Of a stretch of 64,000 bases of DNA, positions 1 through 64,000 are shown one piece after another. Source of the DNA: a virus (taxonomy: Duplodnaviria; Caudoviricetes); the IMG/VR virus record IMGVR_UViG_3300008085_000002, positions 10 to 64,009 of that record; one strand, 5' to 3'. The notes beneath the pieces are model-generated. The model was not told the origin of the DNA. It did no database searches and saw only the letters and a program-made list of their open reading frames with translations. Numbering within the stretch: the first letter of the stretch is position 1; each line of letters begins with the position of its first letter. The position numbers and the translations under genes are program-made.

Positions 1-114
1 CTCGCCAAAGGCCGAACGAGAGGGGTTGGAGACGTTGTCGACGTTGCTCTCGTTGAGCTCGATCAGCGAGCCCTCGTCGTAGCCGCCCCGGATCAGCTTG
101 AGCACGAATTTGCC
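1..114. repeat. Terminal overlap, copy 1 (identical to 63887-64000); marks a circular assembly
   Basis: ctcgccaaaggccg...agcacgaatttgcc reads identically at both ends of the window and lies inside a continuous CDS. Confidence 0.97.
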
Positions 115-1227
115 GGTCGTACGCGAAACGTAGAGCGCACCGTCAATATGCCGGATGATCTCGCCCACAAAGGCGTCGATGCTGATCTGTTTGTCCCACA
201 GAACCGAGATGCCCATGCCCTCTGCGTACAGCTGGTCGGCCGCTTCGGTGAAGGCCGTGTCGTCGATGTCGGCAGTAGAGTAGCCCATGCCCCAATCTTG
301 ATTAGTAAGGCATTCTCGGATGATGTGGGCTGGGTTCATATCGTACCACGAGCCAGCATAGACCTGGACCGTGACCGAGTAACCGCCGCTGTTGTCGCCA
401 ATGGGTGTGTCTGCAATGCCGATGTAGTATTGACCTGCACCAGACACGTTTGCGCCGTTGGGATAGGCGGCTTCCCAGGCGGCTCGTGCAGCAGCATAAC
501 CGTCGTGTGGGCCACCTGCACCAAAGGTGGTCACGGTCGAGGTCGACGGGCCTTTCACCACGTCCACATCGTGCTGGGAGCCGGTGTTACCGCCAGAAGC
601 GGCCGGAACGCCCCACACCGAATAGGCCGTGAAAGCTCCAGCGTGGTTGGTATTAATATTGACCAAGTCGGTGACCGAATTCACCGTGAAGCTGTGGCCG
701 TTGGCGCGTATTTCGTCTGCGCCGACCCCACCATCAGTCGTGGCGTCGATGTCAAAGTTGTAGGTGGCATAGGGCTCTGTCCCTGGTGGGATGACGAGAA
801 TTGCAGCTGTATCATCGTACCACTGCTCTGCGCCGTCCTGCGCCGTGTGTATGCGCTGCCCTCGTGCGCGCCAGGGCTTCAAGTACGGATTGTTGCCCAT
901 GTAGGTTTGCCGGAACACGAGCCCGACCACTCCCCGGTAGGCGGGGATGGCCGAACCGATCTTGGACAACAGGTAACTGTTCTTGGTTTGGGCGCTATCA
1001 CCCATCTCGATGTCTATGGTACCAGAAACACCGCCCTCACGCGCCTCACCCCCGAAGAGCTCTTCACTGTCAACGGTGATCGACCCGCCAGTACCGAAGC
1101 CGGTCCAGGCGGTTCGCTCATCAACGGTGAGCCGTTCGACATGATCAATAGGACCATGGCAAAGCACCGCGTGCATGCCCACGTAGTGCTTGTAGCCGAC
1201 GGTGACAGAACTACTCTTGCCGCCCAC
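1..1227 (-). CDS. Central tail / host-specificity protein, 5' part (continues across the origin into 63886-61112; about 1333 aa in total)
   Basis: GTG at 1227 gives MGGKSSSVTVGYKHYVGMHAVLCHGPID, typical of YuA-like central tail proteins; in frame with the 61112..63991 ORF through the terminal overlap (1227-105 is divisible by 3). Confidence 0.85.
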   Translation of the reverse strand, partial: MGGKSSSVTVGYKHYVGMHAVLCHGPIDHVERLTVDERTAWTGFGTGGSITVDSEELFGGEAREGGVSGTIDIEMGDSAQTKNSYLLSKIGSAIPAYRGVVGLVFRQTYMGNNPYLKPWRARGQRIHTAQDGAEQWYDDTAAILVIPPGTEPYATYNFDIDATTDGGVGADEIRANGHSFTVNSVTDLVNINTNHAGAFTAYSVWGVPAASGGNTGSQHDVDVVKGPSTSTVTTFGAGGPHDGYAAARAAWEAAYPNGANVSGAGQYYIGIADTPIGDNSGGYSVTVQVYAGSWYDMNPAHIIRECLTNQDWGMGYSTADIDDTAFTEAADQLYAEGMGISVLWDKQISIDAFVGEIIRHIDGALYVSRTTGKFVLKLIRGGYDEGSLIELNESNVDNVSNPSRSAFGE

Positions 1228-1411
1228 GGGCCACCTCCACTACAGCAAGAGCCATGGCGTCGCCAGTGGCTTCGAGCTCTTCGGCCGGGATGCCTTCGCT
1301 CAGGAACTTGTTCCAGTCCAGCCCATGCCGGGAGAAGAAGTCACGGGTGCCGCGCGAACACATGTGTGTCGCTCGGATGTCCTTCATGGTGACTATGACT
1401 GGCTCGCTCAC
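1211..1411 (-). CDS. Small tail-assembly protein (66 aa)
   Basis: GTG start overlaps the upstream TGA; HMCSRGTRDFFSRHGLDW motif; position between the baseplate and central tail genes. Confidence 0.6.
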   Translation of the reverse strand: MSEPVIVTMKDIRATHMCSRGTRDFFSRHGLDWNKFLSEGIPAEELEATGDAMALAVVEVARGRQE

Positions 1412-1638
1412 TTCTTGCCACCCTTCTTCTTGATAGGCACGAGCCGGATGTCCCCGTACCACACGACGTTCGGCGCGTTCAGGTCCCTTGTTCCGAACAG
1501 CACCGGAATTTCGCGGCCGACCTCAGCAGTCGGGGCGGTGATCTCGTTGAGCCCAGGGGGCGGCGCAGTCTGCGGCTTGGGCATAAGCGCATACGAGAGC
1601 ACCAAGGCACCGATGAAGACTGCAACGAGAAACCACAT
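1408..1638 (-). CDS. Small tail-assembly protein (76 aa)
   Basis: PTAEVGREIPVLFGTRDLNAPNVVWYGD motif; ends KKKGGKK; tail-module synteny. Confidence 0.7.
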   Translation of the reverse strand: MWFLVAVFIGALVLSYALMPKPQTAPPPGLNEITAPTAEVGREIPVLFGTRDLNAPNVVWYGDIRLVPIKKKGGKK

Positions 1639-1650
1639 TCGATATTGCTC

Positions 1651-2433
1651 CTACACGATGCTCGAACCGCCCATTGGGTTCTTGCTTGGGATGTAGTCGA
1701 AGCCTCCATAGTTAAGGTCGTTTGAGAACTTGCTCTCGCACGTAGCATATGAGTGGTCACAGCCGGGGTAAATCGTCACGGCTAGACCGGCACCTGATAT
1801 TGAGAAGGCCGTGGCCAGCGCGACCGAAACGCGGTTGAGGGTCAGTGAGCTCCCCGCGTGGTCGGCGATGTAGGAGAAGGTGCCGTCTGGGGCGGCCACC
1901 ATGCCACCCGTGTAGTAGCCGTCGGCTTGGCTCGCCGCTTCTGGCACCGTCAGGGTGTTACCGCTGATGTCGTTCAGCGTTCCAGCCACCGCAAAGTCGA
2001 CAGGGTCCAAGGTGCAGCCTCGACCGTAGAGAGCGTGTCGACAGCTTTTCTGGAACCGGGCTCGCAGCCCTGGGCGTCGCATGGACGTGTAAACGCTCTC
2101 GAACACCATCTTGAGGAAGGTCTTGTCGGGCTGGGTGTTGGTCAACCGCCCCTTCCAGATCACCTCGGTGGTCGACGCGCGCTTGCTGAACAAGGTGAGT
2201 GTGGTCACCTGTTCAGTGAAGTTGGTCATCAGCTGCTGAGCGAGCTCGTGGTCCAGCGCCAGGCGGACCTCAATGTTCGCCTTCGCCAAGTCGCTCTTCT
2301 GCTGGATACCGCCGCGCCCTATGGACGCAGCAAGGTACAGGTCGCCATCGTAGGGCTGGTCCTGGTCGCTGCTGGTGAGGTACCAACCGGCTTGCCCGAC
2401 GTTGATCTTGTAGAGCTCGACGACATCGGTCAT
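1651..2433 (-). CDS. Baseplate hub protein, DUF2163/BR0599-like
   Basis: C-terminal YPGCDHSYATCESKFSNDLNYGGFDYIP and CRHALYGRGC motifs. Confidence 0.8.
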   Translation of the reverse strand: MTDVVELYKINVGQAGWYLTSSDQDQPYDGDLYLAASIGRGGIQQKSDLAKANIEVRLALDHELAQQLMTNFTEQVTTLTLFSKRASTTEVIWKGRLTNTQPDKTFLKMVFESVYTSMRRPGLRARFQKSCRHALYGRGCTLDPVDFAVAGTLNDISGNTLTVPEAASQADGYYTGGMVAAPDGTFSYIADHAGSSLTLNRVSVALATAFSISGAGLAVTIYPGCDHSYATCESKFSNDLNYGGFDYIPSKNPMGGSSIV

Positions 2434-3995
2434 GCCGGGGTCTCCACCGTCGTGACGGCCACCTCACAGACGGTGCCGCCAATCCAGTTGATCTCAGCGC
2501 GATCAGTGTCCAGGCGGCACAGACAGAGGTAACTCACTCGCTTGATGTCCTCGGCATTGATGCCCAGGGAGGTGTCAAGCGTTAGCTGGGTGACCCCTCC
2601 CCCAGCGTCCAGGGTGGCAGTGATCTCACGAAACAGCCATCCGGCCGCCGTTTCAATCGCAATGTGCACCCGGCCGGTGGCGTTGGCGAGATAGGCGTTG
2701 TCCTCCACCGAGAGCGTGGTGGTCAAAGCGCCTGCGCTGGTCACCACGAAGTCGTTCTCGAATGACGGCTGCCAGAAGGTGCGGTAGCGTCCTGCACGGC
2801 GGTGGAGCCATTCACGAAGCTCCCACCCCTCAGCCGGGGTTTCTCCGATGGCCCGGTGGACCCGCGCGCGGCGGTTCTGAGCCCAGGGGGTGCGCCAGCT
2901 GACCAGACCCAATTCCTCGTCGTGCAGGTCGAAGGCGGTGCGCAGCGTGTCGTCTAGGAAGTCACCGTCGAGCAGCCCTTCCTCCGAATAGCTGTCCGCG
3001 CTCTGGTACTGCGTCGGAGCCGACACGGTCAATTCGAGGTTGTTCTCGACCGCGTAGTTGAGGCTCACGAGCGAGTTGTAGCCGTTGATCGAGCGCACCG
3101 GATCACGGGTCAGCCTGCCCCGGCGCAAGGGCATGAGGTAGGCGTTGGTGAAGGCGTCAGTCGTGCCGACCAGGTCGATGTTGGTGTTGCTGGTCACGCT
3201 GTCGATGGAGAGCACCTGGTAGGTGTCCGCATCTTGCCACAGGAGGATTTCGCCCCCATCGCGGAATTCTGAGTACCGGGTCTCGCAGGTGATGGAGCTC
3301 TGCCCCAAGGTGATGGCCCCGACGTGCTGCACTTGAGGCCAGACCGGAATGAGCCACGGCAGCTTGCGGCCGCCTTCGAGCAGGTTCTTCACACGCGGCT
3401 GCAGATGGGCCGGGACCGTGTAGGTCATGTCGAAGAACTGGCGCGGCGAAGTGCGCAGCTTGATCCGCTCTTCGGAGCCATCCTCGAAGATGTCGACGCT
3501 GGTCAGCCACTCAAGGGTCTCCCGGAGCGGGGCTTGGGGCCACAGGGGGAGCAGCTGGAAGTCTTCGGCTGCGTACACCTCGATCGTGAGCGACATGCCG
3601 CCGCTGTTGTCGCCAATCGGGCTGTCGAACAGGCCAACGTAGTAGGTCGTCGCGCCAGAGATGGTCGCGCCATTGGGGTAGGCCGTCTCCCAGGCCAGCC
3701 GGGCTGCCTCGTAGCCATCCCAGTCCGACCCAGCCGGGAAGTGGATGAGCGAATTGTTGGCACCTCGTACTACAGTGACACGGTGATTGGAGCCGGTCGA
3801 CGGGCCGGTGTATTCGGGAACGCCCCAGGACGAGTAGGCAATGTAGGTGCCAGCGCGCCAGGTCTTGATCCGCACAAGGTCGTAGGGCGAATTGGTGGTG
3901 AAGCTGTAGCCGTTCGAGCGAATGGCAGACGCGGACGAGCCCCCGGCGCTCGTGCCGTCCAGATCGACGTTGTAGGTGGCGTAGGGGGTCGGCAT
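2430..3995 (-). CDS. Distal tail / virion structural protein
   Basis: 521 aa directly after the tape measure gene; ETLEWLTSV...SEERIKLRTSPRQ motif of YuA-like tail proteins. Confidence 0.7.
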   Translation of the reverse strand: MPTPYATYNVDLDGTSAGGSSASAIRSNGYSFTTNSPYDLVRIKTWRAGTYIAYSSWGVPEYTGPSTGSNHRVTVVRGANNSLIHFPAGSDWDGYEAARLAWETAYPNGATISGATTYYVGLFDSPIGDNSGGMSLTIEVYAAEDFQLLPLWPQAPLRETLEWLTSVDIFEDGSEERIKLRTSPRQFFDMTYTVPAHLQPRVKNLLEGGRKLPWLIPVWPQVQHVGAITLGQSSITCETRYSEFRDGGEILLWQDADTYQVLSIDSVTSNTNIDLVGTTDAFTNAYLMPLRRGRLTRDPVRSINGYNSLVSLNYAVENNLELTVSAPTQYQSADSYSEEGLLDGDFLDDTLRTAFDLHDEELGLVSWRTPWAQNRRARVHRAIGETPAEGWELREWLHRRAGRYRTFWQPSFENDFVVTSAGALTTTLSVEDNAYLANATGRVHIAIETAAGWLFREITATLDAGGGVTQLTLDTSLGINAEDIKRVSYLCLCRLDTDRAEINWIGGTVCEVAVTTVETPA

Positions 3996-3997
3996 GG

Positions 3998-6900
3998 TTA
4001 GGCCCCTCCTGCCGCGCGGCGCACCACCTCAGGGTTGTTATTGATGATGTTTACCACCGCGTCTTCGCCTTCCGGAGTGGCCAGGTATTCACCGACCAGC
4101 GCCGGGTCCAGCACGTTGATGATGCGCTGGTTGACCACCGGAGCAGCGGCCGGGCCGCCCCCATCGCCGAACGAGCCGGTGCCCTTGCGGACCTGATTGG
4201 GAGTGCGCACGTCGATCTGCTCCCCTGGGCTTGCCCGGAAAGCGACCACCTGGCTGTCAGGTCCACCGGAGCCGCCCACCTTCATCGAGCCACCCGTCAT
4301 GAAGCTGGCGTTCTGGCTCAAGATGCCTGCCACGTTGGCAGCCGTGGCCGCGCCCACCGCTGCAGCCGCGATGAAGTTGAACGGGGGTGGGAAGGCGCTG
4401 AGGGCCTTTTGGACTGCTAGGTAGCCGTCGATGGTGGCCTGGGTGATGGCAGCCGCCTTGCCAATGGCAGCGAGCTCCTTGTTCTTCGACTTGCTGAGCC
4501 CAGCCAGGATGCCGAAGAAGTCGCGCTGCTTCTGCAGCCGCGCCTCCAGCATGGCGATCTCCACATTGTTGAGCGCCTGAGCCGCGCTCTGGGCGTCGAT
4601 CAGGTTCGCATCCCGGAGTGCCTTGATCTGGTCGTAGTAGGTCTGGTACTGCGACAGCTGCGCATCGAGCGCCGACTGAGTGCCCTCGAAGAACTGACCG
4701 AGCTCGCTACCTCCAGCCAGCTGGCTAAAGGCGTCGGCAAGGGTGAAGCCCTGACCACTTTCGAGCAGGGCTTTGGCGTCAGCCACCTGGTCGATGAACG
4801 CCTGGCGCGCGCCGACCGTGGCACCAAGCAGATCATTCTGCCCCCGCATGGCCTCATTCTCTTCGAGCAGCAAGGTCAGCCACTCGCGCTCAGCATCGGT
4901 GAGCTCGCGACCCAGGTCACGCTGGATGCGCAGCAAGTCCGAGCGAATACTCTGCTCTCGGCCGGTCAGCTGCAGTAGCTCGTACTCATCGTTCAAGTCG
5001 CGAACGTAGTCTTCTAGGTACCGGGTGTCGCGCGCCGCATAGAGGGCGTCGAGCCGGGCATTGGCGAGCTCGCGCTCAGCGGTGGTGAGCTCCCGGTCAA
5101 GGTCTCGCTCCATGCGCAGGATGTCGGCACGGCGCTCGTGCTCCTGACCGCTGAACTGCAGCAGGTAGATTTCATCCTGCATGTCGCGGTTGTTGTCTCG
5201 CAGATAGCGGTTGTCCCGCGCCGCCTGGAGGGCGGTGATGCGCGCATTGGCGAGTGCGAGCTCAGACTGCGTCAGCTGGCGCTTCATCTGGTCTTCCAGC
5301 TGCCACAGCATCTGGCGGCGCTCGGCTTCCCGGTTGGACAAGCCCAGGAGCTCGATCTCGCGCTCAATGTCTCGCAGCCAGGTGTTCAGCGCCTCACGGG
5401 CCTTCTTCTCCGCATCGCTCAGGTCATTGGTCGACCGGGTGAGGTTCTGGGTCGCACCGTTGAGCTCCCCGACCGCATCACCCGCGCCTGCAGCGTTCTG
5501 CCGGGCCCGCTCCATCACCGCGTCGAGGGCGTTGCCAACATAGTCGGTGGAGAAGGCGTCATTGGCCGCCGCGCCGAAGTCGCGCGCGAATTGAGCCCCT
5601 GCATCGCTCGCCTTGGCACGGGGGATTTCCACGTTGAAGTTGTCCAGGAAACCACTCAGCGCGGCCCCTGCCTCGTCGTCGATCAGGCCCAGGCCGCCAG
5701 CGATCAAGCGCAGCGGCACCTGCCAGGCGTTGAGCAGCTTCTCGGCCGCCGCCGCCCCCAGGTTCACGACGCTGGTGAAGATAGCGTCCATGAAGCCGGG
5801 GAAGTTGTTCCACGCCAGCTGCACAGTGCGGAAGGCCAGCACCCAGAGGCCGATGTAGCCATTGATGGCGGTCTTGAGCACCTTGAGGATGAACGAGAAC
5901 ACCTCAGTGGCGGTCGTGCCAAGCGCGCGGAACAGGGCATTCACCGCACCCATCGCCGCGTCCCAGGCGGTTTGGAACAGGGCGACCACACCGGACACGC
6001 TCTCCCAGATCAGCTGCATCGCGGCCACAGCCACGTCTTTGAGCGACACGAGACCGTCTTCGGTCACCTTGATGTCGTCGCCGAAGGCGATGAAGAGCGT
6101 GATGAGCGCCGTGAGGGCAACCGCCAGCGCGCCCAGGGGGTTGCTGGCAATGGCGAGGGTGAGGCCCTGGAACGCACCCTGCAGGCCCTTCATGCTGATC
6201 GAGGTCAGCGCGGCCGCCACGCTGGTTGCGCCAAGGGCGCGCTCCAGCGCGATCATGGGACCGAGCACCCCGGCTACGGCGCTGGCGATCTGCCAGCCCG
6301 CGAAGGCCGCGCCGATGCCTATGACGAGCGGGATTATGTTGTCAAGGTTGTTGGCGAGCAGCAGGATGGTTTGCGCCAGCCCCTGGGCAATGCCGTTGGT
6401 GGTGACGAATTCGCCCCAGAGCTCGATCACCTTGTTGCGCAGCACGGTAAAGCTCTGGCCAATGGTCGGCACCGTCTGGGCAAAATTGCCATCGAGCTCT
6501 TCACGCGCTTGCTTGAAGGCGTCGAGCACGATCTCGGCAGTGATCTTGCCTTCCTGCCCCATCTGCCGGAGCTCGCCACGGGTGACCCCTAGCGACTTGG
6601 CAATCACGTCCGCCACAGCAGGCAGCTGTTCGAGCACAGACCGGAGCTCATCGCCTCGGAGCGCACCAGAGGCCAGGCCCTGGCTCAGCTGTATGATACC
6701 AGCTTCGGCTTCGGCCGCGCTGGCACCAGACAGTATGACCGCCTGATTGAGGCTCTCAGTGAACTGGAGAAGCTCTTCTTGCGACCGACCCAGGTCCTTG
6801 GCTGCGAGGCCGACACGAGCGTAGAGCTCGGCCGTGCCCTCATAGCTGCTTCGGGTACGGTTCGCTATGCCGAAGAGCTCGTCGGTCACACGCGCCAGGT

Positions 6901-7132
6901 TGGCCGTGTCGCTGGTGACAAGTCGGAGCCGGTTCTGCAGGTTGGTGTAGGTGTCAGCAAGGCGCACGAGCTCGCGCACTGCGAGCCCGCCGCCTATAAG
7001 GCCGAGAGCGCGGTTGAGGAGCGAGACCGCACCCTCGGCCCTCGTCGCGCCACCCCCGATGTCCTCAATGTTGCGTCGGACGGTACGGGAGCCTCGCTCG
7101 GAGACGATGATCTGAATGCGTTCAGTCGCCAT
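3998..7132 (-). CDS. Tail tape measure protein
   Basis: 1044 aa, Ala-rich helical; N-terminal tape-measure motif QLSQGLASGALRGDELRSVLEQLP; three ~54-aa internal repeats. Confidence 0.95.
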   Translation of the reverse strand: MATERIQIIVSERGSRTVRRNIEDIGGGATRAEGAVSLLNRALGLIGGGLAVRELVRLADTYTNLQNRLRLVTSDTANLARVTDELFGIANRTRSSYEGTAELYARVGLAAKDLGRSQEELLQFTESLNQAVILSGASAAEAEAGIIQLSQGLASGALRGDELRSVLEQLPAVADVIAKSLGVTRGELRQMGQEGKITAEIVLDAFKQAREELDGNFAQTVPTIGQSFTVLRNKVIELWGEFVTTNGIAQGLAQTILLLANNLDNIIPLVIGIGAAFAGWQIASAVAGVLGPMIALERALGATSVAAALTSISMKGLQGAFQGLTLAIASNPLGALAVALTALITLFIAFGDDIKVTEDGLVSLKDVAVAAMQLIWESVSGVVALFQTAWDAAMGAVNALFRALGTTATEVFSFILKVLKTAINGYIGLWVLAFRTVQLAWNNFPGFMDAIFTSVVNLGAAAAEKLLNAWQVPLRLIAGGLGLIDDEAGAALSGFLDNFNVEIPRAKASDAGAQFARDFGAAANDAFSTDYVGNALDAVMERARQNAAGAGDAVGELNGATQNLTRSTNDLSDAEKKAREALNTWLRDIEREIELLGLSNREAERRQMLWQLEDQMKRQLTQSELALANARITALQAARDNRYLRDNNRDMQDEIYLLQFSGQEHERRADILRMERDLDRELTTAERELANARLDALYAARDTRYLEDYVRDLNDEYELLQLTGREQSIRSDLLRIQRDLGRELTDAEREWLTLLLEENEAMRGQNDLLGATVGARQAFIDQVADAKALLESGQGFTLADAFSQLAGGSELGQFFEGTQSALDAQLSQYQTYYDQIKALRDANLIDAQSAAQALNNVEIAMLEARLQKQRDFFGILAGLSKSKNKELAAIGKAAAITQATIDGYLAVQKALSAFPPPFNFIAAAAVGAATAANVAGILSQNASFMTGGSMKVGGSGGPDSQVVAFRASPGEQIDVRTPNQVRKGTGSFGDGGGPAAAPVVNQRIINVLDPALVGEYLATPEGEDAVVNIINNNPEVVRRAAGGA

Positions 7133-7565
7133 CGAAGACCCTTCCGTTCTTCACCGCACCCACTGCCCTCGTGATAGCTGCTTGGACGAAGCCAGCCGGG
7201 GCCTGGGTCGATGAACCGTCGTTCAAGGGGCCGATATACGACACATTGTTCTGGATGTATATGTCCTGTCCAGACTTTCGTTGACCGATGCGCTCCTGGG
7301 CTTGCTGTAAGGCTCCTGAGGCGTTCGCGCCTTCACCTCGACCCAGACCTTCACCGGGGGCGTAGGGCTCGCGCTCGTCGGTGACGGGGGAGCCCAGGGA
7401 GACCTGCCAGTTGGACCGCGCGCGGCCGGTGTCGACCGGGGTCTCAAGCACGAGCTCCCGGTCGGCGACCAGTGCCACCTTTCGTACGATGCGGTTCACG
7501 CCTTCTTCGACCTGGCGGCCTCGGATGCGGATGCGCCGGGCGAAGTCCCCCAGACCGTTAGCCAC
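7122..7565 (-). CDS. HK97 gp10-like neck/tail completion protein
   Basis: TPVDTGRARSNWQVS and STQAPAGFV motifs. Confidence 0.8.
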   Translation of the reverse strand: MANGLGDFARRIRIRGRQVEEGVNRIVRKVALVADRELVLETPVDTGRARSNWQVSLGSPVTDEREPYAPGEGLGRGEGANASGALQQAQERIGQRKSGQDIYIQNNVSYIGPLNDGSSTQAPAGFVQAAITRAVGAVKNGRVFDGD

Positions 7566-7898
7566 CAGTAGCCGCCTTCGACTTGGCCAGCCGGTGCTTC
7601 AGATAGGCGTTGTCCAGCTGCCGAACATGGTAGTGGAGCATGTCACGCTGCTCCCCTTCTATGCCGTTCAGCTGAGCGTACTGCTCGATCGTGGTCCACG
7701 GTATCGGTCCTTCTCCATAGCCCAGAGGGCGGCAGCTGTCCAGGTCCCAGAACGCCCCCATGTAGAGCTCCAAGCCGAGCTCCAGGTCGGGGGCGTTCTG
7801 TATCCGGTCCGGCAGCGGCAGCTTGCGCGCCATGCAGTCCCGGATGATCCTTTGTTCTACCGGGTCCTGCTCCAGGAAATAGAGCAGGACCTCTGTTA
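7558..7898 (-). CDS. Tail assembly chaperone, -1 frameshift extension (gpGT-like)
   Basis: Open -1 frame continues from slippery A AAA AAC (7905-7899) into LTEVLLYFLEQD...AFWDLDSCR...IPWTTIEQYA. Confidence 0.8.
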
Positions 7899-8384
7899 GT
7901 TTTTTGCCTCGGCTTCCTGGACCGCCTGGCGGAACAGCGCCACCTTCTGGGCCTGCTCCTGGATGTCGGCGAACAGGTCGGGGAGCGCCTTGAAGGTCGC
8001 GGCGATGTTGTCAGCAGTCGCGGCCATCACGTCGCCATTGGGGCCTTCGATGCCTTCGACGAAGACCGTGTCGCCATCGGCTTCGGCCATGAGCTTGAGC
8101 GGCTGGACCGGCTTGCCCTTGGCGTCGGCCGCCACGCGCACCGACCACTTGATGACCACGGCTTCGGTATAGACCTCCCGGAGGATGGCCTTGCCGCGCT
8201 CGTTGTCGAGCGTTTCGGTCTGGATGGCGCGCTTGACCGACTTGGTCTTCGCTTCGAGCGTCCGCTCGAATTTCTTGTTGGCACCGCCTGCACGGGCGAT
8301 GGTGACGATGAAGTCGCCGTAGTCCAGGTCGACACCAGTCTTCTCGAGATTGGTGTCGGTCTGGAACTGCTTGTACATGGACAT
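7896..8384 (-). CDS. Tail assembly chaperone (gpG-like)
   Basis: Lies between tail tube and tape measure genes; ends GCA AAA AAC TAA. Confidence 0.85.
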   Translation of the reverse strand: MSMYKQFQTDTNLEKTGVDLDYGDFIVTIARAGGANKKFERTLEAKTKSVKRAIQTETLDNERGKAILREVYTEAVVIKWSVRVAADAKGKPVQPLKLMAEADGDTVFVEGIEGPNGDVMAATADNIAATFKALPDLFADIQEQAQKVALFRQAVQEAEAKN

Positions 8385-8439
8385 GGGTGAAGCTCCTCAG
8401 CAACACGGGTTGTGGGGGCTCAACCCAGCCCCCGTGGGA

Positions 8440-9978
8440 TTAGGCGTCTGCCAGGTCCGGCAGATAGTCGAAAAACACCATCATCATGGTGTAGTCGAGA
8501 TTGGCGTCGATGGCCGCCGCCGTCGCTGCGTCCATGGCCACCGGAAGGGTGATGGCCTGATCCTGCTCGACGTTGGCCCGGCCGTCACCCAGGGAGATGA
8601 GCGGCAGGTCGACGATGAAGCCCGCGTTGTTCTTCACCGCTGCGAAGTCCAGCGTGACGTTCGAGTTGTTGCGCACCGCCGCCACAGCCGAGACGTTCGA
8701 GAAATAGGCGGTGATGTTGCCGCTCACCTGGAACGTGCCGACGATGATGTCGAAGCCGCCCAGGACACCGACCGCCTTGGCCGCCGATGCGTTGTTGTTG
8801 ATGGCCACGCTGAGCTCGGTCACGAAGGCGAACAGCGGGGTCGGAGCCTCGTCCGTGTCGTCGACCAGGGCCATGCGCAGGCGGGTTACGTCCGAGCTCG
8901 TGTTGAAGGCGTCAGCCTCGTCCACGGCAGGGCGGGTGCCGCTCTTGACCCCGGTGGCTGCATCACGGGTCTCGTGGTCAAGCGCCACGAAGGCCAGGTC
9001 AGCCGTCACCTTGTCGGCGGTCGGGATGTTCATGGTGAACGTGTTGGGCACCGCGCCGGTCAGGTACTCCGACTGGATTTGCGACGGGTTGCTGTCGTCC
9101 GGAGCACCCAGGGTGCGCTCCAGCTGGTAGGTGCGGCGCTTGATCAGCGAGCCGGTCTCGTTCTTGAGCGCGCGGCCGGTGAACACGCGGATCGTGAGGG
9201 CGTCACCCGCATCGGTCTCGGTCACCATGTTGGCGTCGCTCTTGTCGAACGTGATGGCGTTTGCGGTGATCGAGCGGACCCGCTTCCAGCCGTTGTTTTC
9301 CTCGTTGGTGAACTGCTCGCTGGCGTTGTCGCCACCGATGAAGACCCATTCGCCTTCGACCAGGTCGAGCTCGGTCAGGTCCTTGACGGTGGAGGTCAGC
9401 GCCGGGAGCGCGCCGCTGGCGTCGATCTCCAGATCACCGGCCGCGCCCTCGAAGCCGACCACGACGAGCTTGCTGGTCGCCGGGGGCGATGCTTCGGCCA
9501 CCAGGTCTTCGGCCACCGCGATCGAGGTGCTGGCAGTCACCGTGTCGACCAGCTTGAGGCCGTTGTTCTCGCTGTTAGTGAAGCCGCTGGCGAACACCAG
9601 GCTACCGACGTAGAAGCCGGTCGTGGTGGTGATTTCGTACTCGTCGTTGGTACCATCGACAGCCGGGATGTCAAGACTTTCGGCCTTGGCGCGGAAGTCG
9701 GCGAACATGAAGCCCTGCATGAGCTCCTGGAGGTTGGTCTGGGTGAAGTCGCTGTTGAAGCCACCCGCCGCTTCCAGGTCGGTCGTCACGCCCTTCTTGC
9801 GCTGGCGATTGGGGTTGATGGGGTTGCGGGCGACCATGCTGAGGTTGCCGCCGAAGTCATTGTAGCTGTTGGGCTCCAGGCCCTTCCAGACTGGCGAGCC
9901 GCCAAGCGTCTTCAGCGAGGCTTCTTCCGCATAGCGGAGCCCCGTGATATTGCTGTCGATCTTGTTCACCTGGGCCAT
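8440..9978 (-). CDS. Major tail tube protein
   Basis: 512 aa; [13 protein letters not shown]-terminus and [13 protein letters not shown] motif; synteny. Confidence 0.85.
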
Positions 9979-9996
9979 TGTCTACCTCCTGAGCGC

Positions 9997-10398
9997 CTAC
10001 TTGATCTCATGGTACTCGAAGTCCACGAGAACATTGACCTGATACCAGTCGCCATCCGGACCGATCTCTCGACTGCGCACGTCACGAAACCACGCGCCGC
10101 CTGCCGTCGACTGACCTTCATAGGCGTCCATGGCGATCTTAGTCAGAGGGTCCAGCGCGGACAAGCCATCTCCTACCGGAGCGTACAGCTGGATGAAGAT
10201 CGTGCCTTCACGGCGGAAGCGGCGGTTGCCGATGGCCGCTGAGCCGCCGTCAGCATGGCGGATGGTGAACCGGGCCCAGGGGACGCGGGTGGTCGGGGGC
10301 TTGCCGCCGACGCCATCCCATAGCACCGCGCGCGGGCTCCACGCTGCAGCGAACAGGGCCGTCATCTCATCGCGGGCTTGTTCGGCGGTCAGGCTCAT
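9997..10398 (-). CDS. Tail terminator protein
   Basis: Synteny; RREGTIFIQLYAPVGDG and WYQVNVLVDFEY motifs. Confidence 0.7.
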   Translation of the reverse strand: MSLTAEQARDEMTALFAAAWSPRAVLWDGVGGKPPTTRVPWARFTIRHADGGSAAIGNRRFRREGTIFIQLYAPVGDGLSALDPLTKIAMDAYEGQSTAGGAWFRDVRSREIGPDGDWYQVNVLVDFEYHEIK

Positions 10399-10799
10399 CG
10401 CGCCACCCCTATGAAGTAGAGCAGGGTCACGTCAGCCGGGCGCAGCTTCTCGACCCCGACAATGCGGTAGGGCTCGGTGCCGTCGACGAGCTCGTTCATG
10501 GACGAGTAGTCTTCGGTCTCCCCGTCAACCGGAGTGATGATGAAGATTTGCTCCGACCGCTTCACCAGGTCGTTGTCCTGGGTGGACATGCCCAGGGAGG
10601 TGGCGCTGGAAGGGGGCACAGCCACCCCGTAGGGCGTGGCAGAGGCAGCAGGAGCGGCCACCGGGTCGGTGTTGCCCCTCCAGGGCTTGCTGCCGTCTGA
10701 GGCGGTCGTGTTGAAGCGGCGCAGCGTCACCTGGCGGCCGTTGGCCTCCACAAGAGCGCGCGCCGTGACGGCTAGGGCTGCATAGTCAACCCCGGCCAT
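10395..10799 (-). CDS. Head-tail joining protein
   Basis: Synteny; 134 aa ending LLYFIGVAR. Confidence 0.6.
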   Translation of the reverse strand: MAGVDYAALAVTARALVEANGRQVTLRRFNTTASDGSKPWRGNTDPVAAPAASATPYGVAVPPSSATSLGMSTQDNDLVKRSEQIFIITPVDGETEDYSSMNELVDGTEPYRIVGVEKLRPADVTLLYFIGVAR

Positions 10800-11320
10800 C
10801 AGCGCACCGCACGAGCACCCCCACCCGTGACGTACTGGCTCAGGAGCCGGTCGGCGGCAGGGTAGGGCTTGAGGGAGCGGACCCCCATGGACGCGGCGAA
10901 GGTGGTCTCGGTCTCGATGGGGCCGACCTTCTGGCGGACCCCGCTGACCATCGCGCCGCTGGTGTCGGTCGACGGGTCGGGCATGAGCTCGCCACTGAGC
11001 GCGCGCAAGGCGTACTCAGCGGTGGCCTTCTTGAGATTGTCTGGGATGCCTTCGACCAGCTGGCCTGCAAGATCGTACAGCTGGGTGCGCGGAAAGCCCA
11101 GGGGCTGGCGCGGGTCCAGGAATTCAGGCTGACCCTTGAAGCGGTCGCCCCAGCGGGTCTCGATGTAGTCGGTGGCCTTGATGATGGCAGCCTGCTTCAC
11201 CGCGTCGGTGCCGGTCCAGGCCGTCACCCCGCGATCAGTGAAGTAGTCGTCAGCGAACGCCACAGGGATGTAGGCGTTGGCGTCTTCGACCCCGGTGCCG
11301 TCCTCAACGGTGAATGCCAT
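10799..11320 (-). CDS. Head-tail adaptor (DnaT-like family)
   Basis: MAFTVEDGTGVEDANAYI...ATDYIE...QPLGFPR motif. Confidence 0.75.
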   Translation of the reverse strand: MAFTVEDGTGVEDANAYIPVAFADDYFTDRGVTAWTGTDAVKQAAIIKATDYIETRWGDRFKGQPEFLDPRQPLGFPRTQLYDLAGQLVEGIPDNLKKATAEYALRALSGELMPDPSTDTSGAMVSGVRQKVGPIETETTFAASMGVRSLKPYPAADRLLSQYVTGGGARAVR

Positions 11321-11330
11321 CGTGCGCCTC

Positions 11331-11699
11331 CTATGCCCCGGCCACCGGGCCGACCGCGTCAGCGGTGGCACCCTGGGAGCCATTGGCGTTGACCGCAATC
11401 ACGGTGCAGTTGATGGAAGCGCCCTCGTCCTCAGCGACAAGGTCGTAGGTGGCTGCGTCGGCACCGCTGATCACAGCCCCATCGCGCCGCCACACGTAGC
11501 GGTAGGCGGTTGGGGTGTTGGACCAGGTGCCCTCATCCACGGTGAGGGTCTGACCCACCGTGGTCGTGCCGCTGATGGAAGGCGCTGCTGTGTTGGCAGG
11601 AGCTCCAGCAACGCGGCTGCGCCGCTGGACTCGTGCGTGGAACAGCGAGGCCTGGAGCCGCCCGGCCACCGCTCCACCAAGGGTGGCGAGCCGGGCCAT
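11331..11699 (-). CDS. Ig-like domain virion decoration protein
   Basis: APSISGTTTVGQTLTVDEGTWS...YVWRRDGAVISGADAATYDL...INCTVIAVN is an Ig-like repeat. Confidence 0.65.
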   Translation of the reverse strand: MARLATLGGAVAGRLQASLFHARVQRRSRVAGAPANTAAPSISGTTTVGQTLTVDEGTWSNTPTAYRYVWRRDGAVISGADAATYDLVAEDEGASINCTVIAVNANGSQGATADAVGPVAGA

Positions 11700-11703
11700 G
11701 GGC

Positions 11704-12417
11704 TTACTCGCCAGTCTTCAGGGGCAGCTGCGGACGCGGCCGGTGACCGAAGCCGGTCTTGCGGGCCATCGAGCGGTCCAGCGCAGAGCGCGGGTCGAGC
11801 TTGTTGACGTCCAGGCCCTTGAGGATTTCCGCGCTGGCACCCGCGCGCTCGGCGCGCATCTGCGCCTGGCGCTTGATGAACGCCATGCGGTCTTCCATGT
11901 CCTGGTGCGGCCGCTTCTGGCTGTCGCGGATTTCGACCAGCCGGTCGTGTTCGGCCTGCACCTGGTCGACCACCTTCTTGGCAGCGTCAGCCTGCTCCTG
12001 GGCCTCAGCCAGCTTGGCCTTGGCCTCCAGCACAGCAGCTTCGGCCTCGTCGATGTCGGCCGGGAGCTCAGCGAGCTCGTCGTCCTCATCGTCGGCCGAG
12101 CCCTGCTCGTCCTGATCACCCTGCTCGTCGTCACCAGAGCCCTGCTCGTCGTCACCCTGGGCTTGGTCACCCTGGGGCGTCGGAGCCGCATCGTCGCCCT
12201 GACCGCTGGTGCTTTCGCCACCGTCGGCCTTCGGCGCTTCGAACACCGGATTGTCCTTGGTGAAGTGCGGGGCGGCGGCCGTCACGTCTTCACGCTTGAG
12301 GCCGCTGACGCCCTTGATGGCGTCGAGCCGGGGCAGACCGTCGTTGGTCCAGTGGTCATCGTTCTTGGGGTCCAGCTGCTGCAGGGCCTTGACGATAGCT
12401 GCGTTCTTGTCGCTCAT
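11704..12417 (-). CDS. Conserved head-region protein with acidic low-complexity linker
   Basis: LDPKNDDHWTNDGLPRLDAI N-terminus; synteny with YuA-like phages. Confidence 0.6.
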   Translation of the reverse strand: MSDKNAAIVKALQQLDPKNDDHWTNDGLPRLDAIKGVSGLKREDVTAAAPHFTKDNPVFEAPKADGGESTSGQGDDAAPTPQGDQAQGDDEQGSGDDEQGDQDEQGSADDEDDELAELPADIDEAEAAVLEAKAKLAEAQEQADAAKKVVDQVQAEHDRLVEIRDSQKRPHQDMEDRMAFIKRQAQMRAERAGASAEILKGLDVNKLDPRSALDRSMARKTGFGHRPRPQLPLKTGE

Positions 12418-12437
12418 GCGATGCTCCTCGCTCTGGT

Positions 12438-12971
12438 TTAGTCGTCACCCAGGACGATGAACGCCAGGTGCACCACCCCGGTTGCCGTGATGTCGCTCTC
12501 TTCACCGTCGGTCACCTCGTCTGCGTCGAGCAGGATGTTGAGGTTGAGCTCCAGCGAGCCGTCGGTGTTGTCGAGGATGGCACCCTGTTCGGTGGCTTCG
12601 GTCGAAGTACCGCGCGTCACAGGCGTGACCTCAGCCGTGGCCGGGCCAATGGCGGTGCTGGGGATGATGTTGTCATCGCCCGCGTCGCCAAGGTCGTTGT
12701 CAGCAGTCGGCGCGGTGCCAATGCCGAAGTCGCCCTGGAAGTCGGCGGTGAGGTTGGCGTCCGAGCCAGAACCGGCCAGCTGCAGGTAGGCAACAGCGCC
12801 CAGGAACAGCAGGTTGCCTTCCGGCAGACCGCCGATGGGGGCCGTACCGAAGATCACCGCGCCGGTTGCACCAGTGAAGGTGATGGTTTCGTTGATGGCG
12901 ATCGACTGCTTGACGATCTCCTGGCGCTGCGCAGAGCCCCGGCTCAGCGAACGGGGAAGTCCCTTACTCAT
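12438..12971 (-). CDS. Virion structural protein (minor capsid/decoration)
   Basis: MSKGLPRSLSR start; immediately after the major capsid gene; strong RBS. Confidence 0.6.
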   Translation of the reverse strand: MSKGLPRSLSRGSAQRQEIVKQSIAINETITFTGATGAVIFGTAPIGGLPEGNLLFLGAVAYLQLAGSGSDANLTADFQGDFGIGTAPTADNDLGDAGDDNIIPSTAIGPATAEVTPVTRGTSTEATEQGAILDNTDGSLELNLNILLDADEVTDGEESDITATGVVHLAFIVLGDD

Positions 12972-13029
12972 GTCTGCCTCCTGCTAGGGCTGTGCTCTTA
13001 CGAGAGGGGCGGCGCACCGTCACTCACGT

Positions 13030-13054
13030 AAGAGGGGGCGGCCGAAGCCGCCCC
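13030..13054 (-). terminator. Hairpin after the major capsid gene (cUUCGg tetraloop), weak terminator or stabiliser
   Basis: GGGGCGGC-TTCG-GCCGCCCC followed by CTCTT. Confidence 0.55.
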
Positions 13055-13060
13055 GCTCCA

Positions 13061-14113
13061 TTACGCTTCGCGGGTGATGAGCCGCGCGATCTTGATCTGC
13101 TTGCGCTCCGGGAAGACCCGCTGCCAGGAGCCCGCTGCGCCCAGGTTGTTGCTGGTCGCAGCGTTGGTCGGGCCACCGTTCGGGGCCGTGCCGGCATACT
13201 TGTTGCCGACCGGGTGGAGCGACCATTCGACGCGGTTGTAGAGCGTCTCGGCACCGCCGCCGTTGCCAGCGCCGGGAAGGCGATGGACCTCGGTCGGGAT
13301 TTTCGGGGTGCCAACACCCAGGCGCACTGCGCCGGGGCCGAACAGCCAGGTCTCGTAGACGCCAGCGGCAGCCGGAACACCGTCGTCGACGATCACCTCG
13401 CGACCCAGGAAGGTCGGGATCATGACCTCCCCGCGCGCGTCGGGGATGAAGTCGATCAGGTTGTTCTTCTGCATGCGGTTGTAGACCACCGAGTGGACCA
13501 TCAGCATGGTGAGGCCTTCCTGGCTGTCACCCATGGTGAGCGCAGCGTCCAGGAATGCTTCGGCCGAGAAGTCGGTCACCCCGGCGCTGTAAGATGCGCC
13601 GCTGATGTCGTTGGTCAGGTCGCCCTGCACGTGCTCGGTCCCTGCCGGGGCCGCGTCGTTGTCGGCGAAGATGCCCTTCATGGTCGCCACGAAGGCGGCC
13701 TGCAGGCGGCGCGTCCAGTAGTAGGCCACGCGGTCACCGATGGCACCGGCCGGGTCCGAGCCAGCCAGGGTGGCGGCAAGGTCGGCGGTCGACCAGCTGT
13801 TGTTGCGGCTGAGCCGGACAGCGATTTCGGTGTCGCTCTCGATCTTCTTCGGATCGGGATCGGCAACGCCGGACGTGTATTCGGCCGGGATGCTGTCGGT
13901 CGACGTGCGTTCCTCGTCGTCGTCGAGGTCACGCCACGACGGGACGTTGAAAGTGAGACCGCCGCCAGCGAGCAGCTGGTCGATGGCCGGGTCACGGACC
14001 ATCGCGCCCGACTGGATCAGACGAGCCTTCTGCTCGGTCTGCTGCTGGACGTAGGGGGTGAAGATTTCGGGGACGACAACGTCCGCGATCTGAGTGATGG
14101 GTCCGTCGGCCAT
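13061..14113 (-). CDS. Major capsid protein
   Basis: ITQIADVVVPEIFTPYV...ARLIQSGAM N-terminus and NGGGAETLYNRVEWSLHPVG motif. Confidence 0.92.
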   Translation of the reverse strand: MADGPITQIADVVVPEIFTPYVQQQTEQKARLIQSGAMVRDPAIDQLLAGGGLTFNVPSWRDLDDDEERTSTDSIPAEYTSGVADPDPKKIESDTEIAVRLSRNNSWSTADLAATLAGSDPAGAIGDRVAYYWTRRLQAAFVATMKGIFADNDAAPAGTEHVQGDLTNDISGASYSAGVTDFSAEAFLDAALTMGDSQEGLTMLMVHSVVYNRMQKNNLIDFIPDARGEVMIPTFLGREVIVDDGVPAAAGVYETWLFGPGAVRLGVGTPKIPTEVHRLPGAGNGGGAETLYNRVEWSLHPVGNKYAGTAPNGGPTNAATSNNLGAAGSWQRVFPERKQIKIARLITREA

Positions 14114-14272
14114 GGTAGGCTCCTTCTGGGTTCAGCTTCGATCTGTTAAATCGGAGCCGAGCCCCATGGTCGGCCTCCTTGGGAGACGGTTTGTCAGTGC
14201 CCCATGGACCAACGGACCCGCCTTTGATCAGCGTTCATAATCTCGTCCGAGAAGACGCGCAAGTCCCTTTGA

Positions 14273-15094
14273 CTACGCCTTCTTCGGAGCGGGCTTCGGA
14301 CCACCGATGCTGGTGCCAGCGGCCTTGGCCATCTGGTCAGCCTTCTGACGGTCCTGGTTCATGACGCGGCCCTGCTCGGTCATGTTCCAGTGGTCGTGCG
14401 ACCACGGGTTGTTGGCGAAGCCACCGCCGCCACCGTTGCCGCCCTGGGCTCCACCACCCTGGCTGGCAGGCCACCAGTGCGGCCGCTTGGGCTGCATTTC
14501 GGTGAGCCACTGGTCGGGGCTGAGGCCGGGGGTCACGCCCACACCGTCCTTGGTGGTGACCGAGCCGTCTTCACCGACCTCGAACACGCGGTCTGCGAGC
14601 ATGAGCACGTCGTCGATGGCGGTTTCGACCACCTTGCCCTTGAGCGCGGCCGACATCACATTGTCCTTGATGTCGCGGCTGCGGATGGTGTTCTGGAGCT
14701 CTTCGACCGTGGCCGTGGTCGCTTCGAGTTTGGTCTTCAGCTGGTCACGCTCGCGCTCGACCGGGCCAAGGGCCGTGCGGAGCCGCTTGTCAGCGAGCTC
14801 GGTGATCTTGTCCTCGTCGAGCTTGCCCTCGGCAGCTGCTTCGAGCTCCGGGTACTTGTCGAGCTTGGCGTGGACCTCTTCGGGGTCCAGGTCGTTGAAC
14901 AGCGCCAGGCGATCCTTGGCCGCCTTGTGGTCGTTGCGCTCCTTGGTGAGCGCGCCGTTCAATCGGTCGATGTCCGCCTGCGTCTTGATGCCTTCAACGC
15001 CAGTGAGAACGTACTTGCCGTCCTTTTCAGCGTACAGGGGGCGGAAGGGCTCGTCGATCTCGTCGACGGTGTCGTGGACTACTTTGAGACCCAT
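14273..15094 (-). CDS. Capsid scaffolding protein
   Basis: Coiled coil; PHWWPASQGGGAQGG...NPW C-terminus; directly upstream of the capsid gene. Confidence 0.8.
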   Translation of the reverse strand: MGLKVVHDTVDEIDEPFRPLYAEKDGKYVLTGVEGIKTQADIDRLNGALTKERNDHKAAKDRLALFNDLDPEEVHAKLDKYPELEAAAEGKLDEDKITELADKRLRTALGPVERERDQLKTKLEATTATVEELQNTIRSRDIKDNVMSAALKGKVVETAIDDVLMLADRVFEVGEDGSVTTKDGVGVTPGLSPDQWLTEMQPKRPHWWPASQGGGAQGGNGGGGGFANNPWSHDHWNMTEQGRVMNQDRQKADQMAKAAGTSIGGPKPAPKKA

Positions 15095-15191
15095 GTCTCA
15101 TCCTTTCGTGTTCTCGGCCCATGCCGTAGGCTCCGGGGCCATCCTCGGAGCAAACCGGAACATGGTCGAGAAGCCCAGGGGAGGCAAGCGT

Positions 15192-15225
15192 GAAAGAAGG
15201 GCCCCCAGGTTTCCCTGAGAGCCCT
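15192..15225 (-). terminator. Rho-independent terminator downstream of the tmRNA
   Basis: AGGGCTCTCAGG-GAAA-CCTGGGGGCCCT followed by TCTTTC. Confidence 0.7.
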
Positions 15226-15287
15226 CCTAGCACCCGTGCCAACGGAATGCTGCGACCCAAAGGCTCGTGCCCTCGGCTATGAAACTC

Positions 15288-15614
15288 GTGGGGACCTTCT
15301 GTTCCAAGGCCGTCCCCGGAGCCCGTGTCAAGCTGCCTTAGGCGGCGAGACGATGTGCCATTGCTGGCTCGTTGTCGTTGACATTTAGTCAGCTGTCCCG
15401 TCACGGTGGGCCAATCCGAGCCGCGTCCCTACCTCAGCCTACACAGTCGATCCTGGTTCAGGCCCATCATCAACCCTCAGTCCCGCCTTGCCAGGCCCCC
15501 ATCCGGGGAAGGGCTATCCAGCGAGCCGTCCGGCTCGACTGAGGGCTGGTGGTGGACCTGGCGGGTACTGCCCCCGCGTCCTGTGCATCCATCAGCGGGC
15601 CGAATTACGGCCGT
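15288..15614 (-). ncRNA. ssrA: Two-piece (circularly permuted) alphaproteobacterial-type tmRNA: acceptor piece ~15614-15550, intervening segment 15549-15466, coding piece 15465-~15288
   Basis: T-arm GCGGG-GGCAGTA-CCCGC, then CAGGTCC-A-CCA (CCA end at 15550); 5' end GGGCCTGAACCAGGATCGAC at 15465 pairs with it to give a 7-bp acceptor stem with G3:U70; helix CUGUGUA/UGCACAG; TAAAT resume context; tag ORF ending LAA*; alpha-type 3' motif GGAACAGAAG. The exact outer ends are estimates. Confidence 0.93.
15338..15382 (-). other. tmRNA proteolysis-tag reading frame VNDNEPAMAHRLAA*
   Basis: GTC AAC GAC AAC GAG CCA GCA ATG GCA CAT CGT CTC GCC GCC TAA, directly after GACTAAAT. Confidence 0.9.
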
Positions 15615-15620
15615 GCATCC

Positions 15621-15649
15621 TGGGTGCCTCAAGGGAAGCACCCAGGCAA
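15621..15649 (-). promoter_or_regulatory. Putative promoter of the tmRNA gene
   Basis: TTGCCT-N17(ending TGAGG)-CACCCA, same pattern as other phage promoters; overlaps inverted repeat CCTGGGTGC...GCACCCAGG. Confidence 0.6.
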
Positions 15650-15654
15650 TCGGT

Positions 15655-16974
15655 TTAGAGGGCCACCACCTTGCAGCGGTTCAGCTGTGTCTCCTGGGCC
15701 CCGTTGTAGTCGCTGTGGCGCTTCACCGTCCCGTCCAACTTGCACTGCTGACCGTTCTGGAGGCCGGTGCCGCTGGCGGTAAACCAGGTGTACATGTTCC
15801 CAGCCTCGTCGCGGAACTTGACCAGGACCATGTCGCCCCAATCGCTGCTGATCGAGCGGCTGAGCTCCTGGGTCACGATGAGGCCCTTGAGGCGCTCGCC
15901 CACCTGACCCTGCCAGCGGCTGTTGGCGTCGACCTTCTTGGCCTTGGCGCGCTCGACTTCACGCTCCATGGCGCGCTCGTAGGAGGCCACCGCGCTGCAG
16001 ACGAAGCCAGCCCGCTTCATCTCAGTGAGCTCGGTCGAGCAGAGCACCTGGAGGTTGTGGCCGTAGTCGCCCGTACCAGCGCCGCCTTCGGCTGCCCACT
16101 GGACGACGCGCTCTGCGAGCTCCCAATCGGCCTCGGTCACTGCCTTGGCGAGCTCGTCCATGCGCGCCTTGCGGTCACGATTGTAGTCTTTGCCGATATC
16201 CATCGGCGGCCACAGCACGTCGGTCACATGGTCGCGGGTGGAGGTGATCTCCTGAGCCATCGCCTGGGCCTTGGAAGCCCAGCCGCGAAGGCGGATGCAG
16301 GCCGAGCTCAGGGCAACAACCTCAACGGTCGGGGCAAAACCGCCCCAGCCGCTGCCACCCCATTCGCTCTCGCTGTCCCGGATGGCCTTGAAGAAGGCGA
16401 ACCGCTGAGCGACCTGGCTGGGGTCGCAGTAGCCGAGAAAGTCCTTGAGGCAGGTACGGCCGACCTGGACCTCTTCGCCAGTCTCAGTGTTGCGGAGCAC
16501 GAAGGTCTCGTTCCGCTGGCGGTCGGTGCGGCAATGCTCACACGAGCTCTTGGTGGTGCGGAAGCGGCGGTCGACGGTACGGCCGGGGATAATGTCGACG
16601 ATGTTGCCGCCCTGGGTGTGCTCGATCTTGGCGAGAAACTCGTACGGGCCGACCTGGGGTGCGCTGCCTTCGATCGTGACCGGCACCCGCCAAGGGCCCA
16701 GCACCTCAACCTTGCGGCCGTCGAAACGGGTGCGGGTCTCGCGCTCCTGGAAAGGCTCGCCGAAGCTGTAGCTCACATCCGGGTTGCCGTAGCGGGTGGC
16801 CTTGCGGACCAGCTTGTCGAGCTCCTTGCGGGCTTCGGCCATGCGGTCCTGCAGGATGAGGATGGTCTGGGGGCCAGTGGTGGCCTCGTATTCTTCGCGC
16901 TCAGCGGCCATCTCGGCCTCAAGGGCTTCACGGTCGTCGAGGGCGATTAGGCCGGGAGCGATCTGGGTAGGCAT
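15655..16974 (-). CDS. Hypothetical early protein with Cys motifs and probable C-terminal OB fold
   Basis: CEHC..., VGRTCLKDFLG motif; C-terminal beta-rich segment ending QETQLNRCKV; own promoter and AGAAAAGGAG RBS. Confidence 0.6.
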   Translation of the reverse strand: MPTQIAPGLIALDDREALEAEMAAEREEYEATTGPQTILILQDRMAEARKELDKLVRKATRYGNPDVSYSFGEPFQERETRTRFDGRKVEVLGPWRVPVTIEGSAPQVGPYEFLAKIEHTQGGNIVDIIPGRTVDRRFRTTKSSCEHCRTDRQRNETFVLRNTETGEEVQVGRTCLKDFLGYCDPSQVAQRFAFFKAIRDSESEWGGSGWGGFAPTVEVVALSSACIRLRGWASKAQAMAQEITSTRDHVTDVLWPPMDIGKDYNRDRKARMDELAKAVTEADWELAERVVQWAAEGGAGTGDYGHNLQVLCSTELTEMKRAGFVCSAVASYERAMEREVERAKAKKVDANSRWQGQVGERLKGLIVTQELSRSISSDWGDMVLVKFRDEAGNMYTWFTASGTGLQNGQQCKLDGTVKRHSDYNGAQETQLNRCKVVAL

Positions 16975-16999
16975 GAGACAATCTCCTTTTCTGGAGACC

Positions 17000-17028
17000 G
17001 GCATGCCTCAGGCCAGCGCAAAAGACAA
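17000..17028 (-). promoter_or_regulatory. Putative phage early promoter
   Basis: TTGTCT-N17(ending CTGAGG)-CATGCC followed by AGAAAAGGAG RBS. Confidence 0.65.
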
Positions 17029-17032
17029 GCCC

Positions 17033-17569
17033 CTACTTGATCACTTTGCAGAAAAACGGCAGCACGTAGAAGTGCCCCGGCATGCCCACCTTCATCTTGC
17101 GCTCGTTGATGAGCTCCACGAAGCGGGTGCGCTGCTCCGGGCTGAGGTGCTGGAAGTAGAACTTGGCATGGGTCGTCGCCATGCGCGGCTCGACCTTCAC
17201 CCAATGGCCGTCTGGCCAGTTGGCCTGCTGCCAAGGGTCCAGCGGGAGCTCGGCACGGTTTTCCGGGGTGATCTCCACCCAGCCTTCACCCTGCTACGGA
17301 AAGTTGGCCGACGAGTAGATGGTCGGCGCTCCCACACCTGGGTCTGGCACGTCGAGGTAGGCCTTGTAGCTCTTGTCAGTTGGCCCAATCTCCACGCCTG
17401 CTTCGGCCGCCTTCATGAACTCGTCAGGGTGCAAGCTCCCACAGTAGCCGCACACCAGGTGGCCGTCCCTGGGCTTCCACTCGGTCTCCCCGTTCATGAG
17501 CGGTTTGAAAGGGCTGTCGGGCCCTCCACCATTCTCGATGGCGCGGGGGCAGAAGAACTTGTCGCTCAC
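17033..17569 (-). pseudogene. Single reading frame interrupted by one in-frame TAG (17296-17294): pseudogene, readthrough gene or split gene
   Basis: ...AAC TTT CCG TAG CAG GGT GAA GGC TGG GTG GAG...; ORFs 17294..17569 and 17033..17278 are in the same frame, 5 codons apart. Confidence 0.55.
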
Positions 17570-18765
17570 AGGAAGTCCTCAGGATCAAGGCCAGCGGCCC
17601 GGAAGGCGTCGGCGTGTTGCTTGGCCAGTTGGCCCAGGGGGATTTCATCACCGGCACGGTTGACGAAGCGGTCCAGGGTCAATCCGCCCTTGCGGAACAG
17701 CTTGGCACGGGTCGTCCCCAGCACGTCGTCCTGGAAGCTCGCGCTCTGGCGAGTGAGCCACTGCTGGTAGGTCGTCTTGCCAGGCACCCGGCCGGTCAGG
17801 TCCCTGATGCGGGTGCGAGCGAACTGGTCGTAGGCGGTCTTGGTGCCATGGGGCAGGTTCGCGCGCTTGGTGGGCGCGGGGAAGCCATTCTTGGCGCTGA
17901 ACTCCCTCAGCAGCTGGCGTTCGGTGACCGGCTTGGCAGGCCTGGAGCCCAGGGCGTCACCGTCGATGACCGGCACTCGTAGGGAGCGGCAGTTGAAGTG
18001 CAACGGGGGCAGCGGCCCCTTGCCGACCGGGAACCGCTTGCCGTCATTAGAGCGGCACACAGGAGTGGTGCGAGCATCGAGCGTGGCAACGTACTGCTCC
18101 TCATCGAACAGGTCGGCATTGGCGTTCAGGAATTCCCGACGCGCCTGATTGGAGATGTGGTTGACCGCCGTGCGAGTGATGGCCTCAGCGTTGCGGCGGG
18201 TGATCTGCGTCACCCCGTCGACCCCGCGCAAGGCAGCCGAGCCGACCACGCGGCGCGCGATCTGCTGGGAGCTCTCGCCCTGGACCATGCCCACTCGTAC
18301 TGCGTTCTCGATGCGGCGCAGGTCTTCGCTGGCGATCGAGCTCGCCCACTCGCGCAAGGTGCGGCCCTCGAAGGGGTTGGTCTTCACGATCGACTTGAGC
18401 AGGTTGGCGCTCGGCAGCGCCAGGTCCAGCACCACCGGGGCTACCGTCTTGGTGACCGCCGCCATCAGCACCGGCTCGTTGGTGGCCAGGTCCTGGAGCT
18501 CTTCGAGCCACGCCTCAGTGACCTGGCTCCAGGCGGTGAGGCGGGTCTTGCGGATGGCCGCCAGCGTGGCCTCCATGCGGCGCACAGAGGCCGGGGTGTC
18601 CAGGCCATTCGTCCCAGCGAGCCGGGCAATGATCTTGTCCTTGATGTCCTGTTCGGTAGCGTCCAGCAGCCGGTAGATGCGGTTGCGGATCGACCCGCTC
18701 ATCCGGAGCAGGTAAATCTGGTGCCGCACTAGGGCGTCGAAGAGCTCTTCATTGACCGTGGCCAT
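17566..18765 (-). CDS. Head morphogenesis protein (SPP1 gp7 / MuF-like)
   Basis: YVATLDARTTPVCRSNDGKRF...PPLHFNCRS motif. Confidence 0.88.
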   Translation of the reverse strand: MATVNEELFDALVRHQIYLLRMSGSIRNRIYRLLDATEQDIKDKIIARLAGTNGLDTPASVRRMEATLAAIRKTRLTAWSQVTEAWLEELQDLATNEPVLMAAVTKTVAPVVLDLALPSANLLKSIVKTNPFEGRTLREWASSIASEDLRRIENAVRVGMVQGESSQQIARRVVGSAALRGVDGVTQITRRNAEAITRTAVNHISNQARREFLNANADLFDEEQYVATLDARTTPVCRSNDGKRFPVGKGPLPPLHFNCRSLRVPVIDGDALGSRPAKPVTERQLLREFSAKNGFPAPTKRANLPHGTKTAYDQFARTRIRDLTGRVPGKTTYQQWLTRQSASFQDDVLGTTRAKLFRKGGLTLDRFVNRAGDEIPLGQLAKQHADAFRAAGLDPEDFL

Positions 18766-19001
18766 CAGTGCCTCGTTGCCGTGTAATCCGCCAGCTGGGC
18801 GGCGGCCCACATCCCGTCAGGGGTGGGCGTGGTGATGAAGACCGCGTCGTCAGGCTCGTCCACTTCGTCACCGTCCTCGTCGTGCAAGGTGATCGGGCTC
18901 GTCGTCCCGTCGCTCCACATTCCCAGCCGCTGGCTGAGGTTGATAGCGACCAGGTCGGGAGGCTCTGGGCAGGTGGAGGTGGGTGAGACGGGAGCGTTCA
19001 T
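18765..19001 (-). CDS. Hypothetical protein
   Basis: 78-aa ORF with TGATG overlap into the next gene. Confidence 0.5.
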   Translation of the reverse strand: MNAPVSPTSTCPEPPDLVAINLSQRLGMWSDGTTSPITLHDEDGDEVDEPDDAVFITTPTPDGMWAAAQLADYTATRH

Positions 19002-19013
19002 GGCTTACCCCGC

Positions 19014-20552
19014 TCACCGCGCGCTGCCCCCGGCCGGTTGCTGACCGGGCGGGGTGTCATCATCCTCTTCATCGTCGTCCTGGGCTCCTTGTTCCAGGGC
19101 GTTCTGTTCGAGCTCGAATTGGCGATCGGTGTTGGCCTGACTGGAGCCGGTGAGGGGCTCTTCGCTCTCGATCTCGTCGATTTCGGCCTCGTACTCCAGC
19201 TGGGTAAGGCCACGGTCCTGCATCAGGGCGTGGACGCTCTTGCGGCTGATCGGCGCGCCAAGGTTCTTGGAGGTCATGAGCTCGACCAGCGACTTGGTGT
19301 CGAAGCTGCTGTCGGCGAATTCGAGGTTCGGCTGAACGCTGACCTCGTCAGGGTTGGCACCGACCCAGACCGCAGCGGTCTTGAGCAGGCGCTCCAGGCC
19401 CATGGCTCCGGACAAGGCGATCGTGGTGAGGCTGGCCACGGCGGCCGCCACACGGGTCTGCAGAGCATCCCCGCTCTCGATCTGCTTGGACTTGGCGGTG
19501 GCCAGGCGGCCTGCCACCTGGGCAGCCTCGCTCCGGTCGTTCTCGATGGCCTGACGCTGCTCACCAAGACCATCGGCCGACACACCAATGTACTTGGCGT
19601 CGCCACCAATGGGCACGTCGATGATAGCACCCGCGCCTACCCGCTGCTCGTTGTCGTCATCGACGAAGCCGATGCGGACGAGCGTGTCCTGGCCCTGCAT
19701 GAACAGGTTCTGGCGGTAGTCGGCTTCACCCCGGTAGATGGCATAGCAGACCCGTGCGAGGCCCAGGAGGGGCGGGTCGTCGGGGCTGGAGACCGTGTCC
19801 TTGGTGTTGATGAACTCGAACGGGATGCGGTCGAGCTTGCGGCCCCGGATGCTGGGCTCCAGCAGCTGCCCCTCGTTGAAGGTCAGTGTGTCGTCTTCGG
19901 TGAACAGGCCCTGCCGGTAGGTCCCTGCTGCCTCGTTGGCCAGAGCGTCACCCAGCACGAGCGCGCGGTACTGCTCCTTGTACTCCCAGTCGAAGTCAGC
20001 CTTGCGTTTGAACTCGCTCTCGTCGAGCACCACCAGGTTGAGCACCGGCCGGTCCAGCTGCTGCTTGGAGCCGTCATCCCAGTTGATGATCGTCTCAGCA
20101 CGGTACAGCGCGATGTAGGGAAGCGGCCGCGCCGGGTCAGGGTTGCGGGGCAGGTCCAACATGAGCCCCACACGGCCGGTCACCAGCTGCTGCTCGTTGA
20201 TGCGGCGCAAGAGGTGCTCGATGGGGTCGCCATTGGCGTCGGCGCTCTCCCGGAGCGGCTCCAGCGCGGCCGGGAGCTCGATGGTCGGCTTGCGGCTGTG
20301 CATCATGCCGATGAAGTGCTCGACCGCCAGGCTGACGAAGTCGGGGAACACAGCGCGCTTGAGGTAGGCTTGGTAGGCCTTGTACCCCAGCTGATTGGCG
20401 TTGTCCATCCCGTCAGCGATCATGCCGCTCGTCGGCGGCAGGTGGACCTGGCCTCGGCTCTTGACCACACGCTCGCCACGGTAGGCGTCGCGGCAGTCGC
20501 GCCAGTCGTCGCTGAATTCCCCGTATTGTGGATGCTTGCTGTTCAGCGCCAT
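19014..20552 (-). CDS. Portal protein (DUF4055-like)
   Basis: HPQY...YQAYLKRAVFP and IYRGEADYRQNLFMQGQDTLV motifs; follows terminase. Confidence 0.9.
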   Translation of the reverse strand: MALNSKHPQYGEFSDDWRDCRDAYRGERVVKSRGQVHLPPTSGMIADGMDNANQLGYKAYQAYLKRAVFPDFVSLAVEHFIGMMHSRKPTIELPAALEPLRESADANGDPIEHLLRRINEQQLVTGRVGLMLDLPRNPDPARPLPYIALYRAETIINWDDGSKQQLDRPVLNLVVLDESEFKRKADFDWEYKEQYRALVLGDALANEAAGTYRQGLFTEDDTLTFNEGQLLEPSIRGRKLDRIPFEFINTKDTVSSPDDPPLLGLARVCYAIYRGEADYRQNLFMQGQDTLVRIGFVDDDNEQRVGAGAIIDVPIGGDAKYIGVSADGLGEQRQAIENDRSEAAQVAGRLATAKSKQIESGDALQTRVAAAVASLTTIALSGAMGLERLLKTAAVWVGANPDEVSVQPNLEFADSSFDTKSLVELMTSKNLGAPISRKSVHALMQDRGLTQLEYEAEIDEIESEEPLTGSSQANTDRQFELEQNALEQGAQDDDEEDDDTPPGQQPAGGSAR

Positions 20553-20601
20553 GGGCCCGTCCTTTCTCGTCCTTCATGCCCCGCCCCAGGCGGGTCGACA
20601 A

Positions 20602-22182
20602 TCAGTGGTGACCAGCCGTCACCCGGCTGCTGCCGGTGCGGATGGCCATGTTGCGGACGCGGTACCGCGTCTCGTCGGCGATGTGGTCTTCAGCGTCGGT
20701 GTCAATGTCGTCCATGTCTTTCTCATCGCGGGGTAGCGAGGGCACCGTGCGGACGAATTGCTGGCAGGCGTCGAAGATGAACAGGCCTGGGCGCTCGCGC
20801 GGCCCGTCGACCGGCTTCACCGCGTTCTGGAAGGCCATGCGCATCTGCTCCCAGCCGTTCTTGCGGGAGCCGGGGCGCTTGTCGGCCTTGAGCCACTGAA
20901 CGCCCTTGTACTCCCGGCCGTCAGCCAGGCGCACTTTGCGAGCCATGTCGACCGCGATGCAGTTGCCGTTCTCGGTGTCGAAGATCGAGCTATCCGCCAC
21001 CCCGGCATGGACGCGGCTCCGGGTCTGGTCGCGCCAGCCCCATCGGACCTCTCGCTCCACGATGCCCTTGGCGATGTCGCTGGCCAGCATCTTGAGGCCC
21101 TCGTTCGGCTTGCCAGTCCACCCGTACCACTCGGCACAGCGGAACAGGTCGCCGCGCACCGTCGAGCGCCAGCTGCCGTCGGGCATGCGCACGTCTGAGC
21201 CGTCGCTGGTCGCCCACCACCCCACTGAGAAAGGCTTGGACGAGCCCCAGTCAAAGCTCCGGTCGATGCGCCAGTTGGCTGGGATGACGAAACGCGGCAC
21301 CAGGTGGATGCGCGGCTTCCACACGTCGCCGAACATGCCGCCAGCGACGATGTCCCACGAGCCCTCCAGCCAGGCGGCTGCCATAGCCGGGTTGGCCGCT
21401 GAGGCGATGATCGTCGACTTGTAGTGAGGGTCGGCCGCCAAGAGCAGCTTGTTCTCGTCGATGTGGCCATGGATAGCCGTGCGGGTCGGCTCGGCATTGC
21501 CCTCAGCATCAGTGCAGTCGGTCTGCCGTACGATGTACTTCCAGCGGTAGGCGAGCTTGAACCGCTCCTTGACCCAGCTGTGACCGACGCCATACGGGTT
21601 GGTGGTTGCACGCACCATGCGCGGCACCCCCGGCTTGGAGGTTCGGCAGCAAGAGAACATCGACTTGTAGCACTCGTCAGTTGGCCAGTTGGTGAGCTCT
21701 TCCCAGCCGATGAACGGGTACTCGTGGCCGTGGTAATTCCAGTAGTCGGTCGGCTTCGCCATGTGGCGTAGCAGCAGGACCTCTCCGGTAGGCCACTCCC
21801 ACATCATCTTGGTGCGGTTGAACTTGGCTCCGGGGAACATCTGCCGAAACCACTTCTCGCTCTTGGCCTGAACGTCCGCCAGCTGAGGGTAGGTCTGTCG
21901 AAAGATGATCCCGCGCCAGGCTACCCCATGCCCTTGACCAACGTGCTTGGCGAAGCTCATCAGCAGAGTGTCGGTCTTACCGGGGCCGCGTGTGCCGTGG
22001 TACAGCGTCTCGAAGTCGGGGCACATGAGGTACAGCCGCTGGCTGCCCTCCTGGGCTTCCCAGATGATCTCCCGGCCGTCGACCGTTCGCCGGGTCGGGA
22101 CCTTGGCCTCTTGGGCAGCGGCCTCTGCGTACCGCTTGTCGTATTCCTCCTGCTCCTCAGGAGTGGGGGCATAGGTGCTCAC
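20602..22182 (-). CDS. terL: Terminase large subunit
   Basis: GTRGPGKT Walker A, FIGWEELT Walker B, RSFDWGSSKPFS nuclease motif, DAEDHIADETRY. Confidence 0.95.
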   Translation of the reverse strand: MSTYAPTPEEQEEYDKRYAEAAAQEAKVPTRRTVDGREIIWEAQEGSQRLYLMCPDFETLYHGTRGPGKTDTLLMSFAKHVGQGHGVAWRGIIFRQTYPQLADVQAKSEKWFRQMFPGAKFNRTKMMWEWPTGEVLLLRHMAKPTDYWNYHGHEYPFIGWEELTNWPTDECYKSMFSCCRTSKPGVPRMVRATTNPYGVGHSWVKERFKLAYRWKYIVRQTDCTDAEGNAEPTRTAIHGHIDENKLLLAADPHYKSTIIASAANPAMAAAWLEGSWDIVAGGMFGDVWKPRIHLVPRFVIPANWRIDRSFDWGSSKPFSVGWWATSDGSDVRMPDGSWRSTVRGDLFRCAEWYGWTGKPNEGLKMLASDIAKGIVEREVRWGWRDQTRSRVHAGVADSSIFDTENGNCIAVDMARKVRLADGREYKGVQWLKADKRPGSRKNGWEQMRMAFQNAVKPVDGPRERPGLFIFDACQQFVRTVPSLPRDEKDMDDIDTDAEDHIADETRYRVRNMAIRTGSSRVTAGHH

Positions 22183-22742
22183 TGAGCAGCCTCAGGCGGA
22201 TCGGGCTGCACCGTGTTGGCGTTGTTGCCCTCAACGATCTTGGCCCACTCGTCGGGGGCCGCGTTGGCAGGGACCACCAGCACACCACCGCCACCCTTGA
22301 TGTCGACCTCGCTGCGCTCCTTGAAGCCGGGCTCGACGCGGCGCGCCTCCATGGCGATCAGGTTGATGGGGTAGACCCGCTTGTGAGCGATGACCTCGTC
22401 CCGGTCCTTGCCGCCGATGATCGGCTCTTCAACGCCCTCATACACGAGCTCGTCCCAGTGCTCCATGAAGCGAGCCTGGTACTTGTCGAGGGCTTCCTCC
22501 ATCGCCTCAGCGAACTCAGGGTCATTCTCAGCATGCTGGGCCACGGTCTGCCGGGTCACCCCGGCCGCCATGCATGCGCGGCTCTTGAAGCCAGTCTGCG
22601 CCAGGACGGTCAGGTAGCGGTCCTTGGCCGCATCGTCGAATTTGATCTTCGCAGCCTGCAGCCGGGTCCGCCACGTGGACTGGTCGGCGCGCTTGGCGTG
22701 TCGGGCGGCCGTCTTCGGCCGGTTCTTGCTGGGAGCAGCCAT
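22179..22742 (-). CDS. terS: Terminase small subunit
   Basis: HTH-like ACMAAGVTRQTV...DPEFAEAMEEA; GTGA overlap with terL. The start could be 22793. Confidence 0.75.
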   Translation of the reverse strand: MAAPSKNRPKTAARHAKRADQSTWRTRLQAAKIKFDDAAKDRYLTVLAQTGFKSRACMAAGVTRQTVAQHAENDPEFAEAMEEALDKYQARFMEHWDELVYEGVEEPIIGGKDRDEVIAHKRVYPINLIAMEARRVEPGFKERSEVDIKGGGGVLVVPANAAPDEWAKIVEGNNANTVQPDPPEAAQ

Positions 22743-22936
22743 CTGCCTCGTTCCTCTTTGCCCCGGCCAGGCCATCCTGGCCCTCGCACCCATGCGCGAA
22801 GGGACCTGTCAGTTGTGTCACTGAGACAGATTTTCCGCAAGGGGCTTAATGCCCAGGCGCGCTCGACTGCTCGACGTTGCTCGACATGGTTCTCAAGCCC
22901 AGGGGCAGGTCAAGCGCCGTAAGGCCCCGCAATCGC

Positions 22937-23111
22937 AGGGCTATATCTACTTACTCTACTTACTCTACTAGAGAGAGAAGAGAGTAGAGTACTACAACCT
23001 TAGCGCCTCCTGCCGCAATTCCCTAGCGAACCGGAAACCAGTCGAGCAGGTCGAAAAGTCGAGCAGGTGACCCCTAACCCCTTGGGCTTGTGAACGAATA
23101 CCGCGCTCGAC
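22937..23111. repeat. 175-bp non-coding element, copy A
   Basis: Shares blocks AGGGCTATATCTACTTACTCTACTTACTCTACTA, AGAGTAGAGTA, TTCCCTAGCGAACCGGAAACCAGTCGAGCAGGTCG, CCCTTGGGCTTGT and AATACCGCGCTCGAC, with the same overall span, as 59171-59345. Confidence 0.92.
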
Positions 23112-23125
23112 TTCGCTACTCGACG

Positions 23126-23655
23126 TTAAGCTGCTCGACCTCTGGGCTTGGTGAGGGCCGCCCTTCGGCGATCGTAGGCTCCCAACGAGCTCTTGAGCTC
23201 TGCCCAAGCGACCTCGACCTCAGCCGGTGGGACATCAGCACGGGGCTCCAGCCTCTGCTCATCGCTGGAGCTCGTGTAGGCACGTACCAAAGCCCAGGCA
23301 GCTTGCGCCAGCCGGTCGTTGACGACGCGGCTCACTTCCCCTGCTCCTTGCGCCAGGCAGCGAACCGAGCTTCGAGCTCGTCCTCACGTGCAGTGGCCTC
23401 AGCCACCTGCTGATCGGTCATGCCCCTGTAGCCTACCACACCGATGCGACGGCATTCAGCCGTCCGGTAATAGCTCTCAGGGTTGCTGCAGACCCGGTGA
23501 ACGATTGCAGTCTCGCCGCGCCGCTCTTGGTACGTGAACCTGTGTCCCCTGAGGATGGGGTTTCCGCAGTCGTAACAGATGCGAGCAGGCTTGGGCGGAT
23601 CAGCCGGGTCCTTGATGATCTGCTTGCAGCAGGGGCAACGCTTGACAGTCACCAC
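23126..23655 (-). CDS. Two small hypothetical proteins (23332..23655 with CPCC/CYDC zinc motifs; 23126..23335)
   Basis: Overlapping start/stop codons at the end of the early block. Confidence 0.55.
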
Positions 23656-24788
23656 TGCGCCCCCGTCACTTGCGGCAGGTAATACCGCTGCACGAGCTCG
23701 TCGACCAGCGCCGGGTCGGTGCGCTCAGGCAGGTTGGACTGGAAGCCGTTGACCTCTTCGACCAGAGCCTCCAGCAGTGGCGACACGTCCTGGTAGCTGC
23801 GCTTGCCCTGCTTGATCTCCAGGAGCTCGGCTGCATCCGGCCGGGGGAAGGTGATCGTGTGCGAGCGCAAGAGCTCCAGCGCCTGGCGCGCCACCCGCAC
23901 AGCGTGGCTGATAGCCTTCCAGTCGATGCCCTCGTTGGTCATTGCGGCGCGGGCCCGCTCGCCATAATTCTCCCACACGGTGCGGTAGACCTTGACGGCT
24001 TCACCGATATGAGAGGTCATCGGCATTTTGCGGTCACAGCATTCGATGTGCCAGCACTCCCGGCCGTCGGGATGTGGGATGTTGACAAAGTCCATGTGCT
24101 CGTTAGCTGCAGCGAGCTCGCGCAACATTGGCTCGACCGTGCCGAGCTTGTCGCTCCAGGTGAGCGGCTCCAGTGCGTCGATGAGCACCTTCACCGCTGC
24201 CATCCGGGAACCCTTCACCCCGTACTTGGCCGCCTGGCGCTGGCAGTAGCCGACGAAGCCCTTGGCCTGCCGGTTCAGGACCTTCACCGCTTGCGCCTGG
24301 ATGAGCGGCCACAGCGGGTCCATGTCGACGATGGCCCAGGGTGGCGCGAAGAGAATTTCGGTCGCGACCGTGTCGCCCTTGGCGAGCATGCCGAGAAACT
24401 TGGCCAGGCTGTAAGACTGATTGTCCACCGCGTCGGCCGTGTTCTTGGTGCCCTCCTTGGCGACCACGTTGCGCTCGATCACGTCCTCAGGCCGACCGAG
24501 CACGATGCCTAGGCCGCTCGGCAGGTGGACGCCCTTGAGGTCGGTGTCGCTGGAGGGCGTGGAGGTGCCGTACAGGTGCGAGCCATGCTGGATGGTGACC
24601 AGCTGGCGCGTCGGCCGAAGGCAGCCGCCCTTGATGCTGTTCTCGATGGCGTTGATCAGCCCTTCGGTGCAATCGGTGCACTCACAGGGGCTGGAACTCC
24701 CTTCCGGCTTGTGGAACATCTGCTCGTACTCAGGCCCAGCGCAGCTGCAGCCGCGCCTCCATTCAGCGATCATTTCAAGCGGGGTCAT
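23649..24788 (-). CDS. Pol-beta superfamily nucleotidyltransferase (RlaP / PF10127-like) with short Cys-rich N-terminus
   Basis: HGSHLYGTSTPSSDTDLKG (GS...DxD) motif; DWKAISHAVR; ELLEIKQGK. Confidence 0.85.
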   Translation of the reverse strand: MTPLEMIAEWRRGCSCAGPEYEQMFHKPEGSSSPCECTDCTEGLINAIENSIKGGCLRPTRQLVTIQHGSHLYGTSTPSSDTDLKGVHLPSGLGIVLGRPEDVIERNVVAKEGTKNTADAVDNQSYSLAKFLGMLAKGDTVATEILFAPPWAIVDMDPLWPLIQAQAVKVLNRQAKGFVGYCQRQAAKYGVKGSRMAAVKVLIDALEPLTWSDKLGTVEPMLRELAAANEHMDFVNIPHPDGRECWHIECCDRKMPMTSHIGEAVKVYRTVWENYGERARAAMTNEGIDWKAISHAVRVARQALELLRSHTITFPRPDAAELLEIKQGKRSYQDVSPLLEALVEEVNGFQSNLPERTDPALVDELVQRYYLPQVTGAQW

Positions 24789-25320
24789 CGGCGGTCTCCT
24801 TGTAGCGGTCGGGAATGATTGCCCATGCACGGTCCCACAGGCCTTGGTCGCCCTGCCTCATCACTTGCAGGATGGCGGCCTTCTCCCTCAGGTACACCTT
24901 GGCAAAGTCTGGGTCGAGCGAGACGATCGTCTTGCTGTTGCTGATCAGGTCAGCCAGCTTGACGGTCTGAGCGGCCGGGGAGATTTGCGCCAGCCGACCC
25001 CGTTCAGCGGCCTTGCGCGCCTTGCGGTTGCCAGGCCAGTCAGGCTCGGTAAGCTCGTCGACCAGCTTTGCAACGGTCGGGCCGAAGTGGGCTTCCACCT
25101 CCTGCAGCGTGACCTCGGTGTCCTCCACCACGTCGTGGAGCACAGCGGCGGTGAGCATGAACTGGTCGTACTCCACTGCCTCGGTCACCGTCATCATCAC
25201 GTCGATGGGGTGGACAATGTAGGGCTCCCCGGTGTACTTGCGTACCTGGCGAGCCAGCGAGTGGGCCTTGGCAGCGAAGGCTACCGCGTCGTGGACCCTT
25301 CCGGAGAGCTCGATCATCAC
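24775..25320 (-). CDS. HD-domain (p)ppGpp hydrolase-like protein (small alarmone hydrolase / Mesh1-like)
   Basis: AH..Q.RK..GEPYIVHP, AAVLHDVVEDT, DELT and KLADLISN motifs. Confidence 0.88.
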   Translation of the reverse strand: MMIELSGRVHDAVAFAAKAHSLARQVRKYTGEPYIVHPIDVMMTVTEAVEYDQFMLTAAVLHDVVEDTEVTLQEVEAHFGPTVAKLVDELTEPDWPGNRKARKAAERGRLAQISPAAQTVKLADLISNSKTIVSLDPDFAKVYLREKAAILQVMRQGDQGLWDRAWAIIPDRYKETADDPA

Positions 25321-26367
25321 AACAGCCCCACCGACTTGAGCTCAGCCCGCGCCTGGCTCACGTTGACCGCGCGGCCCTCGGCCCAAGGCTTGAACTCCCG
25401 GTCCACCTCAGCGTCGACCTCAAGCAGCATCGCCTTGATAGCCTCCTGCTTGCGCAGTGCCTTGGCCAGGCGCTTACTGCGCTCCAGCTTCGACAACACC
25501 TTGTCAGCCATTGAACTTGCCCTCCACGTCCATCAGCGCAGGGTGGCGAACACCCTGGAAGTCGATGTGCACCACGTTCAGCTGGTGCCGGTTGCAGAAG
25601 ACCTGCAGGCCTTCCCGAGTGAAGCCGACCGAGAGGTCAGCGAATTCCTGAGGCGACTGGTCGGCCGGGCGCTCTTCGAGGCAGCGCGAACAGTGCATGT
25701 AGGCGGTGATCTGTGGCTCAGCCATTGGTCGGCTCCTCAAACTGGTCAGTGATCTCGTCCCACTCGTCCGCGTACATCCAGCAGCGAACCTCAGGGGCAG
25801 GGCCCATCAGGATAGCGTCGCAGCCTTCCGGCCATGAGCCGTCATCCTCACGGCGCTCGACGATGGCAGCGGCCTCAGCCTTGGCTGCCTCTTCGGTCGT
25901 GGCTTCCAGGCGCGTGGCGCGCTCCTGGAGCCGACCGTCACGGGTGGCGAACAGGCGGTAGGTTGGGGTGGTGTTTAGGTCCATGAGCATGCGCTCCCGT
26001 GTCTGAAGGTTGTCGCCCTCTTGGAGAGGGCGGTTGATGGTGAAGCCGTTCATACCAGCACCTCCCGCACGAGGGTCATCAGGCGATCGTAATCGCTCTC
26101 GAAGTGGCGCTCGTCGTCCCACTCGTTGTGAGGCCGGTAGCACAGGCCTTCGCTGGTTTCCATTTCCCCGGTGTGGAGCGAAGCAACCTCGTTCCAGCTG
26201 AGGGTGGTCGGGCTCCAGACCTGAGCGAAGGCCTTGCACTGCGCCAGGTAGGCGTCGCTCTTGATGGTGAACCGGACCTTGTGTTCGCCGAAGCTGCACA
26301 GGTAGCGGAAGGTGACGTCCTGGCCACCCTTCGAGATGCGACCGTCGATCAGCTTGAAATTTGACAT
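25317..26367 (-). CDS. Cluster of four small hypothetical early genes (25317..25511, 25504..25725, 25718..26053, 26050..26367)
   Basis: Abutting or overlapping ORFs downstream of promoter 26391-26419 and an AGAAAAGGAG RBS. Confidence 0.55.
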
Positions 26368-26390
26368 CAGCGTTCTCCTTTTCTAGGCTG

Positions 26391-26419
26391 AGAGTGCCTC
26401 AGCGAAACGCAGAAGACAA
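26391..26419 (-). promoter_or_regulatory. Putative phage early promoter
   Basis: TTGTCT-N17(ending CTGAGG)-CACTCT. Confidence 0.65.
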
Positions 26420-26439
26420 GTCCCTTTCTGCCGCCCTCA

Positions 26440-26682
26440 TCAAATAATCTCAGCCGCCGCGCGCCTGAGCCAGGTCCGGTTGGCGCTGACCTCAGCCATC
26501 TCGGTCCTGGGAGACGAGCTCACCCGCTTGCGCCGCTCTCCCTTGGGCCCCGTGACCACCAGCACCTTCTTGGGCCCGGTGCCGTGTTCCAGGCGCACCT
26601 CCAAGCCGAGCTCCTGGGCCACTGGCCTCAGGTCGTCCAGCACGGCGCGCTCGTGCTTCTGGAGGCGCAGCTTGCGGCTCAC
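26440..26682 (-). CDS. HicA-like fold protein (weak)
   Basis: 80 aa with helix-strand-strand pattern and VSSSPR motif; lacks an obvious G-x-H. Confidence 0.35.
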   Translation of the reverse strand: MSRKLRLQKHERAVLDDLRPVAQELGLEVRLEHGTGPKKVLVVTGPKGERRKRVSSSPRTEMAEVSANRTWLRRAAAEII

Positions 26683-27313
26683 GTGAGGCCCTCGTCCAGC
26701 AAGGTGTGCTTAGCGCAGGTCAGGGTGCCCAGGAGGGAGCCGAACGGGAAGGGGAGCTCTTCATGGTGCGCCCACTGCCACCAGAAGGTCGGCTCAGTCT
26801 CGTGGCGTTCCGGCCGGGGCTGTTCCACGGTACAGAGCACAAGGCCAATGACCTCCCCAGCCTTGACCTTCTCGATGCAGCCTTCCAGCGTCTCGATCAT
26901 GTCCTTGCCGCCATGGACCAAAGTGAGCTCAGGGGCCTTGGCCTGGGTCATCAGTTGCCTCCCCGCTCGACCTGGATGTGCGTGGCCATTTGCTCTCCCT
27001 CGTCGTCGCCCCGCACTGACACATGCTTCACCGGCCAAAGCAACGGCGGACAGTTGCTGATCCAGACCGGCCGGGTGGCCAGTCGGGGGTAGATGGCGCG
27101 GGTTTGCTGCAGCTTCTCGATTAGCTCGTCCAGGCTCATCACCTGGTAGCCAAAGCTCTCCACGCTCACAGCGGCCGCCTCCACGACATCTGGCGCAGGA
27201 GCTTGCGCACTTCCCGGTCGCTCAGCTTATCCCAGCCAGGACCGACGCGGTGCCGCACCCGCCAGAAGAAGCGGCGGACCTTGCCGTCCTGGGGCTCACG
27301 CCCCTTGAACAGG

Positions 27314-27481
27314 CTAGTCTTCGCCATCGTCGAGCTCCCGCATCACTCGGCTCAGGTCGTCGAAGCCCCGCACCGCGTCGCGCCGCCTGGTGTAGCCTTC
27401 GCTGGTCACCATGTTCTCGCCATTCTTGCCCTTGACGCGGTAGCGCCATTCACCGGCCTCGTCCTTGAAATACTCAACCAT
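27314..27481 (-). CDS. YegP/DUF1508-family protein (55 aa; not in the ORF track)
   Basis: MVEYFKDEAGEWRYRVKGKNGENMVTSEGYTRRRDA. Confidence 0.75.
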   Translation of the reverse strand: MVEYFKDEAGEWRYRVKGKNGENMVTSEGYTRRRDAVRGFDDLSRVMRELDDGED

Positions 27482-27745
27482 GATCAATACCCCATTGCCT
27501 CAAGCGATTTCCGGAGCAGGGTGAGGACAGAGACCTGGTCCGATGGATGGTCGAGCACCTGCCCCTCCCGGAGCGGGGGCTTGCGACCGATGACTGCGAG
27601 CTCTGGATCGAGCCGCTTGCGGTACGAGCGGCAACGGTAGTTGCGACGCTTGACGGTGCCACCCTGGTTGTCGATCACCACGCTGTTGAGCAGGGTGGTG
27701 TTGCCAGTGACGGCGCTCAGGAGCTCGACCTTCACCACGATCATG

Positions 27746-27934
27746 TCAGTTGCTCCTGTGCTGGCGCTGCCAGAAGCGAGCCCCTTCGAGGTCGTCCCAG
27801 TCACAGGACAGCTGGTCAGGGTTGGCCTGCTGAGCAGCCACGCACTCACGCTCGATCTGTTCGATCTCGCTGAGCTCAGGCTGCTCTGCGCAACCTGCCA
27901 ATAGCACGAGAGCGATCGTCCACAGCTTGCTCAT
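27746..27934 (-). CDS. Small lipoprotein
   Basis: MSKLWTIALVLLAGC lipobox. Confidence 0.65.
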   Translation of the reverse strand: MSKLWTIALVLLAGCAEQPELSEIEQIERECVAAQQANPDQLSCDWDDLEGARFWQRQHRSN

Positions 27935-28843
27935 ACCGCTGCATCCCGCATGAGGGTCCAAAGCTCGCTGATGTAGTCCGGCCAACGGCGGCCGCCGCCT
28001 ACCCCCGCGCCGTGCAGCGCCTCATCGACCCCGGCCGCGACCATGGCCTCAGTCGGTTCGCCATGCCAGCGCCGCGTCGCCCAGACCATGTCAGCGTAGG
28101 AGAAGCCAGTACCAGGCTTGACCCGGCTCTCCCGGTAGACGGTCTTGCCAGCGCCCAGCGCCAGCCGCTCATCTGGCTTGAAGGCTGCCTCGTACTCAGC
28201 CTGGGTGTAGCGTTCCACCGCGTCTTCGAGCTTGCCGCCGTCGGTGCCGTGCTCGGTCACCAACAGGTAGCGCAGAACAGGTTCGGTCATGCGTCGTCTC
28301 CGTAGACTTCCTTGGCGCGCTCCAGAGGGAGCACGTCCAGCGCGCTCTGCAGCGCGTGGGTCATGGTCTCGCCGACGCCCTTGGTGAGCAAGCCGCCGCG
28401 CCGATGCTGGAGCTCAGCCCAGAAGCCGAACGGCTTGCACCGCTCGTGGGTGTCGCCCTTGTAGATGATTGGCTTCACCTGTTCGCCCATGCCGTAGATG
28501 AACCAATTCTCAGGAATGCTGATCATGGTCATCTCAAGGCGGTGGGCGTAGCGCGGCAGAGCACCGGGGAGGTGGTAGGCCATGGACCGCTCGTAGTCCT
28601 CATCCCGCTCGTCCCAGCGCATCTCGCCACAGCAGTAGCAGCGCCAGCCGCCCCGGCCGATGCCAGACGTGCCCTTCCACCAGGGCAGGACGCGGCGATC
28701 GTTGCCGTTCCAGCTGCTGGAGTAGCGCCAATCGTGGTGCTTGCCCTTGACCCCGAAGAAGCGGTCCAGGCCGGTCAGCGGCCGCGCGGGGCAGACCCCA
28801 GGGTCAGGCCGCTGCCTGGGCTTGTAATTTGCACGTGCGGTCC

Positions 28844-29056
28844 TCACCAGCTGCTTCCCTTCTTGATTGGGTCATCACGGCGCTCCAGCTTGAGCCGGTG
28901 GGCCTTCCCGATAACCGCATTCTTGGTGACCGCCCCACCCAGCTTCTTGGCGATGGTAGAGGCGGGCACCCCGTTCTCCCACATAGACCTGAGCGTTGCC
29001 ACACGGTCGTCGCTCCAGAAGGTCTGCTCCTTGAGCCCAGGGATGCGCTCAGCCAT
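28844..29056 (-). CDS. gcrA: GcrA-like protein (N-terminal domain only, 70 aa)
   Basis: WSDDRVATLRSMWENGVPASTIAKKLGGAVTKNAVIGKAHRLKL matches the GcrA N-terminal signature. Confidence 0.88.
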   Translation of the reverse strand: MAERIPGLKEQTFWSDDRVATLRSMWENGVPASTIAKKLGGAVTKNAVIGKAHRLKLERRDDPIKKGSSW

Positions 29057-29969
29057 GGGCGGCCGCCGCGCGGCGCTCAACCTTGGCTGCAGGCCAGATC
29101 GACTTGTGCCAGTTGGTGCGCACCCAGGCCGCCCACTGCTGCACGTCGGCATGACGGCGGCTCTTGAGATACTCGGCATGCCGCCGCTCGCGCCGGACCC
29201 GCTTGTTATGCATCTTGGTACGATGTGCCTGCTGGCGCTCTGCCTTGGTGGTGTTCTTCGAGAGCTTCACGTATGTTCTCCTTAGGGGTGGTCAGTGATG
29301 TGAAAGTGGCGATCCGCGTCGACCCGGTACGTGGGAACACCCATGATCTTCCAGCGGCCCCGGCCGCCCTTGGGGTCGTTCACGTATTCGACGAAGCCCT
29401 GACGCGCCTGGCGCAGGAGCTCCATGTGGTCGGTGTGGCCCAGGTAGGCGATCGGCTTGGCCGCGCGCCCAGCGGTCTGGACCCAGCGGTCGACCGCCAG
29501 CCGGAAGTCTTCGAGGGTGGGGAGGGGCTGGGTCATGCTTCCTCCAGGTTCTTGAGCGCGGCCTGGGTCTTGCGCTTGAAGTCTTCGAGCTCCGCATTGC
29601 GGCTCCGGAGCTCGCTGATCTCCTTGTGCGCTTCCTCAAGCACGGCCGGGTTGGGCCACTTGGCGCGAAGGCGGCCGAGAATGTCGTATTCATTCTGCGA
29701 GCCGTCGTCGACGGTCTGCGACCAGGCCAGGATGCGGTCGATGGGGCCGATGATCCAAGAGCCGTGGTGCAGCCGCACCCGCTCCCGAATGAAGTCGGTG
29801 ACCGAGCCATCGAACACGGTTTCGTGTGGCTCACCGTCATAGTCGCGGCGGACGATCACCTGGCAGCCCTTGGTCTTGCCGACCCCGTCGAAGCTGGCGT
29901 TCTCGAGAGTGGCGCTCTTGCGCGCGTCCCTCAGGTCGTTGAGCACATGCTCAGGGAGACGGTCGGCCA

Positions 29970-30506
29970 TCAGTACATCCCCGGAAAGTTGACGCCTTCG
30001 AGCTCGCCATAGGCGTTCTCAAGCTCGTCGATGAATTCCTGGACGGCCGACCGCTGCTCTTCGCGCTCGTTGGCGTCAGCTTCGGTGACGAGCTCTTCAT
30101 CCTCGTCCCGGTCCTCATCATCCTCATTGGCTTCGAGCTCTTCATTGTCCTCCAGCCAGGCCTCGGCACCGGCCTTGGCCGCGTCGAGCATGCCCATGGC
30201 GTTGCCCATCCGGCCGTTGCGGCTCTGGGCCTTGCGCCGAGTGTCAATGGTGTAGGTCACCTCGACGCCCTGCAGCACCTCAGGCACCTCCAAGCTGTCG
30301 AGCGTGTCCATGCCGCTCTCGATGGCGTCGGCACATTCGGAGACTTCATCGAACTTGGGCAGGTTCTCCATGGAGTTGCTCTCCATGTTGTCCTTCCATT
30401 CGGTGATCTCTTCCTTGAGACCTTCCACCTCGCTCTTGCCTTCCTCGAAGGCCCCGTCGATGGTGCCGGTCACGAGCTTCGCCCGTTCTCCACGCTCACG
30501 TGCCAT
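29970..30506 (-). CDS. Highly acidic early protein
   Basis: About 50 of 178 residues are D/E (manual count); first gene after promoter 30540-30568. Confidence 0.6.
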   Translation of the reverse strand: MARERGERAKLVTGTIDGAFEEGKSEVEGLKEEITEWKDNMESNSMENLPKFDEVSECADAIESGMDTLDSLEVPEVLQGVEVTYTIDTRRKAQSRNGRMGNAMGMLDAAKAGAEAWLEDNEELEANEDDEDRDEDEELVTEADANEREEQRSAVQEFIDELENAYGELEGVNFPGMY

Positions 30507-30539
30507 GTCTCAGTACTCCTTTTCTGTGGTTCTGGAGCT

Positions 30540-30568
30540 CCCATGCCCCAACGCAGAAGACAACGCAA
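30540..30568 (-). promoter_or_regulatory. Putative phage promoter (GATTGCGTT class)
   Basis: TTGCGT-N17(ending GGGG)-CATGGG; AGAAAAGGAG RBS. Confidence 0.55.
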
Positions 30569-30897
30569 TCCTTATTCTGTCGCCGCGTTCAGAGCCGCAT
30601 CATGCTGGCGCTCCGCGCGCTCCTGGGCTTCCTCCACCAGCCTGTTGAGGTCAGCCTCGTTCAGGGGCCCGATGGAGCCCACAGCTGAGCGGCTTGGGAA
30701 GCCCAGGCGGACCAGGAGCTCGAAGCTCCGGGGTGAGATATTGTTGTAGGGCGACCAGTCGAGCGACACGCGGCGGCCGTCCTCATGGACCGCCTCATGC
30801 CAAATCTTGACCACGTCGTCGTCGCGGTCGTCATCCTGCTCCTGGTGCCAACCGTTCACCACCTGGTCATGACAGACATATCCCTGTGGAGGCCAGA

Positions 30898-31239
30898 TCA
30901 TCCGAGCGGCCTGAACCGGGGCACGGTCTTGCCATCGACCCGCACATCCTCGTAGAATTCAGACGCAGGCCGCCGCCAGAGCTCGCGCGCATGCGGGTAG
31001 CAGTGCTCGTAGATCAACCAGGCCGACCCATCGGGAGCCTTCACCTCTTCGCCAGTTTCACTGTCGCGGTGCGGGCCCAAGAGGCGGTAGAGGCCGCCCT
31101 TGTAGTGCTGGTGGGTTGCGTCGCCAGCGATCATCCGGAGCTCCCGGTTGGTCTTGCCCAGGAGGCTGCTGTGGTCAGGTCCGCTCATATCAATCCTCGT
31201 TCTGTGGTGGCCAGTTATCCTTGCGGCCACATGTCTCAA
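30898..31239 (-). CDS. DUF1653-like protein
   Basis: HYKGGLYRLLG...SETGE...WRRPASEF...RF motif. Confidence 0.7.
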   Translation of the reverse strand: MRHVAARITGHHRTRIDMSGPDHSSLLGKTNRELRMIAGDATHQHYKGGLYRLLGPHRDSETGEEVKAPDGSAWLIYEHCYPHARELWRRPASEFYEDVRVDGKTVPRFRPLG

Positions 31240-31605
31240 TCTTCTCGACCCCGGCCGTCGGTACGTCCGCAGGTCGCCAGATCACATTGCAGTCTGGGTT
31301 GAGGCACTTGTGCGAGGTGTGCGGCGGGTTGTCCCAATTGTCGGCCGGGTCCGGCGCGTCGATGTGCTGGAAGCCGCACTTGGGGCAGTGTAGCACCATT
31401 GGGATGGGCGTCGGCTCACAGCCCCATGCGCTGAGGTAGCGCGGCAGAGCCTGCTCGATCAGACGGCCGACCGCCTCGTGATTGGCCTGAGCCGACCCGG
31501 TGAGCTTCACCCCCGGAGCCCCAGCCACGGTGATCATCGGCCCGTCATCCTCATTGAAGAGGTTCAGGCTTGCCAGGTGGTAGTCGTGGTCGCCGACGTT
31601 GGCCA

Positions 31606-32046
31606 TCAGAATTCATCCCCATGCTTGGTGTCGAGCAGCGTGTCTTCGATCTTCGACCGGAGCACGGTGAGACCGTTGGCCTCCAGGTCGGCGCGCATGT
31701 CGCGCACCATCTTGATCATCTGCGCCTGGCTGGTCGCCCGGCTCGTGATGAACCACTTGCCGACGATCTGGTCCACGTCGTCTTCGGCGAAGGCGCTGAC
31801 CCGCCAGTTGTCGCTCTGGAAGGTGTCGCGGAAGTCGTCGAAGCTGCCCTCACCCGGCTCCACGGTCAGGTGCGCCTCGTAGTAGAGGCGAGAGGCGTCG
31901 AACTTGTCCTGGTGCTCGTGGTACAGGCGCTCGACCACGTCGTCCCTGACCGAGAAGCAAGGCGGCGGTCCCATGGTGTTGAAGGCGGCGCGCACCCCGG
32001 CCTCGAAGGCGCGGTAGTCGCGGGAAGGTTCTGGGTCGTGGCTCAT
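31606..32046 (-). CDS. Conserved phage hypothetical protein
   Basis: YYEAHLTV...RSKIEDTLLD; RBS and promoter TTGCGT-N18-CATCGT at 32097-32068. Confidence 0.55.
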   Translation of the reverse strand: MSHDPEPSRDYRAFEAGVRAAFNTMGPPPCFSVRDDVVERLYHEHQDKFDASRLYYEAHLTVEPGEGSFDDFRDTFQSDNWRVSAFAEDDVDQIVGKWFITSRATSQAQMIKMVRDMRADLEANGLTVLRSKIEDTLLDTKHGDEF

Positions 32047-32102
32047 TGGTACTCCCTTTCTGCTGGCACGATGGCCCCTGAGGTGAAGACAACGCAATCA
32101 CC

Positions 32103-32139
32103 AAAAAGCCCCGGCCCCTTGGAGTGAGGGACCGGGGCT
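32103..32139 (-). terminator. Rho-independent terminator
   Basis: AGCCCCGGTCCCTCACTCCAAGGGGCCGGGGCT followed by TTTT. Confidence 0.8.
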
Positions 32140-32163
32140 AATTCTCCCCCGCTTCACGGTCGC

Positions 32164-32355
32164 TTATGCAGCGAGCTTGAAGCGATGGTCGCCGATGTTC
32201 TTGATCGGCATCTTCTTGGCGCGCAGGCGGTCGATGACGCCCCGCGCGGCCTTGGTGCTCGTGAGCTCCAGCCGCTCAGCCAGCTGCTCGACGGTTGCGC
32301 CGTGCTTGCGCTTGAGCATCTGGAGAGCGGTCTCCTGCTTGGTCTTGGTCTGCAT
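32164..32355 (-). CDS. Winged-HTH protein, DUF3489-like
   Basis: TKQETALQMLKRKHGATVEQLAERL...AARGVI. Confidence 0.6.
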   Translation of the reverse strand: MQTKTKQETALQMLKRKHGATVEQLAERLELTSTKAARGVIDRLRAKKMPIKNIGDHRFKLAA

Positions 32356-32455
32356 GTTTCTCACTCCATTTCTATGTACGAGGGCTTTACGTACCCTCGG
32401 CGCTTGAACCTGTAGCGGCCCCACAGGTTCCAGGCTGGCTGCAGAAAGTGAAAAG

Positions 32456-32611
32456 TCACTTATTCATTTCCCCGTCGATGACGCAGACCTGTGCGCTTTC
32501 AAAGGCACACTGCAGCCGTTCAGCCTGGTGTACAAGATATTCACCGATGGAGCTCAGAACAATAACCAAGGTTAAGGCAATGAGGCCCCAGATGAGTGCT
32601 TTCTCGACCAT
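32456..32611 (-). CDS. Flp/Tad pilin-like membrane peptide without leader (51 aa; not in the ORF track)
   Basis: MVEKALIWGLIALTLVIVLSSIGEYL aligns without gaps to the mature Flp pilin N-terminal helix; TGATG coupling to the upstream ORF; ~49% GC (manual count 32461-32580). Confidence 0.6.
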   Translation of the reverse strand: MVEKALIWGLIALTLVIVLSSIGEYLVHQAERLQCAFESAQVCVIDGEMNK

Positions 32612-32856
32612 CAGGCAACACTCCGGTCGCGGCTCAGGCGGCGGCCGAAGACGGTGCGGCGCTCGACCTGGCGCTGCTCGGTACCGACGAAGGGCAGGCT
32701 GAACTCACGGCGCTGAGCGGCGCGGCGCTCGCGCAGCTGGCGTTCGGCGGCCGCGCGGCAATCCTTTTGGATGCGGCGCAGGCGCAGGGCCTCGTGGTAG
32801 GCAGCAATGTGCTGGAAGTGATAGCCGTCGAAGTATGATGCTTCTGCGTAGTCCAT
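32611..32856 (-). CDS. Arg-rich hypothetical protein, first gene downstream of the CtrA box
   Basis: AGAAAAGGAG RBS; 81 aa. Confidence 0.65.
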   Translation of the reverse strand: MDYAEASYFDGYHFQHIAAYHEALRLRRIQKDCRAAAERQLRERRAAQRREFSLPFVGTEQRQVERRTVFGRRLSRDRSVA

Positions 32857-32895
32857 GGTGGTCTCCTTTTCTGAAGACCACCATGGCGCACATTC

Positions 32896-32911
32896 GTTAA
32901 GAAAGAGTTAG
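32896..32911 (-). promoter_or_regulatory. CtrA-binding site (one mismatch)
   Basis: CTAA-CTCTTTC-TTAAC versus consensus TTAA-N7-TTAAC; extra TTAA half-site at 32924-32921; intergenic; TTAA is scarce elsewhere in this genome. Confidence 0.65.
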
Positions 32912-32920
32912 CTCTCGTGG

Positions 32921-34171
32921 TTAAAATACAGGCTCGTCATCGAACACCCGCGCGGCGGTACCGACCGCGCCGACCCCGTCGACTGCCAGCGTGACCAGCC
33001 GGTCGATCAGGTAATTCTGGAAGTCACGGCTGTTGTCCTGGAAGCCGTACTCCAGGTGGAGGTGCTCTTCCATCAACGTCCCGGCCACGGTCTTCACGCC
33101 CATGTCGAAGCACCGCTTGCTGAGCACGATGGCCTTGTTGAGCACGGTGCCCAGGCGGCCGACGCCAAGGTGCTCGACGATGATGAGCGGGCTCTTGTTG
33201 ATGTCGTAGCCCATGGCGTGGACGATGGCCTTGGCTTCCTCCAGCTGGCGCTCCTGAGCCGGGGTGAGCTTGGCAGGCTGGACGGCCGGGGCCTCCCGGT
33301 ACCGCGCCAACAGGCCCTGGACCGCCAGGTTGCAGGGGAGCTCGACGGCGCGCGCCACCTCTTCGGCCGCGTCCAGGAAGGCCTTGGACGGCCGCTCCCC
33401 GGTGCAGGCCAGATCGAGCTTGTGCTCGAAGCTGTCGCGGGGTGAGGTGAGCCACTGCTTGAGGAACCGGCTGTCCTCAGAGCGGATGATCGAGCGCGCG
33501 ATGGCCTGGTGCGCCAGGTGCGGGAACTTGATCGTCCGGTCTTCGGTGAGCACCAGCGGGGTGAGCACGTTGTAGCAGAAGCTCGCCTGCTGCTGGAGCT
33601 CGGCCGCCAGGATGCCCCGGTAGTACACATGATTGCTCTCGCCGGGGTGCACGTCGACGCCCTCCAGCCGATAGTCCGGCTCCTTGGTGAGCACGATGCC
33701 GCCCCGGTTGGTGTAGGCGTTCTCGATGTCGACCACGCCCTGCACATGGATGGTGGTCGTGCCCTCCCTGGGCCTGTGACCATCCCGGTCCATGATCGTC
33801 TCGCCGCGCTCGTCGATCGTGTTGCAGTAAAGCTCCCGGAAAGCCTGCCAGCCTTCCCAATTCAAGCCCAGTCGGGTGGTGAAGCCGAGCTCACGCGGCT
33901 CCCGGCCGACCTCGCAGCCAGGGCCGTACTCGGTCATGGTGATGACCTCGAAGTCCTGGTCGCGCACCCGCACCGGAGCCTTTGAGAACACGTAGCGGTG
34001 CAGGCCCGACCAGACGGTGATGGCCCCGCCGCTGCGCAGGATCACGCTGATGGCGTACTTGAGGCCAGAGCCGAAGTAGCCGATGGGGCTGTCGCCTTCC
34101 TTGGCGCTGATGCCGATCGTGGTGACGGCGCGCATGTCAATTTCGCCGTCGTTCTGGAAGCTGATAATCAT
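32921..34171 (-). CDS. GHKL-type ATPase with apparently permuted motif order and C-terminal zincin-like motif
   Basis: NDGEID...GISAK...IGYFGSGLK near the N-terminus; N-box RELYCNTIDE ~100 aa later; EEHLH...DNSRDF near the C-terminus. Confidence 0.6.
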   Translation of the reverse strand: MIISFQNDGEIDMRAVTTIGISAKEGDSPIGYFGSGLKYAISVILRSGGAITVWSGLHRYVFSKAPVRVRDQDFEVITMTEYGPGCEVGREPRELGFTTRLGLNWEGWQAFRELYCNTIDERGETIMDRDGHRPREGTTTIHVQGVVDIENAYTNRGGIVLTKEPDYRLEGVDVHPGESNHVYYRGILAAELQQQASFCYNVLTPLVLTEDRTIKFPHLAHQAIARSIIRSEDSRFLKQWLTSPRDSFEHKLDLACTGERPSKAFLDAAEEVARAVELPCNLAVQGLLARYREAPAVQPAKLTPAQERQLEEAKAIVHAMGYDINKSPLIIVEHLGVGRLGTVLNKAIVLSKRCFDMGVKTVAGTLMEEHLHLEYGFQDNSRDFQNYLIDRLVTLAVDGVGAVGTAARVFDDEPVF

Positions 34172-34544
34172 GTGATCCCTTTCTAGCGGTGGTACCAGCG
34201 ACGCGGCGGCTCGTTTGAGCTCCGGTAGCCGTTGCGGTTGTCGAAGTCGTGATAGTGGTAGCTGACCTCGTTGGCAGGCCCAGAGGCATAGCGGCGCTCC
34301 GGGGTCGGCACGATGGGCGGCTGAGGCTCGTCTTCAGCCGCGCGCATCAGGTAGCCCCGCATATTCTCGCGATCGAGCGTGACCTCCATCAGCTGGTCCC
34401 GGAGCTCGTTGTTTTCCTTTTCGACCTCGATCGTGCAGGCCTGGGCCTGCACCACCTTGCTGTCCAGCAGCTTCTGAGTGGCCTTGAGCTCGGCCACCGT
34501 TGCCTCGGCCTCAGCCAGACGCTCGCTCAATGTTTTCTTCGCCA

Positions 34545-35108
34545 TCACAAGGGCTCCTTTTGCTCTTCGCCATACAGGTAAGTGCGCCACGGCACCTTCA
34601 TGCGCCAGCGGTCGCTGAGGTGATTGGTGTCGCGCATGCTGGTGCAGGGGTTGGACTGGATGTACCAGCCAATGTGCTCCAGCACCGGGTTGTTGCTCTT
34701 CACCCAGAAGCCCCAGCGGCGGCCCTTGATGTAGGGCCCGCGCCAGACCAGCGTGTGGAGTGGCCAGGCCCCCTTCTTGACGGGGCCGATGACGCGGTGG
34801 GTGTAGGTGAAGTCGCGGAAGTGCCAGCGCCACCGCTGGACCGCATTGACGATAATCGTACCATCGTGCTGCAGCACCTCTTCGATGTAGGTCTGCAGCG
34901 GGAAGGTCCAGAAGCGCCAGGGGTGATCGTGGGGGTCGGGGTCTTCATCGCCCCGGTAGAACACGTGCCAGAGCAATTGTCCCCAGGGGGTCATCGGGGT
35001 GAGGGGGACGCGCGCCAGGTAGAGGGTCCGCTCGCCATGGCGGCCGCTGCCGTAGATGAGCTCGGCCCAGCCGAGCCAGCCGAGAAAGGTGAGAAGTCGC
35101 TTGAGCAT
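34545..35108 (-). CDS. Cupin-like protein
   Basis: HVFYRGDEDPDPHDHPWRFWTF...THRV...WGFW motif. Confidence 0.6.
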   Translation of the reverse strand: MLKRLLTFLGWLGWAELIYGSGRHGERTLYLARVPLTPMTPWGQLLWHVFYRGDEDPDPHDHPWRFWTFPLQTYIEEVLQHDGTIIVNAVQRWRWHFRDFTYTHRVIGPVKKGAWPLHTLVWRGPYIKGRRWGFWVKSNNPVLEHIGWYIQSNPCTSMRDTNHLSDRWRMKVPWRTYLYGEEQKEPL

Positions 35109-35190
35109 AGGGCCCTCCTGCGGAGACAGCCGGGACGTGTGGCCCTGGGGCGATTGACGCTCCCCCGGCTGCCCCTCCGCGAAGTGGTGG

Positions 35191-36470
35191 TTAGTTGAGC
35201 GTCGGTTCTTCGACCGGCTCTTCGACCAGCCGGACGTTCGCCCCGCCGAACAGCTGCGCCAGCGCAGCAGGCATGCCGCCATGCTGACAGGGCTCGTCTT
35301 CCTTGACGAAGGCCACGCCATGGTCGTCGAGGTATTCAGTGTCGACCGTCCAGTTGGCTTCGGGGTCGATCCCGGCCTTGGCGTAGAGCTTACCCCAGAG
35401 CTCCTTGCTGCGCCGCTCGAAGGCCGCGTTCATGGCGTCGGCTTCCTGCTCGAACCGCTTGTGGAGCTCTTCGGTTGTCTGGCGCGCCTCGCGACGAAGG
35501 TCACGCAGCTGGCGGCAAAGGTCCAGGCCTTCCGCGTCGTCGAGCTTGACCGCCTTGGGGCGGGTGTTCTGATCGTTCATTCTACTTCCCTTTCTGTCTC
35601 ATCACCGCGACCAGCCCCAGCAGGAGCAGGCCCGGCCACAACAGGACGAGCCCCACATAGGCACGTCCCCTCAGTTGGGAGCCCTTGCGCCGTGTCGCCA
35701 CGATTGCAAGCTCCCCGTTCAGCAAGCCGAACACCAGGTAGAGGTTCAGCCAGCCTATCCAGGTCAAGCCGCCTGCTCCAGCGCATAGCCACGCAAGCGG
35801 TTGACCTCGAAGTCGAAGGCGAGCTCACCCATGTGCGCGATCAGCGCCACATGCAGCGTCCGCCTGTCCAGATGGTGGGGCACCGGACGGCCGAAAGCTC
35901 TCCGGTACACCTCCACCACCTCGTGTTCATGAAGCGGCTGCCCTGAGGCCCAGGGAGGCAGCTGCTCCCTGGGCTTGTGACCGGCAGCAGCCTTCGCCTC
36001 CCGACGCGGGGGAGCCCAGGAAGCGAAGGCGCTCACTGACCGCTTTCCTCCACGGTCACGTGGATGCGCTGAGGCATGGTCGCCCGCTCGCCCACGTGGA
36101 CCTTCTGGATGTAGAGGGTCGTGACCCCCGCGTCCCCGCCGACCGCGCGGTACCGATGGCACCCCTTGGTCTCCTTGGCGTCTTCGCGTTCCATGATAAT
36201 TGACAGCTTCTTCACCTGGCACCTCCTTCACTGCACCCATTCGAGCTCGTACTTGTCCGGCAGATTGCCGCAATCGTGCTCGCCAGCCGGGTCGTCGACC
36301 TCGACGCACTCGTTGGTGCTCGCTGACTTGTACACGATAGGCATGTCTGCCCAGGTCTTGATGGCGAAGAGAAACACCAGGGCGATCAACACCCACAGCA
36401 CTACGCTCGCCAGCAAACCGTTGCGGCAGCCAATCGGCACCCGCAACGGCTCGTCGTTGAAGTCGTCCAT
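35191..36470 (-). CDS. Cluster of five small hypothetical genes, two with transmembrane segments (35191..35580, 35582..35767, 35764..36036, 36033..36215, 36228..36470)
   Basis: Abutting ORFs with RBS motifs. Confidence 0.5.
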
Positions 36471-36472
36471 AC

Positions 36473-37078
36473 TCAGCCCTCCACCGGCACCATCTCGTCG
36501 CCCCAAGGGTCGACCGGGTAGCCATGTTCCTCCAGCTGCTTCGGGCTCACAAGCACCTTGTAGCTTTCCTCGTTGGTGCTCATCAGGCGGACCCAGCCGC
36601 CCATCGAGCCGCGCTTGCTCTTCTTGCGCGCGACCATGGCCACGTGCGGGTAGGGGCCCAGGAGCTCGGAGACCTCTGTCAGCACCGAGTGGCACTGCGA
36701 GCCGGGCTCGGCATAGGTGGCGGTCGCCTTCCCTGCTAGGCCAAATTCCTTGATGACCTTCTTGAACGGGGCCTTGTGGCCGTGCTCGCAGCCGACGGCC
36801 GCGTGGACCATCTCGTGCAGCAGGGTGGCCAGCACCTCGACCGGGTCGGACAGGCGCGGGCAGATGAACATGTTGACGGTCTTTTCGTTGCTGCTCCAGG
36901 CAGGCGGGAAGCACTGGCCAATGGCGTTGCCCTTCCCGGCATTCTTGGCCCAGCCGATCGAGACGTAGAGCTCAGCGGGGAGCTCGTGCTTGCCCGGCTT
37001 GAAGAACCGCTCGTCGAGCAGCTTCATGCCAGCGCGAAGCCAGCCTTCACGAGTGTCATGGGTGTTGGTCTTTGGCAC
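36473..37078 (-). CDS. SprT-like zinc metalloprotease
   Basis: TLLHEMVHAAVGCEHGHKAPFK (HExxH...H..F); promoter TTGTCT-N17-CAGGCT at 37130-37102. Confidence 0.75.
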   Translation of the reverse strand: MPKTNTHDTREGWLRAGMKLLDERFFKPGKHELPAELYVSIGWAKNAGKGNAIGQCFPPAWSSNEKTVNMFICPRLSDPVEVLATLLHEMVHAAVGCEHGHKAPFKKVIKEFGLAGKATATYAEPGSQCHSVLTEVSELLGPYPHVAMVARKKSKRGSMGGWVRLMSTNEESYKVLVSPKQLEEHGYPVDPWGDEMVPVEG

Positions 37079-37131
37079 GGGGTTTCTCCTTTTCTGAAGT
37101 GAGCCTGCCTCACGGGGAGGCAGAAGACAAG

Positions 37132-37356
37132 TCATTTTCCTTCGAGCAGTCCCAGGTTTCGTAGAATTCGACGGACCCCGGTTCGAGCGTTCTGCATCGC
37201 GCGTCGGTCACTCGCGGTGCGGGCCACCACGTAGGTGTACTGGCGATCGTTCACCCAGAAGCGCACCTTGTAGTGCTTGCCCTGGTCGATGCGGTGCTCA
37301 ACGCCAGCGGCGGTGAGCTCGGCTATAACGGCGGTCACAGGGGTCTCTTTAGCCAT
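37132..37356 (-). CDS. HicA-like (dsRBD-fold) RNase candidate
   Basis: GKHYKVRF...TASDRRAMQNARTGVRRIL; own promoter TTGTCT-N17-GATAGG at 37410-37382. Confidence 0.55.
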   Translation of the reverse strand: MAKETPVTAVIAELTAAGVEHRIDQGKHYKVRFWVNDRQYTYVVARTASDRRAMQNARTGVRRILRNLGLLEGK

Positions 37357-37430
37357 CAGTCGTACTCCTTTTCTGAGAACTCCTATCGACCAGCACGACG
37401 CAGAAGACAAGCCTCTTTGTCAAACTATTT

Positions 37431-39854
37431 TCAGAACGGTGGCTCCTGGCTATCGCCCTTCGGCCTGCCCTTGCCGTCGACCTTGAGCTCACCCTGCTTC
37501 GGCTTGGGCCAGGTCCGCGTCCCGTGGATGTCCTCCCACCGCTCCCGGCACTCTTCCAGGCTGGGGAGCAGCCAGAAGTACGCGCGCTTCTCGACCTTGC
37601 GCATGAAGCCGTCGCCAGCGGGCTCGTCCCAGCAGGCCATCTGCTGGATGACATCGAGCTTCGGCACGACACGCTTGAGAAACTTGCCGAGCGCGGTCTG
37701 ATTGCCGCGCCGGTTGATCATCCAGCGCCGGGTGTGCTCGATGTAGTCGTCCACCAAGAGCTCCTTGCGGACCTCGTTGGGCCACTCGTCCTGGTCGGAG
37801 AACAAGGAGCCGTCGTTCAGCTTGTTCAGCCACCAGTCCTGCTCCGGGCTGAGGCTCAGGTCCTTCTGGTCCTTGAGCGCATCGGTCTGGGGCACCTGGC
37901 GCACGTCGAATTCGCTGAGGTCGTACGTCAGCAGCAGGTGGAGCAGGGCCTCCCGGCCGCCGTTGTCCATCTGGTCGGCGATGGCGCGGAAGTAGGCGCT
38001 CTTCTGCTGTTGCTCCTTGCCCACGTCGAGCACCAAGAAGCGGCGCTCGTCGCCCGACGCTGGCACCACGTGCTCGTCGTTCGAGGCCATGATCAGGTGG
38101 ACGTAATTGGGGGCGGTCTCCACGTCGACGCCCTTGGCCTCGATCTGCAGCGTGTCTTCGGTGATCAGCGTCTTGAGGATCGACGCATGCTTCTTGTCAC
38201 CCGCGTAGAAGGCCTCGTCGGCGAACAACAGCACCACGTCCCTGAGGTGACTGTTGAAGTTGCCGACCAGGTGGGAGGGGTTGCTGACGTGCAGGAAGTG
38301 GCGGCCCAGGAGGGAGCCGATGACCTTGGCGGCGAAGCTCTTGCCGGTGCCCTTGCCCCCGCGCATCACCACCGCCACCTCCCCTGGGCTATCGGGGTGC
38401 TGCACCATGCGCGCCAGCCAGCCCATCAGGTAGCGGTAGATGGCCTCGTCGCCATTGCAGACGTTCTCAAGCAAGTGGTCGAGAAACAGCTGGCAGTCGC
38501 CCGGCCGCGCGGTGACCGCAAAGCCCTTCCACATGTTGTACGCTCCGGTGATCTCACGCCCAGGGGCGAAGACGATGGTGTCGAATTGGCGGCGCTGCGG
38601 ATGGCCCAGCCACCAGCCGCCGACCGCCTTCATCTTCGGCATGCCGCTCTTCTCGTCGACCCCGACCTGTACGTACTGGTTCATGTGCCGGTTGCGGAAG
38701 TCGTCGAAGCTCTGGCGGGTGAGCCGGGTGCGGTTGAGAGCGTGGTCCACCACCTCTTCGACCACCCGGCACTTGCCGCCGATGTTGCCGATGACAGCGA
38801 ACCGCTCGTTGAGCTTCTGCAGCCACGGGTCAATGGCGTATTCCCGCGCGCGCTCGATCTGCCGGATAGCGTACTTCGCGCCGTTCGAGCCCTTCTCAAT
38901 GATGCTCTCGCTGATGCCGAAGTCGGGGTCAGTGAGCACTGAGAAGATAACGTCATCAGGGACCTCGGCGCGCACCAGCTGGCAGACGCAATCAAACACC
39001 CAGGCTGACCGGCTGTTGTCCCCGGCCTTGATCTCGTCGGGGTGGCGGCCCTGGACGATGATCACCTTGACCCGGTCGGGCACACCCCACTGGTCGAGCT
39101 CGTTCACGTCGTTGAGGCGCTCGACGTTGCCGCTCACCTTGACGATCGGCTCCCGGCCGCCGCCAGCGAAGCCGCCTTCTTCGCGCATCTGCACGGCCGG
39201 GGCAGGGGTGAACTGGCTCAGCGGGTAGACGAGCTCTTCATCGAACGAGACCAGCGTCGCCAGCGTCGCCACGCGGCCCTTCTTCGCCTTGCGCTCGTCA
39301 GGGATGTTGACCGTGCCAGGCAGGCGCATGATGCGGTCGATGTTGTGGCAATTGTCTGCGCCGAACAGCACCTCCAGCTGCTGATTGTACCGCTTGGCGT
39401 CCTCAGCCTTGTCCAGGTCGCCATTGACCGGGATGGGTTGCTCCAGCTTCCAGAAGCCCTGGTAGCCACCGCCGCTGAACACCACCACGGTCGGCGCGGG
39501 TACCCCGGCCGGGAGCCTGGAGGTCAGCAGGCTGAGGGCCCGCTGGCGCTCCTCCTCCAGGTCTTCACCGGCACGGGGGTCGATGTCGACATGCAGCCAG
39601 TCGACCGACTTGATGTCCTCCCGCTCAGCCTTCTTGGTGATGTCCCGGAGCGGCGGGTTGACGTGGAAGTAGATGTTCCGCTGGCCATTGTACTCGCCTA
39701 GCCAGCGGCGCGCCGCGTCCTCATCGGAAGGGTAGAAAGTGCGGGTGTCGATGGCCTTGCGGTCGGGGCGGATCGAGGTGAGGGCCCAGGGCCCAGCGGG
39801 GGCCCAGCGGCGCAGGAAGTCGATGGCTGCATTGGTGTCAGGTTGTACGCTCAC
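37431..39854 (-). CDS. Primase-helicase: RepB'-type primase plus SF3/D5-like ATPase
   Basis: NIYFHVN, LHVDID, VFSGGG, RIMRLPGTVN primase motifs; GGKGTGKS Walker A, LLFADE Walker B. Confidence 0.92.
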   Translation of the reverse strand: MSVQPDTNAAIDFLRRWAPAGPWALTSIRPDRKAIDTRTFYPSDEDAARRWLGEYNGQRNIYFHVNPPLRDITKKAEREDIKSVDWLHVDIDPRAGEDLEEERQRALSLLTSRLPAGVPAPTVVVFSGGGYQGFWKLEQPIPVNGDLDKAEDAKRYNQQLEVLFGADNCHNIDRIMRLPGTVNIPDERKAKKGRVATLATLVSFDEELVYPLSQFTPAPAVQMREEGGFAGGGREPIVKVSGNVERLNDVNELDQWGVPDRVKVIIVQGRHPDEIKAGDNSRSAWVFDCVCQLVRAEVPDDVIFSVLTDPDFGISESIIEKGSNGAKYAIRQIERAREYAIDPWLQKLNERFAVIGNIGGKCRVVEEVVDHALNRTRLTRQSFDDFRNRHMNQYVQVGVDEKSGMPKMKAVGGWWLGHPQRRQFDTIVFAPGREITGAYNMWKGFAVTARPGDCQLFLDHLLENVCNGDEAIYRYLMGWLARMVQHPDSPGEVAVVMRGGKGTGKSFAAKVIGSLLGRHFLHVSNPSHLVGNFNSHLRDVVLLFADEAFYAGDKKHASILKTLITEDTLQIEAKGVDVETAPNYVHLIMASNDEHVVPASGDERRFLVLDVGKEQQQKSAYFRAIADQMDNGGREALLHLLLTYDLSEFDVRQVPQTDALKDQKDLSLSPEQDWWLNKLNDGSLFSDQDEWPNEVRKELLVDDYIEHTRRWMINRRGNQTALGKFLKRVVPKLDVIQQMACWDEPAGDGFMRKVEKRAYFWLLPSLEECRERWEDIHGTRTWPKPKQGELKVDGKGRPKGDSQEPPF

Positions 39855-39856
39855 GA

Positions 39857-40183
39857 TCAGGCCTCCCAGTAGCAGGCCAGGTCGGTGCAGTCGGTCTCGC
39901 CAAGCTCCATCCGGTTGAGCCAGTAGCGGCAGATGCCCATGTCAGCGGCCACCTCCTGCTGTGTCTTGTTGCAGCGGCGGCGCATGATGAAGCACCGCTC
40001 GTGGGCCTTGAGGGGACCGACCCGCACCGACGGCGCGCTGGCGTCGAGGTCACGCTCCCACCTGCTGTATCGGCTCAGCGGCACCTCCAGCCGGGCGGCG
40101 GCCGCGCGCTGGCGCTCCTGGCGGCGACGACGATCAATGGTCAGACGCTCTCCGCGTGTTAGTTTCTGTGGCGCGTCAACCAT
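39857..40183 (-). CDS. Tandem XRE-type HTH protein
   Basis: Two HTH-like segments (QRAAAARLEVPLSRYSRWE; TQQEVAADMGICRYWLNRMELGE). Confidence 0.65.
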   Translation of the reverse strand: MVDAPQKLTRGERLTIDRRRRQERQRAAAARLEVPLSRYSRWERDLDASAPSVRVGPLKAHERCFIMRRRCNKTQQEVAADMGICRYWLNRMELGETDCTDLACYWEA

Positions 40184-40566
40184 CGTATGAGCTCCTCACC
40201 TTCCAATCGGTCCCAGATCACGAGTGCGAGCTCGCGCAATCGGGGTTGTGTTACTTTCCCCAGGTGTCGGGCGGCAGTCTCTCCATCGAAGAGCAGCCAC
40301 TCACGCCCCACCTGGAGCAGGAGGTAGGCGTGGAAGCCCTTCCTCCATCTGCGTTTGAGCCAGACCCGCTGCTGAGGGGTAAAATGCTTCACCCGCACCG
40401 GAGCTTCATCCGACCCTTTGGGCCACCGGGGTAGCCACTTGAGCTCCACCCAGCCGACCGAATAGTTGACATCCGGGGTACCTGGGTAGACCTTGTTCTC
40501 GACCGCCATGGCGTCGAGTGGGCGCAGGGCGCGCACCACGCGGCCCCGCATATTGCTTTCAGCCAC
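40159..40566 (-). CDS. PD-(D/E)xK nuclease (VRR-NUC / Holliday junction resolvase-like)
   Basis: MAES...ENKVYPGTPDV...WVELK...FTPQQRVW. Confidence 0.75.
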   Translation of the reverse strand: MAESNMRGRVVRALRPLDAMAVENKVYPGTPDVNYSVGWVELKWLPRWPKGSDEAPVRVKHFTPQQRVWLKRRWRKGFHAYLLLQVGREWLLFDGETAARHLGKVTQPRLRELALVIWDRLEGEELIRWLTRHRN

Positions 40567-41056
40567 GAGCCACCTGTGGACCGTATGCCTGATTGTGGTA
40601 CTTGCCGTCGTACGAGCGTTCAGTCGGCTCGTCCAGGCGGTGGAACACTACCTGGGCAATAGCCTGCCCCTCGACAAGCCGGATGGGCTTGGGGCCCTTG
40701 TTGCTGAGCTCCAGCGTTAGCCAGCCCTCCCAGCCTGGCTCGATCACGGTGTTGAACACGCTGAGGCCCAGGCGAGCGAGGCTGGACTTGTCGTGGACGA
40801 TGCCGAGCACGTCGTTCGGCATGGTGAACCGTTCCACCCCGGCTGCCAGCGTGAACTCACCGGGGTTGAGCATGCAGTACCGGCCGTCCGGATGAGCGTA
40901 GGCCTTCTTGATCATGGGGTCGGGCTCGGAGCCGAGCACCAGCCGCAAGTCGTAGCCAGCAGGCCCCAAACCATAGCTGAGGCCGCGCTCCTGGGTCCGC
41001 TCAGCGCAGGGCTCCAGGATGTTCAAGCGGCGGATGGTTTGTCCGGAAAGTATCAT
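40559..41056 (-). CDS. dcd: dCTP deaminase / dUTPase family protein
   Basis: MILS...GYDLRL...DKSSLARLGL...IEPGWEGWLTLEL...IAQVVF. Confidence 0.88.
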   Translation of the reverse strand: MILSGQTIRRLNILEPCAERTQERGLSYGLGPAGYDLRLVLGSEPDPMIKKAYAHPDGRYCMLNPGEFTLAAGVERFTMPNDVLGIVHDKSSLARLGLSVFNTVIEPGWEGWLTLELSNKGPKPIRLVEGQAIAQVVFHRLDEPTERSYDGKYHNQAYGPQVARG

Positions 41057-41077
41057 CGTTTCTGCTCCTTGGGTCGC

Positions 41078-43054
41078 CTACTTTGCCTCGCCCCACGAGG
41101 GACCGATCTCGGTATCTACGCGGAATGGCACCTCAGCCTTGCGCACGTCCCGCATCACGGCCGCCATGGCGTAGGCCTCATCCCGGCTTTCAACAGAGCC
41201 GTCGATCTCGTCGTGCACCTGCAGTTGCAGGAAGTGGCCAGCCGCGTCGAGCTCGACCAGCGCCTCCTTGGTCTGGTCGGCGCTGGAGCCCTGGATGAGC
41301 CGGTTCAGCGCCTTGTGCGTCCAGTCATAGGAACCGTCTGGCTTCTGAGGGAAGTGGAGCTTGCGGCCACCGATAGTCTTGATGAAGCCGTTCTTCTTCG
41401 CCTGGGCCTCAGCCTTCTTCGCCAGCTGCTTGATGAACGGCGCACGGCTGTCAAATTTGTCGATGATTTCCTGGCCTTCTTCGCCAGCGGCCTCGAACAT
41501 GTAGCCGTCTTCGACCTCACGGCGCGCCTCCAGTGCCTCTTCACGGGTCGCATGGTAGCTGACCCGGCGCTCCCTCCCACGCCCAGAGGCAAGAGCCCAG
41601 CGAGTGGGGAGACCGCAGTCACGGCTCAGCTTCGCGCCGCCTTCACCGTAGCAGAGCCCCAGGTAGAGGTTCTTGGCGTACTTCCGGGGCAGGCCGGTCA
41701 GGTCGGCCATGAACTGGTGATTGTCGAGGTTGGGGTCGTCCCAGTAGGCCTTGGCTGCCACCCGCGCCTTGGGCAGGTCCATGACGGCCGCGAAGTGTGT
41801 GGTCCACCGGGGCTCCTGCTGGCTGTAGTCGTTGGCCACCCACTCGCAGCCTTCCTCAGGGATGTAGATCGAGCGCCACATGGCGGCGAACTCGTCCCGG
41901 CTCGGCTGCTGCTGGAGGTTGGGGTCGACGCAGCTGAGGCGGCCGTAGCGCGCGCCCTTCTGGTCACCCTTCTCGTCCTCACGAGCGATCTGGTTGAAGG
42001 TGCAATGGATGCGGCCGTTGACCATGTAGTTGCGCACCGACGCGGCGAAGGTGGTGCGCAGCTTGTTGACCTTGCGGGCCCAGGCGATCGAGGTTGCCAC
42101 CTCGTGGTCGATGCCACCGAGCAGGAACTTGTCAATCTGAGGCTGACCAGTGCTCGTCTCTTCGAGCTTGATGCCGATGGCCTCCAGCGCCGGGGCAAGG
42201 GCACCCGCCTTCCACACGTCGCCGATGGCTATGCTGTGGCCGGTGTGGTGCTTGACCCGTGCCAGCGCCTCAGCCTCCTGGGTCATTGACCACTCTTCGA
42301 CCTGGCGCAGCTTCTCAAGATCGATGCGCACCCCGCGCCGCCGCATGCGGACTAGGCAAGGGAGCACCCGGCTCTCCAGGTTCCACACGCCCCACAGGTC
42401 TTCATCGTCGATGCGGCGCTCCTGGCGGCGCATGATGAGCAGCGGCTGCTGGGTGTCGGCCTCGGCATAGGGGCCCACGTAGCGCGCCGGGAGCCGCCAC
42501 ATGCCGCTCTTGGGGTCCACCCCGTAGATACGTGCGGCTTCCTCCAGCAAGGACACGTCCTTGCCCGGTAGGCCGTTGCGCTCGGCTATGTTCTGCAGCG
42601 AGAAGCTGTGGTGGAGCTCGTAGATCAGCGGGTCGGCGATCTGGATGTCTCGGAAGTAGCGGACCTCCTTGAAGTCGACCTCGTCTTCGAGAAGGTAGTC
42701 TAGATCGTACTGCAGGTTCGCGCCGACCAGGTCGCCCTTGAAGACCTTCGCCTGGGCTCGCAGGTAGGCCAGCACCTGGGCCTCGTCCAGGTTGTCCCCG
42801 CCCTCGTGCCGCATGGGCAGGTAGGCACTAGGGCCGTCTTCGATCGTGAAGCTGACCCCGGTGATGAAGCCGCCGCGCCGGACCCCGATGCCCAGCTGCT
42901 TGAGGTGAGGGTCCTTGGTTTCAACGTCGACGCAGACCCGCTTGGCGTCAGCCCAGGAGGGCAATGAGCCCAGGGAGGGAGGGCTCCACTGGCTCTCCGG
43001 GGCGAACAAAGGCATTTGCAGCGGACCTCCACTGCCAGGCTTCCTTGCAGCCAT
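41078..43054 (-). CDS. polA: Family A DNA polymerase with 3'-5' exonuclease
   Basis: DVET exonuclease motif, DYSQQEPR motif A, RKYAKNLYLGLCYG motif B, QVHDE motif C. Confidence 0.96.
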   Translation of the reverse strand: MAARKPGSGGPLQMPLFAPESQWSPPSLGSLPSWADAKRVCVDVETKDPHLKQLGIGVRRGGFITGVSFTIEDGPSAYLPMRHEGGDNLDEAQVLAYLRAQAKVFKGDLVGANLQYDLDYLLEDEVDFKEVRYFRDIQIADPLIYELHHSFSLQNIAERNGLPGKDVSLLEEAARIYGVDPKSGMWRLPARYVGPYAEADTQQPLLIMRRQERRIDDEDLWGVWNLESRVLPCLVRMRRRGVRIDLEKLRQVEEWSMTQEAEALARVKHHTGHSIAIGDVWKAGALAPALEAIGIKLEETSTGQPQIDKFLLGGIDHEVATSIAWARKVNKLRTTFAASVRNYMVNGRIHCTFNQIAREDEKGDQKGARYGRLSCVDPNLQQQPSRDEFAAMWRSIYIPEEGCEWVANDYSQQEPRWTTHFAAVMDLPKARVAAKAYWDDPNLDNHQFMADLTGLPRKYAKNLYLGLCYGEGGAKLSRDCGLPTRWALASGRGRERRVSYHATREEALEARREVEDGYMFEAAGEEGQEIIDKFDSRAPFIKQLAKKAEAQAKKNGFIKTIGGRKLHFPQKPDGSYDWTHKALNRLIQGSSADQTKEALVELDAAGHFLQLQVHDEIDGSVESRDEAYAMAAVMRDVRKAEVPFRVDTEIGPSWGEAK

Positions 43055-43057
43055 CGG

Positions 43058-43498
43058 TCAGAGGCTCGCGTCTTGGGTCGTGCCCTGGCTGTGGATCATG
43101 CGGCACGTGGCGATGAGCGAACGGATGTCTTTCTGAGCCTCCAGTAGGTGCTGCCGGTTGCTCCAGTGCAGGAGCATGTTGAGCGCCCCGGCCTCGACCG
43201 CGTCGCAGCCGTTGACCCGGCAGAATTCGGCGATGGTCTCGTGTGGCACCACCCCGCGCGGCAAGCGGACCCCCTCGTCATAGAGCTCGATGAGCTTCTG
43301 GACATGGTGGTCGGCCTTCTCCAGGTCCTGGAGACCGTTCTTCTTGCGCCAACGAGCCACGTACTTGGTGGCGCAGCCCTCCAGGTAGCCGATCCCGTGG
43401 CGCTCGATCAAGTCCCAGTGTTCGAGCAGCCCATTCTTGTAGTGGTCACCGCCGATCTGGCGTTGGTTAGCAGACAGCAAGCCCATTTCATCCTCCAT
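43058..43498 (-). CDS. DUF3310-family protein (nucleotide-modification associated)
   Basis: QIGGDHYK...GCATKYVARWRKKNGLQDLEKA. Confidence 0.8.
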   Translation of the reverse strand: MEDEMGLLSANQRQIGGDHYKNGLLEHWDLIERHGIGYLEGCATKYVARWRKKNGLQDLEKADHHVQKLIELYDEGVRLPRGVVPHETIAEFCRVNGCDAVEAGALNMLLHWSNRQHLLEAQKDIRSLIATCRMIHSQGTTQDASL

Positions 43499-44154
43499 CA
43501 CTCGCAGAGCTCCTTGATCACGCCTGATTGGCGTGGCAGGAGGTTCTCGCGCGCCTTGAGCGCATCGAGCAGGGCCTGTCCGCGTGGCGGCAATGGCACC
43601 TCGTCGAAGTACCGTTCGATCTCGGTCAGCCCCTCCTGGGCATACAGATTGCCCCGGAGCAGCTGCTCCTTGCTCCACAGCCAGAACTCCAGCCGGTCAC
43701 AGGCCTTGAGCTTGGCGAAGTCGAGCTCGTCAAGATCGTGCTCGGCCGGGAGACCGAGCGAATAATTGATACGGGTCTCCAGCTTCCCGACCTCGTTCTT
43801 GAAGCCGGGGACATAGCGGCCGACCGGAGCCGGGCTGTCGCCCACCCAGGCCTCAGGCACGTCATGGCTGAGGCAGTAGGCCGCCAGCCGGGGGAAGTCG
43901 TCCGGCCACAGGTACCACATCAGCATGGCCACGCCCCAGCTGTGCGCCGCATTCGAGTAGGAGCCTTGGTGAGGGATGCCGTGGCACCGCTCTACCGCAC
44001 CACCTGAGCGGCTCTGGATGACCATGTCGGCAATCGGGCCCCAGCCGCCCCGGTCCTTTTCAGCCGCTTCTGCGCACTGACGCTGCATTGCCTTCACCTC
44101 GTCTTCGGCCTCCCAGCTGGGACGGCCGCCTAGGATTGTTCCACCGCCGCCCAT
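43498..44154 (-). CDS. HD-domain 5'-deoxynucleotidase (YfbR-like)
   Basis: R-x-H...SNAAHSWGV...HDVPEAWVGD...KACDRLE. Confidence 0.8.
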   Translation of the reverse strand: MGGGGTILGGRPSWEAEDEVKAMQRQCAEAAEKDRGGWGPIADMVIQSRSGGAVERCHGIPHQGSYSNAAHSWGVAMLMWYLWPDDFPRLAAYCLSHDVPEAWVGDSPAPVGRYVPGFKNEVGKLETRINYSLGLPAEHDLDELDFAKLKACDRLEFWLWSKEQLLRGNLYAQEGLTEIERYFDEVPLPPRGQALLDALKARENLLPRQSGVIKELCE

Positions 44155-45206
44155 TACTCGGCTTCCTCTTCACGCTTCGCCTGGGCGTCACGGCGGCGCT
44201 CCAGCCATTCCTGGCAGGCCACGCGCCAGTCGGCCGCATGACATTGGCTGAGGTTCTCGAAGGCGAGCTCGAACCGCTCAAGGTCGTCGCTCTCCTTGTA
44301 GGCCTGGTGGGCCAGCCACATGGGAATAGCGACGCGGCGAAAGAACGGGTCACGAAGCCCAGGGGTGGGTCCAACGTCGAGGAACACGCTCAGGTCCTCG
44401 CGCCACTGCTTGATGTTGGTGGAGACGAGCGGGTAGGGCTCGACGAGGCCCTCAGTATAGGGGTTGTAGGGCACTCGCTGGAGGATGGGCTGCACCTGCT
44501 CCAGCGTGGCGTGGTAGGCGTGGAGATTGTTGCTCATCTGGTAGAGCCGACCGACCGGCACACCGACCCCGGCCGCCAGGAATTCCTGGAGGTACGAGAA
44601 GTGGACCGCGTTGGCTCCGTAGGCCCCCCACACCACGTCGTTCGAGCGGTTGCACAGCGTCATGTCCAGCCGCCCTTCGGTGCTGACCGAGACGTAGATG
44701 TGCGTGTTGCAGGGGACATCCTTGCCCCCGGCGCGCGCGGTCGGCGGGTCGACATGGCCGTCCCACATGCTGATGACCTGGCGGCGGTCGTCGGGGTTGC
44801 GCTTGAGCGCCTCGATCACGTCGAGCAGCTGGTCCTGCAGCATGAAGCCCTCGCCATCAGGGGTCGGCTGCTGAAACCACTTGAGCCAGCGCGCGCCATA
44901 GGCCCCGTGCAGGGTCTTGCCGTCGTCGCTGAACGTCTTCATCCGCTTGACGAAGTGCGCCACGTACTTCACGTCGTTGCGCCCCGCCAGCATCCACAGG
45001 CTCTCGAAGAGGTGGAAGAACGGGTTGGCGTCGCGCTCTGGGTAGTAAATCACCCGCTCGCACGGCTCTTCATAGACGGTCGTGACCGGACCCGGAAACA
45101 GGCGCACAGGCCCATTCCTGCTCTCGCGGTCGATGCCTACCTGGTCCAGGTCGACGAGTGCCTTGGGCAGCGCCTCCTGGACGTTCCGGGTCCGGATCAC
45201 ATGCAT
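44154..45206 (-). CDS. Thymidylate-synthase homologue, probable dUMP hydroxymethylase
   Basis: SRNG, NPFFHLFESLWML, GAYG.R, DRRQVISMWD, PCN, RSND motifs; context within the modification operon. Confidence 0.9.
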   Translation of the reverse strand: MHVIRTRNVQEALPKALVDLDQVGIDRESRNGPVRLFPGPVTTVYEEPCERVIYYPERDANPFFHLFESLWMLAGRNDVKYVAHFVKRMKTFSDDGKTLHGAYGARWLKWFQQPTPDGEGFMLQDQLLDVIEALKRNPDDRRQVISMWDGHVDPPTARAGGKDVPCNTHIYVSVSTEGRLDMTLCNRSNDVVWGAYGANAVHFSYLQEFLAAGVGVPVGRLYQMSNNLHAYHATLEQVQPILQRVPYNPYTEGLVEPYPLVSTNIKQWREDLSVFLDVGPTPGLRDPFFRRVAIPMWLAHQAYKESDDLERFELAFENLSQCHAADWRVACQEWLERRRDAQAKREEEAE

Positions 45207-45207
45207 G

Positions 45208-45825
45208 TTATGCGGCCTCCCGCACGATGCCGAGCTCAGCATTGAGGTCGCTGATGAGGGTCGCCGGGAGGTTGCCCTTCGGCCCCGCCATCACCTCAGG
45301 CAGGAAGTCCTGCACCTCAGGCCACACCTCGACCAGGCGGCCGACGGTGGTGACGCTCTCGATGACCGCCTTGACCTTGGCGCGAAGGGCGCGCTCGCGC
45401 TCTTCGACATCCTTGTTCATGGCGTCGAGCACCGCCTTGGCGTCACGCACCGCGTTGCGCGCGGCCATGTAGGGATGGTCGGGGCGGATGATCGAGGCGA
45501 TGTGAGTGCCGTGGCGAGCGTCGTGCACCTCGTAGGGCACCCGCTGCGGTTCGGCGAAGGCGATCTCCAGCACCTCGTTGGTGTCTTCGACCGCGACCTT
45601 GACCTTGCTGGCCTTGGGAAACCAGCCGTCAGGAGCCGACTGCAGCCGCTTGCGGTCGATCTCGGAGAAGGCGGCCTCGTAGCCCACCTGGTCGCGCTCC
45701 TTGGTCAACTGGCGGACCTTCTCGTCTTGTTCGGCGATCAGCAGCCGGTCGGCCGCGAACCGCTGGGTCAGGGCATTGGCGACAATGCCGTCCCTGAGCT
45801 CGGCATTGATACGGATTGTGGACAT
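45208..45825 (-). CDS. Nmad5-like (nucleotide-modification associated) protein
   Basis: Position between the 5-hmdU kinase and hydroxymethylase genes; C-terminal TTVGRLVEVWPE motif. Confidence 0.6.
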   Translation of the reverse strand: MSTIRINAELRDGIVANALTQRFAADRLLIAEQDEKVRQLTKERDQVGYEAAFSEIDRKRLQSAPDGWFPKASKVKVAVEDTNEVLEIAFAEPQRVPYEVHDARHGTHIASIIRPDHPYMAARNAVRDAKAVLDAMNKDVEERERALRAKVKAVIESVTTVGRLVEVWPEVQDFLPEVMAGPKGNLPATLISDLNAELGIVREAA

Positions 45826-45826
45826 G

Positions 45827-46705
45827 TCATCCCTTTCTCGGTTGGTACCTCTGCTTCGGCGCACCCTCACCTAAGCGAGCGCGCTCGTATTTGTCGAACT
45901 CACACAGCGTGTGTTCGACATCGCGCATCTCCCAGCGAGGCCAGTCGACCGGCCAGAAGACCGGGTCGAGCGACTGTGCCAGAAGACAACGCATCCCCGC
46001 AATCAGCGTCTGCTGGTCGCGTGGACCTTGGTAGCGCAGCGTCCCTAAAGGGAGACCCTGCACCCGGCAGAGCCCCCGCGCCGCTCCTGGGCCTGCCGAC
46101 GCCCACGTCATGATGTCCGGGGCCTCGTTGAGCATACTGGTGTGGCGCAGGTCGGTCACGATCTCGTAGGCCATGAACGCCCCCAGGTAGGGGAAGCCGC
46201 ACAGCACCTCGTGGACTGCCTTGAGCTCGGTCGTGTCATCACAGGCGTAGGCCATCACCCCGCATTCAGGCTCGACCGCGCTGATGCACTGCAGCAGGCC
46301 GTCGACCTTGTCCATGCCGGGCGGGCTCTTGATCATGTAGGCAGCCCCTAGGATGGTATGCCCAGAGGCGACGCGGTCCTTGAGCAGGCGGCGCGCTTCC
46401 TCCACGTCCCAGGTGCCCAGGAGCAGAGGCTTGAGGAGCTCCCCGGTTTCGATCTTGTTGAACCACCGGAACACCACGGCCGCCAGGAACTGGCGGTAGC
46501 CGTCGTCGCCCAGCGGCTCCCGGATGTTCTCACGAAACCACCGGGTGACCCGGTCATCTTCTCGGAAAACATTGCAGAAGCGGTAGGCCGCCAAGATGGG
46601 GTCCTTGGTCCAGGGCGGTGGAGCCTCGTTCCACTCAGGCCCGCGATCGAGCATCAGCTGGTAGCGAGCTCGTGCGTAGGCGAAGAACCGTTCAGCGCCC
46701 TCCAC
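45827..46705 (-). CDS. 5-hmdU DNA kinase family protein (aGPT-Pplase1)
   Basis: WTKDPILAAYRFCNVFREDDRVT, FRWFNK, GAFMAYEIVTDL, GPGAARGL, EHTLCEFDKY. Confidence 0.9.
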   Translation of the reverse strand: MEGAERFFAYARARYQLMLDRGPEWNEAPPPWTKDPILAAYRFCNVFREDDRVTRWFRENIREPLGDDGYRQFLAAVVFRWFNKIETGELLKPLLLGTWDVEEARRLLKDRVASGHTILGAAYMIKSPPGMDKVDGLLQCISAVEPECGVMAYACDDTTELKAVHEVLCGFPYLGAFMAYEIVTDLRHTSMLNEAPDIMTWASAGPGAARGLCRVQGLPLGTLRYQGPRDQQTLIAGMRCLLAQSLDPVFWPVDWPRWEMRDVEHTLCEFDKYERARLGEGAPKQRYQPRKG

Positions 46706-46988
46706 GGAACCGCTCCGAGACGCGGCGCGCAAAGCCAGCCCGGTTGATGTCCGGGTGCACCTCCAGACTGCTGTGGGTGATCACCACCCGCTTGTCGTCC
46801 AGCGTACCGGCCATGCTCTTGAAGGCCACTGAGACCATGCTGCTGAACATCAGCAAGGTCGCTGCGTCCCAATAGCGGTGCTCGTCGATCAGCCCCAACA
46901 TGACGATGACGAGCAGGTCAAACATCGACAAATTCTCACGAGTGATGTATGCCGCGCACCGACGGCAGAACCTCCAGAACCTCTTCAC
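46692..46988 (-). CDS. Small hydrophobic hypothetical protein inside the modification operon
   Basis: Overlaps both neighbours; hydrophobic central segment. Confidence 0.45.
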   Translation of the reverse strand: MKRFWRFCRRCAAYITRENLSMFDLLVIVMLGLIDEHRYWDAATLLMFSSMVSVAFKSMAGTLDDKRVVITHSSLEVHPDINRAGFARRVSERFRGGR

Positions 46989-47620
46989 AGCCCTAGCTCC
47001 TTCTTGATGATCTCCAGCCCCTGGTCGCGGTCGGCCCAGACGGCGCGCACCCCGGCCTCGTCGAGCCGCTTCATGGATGTCTTCACCCCGCTGAACTTGC
47101 TGGCTGTGTTCTTGGGGTTGACATCGCCCTTCGGCTCCGGGAGCTCCAGCAGCTTGCGGCCGCGCGCGGCGCGCTCAGCGTTCTCGGCTTCGATCTTGGC
47201 CACGCGGCGGTCGAAGTCCGCCTGGCGGCGCTGGTTGATCGAGGTGAGGCAGAGCTCTAGGGGCGTGTCCAGCGCGACCACGAGCAACGGCAGGCCATCC
47301 TCGTGGAGCTTGACCGCGCGGTTGACCTCAGCACTGATGAGCAGGCCCTCGTAGAGCACGTCCATCCCTGCATTGTGCGACTGCCGTACGAGCTCATAGA
47401 TGTGGTCCTGGTCGGTGATCGTGTCACAGCCTCCGCAGGCGGTCTCGTAGTGGCCAATCACTGCCAGCGGCCGCCCACCGGCCGGGTGCTGGTAGATGTA
47501 GCCGATGGGCCGCTTGCGGTCCTTCACCTTGACAGCCGACTTGCCCCTGTAGAGCTCCATCACCTTGCGGGTGAGCGTGGTCTTGCCAGAGCCGCTCGTG
47601 CCCCTGATGTTGACGATCAT
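46985..47620 (-). CDS. P-loop kinase associated with thymidine hypermodification
   Basis: IVNIRGTSGSGKTT Walker A; GHYETACGGCD; VLYEGLL. Confidence 0.85.
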   Translation of the reverse strand: MIVNIRGTSGSGKTTLTRKVMELYRGKSAVKVKDRKRPIGYIYQHPAGGRPLAVIGHYETACGGCDTITDQDHIYELVRQSHNAGMDVLYEGLLISAEVNRAVKLHEDGLPLLVVALDTPLELCLTSINQRRQADFDRRVAKIEAENAERAARGRKLLELPEPKGDVNPKNTASKFSGVKTSMKRLDEAGVRAVWADRDQGLEIIKKELGL

Positions 47621-48531
47621 GGCTGCAGCCCCAAGGTCTGGGCAATGCCTGCCCACTGCTTCGGGAAGTGGCGGATGCCGCTGTTCCAGAGCGGCCGAAC
47701 GGTGATGGCGTTGCCGCGCACCCGCGTCCACGCCTCGTCATCCGCCTTGGCAGCAGGCCGCCACCCTTCGATGAAGTCGCCCTCCTGGGCAACCTTGACC
47801 GACCCCAAGCCCAGGCGCTCGAAGTTGGCCTTCCACCGCTCATACTTGTCCGGCATGGACAGGCTCTTGCGGCCCATGACCGGCTGCTTGATGATCGAGC
47901 TCCCCGCGTACCAGTAGGGCGTGTCGGGCACCGGGTAGGCGTAGGCCATGATGAAGCGGCCTTCCCGGAAGTAGAAGGCCGGGCGCATCTCCCGGCCGTC
48001 GCGCTGGTAGAGCGAACGATCGTAGTCGAGCGTGACCAGCCGGGTCCAGCCCCAATACACGTGACCTAGGCGGCGGCCCCAGCCGTGTGCCTGGATGTAC
48101 CAGTCCACGTCGTCCATCTTGGGGGCGAAGGCCGCCTGGACCTCACCCTCAGCGAAGAGCTCGCGGGTGGCCGGGACGAGCTTCTGGGCATTGAGGTGAA
48201 AGGCGCTGGGTCCAGCGAGCCACAGGCCGCTCTCCAGCTGCTCACGAGCGTACTTGCCGCCGTGCGGGGGTGCCTTGGTGGAGTACACGAAGCGCGCCTC
48301 TTCGGTAGCGCCCTCGAACAGGTCCTGCTCGTGCCACTGAGCCCACACCTCCCGGCATGCCTCGTCAGGGCCGAATTTCTCCGAGCCTGACGGGTAGATG
48401 GCCCCGGTGGAGGCCTGCCAGGCGACACGGGGGTCACGGCTATCGTGCCAGGTGAAGTCGACCTCGTTGCGCCAGAGCAGGCGCGCCAACATCGAGCCGG
48501 TTAGCCCCATACCTTCGATATGGACCTTCAT
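47617..48531 (-). CDS. FAD-dependent oxidoreductase / flavin lyase (PaMx11-type)
   Basis: Rossmann motif VHIEGMGLTGS; AWQASTG; C-terminal EGWRP; directly after the amino-acid:DNA transferase gene. Confidence 0.75.
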   Translation of the reverse strand: MKVHIEGMGLTGSMLARLLWRNEVDFTWHDSRDPRVAWQASTGAIYPSGSEKFGPDEACREVWAQWHEQDLFEGATEEARFVYSTKAPPHGGKYAREQLESGLWLAGPSAFHLNAQKLVPATRELFAEGEVQAAFAPKMDDVDWYIQAHGWGRRLGHVYWGWTRLVTLDYDRSLYQRDGREMRPAFYFREGRFIMAYAYPVPDTPYWYAGSSIIKQPVMGRKSLSMPDKYERWKANFERLGLGSVKVAQEGDFIEGWRPAAKADDEAWTRVRGNAITVRPLWNSGIRHFPKQWAGIAQTLGLQP

Positions 48532-49400
48532 CAATTGCTTCCCTTCGGCATGGCGTGGAGCATGCCCCGCGCCGTTTCGCTGGCCTCGCTCCAGCCGCTC
48601 AGGCCGTGCCTGATCTCGTCGATGTCGTTGAACAACGGGTAGTGGCCGTTGCGGTGGCTCTTCCACTTGCAGAGGATCGTCTCGATCTCCTGCAGGCCGA
48701 CCGGCCGCTCGTGCCGGGGCGGCGCGGTGAAGTCGCGGAAGTGCTCGCTCAAGTGGTTAACTACGTTCTCGATGATCTGCACCTTGACCGTGTCGCTCTT
48801 GGGCTGGGCGTCGTCGGGTAGCTTCGAGTGCTGCCGCCACAGGGTCAGCGCAGCCTTCACCGGGTCGTCGAACATGAAGACAGCAGCCTGGTCGAAGTCC
48901 ACCGGCACAATGCCCAGGCGATCGAGCATGTCGCAGACCTTGAAGCTGATCCAGGGCCCGAACAGGGGGAGCTCCTTGGCGCGGCCTGCCACCGTGGCGT
49001 AGGGCAGCGAGCCCTCGCCAGCGGCGATCTCTTCGACCATCTGGTGCGGCTCGTCCATGAAGCGTCCCCAGAGCTTGGTGACCGCCTTGACCGAAGCCTC
49101 ACCCCGGAAGTGCCGCCGCTCGCTGCCCCTGGGCCACCGACCACCGTCGGGGGCTGTCGTCTCGTTCTTGGCGGCGATCGACATCCGCTGCCAGAATTCC
49201 TTGCCGTTGGCTTCGCTGATATAGGAGGCCGCGCCGCAATGGTAGAAGCACCAGTATGCAATGAGCCAGCGCGCTCGCTGGTCTGCGTCCTGCCACTCCA
49301 TTTTGTCGAGGGCGATGTACACGGGGTCCAGGTCCCCGGTCTCAAGAAGGTGCGCCCCGAACTTGTAAATGTCGAGGCGCTCGTAGTTACGTCCTGCCAT
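48531..49400 (-). CDS. Amino acid:DNA transferase (aGPT-Pplase2 family)
   Basis: FGAHLLETGDLDPVY, RWLIAYWCFYH, GSERRHFRG, FGPWISFKVCDM, QEIETILCKWKSH. Confidence 0.9.
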   Translation of the reverse strand: MAGRNYERLDIYKFGAHLLETGDLDPVYIALDKMEWQDADQRARWLIAYWCFYHCGAASYISEANGKEFWQRMSIAAKNETTAPDGGRWPRGSERRHFRGEASVKAVTKLWGRFMDEPHQMVEEIAAGEGSLPYATVAGRAKELPLFGPWISFKVCDMLDRLGIVPVDFDQAAVFMFDDPVKAALTLWRQHSKLPDDAQPKSDTVKVQIIENVVNHLSEHFRDFTAPPRHERPVGLQEIETILCKWKSHRNGHYPLFNDIDEIRHGLSGWSEASETARGMLHAMPKGSN

Positions 49401-49422
49401 GTGCACTCCCTTTCTGCTCCCG

Positions 49423-49451
49423 ACCGTCGCTTGGCCGGGAGCAGAAGGCAA
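49423..49451 (-). promoter_or_regulatory. Putative promoter of the modification operon, overlapping an inverted repeat
   Basis: TTGCCT-N17-GACGGT inside CTGCTCCCG...CGGGAGCAG. Confidence 0.5.
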
Positions 49452-49456
49452 TCGGT

Positions 49457-50056
49457 TTACTTGTGGATGGTGATGCGGCCGTCCGCGTCCTGCTTCATGC
49501 CGTAGCCGACATAGTAGTGCACCAGGCGGATGCCCTCGTAGGTGGTCTTCTTGGCGGTTTCCTCGTCCATACCCTTCTTCGAGCCCCAGGTCGCGGCCAT
49601 GGCCTCGTCGAAGGTGGCTCCCTTGCCGGTCGAGAAGAGCTCGACGAGCTTGGCGCGGAAGGTGCCGGGGCGGACCGACTTGATCTCGTCACCGGCCGGG
49701 AACACGAAGCGCATGCCGCGCGGCTTGCGGGCCTTGGGCTGGGTGGCCTTGCGGTCGGCCGCCTCGTCCTTGATCTGCTTCTTGTCCGCGTCGGTGAGCT
49801 CAACCTTGCCCTTATCGGCAGTGCCCAGGCTTTCGTCGCCAGCAGCGTCATAGGCCTGCAGAGCTTCCCAGGTGCGCTTGATGCCGGTCGCGCTGTCGCT
49901 GAACCGGGTGGTGCGCACCTCTTCGCCGAGATTGGACTTGATCAGCCGATAGAGCTCGACGAGCTCCGAGCCGGTCATCTGGTCGAGGTACTTGTCCGCG
50001 TTGTTCTCCGCAGCGGTGCGGGTCTGAGCGTAGGTGGTGGTGCCGAACTTGATCAC
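49457..50056 (-). CDS. Hypothetical, probably DNA-binding, early protein
   Basis: Own promoter TTGTCT-N17-GATAGG (50116-50088) and AGAAAAGGAG RBS; basic C-terminal half. Confidence 0.55.
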   Translation of the reverse strand: MIKFGTTTYAQTRTAAENNADKYLDQMTGSELVELYRLIKSNLGEEVRTTRFSDSATGIKRTWEALQAYDAAGDESLGTADKGKVELTDADKKQIKDEAADRKATQPKARKPRGMRFVFPAGDEIKSVRPGTFRAKLVELFSTGKGATFDEAMAATWGSKKGMDEETAKKTTYEGIRLVHYYVGYGMKQDADGRITIHK

Positions 50057-50095
50057 GTGTCATCTCCTTTTCTAGAACACTGAGACCCCTATCTC

Positions 50096-50488
50096 TCACG
50101 CTGCGACAGAAGACAACCCCCTATCTTGCCTTTTGCTCATTTTCTGAGACCGACCCTTCGCCGGACCCCGCTGGAGGTTCACTGCCTTGGGTACGAGCTC
50201 AGTGCAGTCGACGCAGAGGGTGCCATGGTCGCAACCGTGGTCCAAGTGCTTCCCCTCAGGGACGCGAAGGTCCGGTATCTTGCCAGCCAGGAACGCGGCG
50301 AAGATGTGGGCGCGCACCGTGTTGTGCTCACTGTCGACCCAGAAGCTCCCGTAGGGACCGGAGTACGGCCGCTGACCACCCCGGCTCTGGGCTCCGGTCC
50401 ACACCCGGCACCCGTCGGCCTTCACGTCAAGGTACTGGAGGAACCGCGCCTCCAGCTGCATCAAATAGCAAGGGGTGAGCTCCGCCAT
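50096..50488 (-). CDS. HNH-endonuclease-like protein, possibly degenerate
   Basis: CRVWTGA...YGSF...RAH...LDHGC...LCV...VNLQRG. Confidence 0.6.
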   Translation of the reverse strand: MAELTPCYLMQLEARFLQYLDVKADGCRVWTGAQSRGGQRPYSGPYGSFWVDSEHNTVRAHIFAAFLAGKIPDLRVPEGKHLDHGCDHGTLCVDCTELVPKAVNLQRGPAKGRSQKMSKRQDRGLSSVAA

Positions 50489-50504
50489 CCCAGGTCTCCT
50501 TTTC

Positions 50505-50846
50505 TCATACCTCGATCACCTTCACACCAGCCTTCCGGGCGCGCCGCACCATATCCGCCGTCCCGCGCCCACCGGGGAAAGCGACCACGAGGTCAGGCTT
50601 ACCCCGACTGAGCATCTCTTGATTGCGCCTGGGCCCAGCAGACAGGCCGAACTTGGCCCAATCGGCCGGGTAGGGCTCCAGCGCGATCCCCCGCTTGAGG
50701 CCCCAGGCCTCGCCAAGCTGGTCGGCTCCCCGCGCCGCGCCATGGATGATCGTGGTGATGGGCTGGTCTGCGCCGACTTGCTGCAGGACACGGTCGACAT
50801 GCGCCGCATCCCGGTAGTCCCGGCCGCCACAGACCAGCACCTTCAC
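50505..50846 (-). CDS. DUF2493 / YspA-like SLOG-family protein
   Basis: KVLVCGGRDY, IIHGAARGAD, ADW...AGPRRNQEML...AFPGGRGTADM. Confidence 0.88.
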   Translation of the reverse strand: MKVLVCGGRDYRDAAHVDRVLQQVGADQPITTIIHGAARGADQLGEAWGLKRGIALEPYPADWAKFGLSAGPRRNQEMLSRGKPDLVVAFPGGRGTADMVRRARKAGVKVIEV

Positions 50847-52072
50847 GCGGCTACGCTCATGCTGTGCTCGGCCACGTAGGCCTTGAGCTCGCTGTAGCCG
50901 CCCACCAAGGTGCCGTTGTGGTACACCTGGGGAAAGGTCCGGTGTCCCTGGGCCTTGAACGCGGCGATGTCGTCGTCCGACACGTGCTCCTGGACGATGG
51001 GGGTGAAGCCCAGGGAGGCGAGCAGGTTCTTGGCGTCGACGCAATGGGGACAGCCGGGCTTGCTGAGCAGCTGCCACTCCGACGGCAGGGCCCCTGCATC
51101 CTCGAACATCGAGAAGGCGTCGTCCCAGCTGCCGACCACTGAGGCCTTGGCGTAGTCGGTGGCCTTGTTCTCGAAGAAGTTGGTGTGCTCCTTGCCGCTG
51201 ACCAGCACGTCGACCCACGGCAGCGGGTTGTCGCCGATGTTGTAGAGCGGCTCCAGGTTCAGCTGCATCAGACGGCGGTCGGCGATGTAGCGGATGTAGG
51301 CCTTGACCTCGTCGGGAGCGAGCCCCCGGATGTCGGCCTCACCGTAGGCCAAGTCGATGAAGCGGTCTTCCATCTGGACCATCCGGTCGCAGTCCTGGTA
51401 GATGCGCTGCTTGAGCTCGGTCGTCCAGAGCTCCGGGTGCTCGTCCAGCAGGGCGTGGAACACCTTGGTCATAGAGGCCACGTGGTGGCTCTCGTCGCGG
51501 ATCGACCAGCTGACCACCTGACCCATGCCCTTCATCCGGCCGAAGCGGGTGAAGTTGAGCAGGATGACGAAGCTGGCGAACAGCTGGAGCCCTTCGCCGA
51601 AGGCGCTGAACACCGCGATGTCGCGCGCCAGGCCGTCGAGCCCTTCGCTCGTCTCGCACATCATCTCATGCTTCTGGCGCATGGCGTCGTAGTCCATGAA
51701 CGCCGCGTACTCGGTCTCTGGCATGCCGATCTCGTCGATCAGCGTCGAGTAGGCCTGGATGTGCACCGCTTCACGCGCGGCGATGGAGCTCATCATCATC
51801 CTGAGCTCGACCGGCTTGAAGAGCGGGATGTAGCGGTCAAGGTAACACTCGGCCACGTCCACGTCCGCTTGAGTGAAGAAGCGGAACACCTGGGTGAGAA
51901 GGTTGCGCTCGTCGTCGGTCAGCTTGGTCTTCCAGTCCTGCACGTCAGCATTGAGAGGCACCTCGCGCACCAGCCAGTGCATCTGCTCGCTTTCGACGAA
52001 TGCCTGATAGGCCCAGGGGTACCAGAAGGGCTTGTATGCGAGACGCTTGGTGAACAGGGATGGGGTTTGCAT
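50843..52072 (-). CDS. nrdB: Class Ia ribonucleotide reductase beta subunit fused to a C-terminal glutaredoxin
   Basis: FFTQADVDVA, EAVHIQAY, FGEGLQLFASF, WSIRDESHH, TNFFE; then SKPGCPHC...TFPQVYHNGTLVGGY. Confidence 0.93.
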   Translation of the reverse strand: MQTPSLFTKRLAYKPFWYPWAYQAFVESEQMHWLVREVPLNADVQDWKTKLTDDERNLLTQVFRFFTQADVDVAECYLDRYIPLFKPVELRMMMSSIAAREAVHIQAYSTLIDEIGMPETEYAAFMDYDAMRQKHEMMCETSEGLDGLARDIAVFSAFGEGLQLFASFVILLNFTRFGRMKGMGQVVSWSIRDESHHVASMTKVFHALLDEHPELWTTELKQRIYQDCDRMVQMEDRFIDLAYGEADIRGLAPDEVKAYIRYIADRRLMQLNLEPLYNIGDNPLPWVDVLVSGKEHTNFFENKATDYAKASVVGSWDDAFSMFEDAGALPSEWQLLSKPGCPHCVDAKNLLASLGFTPIVQEHVSDDDIAAFKAQGHRTFPQVYHNGTLVGGYSELKAYVAEHSMSVAA

Positions 52073-52075
52073 AGG

Positions 52076-53827
52076 TCAGGCCTCACATGCTACGCAGTCG
52101 CTCTCGCCAGGCGCTGGTGCGCTGGAGGGGCGGCTGAGGTTGGTGCCCACAGCCTCGGTCCGCCGGACACTGCTGGAGCGAAGGTAGTAGAGGGCTTTAA
52201 GGCCGCCCTCCCAGGCGCGGAAGTGGAGCCGGTTGAGCTCGGCCGGGCTGACGTTGGGCGGCAGCGCCATGTTGAAGCTCTGCCCCTGGCAGATGAAGGG
52301 TTGGCGGTCGATGGCCTGCTCCATGATGGCCATCTGGTCGTGCTCGACGTGCGTACGGAACACCCGCTTCTGCTCCGGGGTCAGCCAGTCTAGGTGCTGG
52401 ACCGAACCGTCGTGGGTGAGAATGCTCGACCACACCCCCGGCTTGTCGCGGCCCATGTCGCGCAACAGCGCCTGCAGCGCCGGGTTGCGCACCTCCTGGG
52501 TGCCACTGAGCGTCTTCTGGGCAAAAGCGTTGGCAGCCATTGGCTCGGTCGACGGGGAGACCCCGCCACAGATGAGCGAGCTCGTGGCGTTGGGAGCGAT
52601 GGCCATGCGGTGAGCATGGCGCAGGCCGGTACCGGCCATGTCCGGCGCTTCACCGCGTTCGGCTCCGAGCCGTAGCGAAGCCTTCTTGGCGAGCGCGCTG
52701 ATCGTGCCGTACAGGCTGACGTTGAGGCGCTTGGCCTCAGGGTCTTCCATGGTGAGACCGCGCTGCTGGAGGAAGGTGTGCCAGCCGAGCGAGCCCAGCC
52801 CGATCGACCGCTCCCTCTGGGCCGAATTGACCGCGCGCCACATGCCTTCCGGGGCCTGCTCAATGAACACGTCCAGCGTGTTGTCGAGCATGGTGATCAG
52901 GTCGTCGATGAACTGCTCTGCCACCGGGGCCCACTCGTCGTACTTCGCCATGTTGAGCGAGCTCAGGCAGCACACGGCCGTGCGGTCGGCGGCGGTCGGC
53001 AGCATCACCTCGGTGCAGAGGTTGGAGTGATGGACCCGCAAGCCCAGGGAGCGAAGGGGCTCCGGGAGCGCGCGGTTGGCTGTGTCGGAGAAGAACAGGT
53101 AGGGCTCGCCGGTCTGCACCCGCTTGAGCAGCAGGCGGCTCCACAGGTCGCGCGCCTTGACCGTGGCTTTGGTGATCCCGCTGTTGGGGTCGACCAGGTT
53201 CCAGTCCTTGTCATGCTTCACCGCCAGCATGAAGTCGTCGCTGATGCAGACCCCGTGGTGGGTGTTCTCGTTCTTGCGGTGCACGTCGCCCCCGGTCGGG
53301 GTGCGCATCTCGATGAACTCGACAATTTCCGGGTGGCTGATGTCGATGTACACGGCTCCAGCGCCGCGCCGGGTGCGGCCCTGGTGGTAGGCCAACAGCT
53401 GGCTGTCCATCACGTGCAGGAAGGGCATGAGGCCGGGGGTCTCAACGCCCTTGGAGGTCTTCTCGCCTACCGAGCGGATGTGGCCCCAATAGGTGCCGAT
53501 CCCGCCGCCGTTGGTGGAGAGGTAGGCGTTCTCGGTGAAGTTGGCCGCCAGGCCGGTGATGCTGTCATCGACGTAGTTGAGGAAGCAGCTGATGGGGAGG
53601 CCGTTCGGGGTGCCGCCGTTCGAGATGAGCGGGGTGGCGTAGCTGAACCAGAGCTTGGACGAATAGTCATATAGCCGCTGAGCGAGCTCCGGGTCGCCAC
53701 CGCTGAACGCGGCGCTGGCGCGGGCGAACACGTCTTGAGGGCCTTCACCGGCCTGGCAGTATCGCTCCTCCAGCGTGATGCGTCCCAATGGAGTGAGCAA
53801 TTCATCCCGACCGTAATCAACCCTCAT
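52076..53827 (-). CDS. nrdA: Class Ia ribonucleotide reductase alpha subunit (no ATP cone)
   Basis: PISCF, SNLCTE, VCCLSS, IAPNATSS, KALYYLRS, C-terminal CVAC. Confidence 0.95.
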   Translation of the reverse strand: MRVDYGRDELLTPLGRITLEERYCQAGEGPQDVFARASAAFSGGDPELAQRLYDYSSKLWFSYATPLISNGGTPNGLPISCFLNYVDDSITGLAANFTENAYLSTNGGGIGTYWGHIRSVGEKTSKGVETPGLMPFLHVMDSQLLAYHQGRTRRGAGAVYIDISHPEIVEFIEMRTPTGGDVHRKNENTHHGVCISDDFMLAVKHDKDWNLVDPNSGITKATVKARDLWSRLLLKRVQTGEPYLFFSDTANRALPEPLRSLGLRVHHSNLCTEVMLPTAADRTAVCCLSSLNMAKYDEWAPVAEQFIDDLITMLDNTLDVFIEQAPEGMWRAVNSAQRERSIGLGSLGWHTFLQQRGLTMEDPEAKRLNVSLYGTISALAKKASLRLGAERGEAPDMAGTGLRHAHRMAIAPNATSSLICGGVSPSTEPMAANAFAQKTLSGTQEVRNPALQALLRDMGRDKPGVWSSILTHDGSVQHLDWLTPEQKRVFRTHVEHDQMAIMEQAIDRQPFICQGQSFNMALPPNVSPAELNRLHFRAWEGGLKALYYLRSSSVRRTEAVGTNLSRPSSAPAPGESDCVACEA

Positions 53828-53867
53828 GGTACTCGTCCCTTTCTCCGTCGCTGGCGGCAAGGCTTCC

Positions 53868-53896
53868 ACCATGCCTCGGCTGAGGCATGTTGCCAA
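53868..53896 (-). promoter_or_regulatory. Putative nrdA promoter with internal inverted repeat
   Basis: TTGGCA-N17(ending GAGG)-CATGGT; CATGCCTC-GGCT-GAGGCATG palindrome. Confidence 0.5.
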
Positions 53897-54241
53897 TGGT
53901 GTCCTCCAGCAATTTTGTCGCTAACTTGAGTTGCTCGACTACCTCGACTAGGGAGGCACGATTTGCACGCTTCCGTACGAGCGCCATACACACCGGACCT
54001 GCCCCACCTTGCAGGATGATCCGGTGGATGCGGCCAAGGCGATCCTCCAGGTCACTCTTGGAGGTCGCCGACGACATCGACCTCCACCTGGTCACAGGTC
54101 AGGGTCACCCGGTTCAGGTCCCCCGCCTCGATCACAATCTTGACCACCTTGAGCTCGGCCGTGATGTCCTTGCCCTCGTCGTCCAGGATGCGGGTGTCCA
54201 TGCTAAAGCCGGTAGTGTTGACAACCTTCATTCGAGCCTTC

Positions 54242-55510
54242 CTACATCTTGATCACGGTGAGCTCTTCGGCCGCGCGCGTGATGCCAGTGTAGAGCCAGC
54301 GGTTGCGGTCCTGCCGGAAGCACCATGCCTCGTCGAACAGCATGACGTTGTCCCACTGCGAGCCCTGGGCCTTGTGGACCGTCATGGCATAGCCGTAGTC
54401 GAACTCTTCGGCCTCCTTGCGCTCCCACCAGGGCAAGGCCTCGTCGCGGCCCTCGAAGTAGTGCGTGTGGGCCTCTACCTCCAGCAGAGTGCCGGGGTTG
54501 CCCTCCAGGTCGCTCTCGGCCTCCACCGTCATATACACGCGGTCTTCGGTGATGGCCCCGACCCCCTCCACGTACCAGAGCGCGCCGTTGAGCAGGCCCT
54601 TCTCGTGATTGTTGCGCAGGCAGACCAGCTTGTCCCCGACCACCGGGTAGTCGTTGCTGGCGATGGCCTTCAATTGCCGCATGCGGCGGTTGCTGGAGTG
54701 ACGGGTCTTGTTCCGGCCGACCAGCAGCTGGTCAGCCTGCATCGCCTGCTCTGGGCTTAGGTTCCGCTGCTCGATCACCTGGCAGTTGCCGTAGGAGCCC
54801 AGGGAGAGGGTGTTGCCCTCCCGCACCTGGGTAGCCATCGCGATGATGGGGCTTTCGGCCGCCTGGCGGTGGATTTCAGTGAGCATCACGTCGGGCTCCA
54901 CGCCTTCGGTGAAGAAGCCGCCACCACCGACCGGGGGCAGCTGCGCCGGGTCTCCCAGCACGAGTATCTTGGTGCCGAAGCTCAACAGGTCTTCGCCCAT
55001 CCGGCCGTCGACCATGGAGCACTCGTCGATCACCACCAGGTCCACGTCCCTGACCGGGCTCTCGTCGTTGAGGGTGAAGCTGGGGCGGCTCAGCGCCTTG
55101 CGCTCGCGCTCGACCTGTTCACGCAGGTCCCTGACGCGGCGATTGTCGTTGTAGAGCTTAGTCAGCTGGTCGGGGGCAAGCCCAGGGTTGTCCTGCCGAA
55201 GCTCGATGAGCAGCGCCGCCAGCATCGCCTCGATCTCCTTGAGGCGCGCCTTCCCCTTCTCCTTGGTGTGGTAGATCATGGAGTGGATGGTGCTGGCGTT
55301 GGGGCAGCCCTTTTGGCGCAGCACGTAGGCGGCCTTGCCAGTGTAGGCACCGAACAGCACGTCATCGACGCCTTCGGTGAAGTGCTTGGCGAGCGTCGTC
55401 TTGCCGGTCCCCGCGTAGCCGAACAGGCGGAACACCTGGCGACTAGGGTCTCGGCAGAATTCGTCTACAGCCTTGAGAGCAGCATCTTGTTGTGGTGACC
55501 AGGTCGGCAC
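54242..55510 (-). CDS. RecD/Dda-like SF1B DNA helicase
   Basis: GYAGTGKTT, YTGKAA, STIHS, VIDECSMV, GDPAQLPPV, YAMTVHKAQGS, LYTGITRA. Confidence 0.92.
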   Translation of the reverse strand: MPTWSPQQDAALKAVDEFCRDPSRQVFRLFGYAGTGKTTLAKHFTEGVDDVLFGAYTGKAAYVLRQKGCPNASTIHSMIYHTKEKGKARLKEIEAMLAALLIELRQDNPGLAPDQLTKLYNDNRRVRDLREQVERERKALSRPSFTLNDESPVRDVDLVVIDECSMVDGRMGEDLLSFGTKILVLGDPAQLPPVGGGGFFTEGVEPDVMLTEIHRQAAESPIIAMATQVREGNTLSLGSYGNCQVIEQRNLSPEQAMQADQLLVGRNKTRHSSNRRMRQLKAIASNDYPVVGDKLVCLRNNHEKGLLNGALWYVEGVGAITEDRVYMTVEAESDLEGNPGTLLEVEAHTHYFEGRDEALPWWERKEAEEFDYGYAMTVHKAQGSQWDNVMLFDEAWCFRQDRNRWLYTGITRAAEELTVIKM

Positions 55511-55620
55511 GGGAGCTCCGGTTTCTAGAGCGTGAAAGGGGTGTCAGGGGAGACCGGGGGCGTTGGCCTCCCCTGACGACGGTGCAGCGGCAACAGGGGG
55601 AAACCGCCGCCCCGATCAGC

Positions 55621-56448
55621 TTAGAACGGCGGGTCTTCGCTCGACCCGTTGCCACCGTCGCCGGTGCTGTTCTGGGTCTCGAAGGCCGCACGAGCCATGC
55701 CGGACGTGACCATCTCGCGGAAGCTCTTGGCTTCTTCGAGCAGCGCCGCCTCGTTCTGCGGATTGATCAGGCTCTCCACCCACGAGCCCTTGAGCGGCTC
55801 GATCTTGAAGTTGAAGAACGAGCCCTTCTCGTTCTTCTGCTTGACCGTCCGGAGCACGGCGCGGTTGGCGAACATCGGCGGCCGACCCTTGAGGGTGTAC
55901 ATCGACGTGAGGAAGTCACGGTACGGCTTGATCTTGGTCGAGGTGAACGAGACCACGGCAAAGCCGGTAGTCGTCTCGCCGCTCTCGTCCATGAGCAGGC
56001 CGTAGATGTAGTGGGTCTCGATGAGCTCGTTGCCGTTGTCCAGCATGAGCTTGCCGATGCGGCTGCCACCGTTGGCTTCGATGGCCTTCTTGACCACCTC
56101 GCCATTGGGGTCGTGCAGGCCGACGAAGCCGCCGCCCTTGTCGCGCGGCACCCATTCGACGTAGGCCGTCTCCTTGTGCACCGGCAGGAACGGCTGACCG
56201 GCCGCCTGCTTGGCGCTGTCGGCTTCGATGATGTCGCCAGTTACGGTGTTGACCAGCTGACCGGGCTTGTACCGCTCGCTGTCCTCTTCGACCTGGGGCG
56301 AATTGGACTGCAGGATCGAGATGAACGGAATGCTGAGGTCAGCACCGCTCGTGCCCTCGAAGCCTGCACCGGCCTCTTCACCGTAGTCGTATGCGGCAAC
56401 CGCGCCACCCTTAGGGGTGTTGGCGACTGCCTTGCTCTGTCCGGCCAT
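55621..56448 (-). CDS. Putative single-stranded DNA-binding protein
   Basis: Replication-module context; DLSIPFISILQSNSPQ motif; acidic C-terminal tail ending EDPPF. Confidence 0.55.
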   Translation of the reverse strand: MAGQSKAVANTPKGGAVAAYDYGEEAGAGFEGTSGADLSIPFISILQSNSPQVEEDSERYKPGQLVNTVTGDIIEADSAKQAAGQPFLPVHKETAYVEWVPRDKGGGFVGLHDPNGEVVKKAIEANGGSRIGKLMLDNGNELIETHYIYGLLMDESGETTTGFAVVSFTSTKIKPYRDFLTSMYTLKGRPPMFANRAVLRTVKQKNEKGSFFNFKIEPLKGSWVESLINPQNEAALLEEAKSFREMVTSGMARAAFETQNSTGDGGNGSSEDPPF

Positions 56449-56549
56449 AATGGCCCTCCTTTCAATCGCTGGGGACACTTTTGGGGCCTCCCGAGCATCG
56501 GCCCTTCCCCTGCCGGGGCGCTCACCACTAACCAGGTGACGGTATCTCG

Positions 56550-57104
56550 TTACTCAGGGTCCTTGAAGTCGATCTTGCTGGACCGCTGGCGGTACACCCC
56601 GAACGTGTCGAGCGGGATGTCAACACCCTCCTGCAGCTGTTCGGTGACGAAGCTGGCGAGGGTGGAGGGGTGGACGCCCTGCTTGAGAGCGTACTTGAGC
56701 TTCTTCTTGCGCTTGTTGAGGTCGGCCTCGAATTTCTTGGCCCATGCCTCGTCGCCCTTGCCAAACTCGATCTTGAATTCGCGCTTGACGAGCTTGCCAT
56801 GGCCGTGCTCTTCGAGCCAGGCGAATGCCTTGTCGGCAGTGGCGGTGGGGATGGAGCCCCTGATCTTCTCGACGATCTTCACCTTGATGCCGTCGCGCGT
56901 GGTGCACTCCTTGACCTCTGCCTCATCCATGAGGGCAGGCAGCTGGTGCTCGCTGATGTCGCGAAGGCGCTCCTGGGCCTTCTTGAGAGCTTCCTCGCAC
57001 CGGGCGACCTCAGCTTCGGCCTCCTTCTGGTCGAGGGCTAGGCCGCTGATACGAGCCAGGACGTTGTCGCCGGGCCCATCCTTGAAGTCGCTGTAGTCGT
57101 GCAT
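56550..57104 (-). CDS. Conserved replication-region protein
   Basis: AFAWLEEHGHGKLVK...VHPSTLASFVTE motif. Confidence 0.55.
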   Translation of the reverse strand: MHDYSDFKDGPGDNVLARISGLALDQKEAEAEVARCEEALKKAQERLRDISEHQLPALMDEAEVKECTTRDGIKVKIVEKIRGSIPTATADKAFAWLEEHGHGKLVKREFKIEFGKGDEAWAKKFEADLNKRKKKLKYALKQGVHPSTLASFVTEQLQEGVDIPLDTFGVYRQRSSKIDFKDPE

Positions 57105-57195
57105 GAGGTTCTCCGTTTCTGAGGGTGGTTAGGGCCCGCTCCGCACTGGTCGAAGCGGGCCCCTGGGTTCGGCTACCCACCTGCAGCCATGTTGT

Positions 57196-57567
57196 CTACG
57201 CCGCCTCGTCTTGGCAATCAGCAAAGACGCCCTGGGCCTTTACCGGGATGTACGTGTGCTTCGCACCGGACCACTGCAGCATGTTGACACAGCCGTCATT
57301 GAAGTCGGCCGCAATGGCGGTAGCCAAGCCCAGGAGCACGGGGTTGCCGACCAGCAGCAGGTGGTCGTCATCACCAAAGTCCTTGAGCCGCTCCTGGAGC
57401 TCCTTGAGCACCGGAGCCAGGTTGAAGGGACTGGCATTCGAGCCCAGGAGGAACACGAGCTCCCCGTGCTCGGCAGCCGGGGTGAAGTCGAACTTGGGCT
57501 TGAGTTGGCCGTCCTTGGGGTCCACCCACTTGGTGTCCTGAACGATATAGACCTTGCTCATAGCCAT
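57196..57567 (-). CDS. Conserved hypothetical protein
   Basis: DFTPAAEHGELVFLL...DDHLLLVGNP motif. Confidence 0.55.
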   Translation of the reverse strand: MAMSKVYIVQDTKWVDPKDGQLKPKFDFTPAAEHGELVFLLGSNASPFNLAPVLKELQERLKDFGDDDHLLLVGNPVLLGLATAIAADFNDGCVNMLQWSGAKHTYIPVKAQGVFADCQDEAA

Positions 57568-59036
57568 TCCCTAAGCGTGTCGCCCGTGATCTGGGCAGCA
57601 ATGTCGAACTTGCGCCGAAGCGACTTGATGATGTGGCGAGCCACGGTCTGGCGGCCGCCTGGCAGCTGCCCCTCGAAGTCAATATAGTTGACCGGGTGCT
57701 CCTGGCCAATACGGTGCGCGCGGTCTTCGCTCTGCAGCCGCTCGATCAGCTTGAAGCTGTTGGTAGCGTACATGACCGTGCGCGCCTGGACCAGGGTGAG
57801 GCCGGTGCCGCCCTTCTGAGCGTTGGCCACGAAGAACTGCGCATCCCCGCCCTGGAAGGCGAGCTTGGACCGCTCGCAAGCGTCGTCGTCCATCGTACCA
57901 TCGTACCGCACAGCCGACTTGCCGAGCCGGTCCATGATCTGGTCGATGTCCTTGGTGAACCGGCTCCAGATGATGGCCGGGTGAGACAGGCCCTCAGCCA
58001 CCTCTTCGACCTGGTCCATCAGCGGATTGCGGTTGCCGAGCAGGCGCACCGGCTCTTCATCGTCGTCGGTGTAGGCGTAGCCGCTGATGATCTGCTGCAG
58101 GCGCAGGAGCCTGACGATTGCCAGGTTGCCGTCGATCATCGCGCCGTCTTCGAGCTCGGCTTCATACTCGTCACGAAGCTGCTCGTAGAGGGAGGCCTGC
58201 TGGCCTTCGAGCTCGAAGTACCGGGTGCTGTAGAGCTTGGACGGCAGGTCCAGCACCTCGTCCTTGGTGACCCGGCTGCTGACGCTCTGCAGGATGGTCT
58301 TGAGCTCGTCGAGGTTCTTGTACTCGATCAGCTTGTCAAAGCCAGGGTCATAGCCGAGCTCTTTCTCGCACTCAGCGCGGGTAAACCAGTCGCCGAAGTG
58401 GAACTTGAACGTCCGGAAGCTGTCGAGCTCGTGACGCTTCCAGATGTCCTCGTCCAGGAACTTGAGTTGGCTGTAGAGGTCGAAGGGGCCGACCGCCACC
58501 GGAGTGCCAGTGAGCAGGCGGCGGTAGGGGGCGTACTTGCCACTGGCGACCAGCGCCTTGGTGCGCTTGGCCTTGGGGGTCTTGATGTTGTGACCCTCGT
58601 CCATGACGTAGAGGCAGCGCCGCTGGCGCAGGAATTTCCACAGGTACTTCTTGGCGATCTCGGTCACCGCGCCGTCGTAGGAGAGCAGTAGCCAGGCGAG
58701 CCCCTTGTGCTTGAGCAGCGCCTCACGGTCCTTGGTGACCCCGACGTTCCGGGCCTTCTGACTGTTCCACACGTGCGCTCGCGACACGCGCGCCACGCGG
58801 TCAGGGAGGTGCACCGGGAGCTCGTCGCTGAGCCAGTTGCGGTGGACCCCGCTGGGCGCGACCACAATCACTGCGTCGATCTCGCCTTTCTCGTAGAGGT
58901 AGGCGGCCGTGTCGATGGTGGGCTTGGTCTTGCCACAGCCCTGCTCCCACAGGATGCCGTAGGAGGCCATGTCCTTGCTGAGCTCGAAGGTCTCGGCCTG
59001 GTGCTTGAACGGGGTGGATTTGAACTCGTAGGACAC
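57558..59036 (-). CDS. SNF2-like SF2 helicase
   Basis: PFKHQ, EQGCGKT, MDEGHNIK, LTGTPV, GGTGLTL, QSEDRAHRIGQ. Confidence 0.92.
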   Translation of the reverse strand: MSYEFKSTPFKHQAETFELSKDMASYGILWEQGCGKTKPTIDTAAYLYEKGEIDAVIVVAPSGVHRNWLSDELPVHLPDRVARVSRAHVWNSQKARNVGVTKDREALLKHKGLAWLLLSYDGAVTEIAKKYLWKFLRQRRCLYVMDEGHNIKTPKAKRTKALVASGKYAPYRRLLTGTPVAVGPFDLYSQLKFLDEDIWKRHELDSFRTFKFHFGDWFTRAECEKELGYDPGFDKLIEYKNLDELKTILQSVSSRVTKDEVLDLPSKLYSTRYFELEGQQASLYEQLRDEYEAELEDGAMIDGNLAIVRLLRLQQIISGYAYTDDDEEPVRLLGNRNPLMDQVEEVAEGLSHPAIIWSRFTKDIDQIMDRLGKSAVRYDGTMDDDACERSKLAFQGGDAQFFVANAQKGGTGLTLVQARTVMYATNSFKLIERLQSEDRAHRIGQEHPVNYIDFEGQLPGGRQTVARHIIKSLRRKFDIAAQITGDTLREWL

Positions 59037-59061
59037 GCGGTGCTCCTTTTCTATGCAGGCG

Positions 59062-59091
59062 ACGATGCGCTGGCCTGGGCCCCGAACGCAA
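59062..59091 (-). promoter_or_regulatory. Putative promoter of the replication block
   Basis: GATTGCGTT...; TTGCGT-N18-CATCGT as at 32097; AGAAAAGGAG RBS. Confidence 0.55.
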
Positions 59092-59170
59092 TCAGGTCCG
59101 GTGCTCGACTGGCTGGACCTAAGCCCAGGGAGGTGGTGGAAGTCGAGCGAGGAAAAACCGTGGCAGCCGT

Positions 59171-59345
59171 AGGGCTATATCTACTTACTCTACTTACTCT
59201 ACTAAGAAGAAGAGTAGAGTAACTAGGGAGCCCTTGGCGACCCTTGGGCTGTTTCCCTAGCGAACCGGAAACCAGTCGAGCAGGTCGGCAAGTCGAGCGC
59301 GGCACACCTAAGCCCTTGGGCTTGTAGGCAAATACCGCGCTCGAC
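59171..59345. repeat. 175-bp non-coding element, copy B
   Basis: Direct-orientation copy of 22937-23111. Confidence 0.92.
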
Positions 59346-59353
59346 CTATGCGC

Positions 59354-59689
59354 TTAACCTGAGGGCGGCTCGACCTGTTGCCCCGGCTGCTGGAGCTTGG
59401 CCTGGGGAGCCAGGCGCAGGTAGCTGACCAGCATGAAGGCGAAGAAGCCCGCAAACGGTGCGAGCAGCAGGTTCCAGGGGTCCGGCAGCTTGCCGACCAG
59501 AGCATGTACGATCTGGCCATTGTCGGCGATGATGTAGCTGATGGCGAACGAGACCGCCAGGTTCAGCTGCTGAGACCAGAGCTTGAGGCTCGACATCAGC
59601 GGCATGAGAGCCTTCGGTCGCAGATGGACGTAGAGCGCGACGGCAGCGGCCGCCAGTGCGAGTGCGATGATAATCCAGAGCATTGGCAC
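59354..59689 (-). CDS. Membrane protein of the lysis cassette (holin or antiholin candidate)
   Basis: Three hydrophobic segments; directly after the endolysin gene. Confidence 0.55.
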   Translation of the reverse strand: MPMLWIIIALALAAAAVALYVHLRPKALMPLMSSLKLWSQQLNLAVSFAISYIIADNGQIVHALVGKLPDPWNLLLAPFAGFFAFMLVSYLRLAPQAKLQQPGQQVEPPSG

Positions 59690-59692
59690 CTC

Positions 59693-60166
59693 CTATGCCA
59701 GTTGGTAGTGCGGGCCGTCGATGAAGGCGGTGCGGCCCAGAGCGCGACGGCGGTCGACGTAACCGTTGACCGCTGCCTTCATCGCGGCTTCGGAGCCGCC
59801 GTACTCGTCCATGCGCTTGTCCCAGACGCCACCCCAGAGCAGCTTCACGTCAAGGGCCTGGGCCGCGTCGTCGACCGCGTGAGCGATCTTGTAGATGGGC
59901 GGCCATTCCCAGCGCGGCTGACCGTTGATCCATGGCACCAGGTCGACCGCATGGCCGAAGCCGTCAGGCTGCTTGAGGTGCTTGCTGTTGAGGGTCTTGG
60001 ACGCGCCCCGGCGCACGTACTCTTTCTGCGTGGCGAGGGTGCGCAGCCCTTCCTGGACGGTGAAGTCCTGCTCGGTGAGCTCGATGGCTCGCTTCACGAC
60101 GCGCACGAGGTCAGGGTGGACGCCTTCGAGGTTCTTGAGGCTCCGGGAGCCGAGTACGTAGGCCAT
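59693..60166 (-). CDS. Endolysin, M15 family (L-Ala-D-Glu) peptidase
   Basis: LEGVHPDL, EGLRT, SKHL, GHAVDL, DGPHYQL. Confidence 0.9.
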   Translation of the reverse strand: MAYVLGSRSLKNLEGVHPDLVRVVKRAIELTEQDFTVQEGLRTLATQKEYVRRGASKTLNSKHLKQPDGFGHAVDLVPWINGQPRWEWPPIYKIAHAVDDAAQALDVKLLWGGVWDKRMDEYGGSEAAMKAAVNGYVDRRRALGRTAFIDGPHYQLA

Positions 60167-60170
60167 TGTG

Positions 60171-60422
60171 CTATCCTTTCACGAGGGCCCGGAAGCCCAG
60201 CCAGATGGCGGCTAGGATGCCAGACAGGAATACGGTCAGGGTGGTGAGCATCGCCTTGCTCTTGACGCTCTCCATGCTCTTTCGCCATTCTCGCAGGTGC
60301 TGCATGTCTTTCTGCATCTCCAGCGGGTCAAGCGTGGAGATGCCCAGCTGAATGAGCGTTTGTCGTACGCTCTCAGCAACGATGCGTTCTAGCTCGTCGC
60401 GGGTCTCCGGGTCGATAGCCAT
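60171..60422 (-). CDS. Holin candidate (single C-terminal transmembrane segment)
   Basis: 83 aa upstream of the endolysin gene; AMLTTLTVFLSGILAAIWLGF. Confidence 0.55.
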   Translation of the reverse strand: MAIDPETRDELERIVAESVRQTLIQLGISTLDPLEMQKDMQHLREWRKSMESVKSKAMLTTLTVFLSGILAAIWLGFRALVKG

Positions 60423-60427
60423 AGAAC

Positions 60428-60712
60428 TCACCTCGGCCAGGAGGTCACGAGCCCTGCTTGGCGACGCGAACACTCTGCGCCCCACTGGTAGAGCGCCTGG
60501 AAGTTGGCGAGCGCCTGAGCGGCCGTCATCGTGCCGTCTTCGCTCTGCAGGAGCACAGGCGGGTTGCCGCATAGCTCAGCCAACCTGGGGTCAGGGTCAG
60601 GGATTGGAGCCGGGGCTGCCGGGGGAGGTGGTGGCAGCGGCTCGGGCCTGTTGGAGGATGCGCACCCCGTCAGCGTCAAGGCAGACAGCAGTGCCAGCAG
60701 GGGTACTCGCAT
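60428..60712 (-). CDS. o-spanin (Rz1-like lipoprotein)
   Basis: LTLTGC lipobox, Pro-rich; overlaps the i-spanin 3' end. Confidence 0.8.
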   Translation of the reverse strand: MRVPLLALLSALTLTGCASSNRPEPLPPPPPAAPAPIPDPDPRLAELCGNPPVLLQSEDGTMTAAQALANFQALYQWGAECSRRQAGLVTSWPR

Positions 60713-61034
60713 AACGCTCGATCTCCTCAGTGGTCTGTTGCACCAAGGCCTGCCGAGCAGAGATGTCTGCAAGGTAGCCCTCGACGGCGGTGTTGTTAGC
60801 CTTCATCTGCTCCGCAAGCCGGTCAATGGCCTGGGCCGCTTCCGTGTTCCGCGTCTGCAGCCATGCCGCGTTGGCCTGCTGCTGACCGGACTTGTAGGCG
60901 TCGTCATAAATCTCTTGACGCCAGTCCTTGACCGAGTTGATCCCCTGGACGATCAGGTATGCTAGGGCAACGGCTAGAACACCGACCCCGATCCAGCGCC
61001 AGGGCAATCCTTTGAAGAAAGCGAGAGCGGGCAT
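60597..61034 (-). CDS. i-spanin (Rz-like)
   Basis: N-terminal transmembrane segment, coiled coil, C-terminal VCLDADGVRIL. Confidence 0.8.
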   Translation of the reverse strand: MPALAFFKGLPWRWIGVGVLAVALAYLIVQGINSVKDWRQEIYDDAYKSGQQQANAAWLQTRNTEAAQAIDRLAEQMKANNTAVEGYLADISARQALVQQTTEEIERYASTPAGTAVCLDADGVRILQQARAAATTSPGSPGSNP

Positions 61035-61111
61035 TGATGCACCTCCGATGGGGTCGAGAGATGCCCCAGCCGGGCTGCGAGAGCAACCGTTTGATCTCTT
61101 GGCGGTTCCCC

Positions 61112-63886
61112 TTAGACCGTGGTCGGCAGCTTGCCGGTCGGGGCCGTGAAGCCAGCCGTGTAGCGCGCCAGGCCCTTGGTGACCCGGAGCTCGGTGATGT
61201 AGCCCTGGAGCTCATTGTCAACCGACGACGAGCTTGCAGAGCGGATGGCACCAATCCAGAAATTCGAGCTCCCGGCCTCGTAAACCGTGTTCGCCTGATT
61301 GTCGGTGGAACCGCTTTGGGTGCCGTCGACGAAGTGGCGATGGTCATCACCTTCACGGGTGATTGCGAGGTGGTAGAAGGTGCTAAGGGTCGGCAGGTAC
61401 GTTCCCGAAACCACCTGAGCATTGGCGGTCGAGCCATTGGTCCACGTTGCCCAGACAAGCTCATCAGGACCTGTCGTCTGCCAGGCCCAGTAGAAGCACC
61501 GGGTGGAGGCATTGGCGTTGTACCGGCTGAAGATCGACCGGGTGGTGGTGAGTGCCTCGAACCGCACGTGAGCTTCGAGCGTGAAGTCATCATTTGCGAA
61601 GTGCAGGTACTGGTTATCGGGAATTTGATAGATGTCGTCTGCGCCGTCAAGGTTGATCGAGCCGTCGCAGTCACCCGGTTTCACAGCAGTGGTGCCTGCA
61701 GCGTTGCTGTTCGGGATCATGTGCCAGTCGAATGGGCTGGCGTCGTAAACCTTGCCGGTTGCGTCGACGCGGGCCAGCAGCATGACCTTGTCAAAGTCAG
61801 GGTCATCCAAGACCGTGTCGTCTTGTGTGACCGAGAGCGGCACGGTTGGCACGGTGTAAGTCGACGAAACCGCCCCGGCATAACGGCAGGCGCGGGTGAA
61901 GCGAGCCGCCAGAAAGCGGCCGTCGAAGCACGCAGAGCCAAGCAGGCTGTCCGACTGGTAGTGGCCGCCGATAACAAGGTATGAACCACTTGTGGCGCGG
62001 TACCATGCACCCGTGTAGGCTTGAACAGCGACGCATGTTCCATCAATGAACAAACGAAGATCAGCACCATCCCATGACCACGCAAGGTCATATTCAGTGC
62101 CATCTGTAGCTGGCGTCCATGTGTAACTAATGGTCGTTGATGGAGAACCTGTACCAGCGGAGTATACCGAAAGACGGAGTTGTGTTCCCGTGTATGTGAA
62201 TAGCCAGCTACGATTATCTGCAGCATCTGCGTTATACAGGCTAGCAAGGCTCTCGGCTCCGGTACCATCGAACTCGACCCCGAACATTTCAAAGGTCGCA
62301 GCATTTGCTGGTGCCCAGATGGGGTCGTTAGCTACACCAATGCGCAAGGCGTCGTTGACACCATCAAGCTCGAACTTACCACTGGTTACTTGAGCTCCAT
62401 TCAGGTAGGTAATCGCATGTGCGTGGCGGCTCTGATCATTGGCGTAAGTCGTGCCATCGGGGAAGCCGCTGGCGTCTACCAGCATGTGGGTCCAGAGGAA
62501 GTACTCATCGACCTCAGGCGCGCCGTAGATGAACGAATGCGAGGGGGCCTGCCAGGAGTACAAGCTGTCCCGCTTCGAGTGCACCTCCACCTTCACGGTG
62601 TCCCCGGCCGCCACCGGGGTCCAGGTCGTGCTCGTGCCTGCGATGTCGTCCTCAGTGTGAACGAGCACGTCGTTGATGTAGCCTTGCAGCCGGTACGCTT
62701 GCCCCGCCTCTGGGCCAATGTCTCCATCGAAGTGGTCAGCGAGCGAGCCAGAAGTCTGCTGAGTGCGAGAGCGGTGAGCCCAGGCGATGGTGAGCTCTCC
62801 GGAGTAAGTGTTGTCGAAGTAGCTCTCGCCATTGATCGTCAAGTTGCCAGGCGGGTAGGGCAGGAAGGCCCGGCCGATCATGGTGAGCTCAAGCTCATTC
62901 GCCTCAGCGAGCGAAACCTGACCAGCCCCAGAGATGGGGGTGATCTTGCCGTCGATCGTCTCACTGGAAATATATTCGGTGGGGTCGATCCCAGCGTAAA
63001 GGTCCCAGAAGAACACCCGCGCCCCAGTCAGGTGCGCCTCAGGCACCGTGTCGAGGCAGCCCCGACCGATCGTGACCGCACCAGTCGTGGCGTCAATGGC
63101 GTCGACCCGGATGAGCTCGTCGCCTATCTGACCGTGTGAGCCAATGGGTACAAGGTCCAGGTCGTTGGCGTTCTCCAGCACGATGGCTGTATCCAGCTTG
63201 TCAATATCTGCGTCGATTGTGCCGCTCGGAGCGAAGTCGAAGTTACCCACGCTCTCGTAGCCAGCACCGGCATTAGTCCACAACAGCGCATTGATGGCCG
63301 AGCCCGGCCGTGCGGCTGCAGCGCCCAGGAAGGCGATGTCGTTGTTGGACGTGATCATGCTATCGGCGTCGGTCTGCCCCTGGGCCTGCACCAATTCGTA
63401 GTAAGGCACCTCGAACAGGAGCTCAGCACCGCTCTCCAGCGCCGTCGGGGGAGTGGAGGGGTCGGTCCAGCCGCCGCCTGGGTTGCCCACCACCTGGCCA
63501 ATGTTGGCCGGGGTAGCGAACACATCTTCGACGCAGGTCAAGCGCACCTGGTTGCTCTTGCCGTCGCCCAGAGCGAAGCCGATCACCCGCATGATCTTGT
63601 TCGAGATGTTCCACTTGCCCCAGGAGAGCTTGAACACATCGCCAATGTCCAAGTCGCGCGCGTCTTCACCAGCGAAGACGGTGCAGCTGAGGAAGGGCGA
63701 AGACAGGGCACGAAGGTCTCGAGAAGCAGCCGTAGCCGCGATCGTGAGATTGGAGAAGCCTGGGTACTGGATGGTGGTGTTGATTACCGCGCCCTGCTGC
63801 TGGACGCCAGCCGGGTCCTGCACCGTGACGCTGTCATCCTTGCCGGTGAGCCCGTTCCAGAACTGCACCGTGACGGAATTCACGAG
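61112..63886 (-). CDS. Central tail / host-specificity protein, 3' part with two tandem LamG/ConA-like domains
   Basis: Continuous with 1..1227; C-terminal NDDFTLEAHVRF...FYHLAITREG...FVDGT...GYITELRVTKGLARY. Confidence 0.88.
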   Translation of the reverse strand, partial: LVNSVTVQFWNGLTGKDDSVTVQDPAGVQQQGAVINTTIQYPGFSNLTIAATAASRDLRALSSPFLSCTVFAGEDARDLDIGDVFKLSWGKWNISNKIMRVIGFALGDGKSNQVRLTCVEDVFATPANIGQVVGNPGGGWTDPSTPPTALESGAELLFEVPYYELVQAQGQTDADSMITSNNDIAFLGAAAARPGSAINALLWTNAGAGYESVGNFDFAPSGTIDADIDKLDTAIVLENANDLDLVPIGSHGQIGDELIRVDAIDATTGAVTIGRGCLDTVPEAHLTGARVFFWDLYAGIDPTEYISSETIDGKITPISGAGQVSLAEANELELTMIGRAFLPYPPGNLTINGESYFDNTYSGELTIAWAHRSRTQQTSGSLADHFDGDIGPEAGQAYRLQGYINDVLVHTEDDIAGTSTTWTPVAAGDTVKVEVHSKRDSLYSWQAPSHSFIYGAPEVDEYFLWTHMLVDASGFPDGTTYANDQSRHAHAITYLNGAQVTSGKFELDGVNDALRIGVANDPIWAPANAATFEMFGVEFDGTGAESLASLYNADAADNRSWLFTYTGTQLRLSVYSAGTGSPSTTISYTWTPATDGTEYDLAWSWDGADLRLFIDGTCVAVQAYTGAWYRATSGSYLVIGGHYQSDSLLGSACFDGRFLAARFTRACRYAGAVSSTYTVPTVPLSVTQDDTVLDDPDFDKVMLLARVDATGKVYDASPFDWHMIPNSNAAGTTAVKPGDCDGSINLDGADDIYQIPDNQYLHFANDDFTLEAHVRFEALTTTRSIFSRYNANASTRCFYWAWQTTGPDELVWATWTNGSTANAQVVSGTYLPTLSTFYHLAITREGDDHRHFVDGTQSGSTDNQANTVYEAGSSNFWIGAIRSASSSSVDNELQGYITELRVTKGLARYTAGFTAPTGKLPTTV

Positions 63887-64000
63887 CTCGCCAAAGGCCG
63901 AACGAGAGGGGTTGGAGACGTTGTCGACGTTGCTCTCGTTGAGCTCGATCAGCGAGCCCTCGTCGTAGCCGCCCCGGATCAGCTTGAGCACGAATTTGCC
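63887..64000. repeat. Terminal overlap, copy 2 (identical to 1-114)
   Basis: Direct sequence identity. Confidence 0.97.

What the first reader, a model, noticed from the sequence alone, without database searches (positions are those of the whole stretch)
15288..15614. Phage-encoded two-piece (permuted) tmRNA of alphaproteobacterial type
Seen directly on the minus strand: a promoter; an acceptor piece ending GCGGG-GGCAGTA-CCCGC-CAGGTCC-A-CCA (15550); an 84-nt spacer; then a coding piece starting GGGCCTGAACCAGGATCGAC (15465). The two ends pair into a 7-bp acceptor stem with the G3:U70 AlaRS determinant and discriminator A. A second helix (CUGUGUA/UGCACAG) joins the pieces. A tag ORF ending LAA-stop and a terminator follow. 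Established: alphaproteobacterial ssrA is permuted in this order, and one-piece tmRNAs are known in some phages. I cannot confirm whether permuted ones have been reported in phages. No smpB was recognised, so it would need host SmpB, RNase P and AlaRS. Inference: the phage brings its own trans-translation RNA to free stalled ribosomes or to replace a host tmRNA cut by defence toxins.
Basis: partly seen in the sequence, partly recalled or inferred. Interest (0 to 1): 0.92.

Follow-up and report, generated by a model that had tools for sequence, protein, structure and literature searches.

The report
Two-piece tmRNA gene in a phage
A complete 64-kb phage genome carries a well-conserved, circularly permuted (two-piece) ribosome-rescue RNA of the alphaproteobacterial type, but phages with such genes have already been described, so this is a new example and not a new kind of thing.

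Summary
ARAGORN and two Rfam models (tmRNA_permuted 94 bits, alpha_tmRNA 91 bits, both full length) call a permuted tmRNA on the minus strand. It has an acceptor piece ending in CCA at 15550, an 84-nt spacer, a coding piece from 15465, the tag VNDNEPAMAHRLAA and a terminator hairpin.

The window is a complete virus genome with terminal repeats. The gene lies between head-morphogenesis and scaffold genes. Six related phage contigs carry it at the same place. Both pieces are 87-92% conserved and the spacer only 32% (26-124 nt). Ten of 31 base pairs show compensatory changes, G3:U70 is invariant, and the tag frame is under purifying selection.

The phage has no SmpB, integrase or tRNA genes. More distant relatives, five of them complete genomes, lack the tmRNA.

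The 'phage-encoded' reading is therefore supported. It is not new: Buchholz et al. 2022 counted 53 two-piece tmRNAs in phage genomes, and this scan has met such genes many times on other DNA.

Three points are mildly unusual. The host phage is a small siphovirus with no tRNA genes. The resume codon is Val. The tag family occurs in four unrelated phage backbones but was not found in any chromosomal ssrA searched.

Function is inferred. No expression data could be obtained.

The parts
15619..15659 (-). Conserved box (ACCGATTGCC) and strong hairpin directly after the stop codon of the upstream ORF. It may be a 5' leader, a processing signal or a promoter region of the tmRNA gene. Its role is not established.
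   Evidence: Conserved in the relatives (alignment A2). The hairpin folds at -23.4 kcal/mol, z -4.5. There is no sigma-70 consensus and the box is not enriched in the genome.
15550..15615 (-). Acceptor piece: 5' strands of three helices that pair with the coding piece (GGCCG 15612-15608, CGGCCCG, UGCACAG 15587-15581), T-arm 15577-15561, acceptor 3' strand 15560-15554, discriminator A 15553, and encoded CCA 15552-15550. The 5' end is not determined.
   Evidence: Covariation. Mean identity among 6 phages is 87%.
15466..15549 (-). Intervening spacer of 84 nt, presumed to be removed when RNase P cuts before G15465 and the CCA end is trimmed. It folds into a closed stem structure and holds no ORF.
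   Evidence: Mean identity is only 32% and length is 26-124 nt in relatives. It folds at -46.9 kcal/mol, z -3.3. Processing itself is inferred.
15287..15465 (-). Coding piece: acceptor 5' strand GGGCCUG 15465-15459, D-loop-like GAACCAGGAUCGAC, 3' strands of the joining helices (CUGUGUA 15446-15440, AGGGACG 15430-15424, CGGCU 15423-15419), a candidate pseudoknot-1 region, the tag ORF and a 3' hairpin domain.
   Evidence: Full-length match to RF01849, ending at 15287. Identity is 90% for the 5' part and 83% for the 3' part.
15338..15382 (-). Tag reading frame: resume codon GUC (Val), then NDNEPAMAHRLAA and UAA. With the Ala carried by the tmRNA the appended tag would be AVNDNEPAMAHRLAA.
   Evidence: ARAGORN. 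The frame is intact in 10 phage sequences, NDN and RLAA are invariant with synonymous changes, and identity is 92%.
15191..15224 (-). Intrinsic-terminator-like hairpin (GGGCUCUCAGG-GAAA-CCUGGGGGCCC) followed by UUCUUUCA. It probably ends the tmRNA transcript.
   Evidence: RNAalifold on 7 phages gives 14 pairs, 5 of them with compensatory changes.
15655..17004 (-). Upstream neighbour: a 449-aa ORF (PHROG 2319, unknown function, no Pfam hit). It is variable cargo and is not linked to the tmRNA.
   Evidence: It is absent from all six relatives that keep the tmRNA.
14273..15094 (-). Downstream neighbour: head scaffolding protein gene, followed by the major head protein gene at 13061-14113.
   Evidence: PHROG 206 at E 8e-53 and PHROG 247 at E 2e-106.
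17566..18810 (-). Head morphogenesis (SPP1 gp7/MuF-like) gene. In tmRNA-less relatives such as RDJL3 it directly abuts the scaffold gene.
   Evidence: PHROG 241 at E 7e-134. RDJL3 gene map.

Best explanation
This is a functional, phage-encoded, circularly permuted ssrA gene.

Inferred steps. A precursor of about 400 nt is transcribed on the minus strand from near 15615 to the terminator at about 15191. Host RNase P cuts before G15465, and host 3'-end enzymes trim the precursor to the encoded CCA at 15550, discarding the 84-nt spacer. Host AlaRS then charges the RNA through G3:U70 and discriminator A. Host SmpB and EF-Tu deliver it to ribosomes stalled on broken mRNAs. Translation resumes at GUC and appends AVNDNEPAMAHRLAA, whose C-terminal LAA marks the product for ClpXP-type proteolysis.

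Shown by sequence and covariation. The two pieces are held together by the 7-bp acceptor stem and three further helices.

Likely benefit (inferred). The gene keeps ribosomes free during late, capsid-producing infection, when host mRNA decay or host defence nucleases create non-stop messages.

Origin. The gene was acquired once in this phage clade, at a cargo slot between the morphogenesis and scaffold genes.
For: Detection: ARAGORN and two Rfam covariance models at about twice their cut-offs, matched over their full length.

Phage origin: a complete genome with direct terminal repeats, head genes on both sides, and the same arrangement in L123, L124, L125, L126, L084 and L203/L206.

Structure under selection: on 9 phage sequences 93.1% of pair cells are paired, against 38-51% when partners are slid. 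Ten of 31 pairs change on both sides (0 of 500 shuffles reach this). The acceptor stem is 100% paired with three compensatory pairs, and G3:U is invariant.

Two-piece architecture: the pieces are 87-92% identical and the spacer 32%, with lengths of 26-124 nt.

Tag under purifying selection: NDN and RLAA are invariant with synonymous changes in 10 sequences.

Own terminator with covariation.

Not a recent host copy: the best of 151 sampled alphaproteobacterial ssrA genes scores 84 bits on the clade model, against 125-213 bits for the clade.

Precedent: two-piece tmRNAs in phages (PMC9004378) and tmRNAs in phages of Sphingobium, Caulobacter and Sinorhizobium.
Against: There are no expression, processing, charging or tagging data.

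No promoter could be identified, so transcription may depend on read-through from upstream late genes.

The resume codon is Val, not the usual Ala.

Helix 2 has a constant G.A mismatch, and its last pair is mostly unpaired.

The pseudoknot-1 region is invariant, so it gives no covariation support.

The host is unknown, so compatibility with host SmpB and AlaRS cannot be examined.
Confidence: 0.8

Rival explanations
1. Anti-defence spare part. The main benefit is to replace, or outnumber, host tmRNA that is cleaved or inactivated by host toxins or abortive-infection nucleases. The phage copy has diverged in sequence so that it escapes them. This rival concerns the benefit only and shares the mechanism of the best explanation.
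For: The phage tmRNA is far from sampled host ssrA genes: 91-115 bits on alpha_tmRNA against 229 bits for a canonical host copy in the same MAG, and at most 84 bits for hosts on the clade model. It is the only RNA gene of a small phage, which suggests a specific need and not a general translation kit.
Against: No defence system aimed at tmRNA was identified here. No HicA-type RNase is encoded by the phage. Divergence could simply reflect long residence in phages.
Confidence: 0.12
2. Inhibitor or decoy. The RNA mainly titrates host SmpB or blocks host trans-translation, as reported for the tRNA-like-domain-only molecule of mycobacteriophage DS6A, and does not tag proteins itself.
For: DS6A precedent (PMC4131195; PMC11915505). 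The phage brings no SmpB of its own.
Against: The full coding piece, the resume-codon context and the tag frame are conserved under purifying selection in 10 sequences. A decoy would not need them.
Confidence: 0.05
3. Not a working phage gene: a recently captured host ssrA, an attP-type ssrA fragment used for integration, or an assembly chimera.
For: ssrA is a common integration site for temperate elements (PMC4383910, listed). Many IMG/VR contigs are prophage cut-outs.
Against: The model match is full length and not a 3' fragment. There is no tyrosine integrase. The genome is complete with direct terminal repeats. The gene sits in the middle of the head gene cluster. Seven independent assemblies share the arrangement and show compensatory evolution. 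No near-identical host ssrA was found.
Confidence: 0.03

Closest known systems
Phage-encoded two-piece tmRNAs of aquatic phages (OM43 phage Melnitz, pelagimyophages; Buchholz et al. 2022, PMC9004378)
   Same: A circularly permuted ssrA of the alphaproteobacterial lineage, carried complete in a phage genome that has no SmpB and no integrase. The function is inferred only.
   Different: Those are T4-like myophages of about 140 kb with tRNA genes, and the Melnitz gene is linked to a glutamine riboswitch and an early promoter. Here the phage is a 64-kb siphovirus with no tRNA genes. The gene sits among late head genes with its own terminator, the tag family is different, and Rfam detects no riboswitch in the window (one search lists only the two tmRNA models).
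Chromosomal two-piece tmRNA of Alphaproteobacteria (Caulobacter; Keiler, Shapiro and Williams 2000, cited; Rfam RF01849)
   Same: It shares the gene order (acceptor piece, spacer, coding piece), the 7-bp acceptor stem with G3:U70, a T-loop of the GGCNGUA type, an NDN tag start and an AA tag end.
   Different: It is phage-borne. It scores only 91 bits on RF01849, against 229 bits for a canonical host gene. The resume codon is Val. The tag is longer, with the motif EP..A.RLAA. No adjacent or co-resident smpB is present.
tmRNAs annotated in large phages of Alphaproteobacteria (Sphingobium phage Lacusarx 130 kb, Caulobacter phage Shash 223 kb, Sinorhizobium phage AP-J-162 471 kb)
   Same: A phage of a probable alphaproteobacterial host that carries a tmRNA.
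   Different: Those genomes are 2-7 times larger and carry 24-66 tRNA genes. This one has no tRNA at all. blastn found no similarity to any phage record in the INPHARED collection.
One-piece tmRNAs of mycobacteriophages (Bxz1 group) and the tRNA-like-domain-only RNA of DS6A (Hudson et al. 2014, PMC4131195)
   Same: A phage-encoded ssrA-type RNA that depends on host SmpB.
   Different: Those have the standard, non-permuted gene form, and DS6A lacks a tag frame. Here the gene is permuted and keeps a conserved tag frame.

Membership tests
Permuted (two-piece) tmRNA, alphaproteobacterial type (Rfam RF04321 / RF01849) | Scores above the curated covariance-model cut-offs over the whole model | tested here: met
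   RF04321 scores 94.3 bits (cut-off 47) and RF01849 scores 91 bits (cut-off 50), matching model positions 1-213 and 1-355. Repeated on the whole record.
Permuted (two-piece) tmRNA, alphaproteobacterial type (Rfam RF04321 / RF01849) | Permuted gene order: the 3' half of the tRNA-like domain with encoded CCA lies upstream of the 5' acceptor strand and the tag frame | tested here: met
   CCA is at 15550 and G1 at 15465, both on the minus strand. ARAGORN labels the gene permuted.
Permuted (two-piece) tmRNA, alphaproteobacterial type (Rfam RF04321 / RF01849) | A 7-bp acceptor stem formed between the two pieces, with the G3:U70 AlaRS determinant and discriminator A | tested here: met
   The stem is 100% paired in 9 sequences, three pairs are compensatory, and U:G is invariant in 9 of 9.
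Permuted (two-piece) tmRNA, alphaproteobacterial type (Rfam RF04321 / RF01849) | T-arm and further helices that hold the pieces together | tested here: met
   The T stem is 100% paired with one compensatory pair. Helices 1 and 3 are 100% and 92% paired with compensatory changes. Helix 2 is 77% paired and has a constant G.A mismatch.
Permuted (two-piece) tmRNA, alphaproteobacterial type (Rfam RF04321 / RF01849) | Tag reading frame that resumes after a UA-containing context, starts (A)NDN and ends AA-stop | tested here: met
   The context is UAAAU|GUC. The frame NDN...RLAA-UAA is kept in 10 sequences with synonymous changes. The resume codon is Val in 6 of the 10 and Ala in 4.
Permuted (two-piece) tmRNA, alphaproteobacterial type (Rfam RF04321 / RF01849) | An intervening segment that is excised, so that it is free to vary | tested here: met
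   The free variation is shown: spacer identity is 32% and length 26-124 nt, against 87-92% identity for the pieces. Excision itself could not be tested.
Permuted (two-piece) tmRNA, alphaproteobacterial type (Rfam RF04321 / RF01849) | Pseudoknot 1 upstream of the resume codon | tested here: inconclusive
   The sequence allows CGG/CCG plus CCC/GGG pairings, but the region is invariant among the relatives, so covariation can neither support nor reject it.
Permuted (two-piece) tmRNA, alphaproteobacterial type (Rfam RF04321 / RF01849) | Works with SmpB, is alanylated, and tags proteins | not testable with these tools
   There is no SmpB gene in the phage, so host SmpB would be needed.
ssrA-derived attachment site (attP) of a temperate element | Only a 3' fragment of ssrA is present, next to an integrase gene | tested here: not met
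   The gene is full length. No tyrosine integrase is present. The gene lies inside the head gene cluster.
tRNA-like-domain-only phage tmRNA mimic (DS6A type) | Lacks a tag reading frame | tested here: not met
   A conserved 14-codon tag frame is present.

The most novel reading that the evidence does not exclude
The gene belongs to a phage-adapted tmRNA lineage with its own tag, (V/A)NDN(E/Q/A)Pxx A x RLAA. This lineage moves between unrelated phage backbones. I found it in this siphovirus clade, in a phage with a Mu-like portal (L014), in a phage with a 12-tRNA array (L202) and in a primase-helicase element (L204). A scan of 185,579 species' genomes found it in no chromosomal ssrA. If so, phages would keep a private ribosome-rescue and tagging RNA tuned to their own needs, for example a different fate for tagged proteins or resistance to host nucleases, and would not simply borrow the host gene.
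Probability: 0.2. Interest if true: 0.55.

Novelty: new member of a known kind. Interest (0 to 1): 0.3.

Why it matters
Phage-borne tmRNAs are widespread, but none has a demonstrated function. This clade offers a compact case to test one. The phage is 64 kb and its only RNA gene is a tmRNA. The gene sits in a defined cargo slot, and natural relatives exist both with and without it. Seven sequences already show which parts are under selection. An isolate of this group would allow clean knock-out and complementation experiments on why a phage needs its own ribosome-rescue RNA. As a discovery of a new kind of element it does not matter much, because two-piece tmRNAs in phages are already in the literature and recur in this scan.

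Tried and rejected
- blastn of the tmRNA against the INPHARED phage collection found no match, so no cultured close relative could be used.
- A search for relatives with the 449-aa upstream ORF found nothing. The ORF later proved to be absent from all relatives.
- The E. coli-type promoter and terminator scan of 15000-15800 found nothing. The terminator was then shown by comparative folding. The promoter stays unconfirmed, and the conserved box CGATTGCC is not enriched (4 matches against 2.6 expected).
- The first terminator fold used a stretch cut too short (first sequence) and was redone.
The helices of the coding piece's 3' half were inspected only by eye.
- My first structure mapping landed on spurious spacer matches and was corrected.
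- The host could not be named.
- One family scan failed on a wrong frame and was repeated.
- Complex prediction and the structure-prediction tools were not used, because no protein partner is in question.

Full report
**What is there.** On the minus strand of 15191-15659 lies a complete circularly permuted tmRNA gene. Reading the sequence gives the following order:
- a strong hairpin just after the stop codon of the upstream ORF;
- an acceptor piece with the T-arm GCGGG-GGCAGUA-CCCGC (15577-15561), the acceptor 3' strand CAGGUCC (15560-15554), discriminator A (15553) and an encoded CCA ending at 15550;
- an 84-nt spacer (15549-15466);
- a coding piece beginning GGGCCUG at 15465, whose first seven bases pair with CAGGUCC to give a G3:U pair.

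ARAGORN calls a permuted tmRNA at 15247-15642 with tag VNDNEPAMAHRLAA. Rfam gives full-length matches to tmRNA_permuted (94.3 bits, cut-off 47) and alpha_tmRNA (91 bits, cut-off 50).

**Is it really in a phage?** The window is essentially a whole IMG/VR virus record of 64,009 bp with direct terminal repeats, rated 100% complete. PHROG scans place the gene in the head module, with all genes co-oriented on the minus strand:
- large terminase (20602-22182);
- portal (19014-20552);
- head morphogenesis protein (17566-18810);
- a 449-aa ORF of unknown function (15655-17004);
- the tmRNA;
- scaffold (14273-15094);
- major head protein (13061-14113);
- tape measure protein (3998-7132).

The major head protein is 65-68% identical to those of siphoviruses of about 58-60 kb, such as Pseudomonas phages PaMx25 and NP1, Roseobacter phage RDJL3 and several Vibrio phages. 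The genome has no SmpB, no tyrosine integrase and no tRNA gene. It does encode a GcrA N-terminal domain (59.5 bits). GcrA is a cell-cycle regulator characteristic of Alphaproteobacteria (my own knowledge). This fits an alphaproteobacterial host, as does the 64% G+C.

**Relatives.** A scaffold-protein profile recovered 80 viral loci. The five closest, with scaffold 81-93% identical (L123, L124, L125, L126, L084), each have a permuted tmRNA directly upstream of the scaffold gene. So does a 42.9-kb contig binned into a 'Gammaproteobacteria' MAG (L203/L206).

The 75 more distant loci (scaffold at most 54% identical) have none, by ARAGORN or by a clade-specific covariance model. Five complete genomes among them have no permuted tmRNA anywhere. 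In RDJL3 the morphogenesis and scaffold genes are only 57 bp apart.

The gene was therefore gained once in this clade, at a cargo slot. In three distant relatives the same slot holds a tRNA gene (L131, L169, L170). The 449-aa ORF is absent from every relative, so it is unrelated cargo.

**Evidence of selection on the RNA.** Among six aligned genes, mean pairwise identity by region is as follows:

| Region | Mean identity |
|---|---|
| Acceptor piece | 87% |
| Coding piece, 5' part | 90% |
| Tag | 92% |
| 3' part | 83% |
| Spacer (26-124 nt long) | 32% |

This is the pattern expected if the spacer is discarded.

I built a covariance model of the tRNA-like domain and the joining helices and used it to align nine phage sequences. 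The pair counts were as follows:
- 93.1% of cells are paired, against 38-51% when the partners are slid.
- Ten of 31 pairs change on both sides; no shuffle out of 500 reaches this.
- The acceptor stem is paired in every sequence. It reads GGGCCUG/CAGGUCC in the window, GGGGGUG/CACCUCC in four relatives, GGGGGCG/CGCCUCC in L124 and GGGGCCG/CGGCUCC in L206.
- G3:U never changes.

The tag frame is intact in ten sequences. NDN and RLAA are invariant despite synonymous changes, and replacements occur only at positions 1, 5, 7, 8 and 10. A hairpin followed by UUCUUUCA (15224-15191) follows the gene, and five of its 14 pairs are compensatory.

**How it most likely works.** The steps are inferred from established tmRNA biology and are not shown here. 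A precursor is cut by host RNase P before G15465 and trimmed to CCA at 15550. The two pieces stay together through the acceptor stem and three helices. Host AlaRS charges the RNA via G3:U70. Host SmpB and EF-Tu bring it to stalled ribosomes. Translation resumes at GUC and adds AVNDNEPAMAHRLAA, whose LAA end directs ClpXP-type proteolysis.

The gene's position among late head genes suggests that it keeps ribosomes free when capsid proteins are made in bulk. I rate this reading at 0.8.

Three rivals remain:
- An anti-defence role is a variant of the benefit and not a different mechanism (0.12).
- A decoy role like that of DS6A is disfavoured by the conserved tag frame (0.05).
- A non-functional host capture, an attP fragment or a chimera is essentially excluded (0.03).

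**Comparison with what is known.**
- Buchholz et al. 2022 (PMC9004378) described a complete two-piece ssrA of the alphaproteobacterial lineage in OM43 phage Melnitz. They also reported that 402 of 18,146 phage genomes encode tmRNAs with 133 unique structures, 53 of them two-piece by ARAGORN.
- tmRNAs are also annotated in Sphingobium phage Lacusarx, Caulobacter phage Shash and Sinorhizobium phage AP-J-162.
- The 2025 tmRNA database lists 79 phage sequences.
- In IMG/VR, a degenerate alpha-type T-arm/acceptor pattern hit more than 120 contigs. All 91 of those I tested carry a complete permuted tRNA-like domain, and ARAGORN called full genes in 77 of 120.
- Earlier work in this scan has repeatedly met phage two-piece tmRNAs on other DNA.

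The finding is therefore a new member of a known kind.

**What is mildly unusual.**
1. The carrier is a small siphovirus with no tRNA genes, whereas the published alphaproteobacterial-phage examples are 130-470 kb with many tRNAs.
2. The resume codon is Val in six of ten related sequences. This is not unique, since other IMG/VR tmRNAs also show Val.
3. The tag family NDNxPxxAxRLAA looks phage-specific. A scan of one genome from each of 185,579 species found it only three times, and each time on phage-like DNA:
   - L203 is a relative of this phage.
   - L202 carries a 12-tRNA array, an RNA ligase and a helicase.
   - L204 carries a phage-type primase and helicase.

L204 lies in a Croceibacterium MAG whose canonical ssrA scores 229 bits on alpha_tmRNA and encodes ANDNHALAIAA. 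The phage-like copy in that MAG scores 115 bits. L014, a phage fragment with a Mu-like portal, encodes ANDNAPVTALRLAA with nearly identical tag DNA.

On the clade model, the best of 151 sampled alphaproteobacterial genomes scores 84 bits, against 125-213 bits for the clade. That sample included one unpublished genome, G043, on which no claim here depends.

Together these results suggest, but do not prove, a tmRNA lineage that circulates among phages.

**Limits.** No expression or processing data could be obtained. The host is not identified. The structure of the coding piece beyond the joining helices rests on the Rfam match and on inspection only.

Noticed in passing
window 15115-15151 (minus strand), 5' UTR of the scaffold gene: Two tandem hairpins, each with an AUGG loop, lie between the tmRNA terminator and the scaffold start codon. 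The first has 6 of its pairs compensatory across 6 phages. The second (CGGC-AUGG-GCCG) is invariant. This may be a translational operator or a protein-binding site for late head-gene expression.
   Followed up: partly
window 15655-17004; L131 3662-3736; L169 and L170 3527-3601: The interval between the morphogenesis and scaffold genes is a cargo slot. It holds a 449-aa ORF (PHROG 2319, no Pfam hit) only in this phage, other small ORFs in the close relatives, and a tRNA-Gly or tRNA-Thr gene in three distant relatives.
   Followed up: partly
window about 28850-29017 (minus strand): A short ORF matches only the N-terminal part (model positions 3-57 of 155) of the GcrA cell-cycle regulator at 59.5 bits. 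This agrees with an earlier first-reader note and hints at an alphaproteobacterial host.
   Followed up: partly
L203/L206 (JAGVDA/DAIRDB MAG contigs) and L202: Contigs deposited in a 'Gammaproteobacteria bacterium' MAG and a 'Thermosynechococcus sp.' MAG are phage DNA. L203 is a close relative of this phage. L202 has a 12-tRNA array, a tmRNA and an RNA ligase. Their taxonomic labels should not be read as hosts.
   Followed up: partly
L204/L208 and L205 (Croceibacterium MAG): This MAG holds two alpha-type tmRNA genes. One is a canonical ssrA (229 bits, tag ANDNHALAIAA). The other is a phage-type copy (115 bits, tag ANDNEPVMALRLAA) next to phage-type primase and helicase genes. It may be a prophage, or a phage co-binned with a sphingomonad.
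   Followed up: partly
L124 3548-3693: This relative has the shortest spacer (26 nt). Relative to the other members it has an extra G:C pair in the T-stem (6 bp in place of 5), and one joining helix is wholly rewritten yet still pairs.
   Followed up: no
window 15619-15646 (minus strand): A 12-bp hairpin (-23.4 kcal/mol, z -4.5) without a U-tract sits between the upstream stop codon and the acceptor piece. A hairpin is present at this place in most relatives, with differing sequence. It could be a processing site or a protective 5' structure.
   Followed up: partly

Follow-up and report, generated by a model that had tools for sequence, protein, structure and literature searches.

What would a phage do with a 51-codon gene whose product looks like a pilin? 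The gene in question, ORF51, lies on the minus strand at 32456..32611 of the window, by which we mean the whole 64,000-nucleotide stretch of phage DNA that was analyzed. A preliminary description of this DNA took the product for a leaderless mimic of a Flp/Tad pilin, made from an operon under a CtrA box and able to poison pilus assembly in the host. The sequence features named there, which are the ORF, its coupling to the ORF upstream, the box and an adjoining half-site, were all found where they had been placed. Here we examine what the gene encodes, how it is distributed among related phages, and which of the proposed functions its features favor.

The phage is a YuA-like siphophage. Its genome carries a tmRNA recognized by the Rfam alpha_tmRNA model (91 bits) and a GcrA N-terminal domain (a fragment; E 6e-17), which make an alphaproteobacterial host likely and, with it, a host that possesses CtrA. 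The GcrA sequence points to no single host, as its similarity extends across many alphaproteobacterial orders at 45-56%, and the best match (L011, 78%) probably lies on the contig of a related phage that was binned into a MAG. The presence of an ORF51 family member in a Sphingomonas phage, Kimi, also agrees with an alphaproteobacterial host. Flp genes were present in 76 of 151 sampled Alphaproteobacteria, or about half.

The ORF51 gene and its family

ORF51 is a real gene under selection. Comparison of the window with a diverged copy (L133) gave a dN/dS of 0.19 at a dS of 0.96, indicating purifying selection. Its ATG overlaps the TGA stop codon of the preceding gene, ORF81, by one base, and the two ORFs are therefore coupled. 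The composition of ORF51 differs from that of the rest of the genome: GC is 0.50 and GC3 is 0.60, as against a mean GC3 of 0.85 for 30 long ORFs, and it uses the TTA codon, which is essentially never found in those 30. The low GC reported in the preliminary description is thus present, but it is restricted to a sub-lineage and is not a trait of the protein family; copies in other phages are GC-rich and match their surroundings. Nor is the gene unannotated everywhere. A 92%-identical homolog has been named 'Flp pilus assembly pilin Flp' by JGI, and the homolog in the cultured Sphingomonas phage Kimi (WLJ71086.1) is entered in GenBank as a hypothetical protein, with the gene unnamed.

The ORF51 family comprises 22 clusters of phage proteins, every one of them 50-53 aa long and none with a leader. 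The N-terminus reads M-[VIL]-E-[KR]-A-L in all 22 clusters, and M1, E3, A5, L6, C35, C43 and D46 are invariant. In ORF51 itself, which begins MVEKALIWGL, the residues M-V-E-K precede a hydrophobic helix at approximately residues 5-23, followed by an acidic tail that contains the invariant Cys35, Cys43 and Asp46. An AF2 model consists of one continuous helix covering residues 2-37 of 51. Searches of NCBIfam and PHROGs did not recover the family (it is absent from PHROGs v4), and megablast of the region against cultured phages gave no match.

Relatives of the locus were found using as an anchor the 416-aa gene upstream (32921..34171, minus strand), a member of phrog_8203 and a homolog of gp29 of Pseudomonas virus Yua. 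ORF51 is missing from two of the loci (L001 and L002), although the neighboring gene there is 97% identical. ORF51 is a mobile cassette that some close relatives carry and others lack; given its absence from these two loci, it is dispensable. In lineage B, the Flp-like gene lies within an early lytic operon, among genes without a link to pili. Each of 14 loci, one in phage Kimi and the others on 13 metagenomic contigs, is an early-gene region of a phage, and no tad genes were found near the ORF51-family gene. The lineage-B loci contain a further 50-aa ORF, which was considered as a possible ORF51 paralog and rejected.

Similarity to Flp/Tad pilins and a possible role

The HMM search proposed in the preliminary description returned Flp_Fap (PF04964) as the sole Pfam match of ORF51, with residues 1-27 aligned to profile positions 10-36 at a score below threshold (E 0.013, 15.7 bits). 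PF04964 was matched by more members of the family than any other Pfam family (7/22 at E <= 0.1). Family members score 15-18 bits (best 18.2), and none reaches the gathering score of 32.2 bits; genuine Flp pilins score 40-74 bits. Comparison of whole families gave a stronger signal. When the ORF51 family was aligned with 32 genuine Flp pilins by hhalign, the probability was 83% (P 8.7e-6, score 29.9), whereas block-shuffled columns scored 10.9 on average and 18.5 at most (0/200 at or above the real score) and the reversed alignment scored 13.2. An ungapped match to the Flp helix, first noticed in the preliminary description, proved to hold for 44 alphaproteobacterial Flp pilins, with 6-11 identities in 26 positions (mean 7.7), as compared with 2.7 +/- 1.15 for composition-matched shuffles.

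Profile searches led to the same proteins. When 151 alphaproteobacterial genomes were searched in six frames, loci that PF04964 identifies as Flp made up 19 of the top 21 matches and 30 of the 41 with E < 0.05. A search of 177,635 distinct PDB sequences placed two Caulobacter Tad pilins, 8U2B and 8U1K, at the top, with query residues 2-40 aligned to chain residues 4-42. The pilins emerged from the PDB with the family profile only; single-sequence phmmer of ORF51 found none. An ESM Atlas search of ORF51 was uninformative (best scores 0.79-0.84, no Flp cluster), and Foldseek of the AF2 model against the PDB gave no matches, which is unsurprising for a lone helix, a structure unable to tell folds apart. 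The alignments and the genome and PDB searches support a resemblance between the ORF51 product and mature Flp/Tad pilin, and they bear out its earlier portrayal as a leaderless look-alike without the cleavage Gly and Tyr6.

Judged by its sequence, ORF51 is no canonical prepilin. In 44/44 reference Flp pilins there is a G/XXXXEY motif for processing by TadV/CpaA. A class III leader or cleavage Gly was found in 0/22 clusters of the ORF51 family, in which the starting M-[VIL]-E corresponds to mature residues 3-5. Mature Caulobacter PilA lacks a globular domain and consists of one continuous helix of 45 residues; its subunit contacts are made by Thr2 and Tyr6 (PMC10710030). ORF51 residues 2-40 align to residues 4-42 of this protein, and the invariant Glu3 falls on pilin Glu5, giving the hydrophobic helix with a conserved Glu that is expected of a pilin. 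Like the Flp/Fap proteins (PF04964; C. crescentus PilA, 8U1K and 8U2B), ORF51 has the length of a mature subunit and is predicted by AF2 to be small and all-helical, with a single continuous helix that is first hydrophobic and then polar and no globular domain. The two consensus sequences agree by position at the equivalents of L8, A11, L12, I/V13, A14, T/S22, G25 and L28. Unlike Flp, ORF51 lacks the class III leader, the cleavage Gly and residues 1-2, including an equivalent of Thr2; Tyr6 is replaced by Lys or Arg across the family and Ala10 by an aromatic residue. It also adds an invariant Cys-x7-Cys-x2-Asp tail, in which neither the Cys pair nor Asp46 has a counterpart in Flp, and it is encoded by lytic-type phages outside any tad locus. 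A score at the gathering threshold, the processing motif and a tad locus, all of which mark Flp/Fap prepilins, are thus absent from ORF51.

Tad pili serve many alphaproteobacterial phages as receptors, and in Caulobacter they have a central part in surface sensing. The reading that we favor, tentatively and at slightly less than an even chance, is that ORF51 is an accessory inner-membrane protein, a leaderless Flp look-alike that interferes with Tad pili. It would cross the inner membrane once, with its 4-residue N-terminus in the cytoplasm and its acidic Cys-x7-Cys tail in the periplasm, where the Cys pair may form a disulfide. Because it would be made already 'mature', prepilin peptidase would not be needed. 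The protein could then enter the pilin pool or the Tad assembly platform of the inner membrane and act as a defective subunit or decoy, with the result that pilus assembly or dynamics would be shut down in the infected cell. For the phage, the gain would be protection from superinfection by pilus-dependent phages, or a smaller loss of progeny onto infected cells. The cassette in this lineage rides on the ORF81 operon, which has a conserved promoter element of its own and a predicted hairpin that occludes the ribosome binding site.

ORF51 is without Thr2 and Tyr6, which hold Tad subunits together, and so it may not engage pilins at all. A Flp-derived or Flp-like sequence could instead have a function unrelated to pili, an alternative that we regard as somewhat unlikely. 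The helix would serve as a membrane anchor for a small periplasmic Cys-loop peptide, directed at some other envelope complex (secretion or division) or at a receptor, or would cause an early perturbation of the membrane. Consistent with such a function, the invariant residues that best set the family apart, C35, A40, C43 and D46, belong to the tail that Flp does not have, the lineage-B gene sits among early genes with no assigned function, and the Flp-like gene is repeatedly associated with an ORF81-type protein that is unrelated to pili. The similarity to Flp, however, runs over 39 columns and so takes in almost all of the mature pilin, well beyond a membrane anchor, and both the invariance of Glu3 at the Glu5 position and the match in length to a mature Tad pilin count against this alternative. 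A role as a holin or in lysis was considered separately and rejected in view of the acidic, periplasmic-type tail with its Cys pair and the location of the gene, which is in an early region and not beside lysozyme genes.

The ORF81 operon and its promoter element

ORF81 (32611..32856, minus strand) is the first gene of the operon and encodes a protein whose N-terminus bears a conserved YAEASYFDGYHFQHIAAY motif and whose tail is rich in Arg. It has no match in Pfam, PHROG or NCBIfam; its homologs form 28 clusters of 44-81 aa. In phage Kimi and lineage A, a gene of the ORF81 type adjoins the Flp-like gene; in lineage B the two are separated by 3-4 kb. The start of ORF81 is enclosed in a predicted 14-bp RNA hairpin (32853..32886, minus strand), which would bury both the GGAG Shine-Dalgarno sequence and the AUG. 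Its MFE is -30.4 kcal/mol (z = -8.1), a stability equaled by 0/200 shuffles, and it is unchanged in 7 loci save for one G-C to G-U substitution. We judged it less likely that the 12-bp inverted repeat is a DNA operator for the HTH protein of this unit, because the sole substitution still pairs and the fold is very stable. Downstream of ORF51, a structured spacer (32356..32455, minus strand) with two conserved hairpins, for which RNAalifold of 4 loci gave 27 pairs, 2 of them with compensatory changes, leads to the last gene of the unit. This gene (32164..32355, minus strand) encodes a 63-aa HTH protein (DUF3489/HTH_11; Pfam E = 2.5e-7 and 7e-7), and the three-gene unit is closed by an intrinsic terminator (32107..32139, minus strand), a 13-bp GC-rich stem followed by a T run.

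The CtrA-like box, CTAA-N7-TTAAC (32896..32911, minus strand), is located approximately 40 nt upstream of the ORF81 ATG and has one mismatch to TTAA-N7-TTAAC. A half-site, TTAACCAC (32917..32924, minus strand), matches TTAACCAT at 7/8 positions and overlaps the stop codon of the 416-aa gene. The box is the sole site with <= 1 mismatch in the 64 kb, and together with the half-site it forms a cluster of three direct xTAAC repeats that has no counterpart elsewhere in the genome. The 64-nt intergenic region that contains the box (32857..32920) is conserved above the level of the flanking coding sequence. By itself the box is not significant, since 0.45 (16-mer) or 0.88 (15-mer) such sites are expected by chance per genome; at least one 15-mer match occurred in 59% of shuffles. 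No enrichment or clustering of CtrA sites was detected in the 64 kb, including the terminal repeats and gap regions, and no sigma-70-like -10/-35 pair was found near the box.

The preliminary description had tied the box to ORF51, and a search of related phages did not support the tie: box and gene occur together in lineage A, and each also occurs without the other. All lineage-A loci keep the box, and its deviating first position is occupied by C or G, never by the consensus T. Box and hairpin are retained 5' of ORF81 in L001 and L002, which are without ORF51, and the gene is found without the box in lineage-B loci L010 and L136-L138 and in phage Kimi. L008 is the only lineage-B locus with CtrA-like sites, and these are 2.7 kb upstream of the Flp-like gene. 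The element that the ORF81 promoter shares with ORF81-type promoters of lineage B, AAC-NN-TTTCTTAA with GAAA as its upstream half, makes a poor site for CtrA. The promoter element of the ORF81 operon is therefore conserved, and as a candidate CtrA site it may or may not be bound by that regulator.

CtrA is a regulator of promoters in alphaproteobacterial phages that depend on pili and flagella (Mascolo et al. 2022, PMC9437464). As in those phages, an alphaproteobacterial host is likely here, and genes with no assigned function are preceded by a conserved intergenic promoter region that contains an element resembling TTAA-N7-TTAA. The phages of that study, however, have dense, high-scoring clusters (vB_BsubS-Delta has 12 canonical sites within one 1.3-kb gap), and EMSA and reporter assays validated them; the present genome has a single imperfect site, without enrichment, recognized from the DNA sequence. 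These comparisons bear on two versions of a CtrA-controlled pilin mimic. That phages have captured the leaderless mature core of Flp as a chain-terminating or decoy Tad subunit, expressed in this case from a CtrA-responsive promoter, strikes us as rather unlikely. The full model of the preliminary description, in which CtrA~P fires the operon alongside host pilA and the defective pilin brings about superinfection exclusion timed to the cell cycle, appears quite improbable. The uniqueness of the box and of the xTAAC triple, and their position in so conserved a region, speak for this model, as do the likely alphaproteobacterial host and the precedent for CtrA control. Set against it are the chance-level frequency of a single site, the deviating base, the independent distribution of box and gene, the poor CtrA site shared with lineage B, and the lack of the clustering that defines the validated phages.

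Other readings and comparison with known pilus inhibitors

It is highly improbable, in our estimate, that the ORF51 product is a functional subunit of host Tad pili, capping them or serving as a minor component, and alters their properties without abolishing them, for example by masking the site used by a competing phage. The size and helix of a mature Tad pilin would suit such a subunit, as would its independence of peptidase processing, and the periplasmic Cys loop could become exposed at the surface. But the protein lacks residues 1-2 and Tyr6, on which the helical register of the filament depends, and we know of no solved or described pilus with an unprocessed, Met-initiated subunit. A chance likeness to a generic transmembrane helix, or an ORF51 that is not expressed, is barely credible: individual Pfam scores are sub-threshold and the ORF is short and compositionally atypical, but order-preserving controls fall short of the real hhalign score, Flp genes and not thousands of other transmembrane helices head the genome searches, Tad pilins head the PDB search, and the gene, conserved in different phage lineages, evolves under purifying selection.

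Since a family member is present in the cultured lytic phage Kimi, for which a host is in hand, interference with Tad pili is directly testable. If this reading is correct, a leaderless pilin would provide a probe of what the leader and Thr2/Tyr6 contribute to Tad assembly, and of whether a protein in the membrane pool can poison the platform. If there is no effect on pili, what remains is a small, conserved family of phage membrane proteins with a Flp-type helix.

The closest functional parallel that we consider is PfsE (PA0721), a small inner-membrane protein of the Pseudomonas filamentous phage Pf4 that binds PilC, blocks type IV pili and excludes superinfection (PMC8764522). ORF51 likewise encodes a very small phage protein of the inner membrane, and the documented role of PfsE is the one proposed for ORF51. 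Unlike ORF51, PfsE targets PilC of a type IVa system and is not described as pilin-like in PMC8764522; no sequence relationship was found between the two. Aqs1 of DMS3 targets PilB (PMC13436744), and Zip works through PilZ (bioRxiv 2024.03.05.583538). These, too, are phage accessory genes that disable a pilus receptor, as is proposed for ORF51, but their products are soluble and cytoplasmic, have the motor ATPase or its chaperone as target, and are not membrane pilin look-alikes. Every phage inhibitor of type IV pili that we found in the literature targets the platform protein, the motor ATPase or the chaperone of that ATPase, and we found there neither a pilin look-alike among inhibitors nor any inhibitor of Tad (type IVc) pili. 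If ORF51 does interfere with Tad pili, it would shut down the receptor through structural mimicry of the pilin itself.

A small gene cassette in an early region

ORF51 (32456–32611, minus strand), which encodes 51 residues, begins with an ATG that overlaps by one base the TGA of ORF81 (32611–32856, minus strand), its coupled upstream partner. A structured 100-nt spacer separates ORF51 from a downstream gene for a 63-aa HTH protein (DUF3489/HTH_11) in the same transcription unit, which ends at a strong intrinsic terminator (32107–32139). The sequence elements listed in the preliminary description were all located in the window as reported. An exhaustive HMMER and profile search recovered 22 clusters of ORF51 homologs, 50–53 aa long and all aligned from residue 1, with M1, E3, A5, L6, C35, C43 and D46 invariant. 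Comparison with the copy in the related phage locus L133 (75% amino acid identity) gave dS 0.96, dN 0.18 and dN/dS 0.19. Given the homolog clusters and this ratio, ORF51 is a real gene. Its base composition (GC 0.50, GC3 0.60, versus GC3 0.85 in long genes) is accompanied by rare codons such as TTA. Flp-like genes in other phages are GC-rich and match their surroundings, and low GC is accordingly peculiar to the sub-lineage formed by the window and L005.

All contexts of the Flp-like gene are phage early-gene regions, and they fall into two main lineages. In lineage A, which resembles the window, genes for proteins of 416, 81 and 51 aa are followed in that order by the HTH gene; lineage B, made up of roughly 48-kb phages, has a tightly coupled 107 aa, 51 aa, 287 aa array. 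Sphingomonas phage Kimi, a lytic siphovirus in culture, also carries a family member, the unnamed 51-aa gene WLJ71086.1; adsorption of this phage is reported to be slow (PMC10385605). ORF51 behaves like a cassette. The nearest relatives, L001 and L002, share 97% identity in the neighbouring gene; what they lack is precisely the segment between the stop codons of ORF81 and ORF51. The cassette boundary also shows a 9-bp inversion: just past the stop codon, at 32430–32455, the window reads CACTTTCTG, and L001 and L002 carry the reverse complement, CAGAAAGTG (L001:~5500–5530).

The window is essentially the entire phage genome (64,009 bp, with direct terminal repeats according to IMG/VR), and almost its whole length is transcribed on the minus strand. 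Homologs of the 416-aa gene upstream of ORF81 (32921–34171, minus strand), 35–46% identical, occur in YuA/M6-like siphophages infecting Pseudomonas and Bordetella, and also in a few alphaproteobacterial phages. An alphaproteobacterial host is very probable, because the window contains both an alpha_tmRNA and a GcrA N-terminal domain. The former is complete and two-piece (permuted; 15287–15663, minus strand; Rfam alpha_tmRNA 91 bits, tmRNA_permuted 94 bits), with the tag VNDNEPAMAHRLAA according to ARAGORN. The latter is a 70-aa protein made up of this domain only (28844–29056, minus strand; NCBIfam sig70cofacGcrA, E 6e-17, profile positions 3–53 of 173); to our knowledge, GcrA is a regulator confined to Alphaproteobacteria. 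The GcrA-fragment gene is also found in relatives (Pfam GcrA in L005), and a 42.9-kb contig from a 'Gammaproteobacteria' MAG (DAIRDB010000029.1) encodes a version 78% identical to that of the phage. This contig is probably a related phage binned into the MAG rather than host sequence.

Resemblance to the mature Flp pilin

Single-sequence evidence for the Flp likeness of ORF51 is weak; tests at the level of profiles are far stronger. The one Pfam family that ORF51 itself matches is Flp_Fap (E 0.013; 15.7 bits, where the cutoff is 32.2). It is also the Pfam family most often matched across the ORF51 family, yet by only 7 of 22 members; the JGI pipeline names a 92%-identical homolog 'Flp'. The ungapped alignment to Flp pilins that had first suggested a relationship held up, with 6–11 identities in 26 positions versus 2.7 ± 1.15 in shuffles. 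Alphaproteobacterial genomes supplied a reference set of 44 genuine Flp prepilins, of which 32 were aligned. Against this alignment, hhalign placed the phage family at 83% probability (P 8.7e-6, score 29.9, 39 columns), pairing its Glu3 with Flp Glu5; the two consensuses agree at most positions. In controls that keep composition and break order, block-shuffled columns averaged 10.9 and reached at most 18.5, short of the real score in all 200 cases; the reversed alignment scored 13.2. When the phage-family profile was run against six-frame translations of 151 alphaproteobacterial genomes, 19 of the 21 top matches, and 30 of the 41 with E < 0.05, were PF04964 Flp loci, as identified by coordinates. 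In one of the alphaproteobacterial genomes, G146, Flp pilin genes are unusually expanded, with 42 Flp_Fap matches. Among all PDB sequences, 8U2B and 8U1K, both Tad pilins of Caulobacter, took the top two places, with residues 2–40 of the query aligned to pilin residues 4–42 of 45. We are confident that ORF51 is a real gene with a specifically Flp-type helix.

The CtrA-like box and the promoter of ORF81

The 64-nt intergenic region upstream of ORF81 is better conserved than adjacent coding sequence in seven lineage-A loci. It holds the CTAA-N7-TTAAC box (32896–32911), and the half-site TTAACCAC lies at 32917–32924; nowhere else in the genome do three direct xTAAC repeats cluster, and 3 of the 9 TTAAC pentamers in the genome fall inside the 470 bp that the finding spans. 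CtrA-like sites with one mismatch occur at one locus, versus 0.45 (16-mer) or 0.88 (15-mer) expected by chance, and at the deviating base of the box all relatives have C or G, none of them T. The preliminary description had tied this box to ORF51. That link is not supported in either direction, since the box is retained in L001 and L002, where ORF51 is absent, and is missing near the Flp-like gene of L010, L136–L138 and Kimi. L008, a lineage-B locus, has three one-mismatch CtrA-like sites in a 290-bp intergenic region (L008:2099–2312) between a DUF3987 primase gene and a PDDEXK gene, but these are 2.7 kb upstream of its Flp-like gene; the sister loci L010 and L136–L138 lack sites of this kind.

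ORF81 belongs to a widespread family of small proteins of phages. Its members share a near-invariant YAEASYFDGYHFQHIAAY motif at the N-terminal end, and the Arg-rich tail after it suggests nucleic-acid binding. Other members lie at L151:4811–5008, L008:8397–8585, L010:6308–6481 and L136:9954–10148. In all the lineages examined, an ORF81-type gene accompanies the Flp-like one. The two adjoin in lineage A and in Kimi, where the ORF81-type gene is directly upstream; in lineage B they are 3–4 kb apart, with the ORF81-type gene just before 155-aa and lysozyme (lysis) genes. Upstream of the lineage-B ORF81-type genes, the core AAC-NN-TTTCTTAA is shared with the window box at equal distance from the ATG, but the upstream half-site is GAAA. 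The element is therefore part of the promoter of the ORF81-type gene; binding of CtrA to it is possible.

A very stable 14-bp hairpin (32853–32886, minus strand; −30.4 kcal/mol, z = −8.1) sequesters the ORF81 Shine-Dalgarno and AUG, and the one substitution among relatives changes a G-C pair to G-U. We speculate that a box at −35 would place the transcript start within the hairpin and yield translatable message, with upstream read-through transcripts being closed. Folds spanning the ribosome-binding site ahead of other ORF81-type genes are weaker (L010, −24.6; Kimi, −12.7; values given without shuffle comparison).

Comparison with Tad pilins and pilus-blocking phage proteins

Mature PilA is a continuous helix of 45 residues, in which Thr2 and Tyr6 make polar and register-setting contacts between Tad subunits in a cryo-EM study (PMC10710030). 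The AF2 model of ORF51 is likewise a single helix (residues 2–37) with a low-confidence tail. Nonetheless, ORF51 fails the defining features of a Flp prepilin. It lacks the leader, the cleavage Gly and residues 1–2, has Lys or Arg in place of the invariant Tyr6, and is thus without either subunit-contact residue; it scores under the Pfam threshold, and its gene lies outside any tad locus. The invariant Cys-x7-Cys-x2-Asp of its tail has no equivalent in Flp. Its net charges, basic at position 4 and mostly acidic in the tail, together with the Cys pair suggest a pilin-like N-in/C-out topology.

On the best-supported reading, ORF51 would be an accessory protein of the inner membrane that looks like the mature Tad pilin. 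It might interfere with the pilus machine of the host or with its pilin pool, a suggestion that we regard as tentative. The CtrA-timed version, put forward originally as cell-cycle-timed superinfection exclusion, is improbable. Phages in which CtrA control was demonstrated by EMSA and reporter assays have densely clustered sites (PMC9437464), and such clusters are absent from the window. In the literature searched, no leaderless pilin-like protein encoded by a phage was described. By analogy, the proposed pilus interference would resemble that of PfsE, a small membrane protein of Pf4 that, by binding PilC, blocks type IV pili (PMC8764522).
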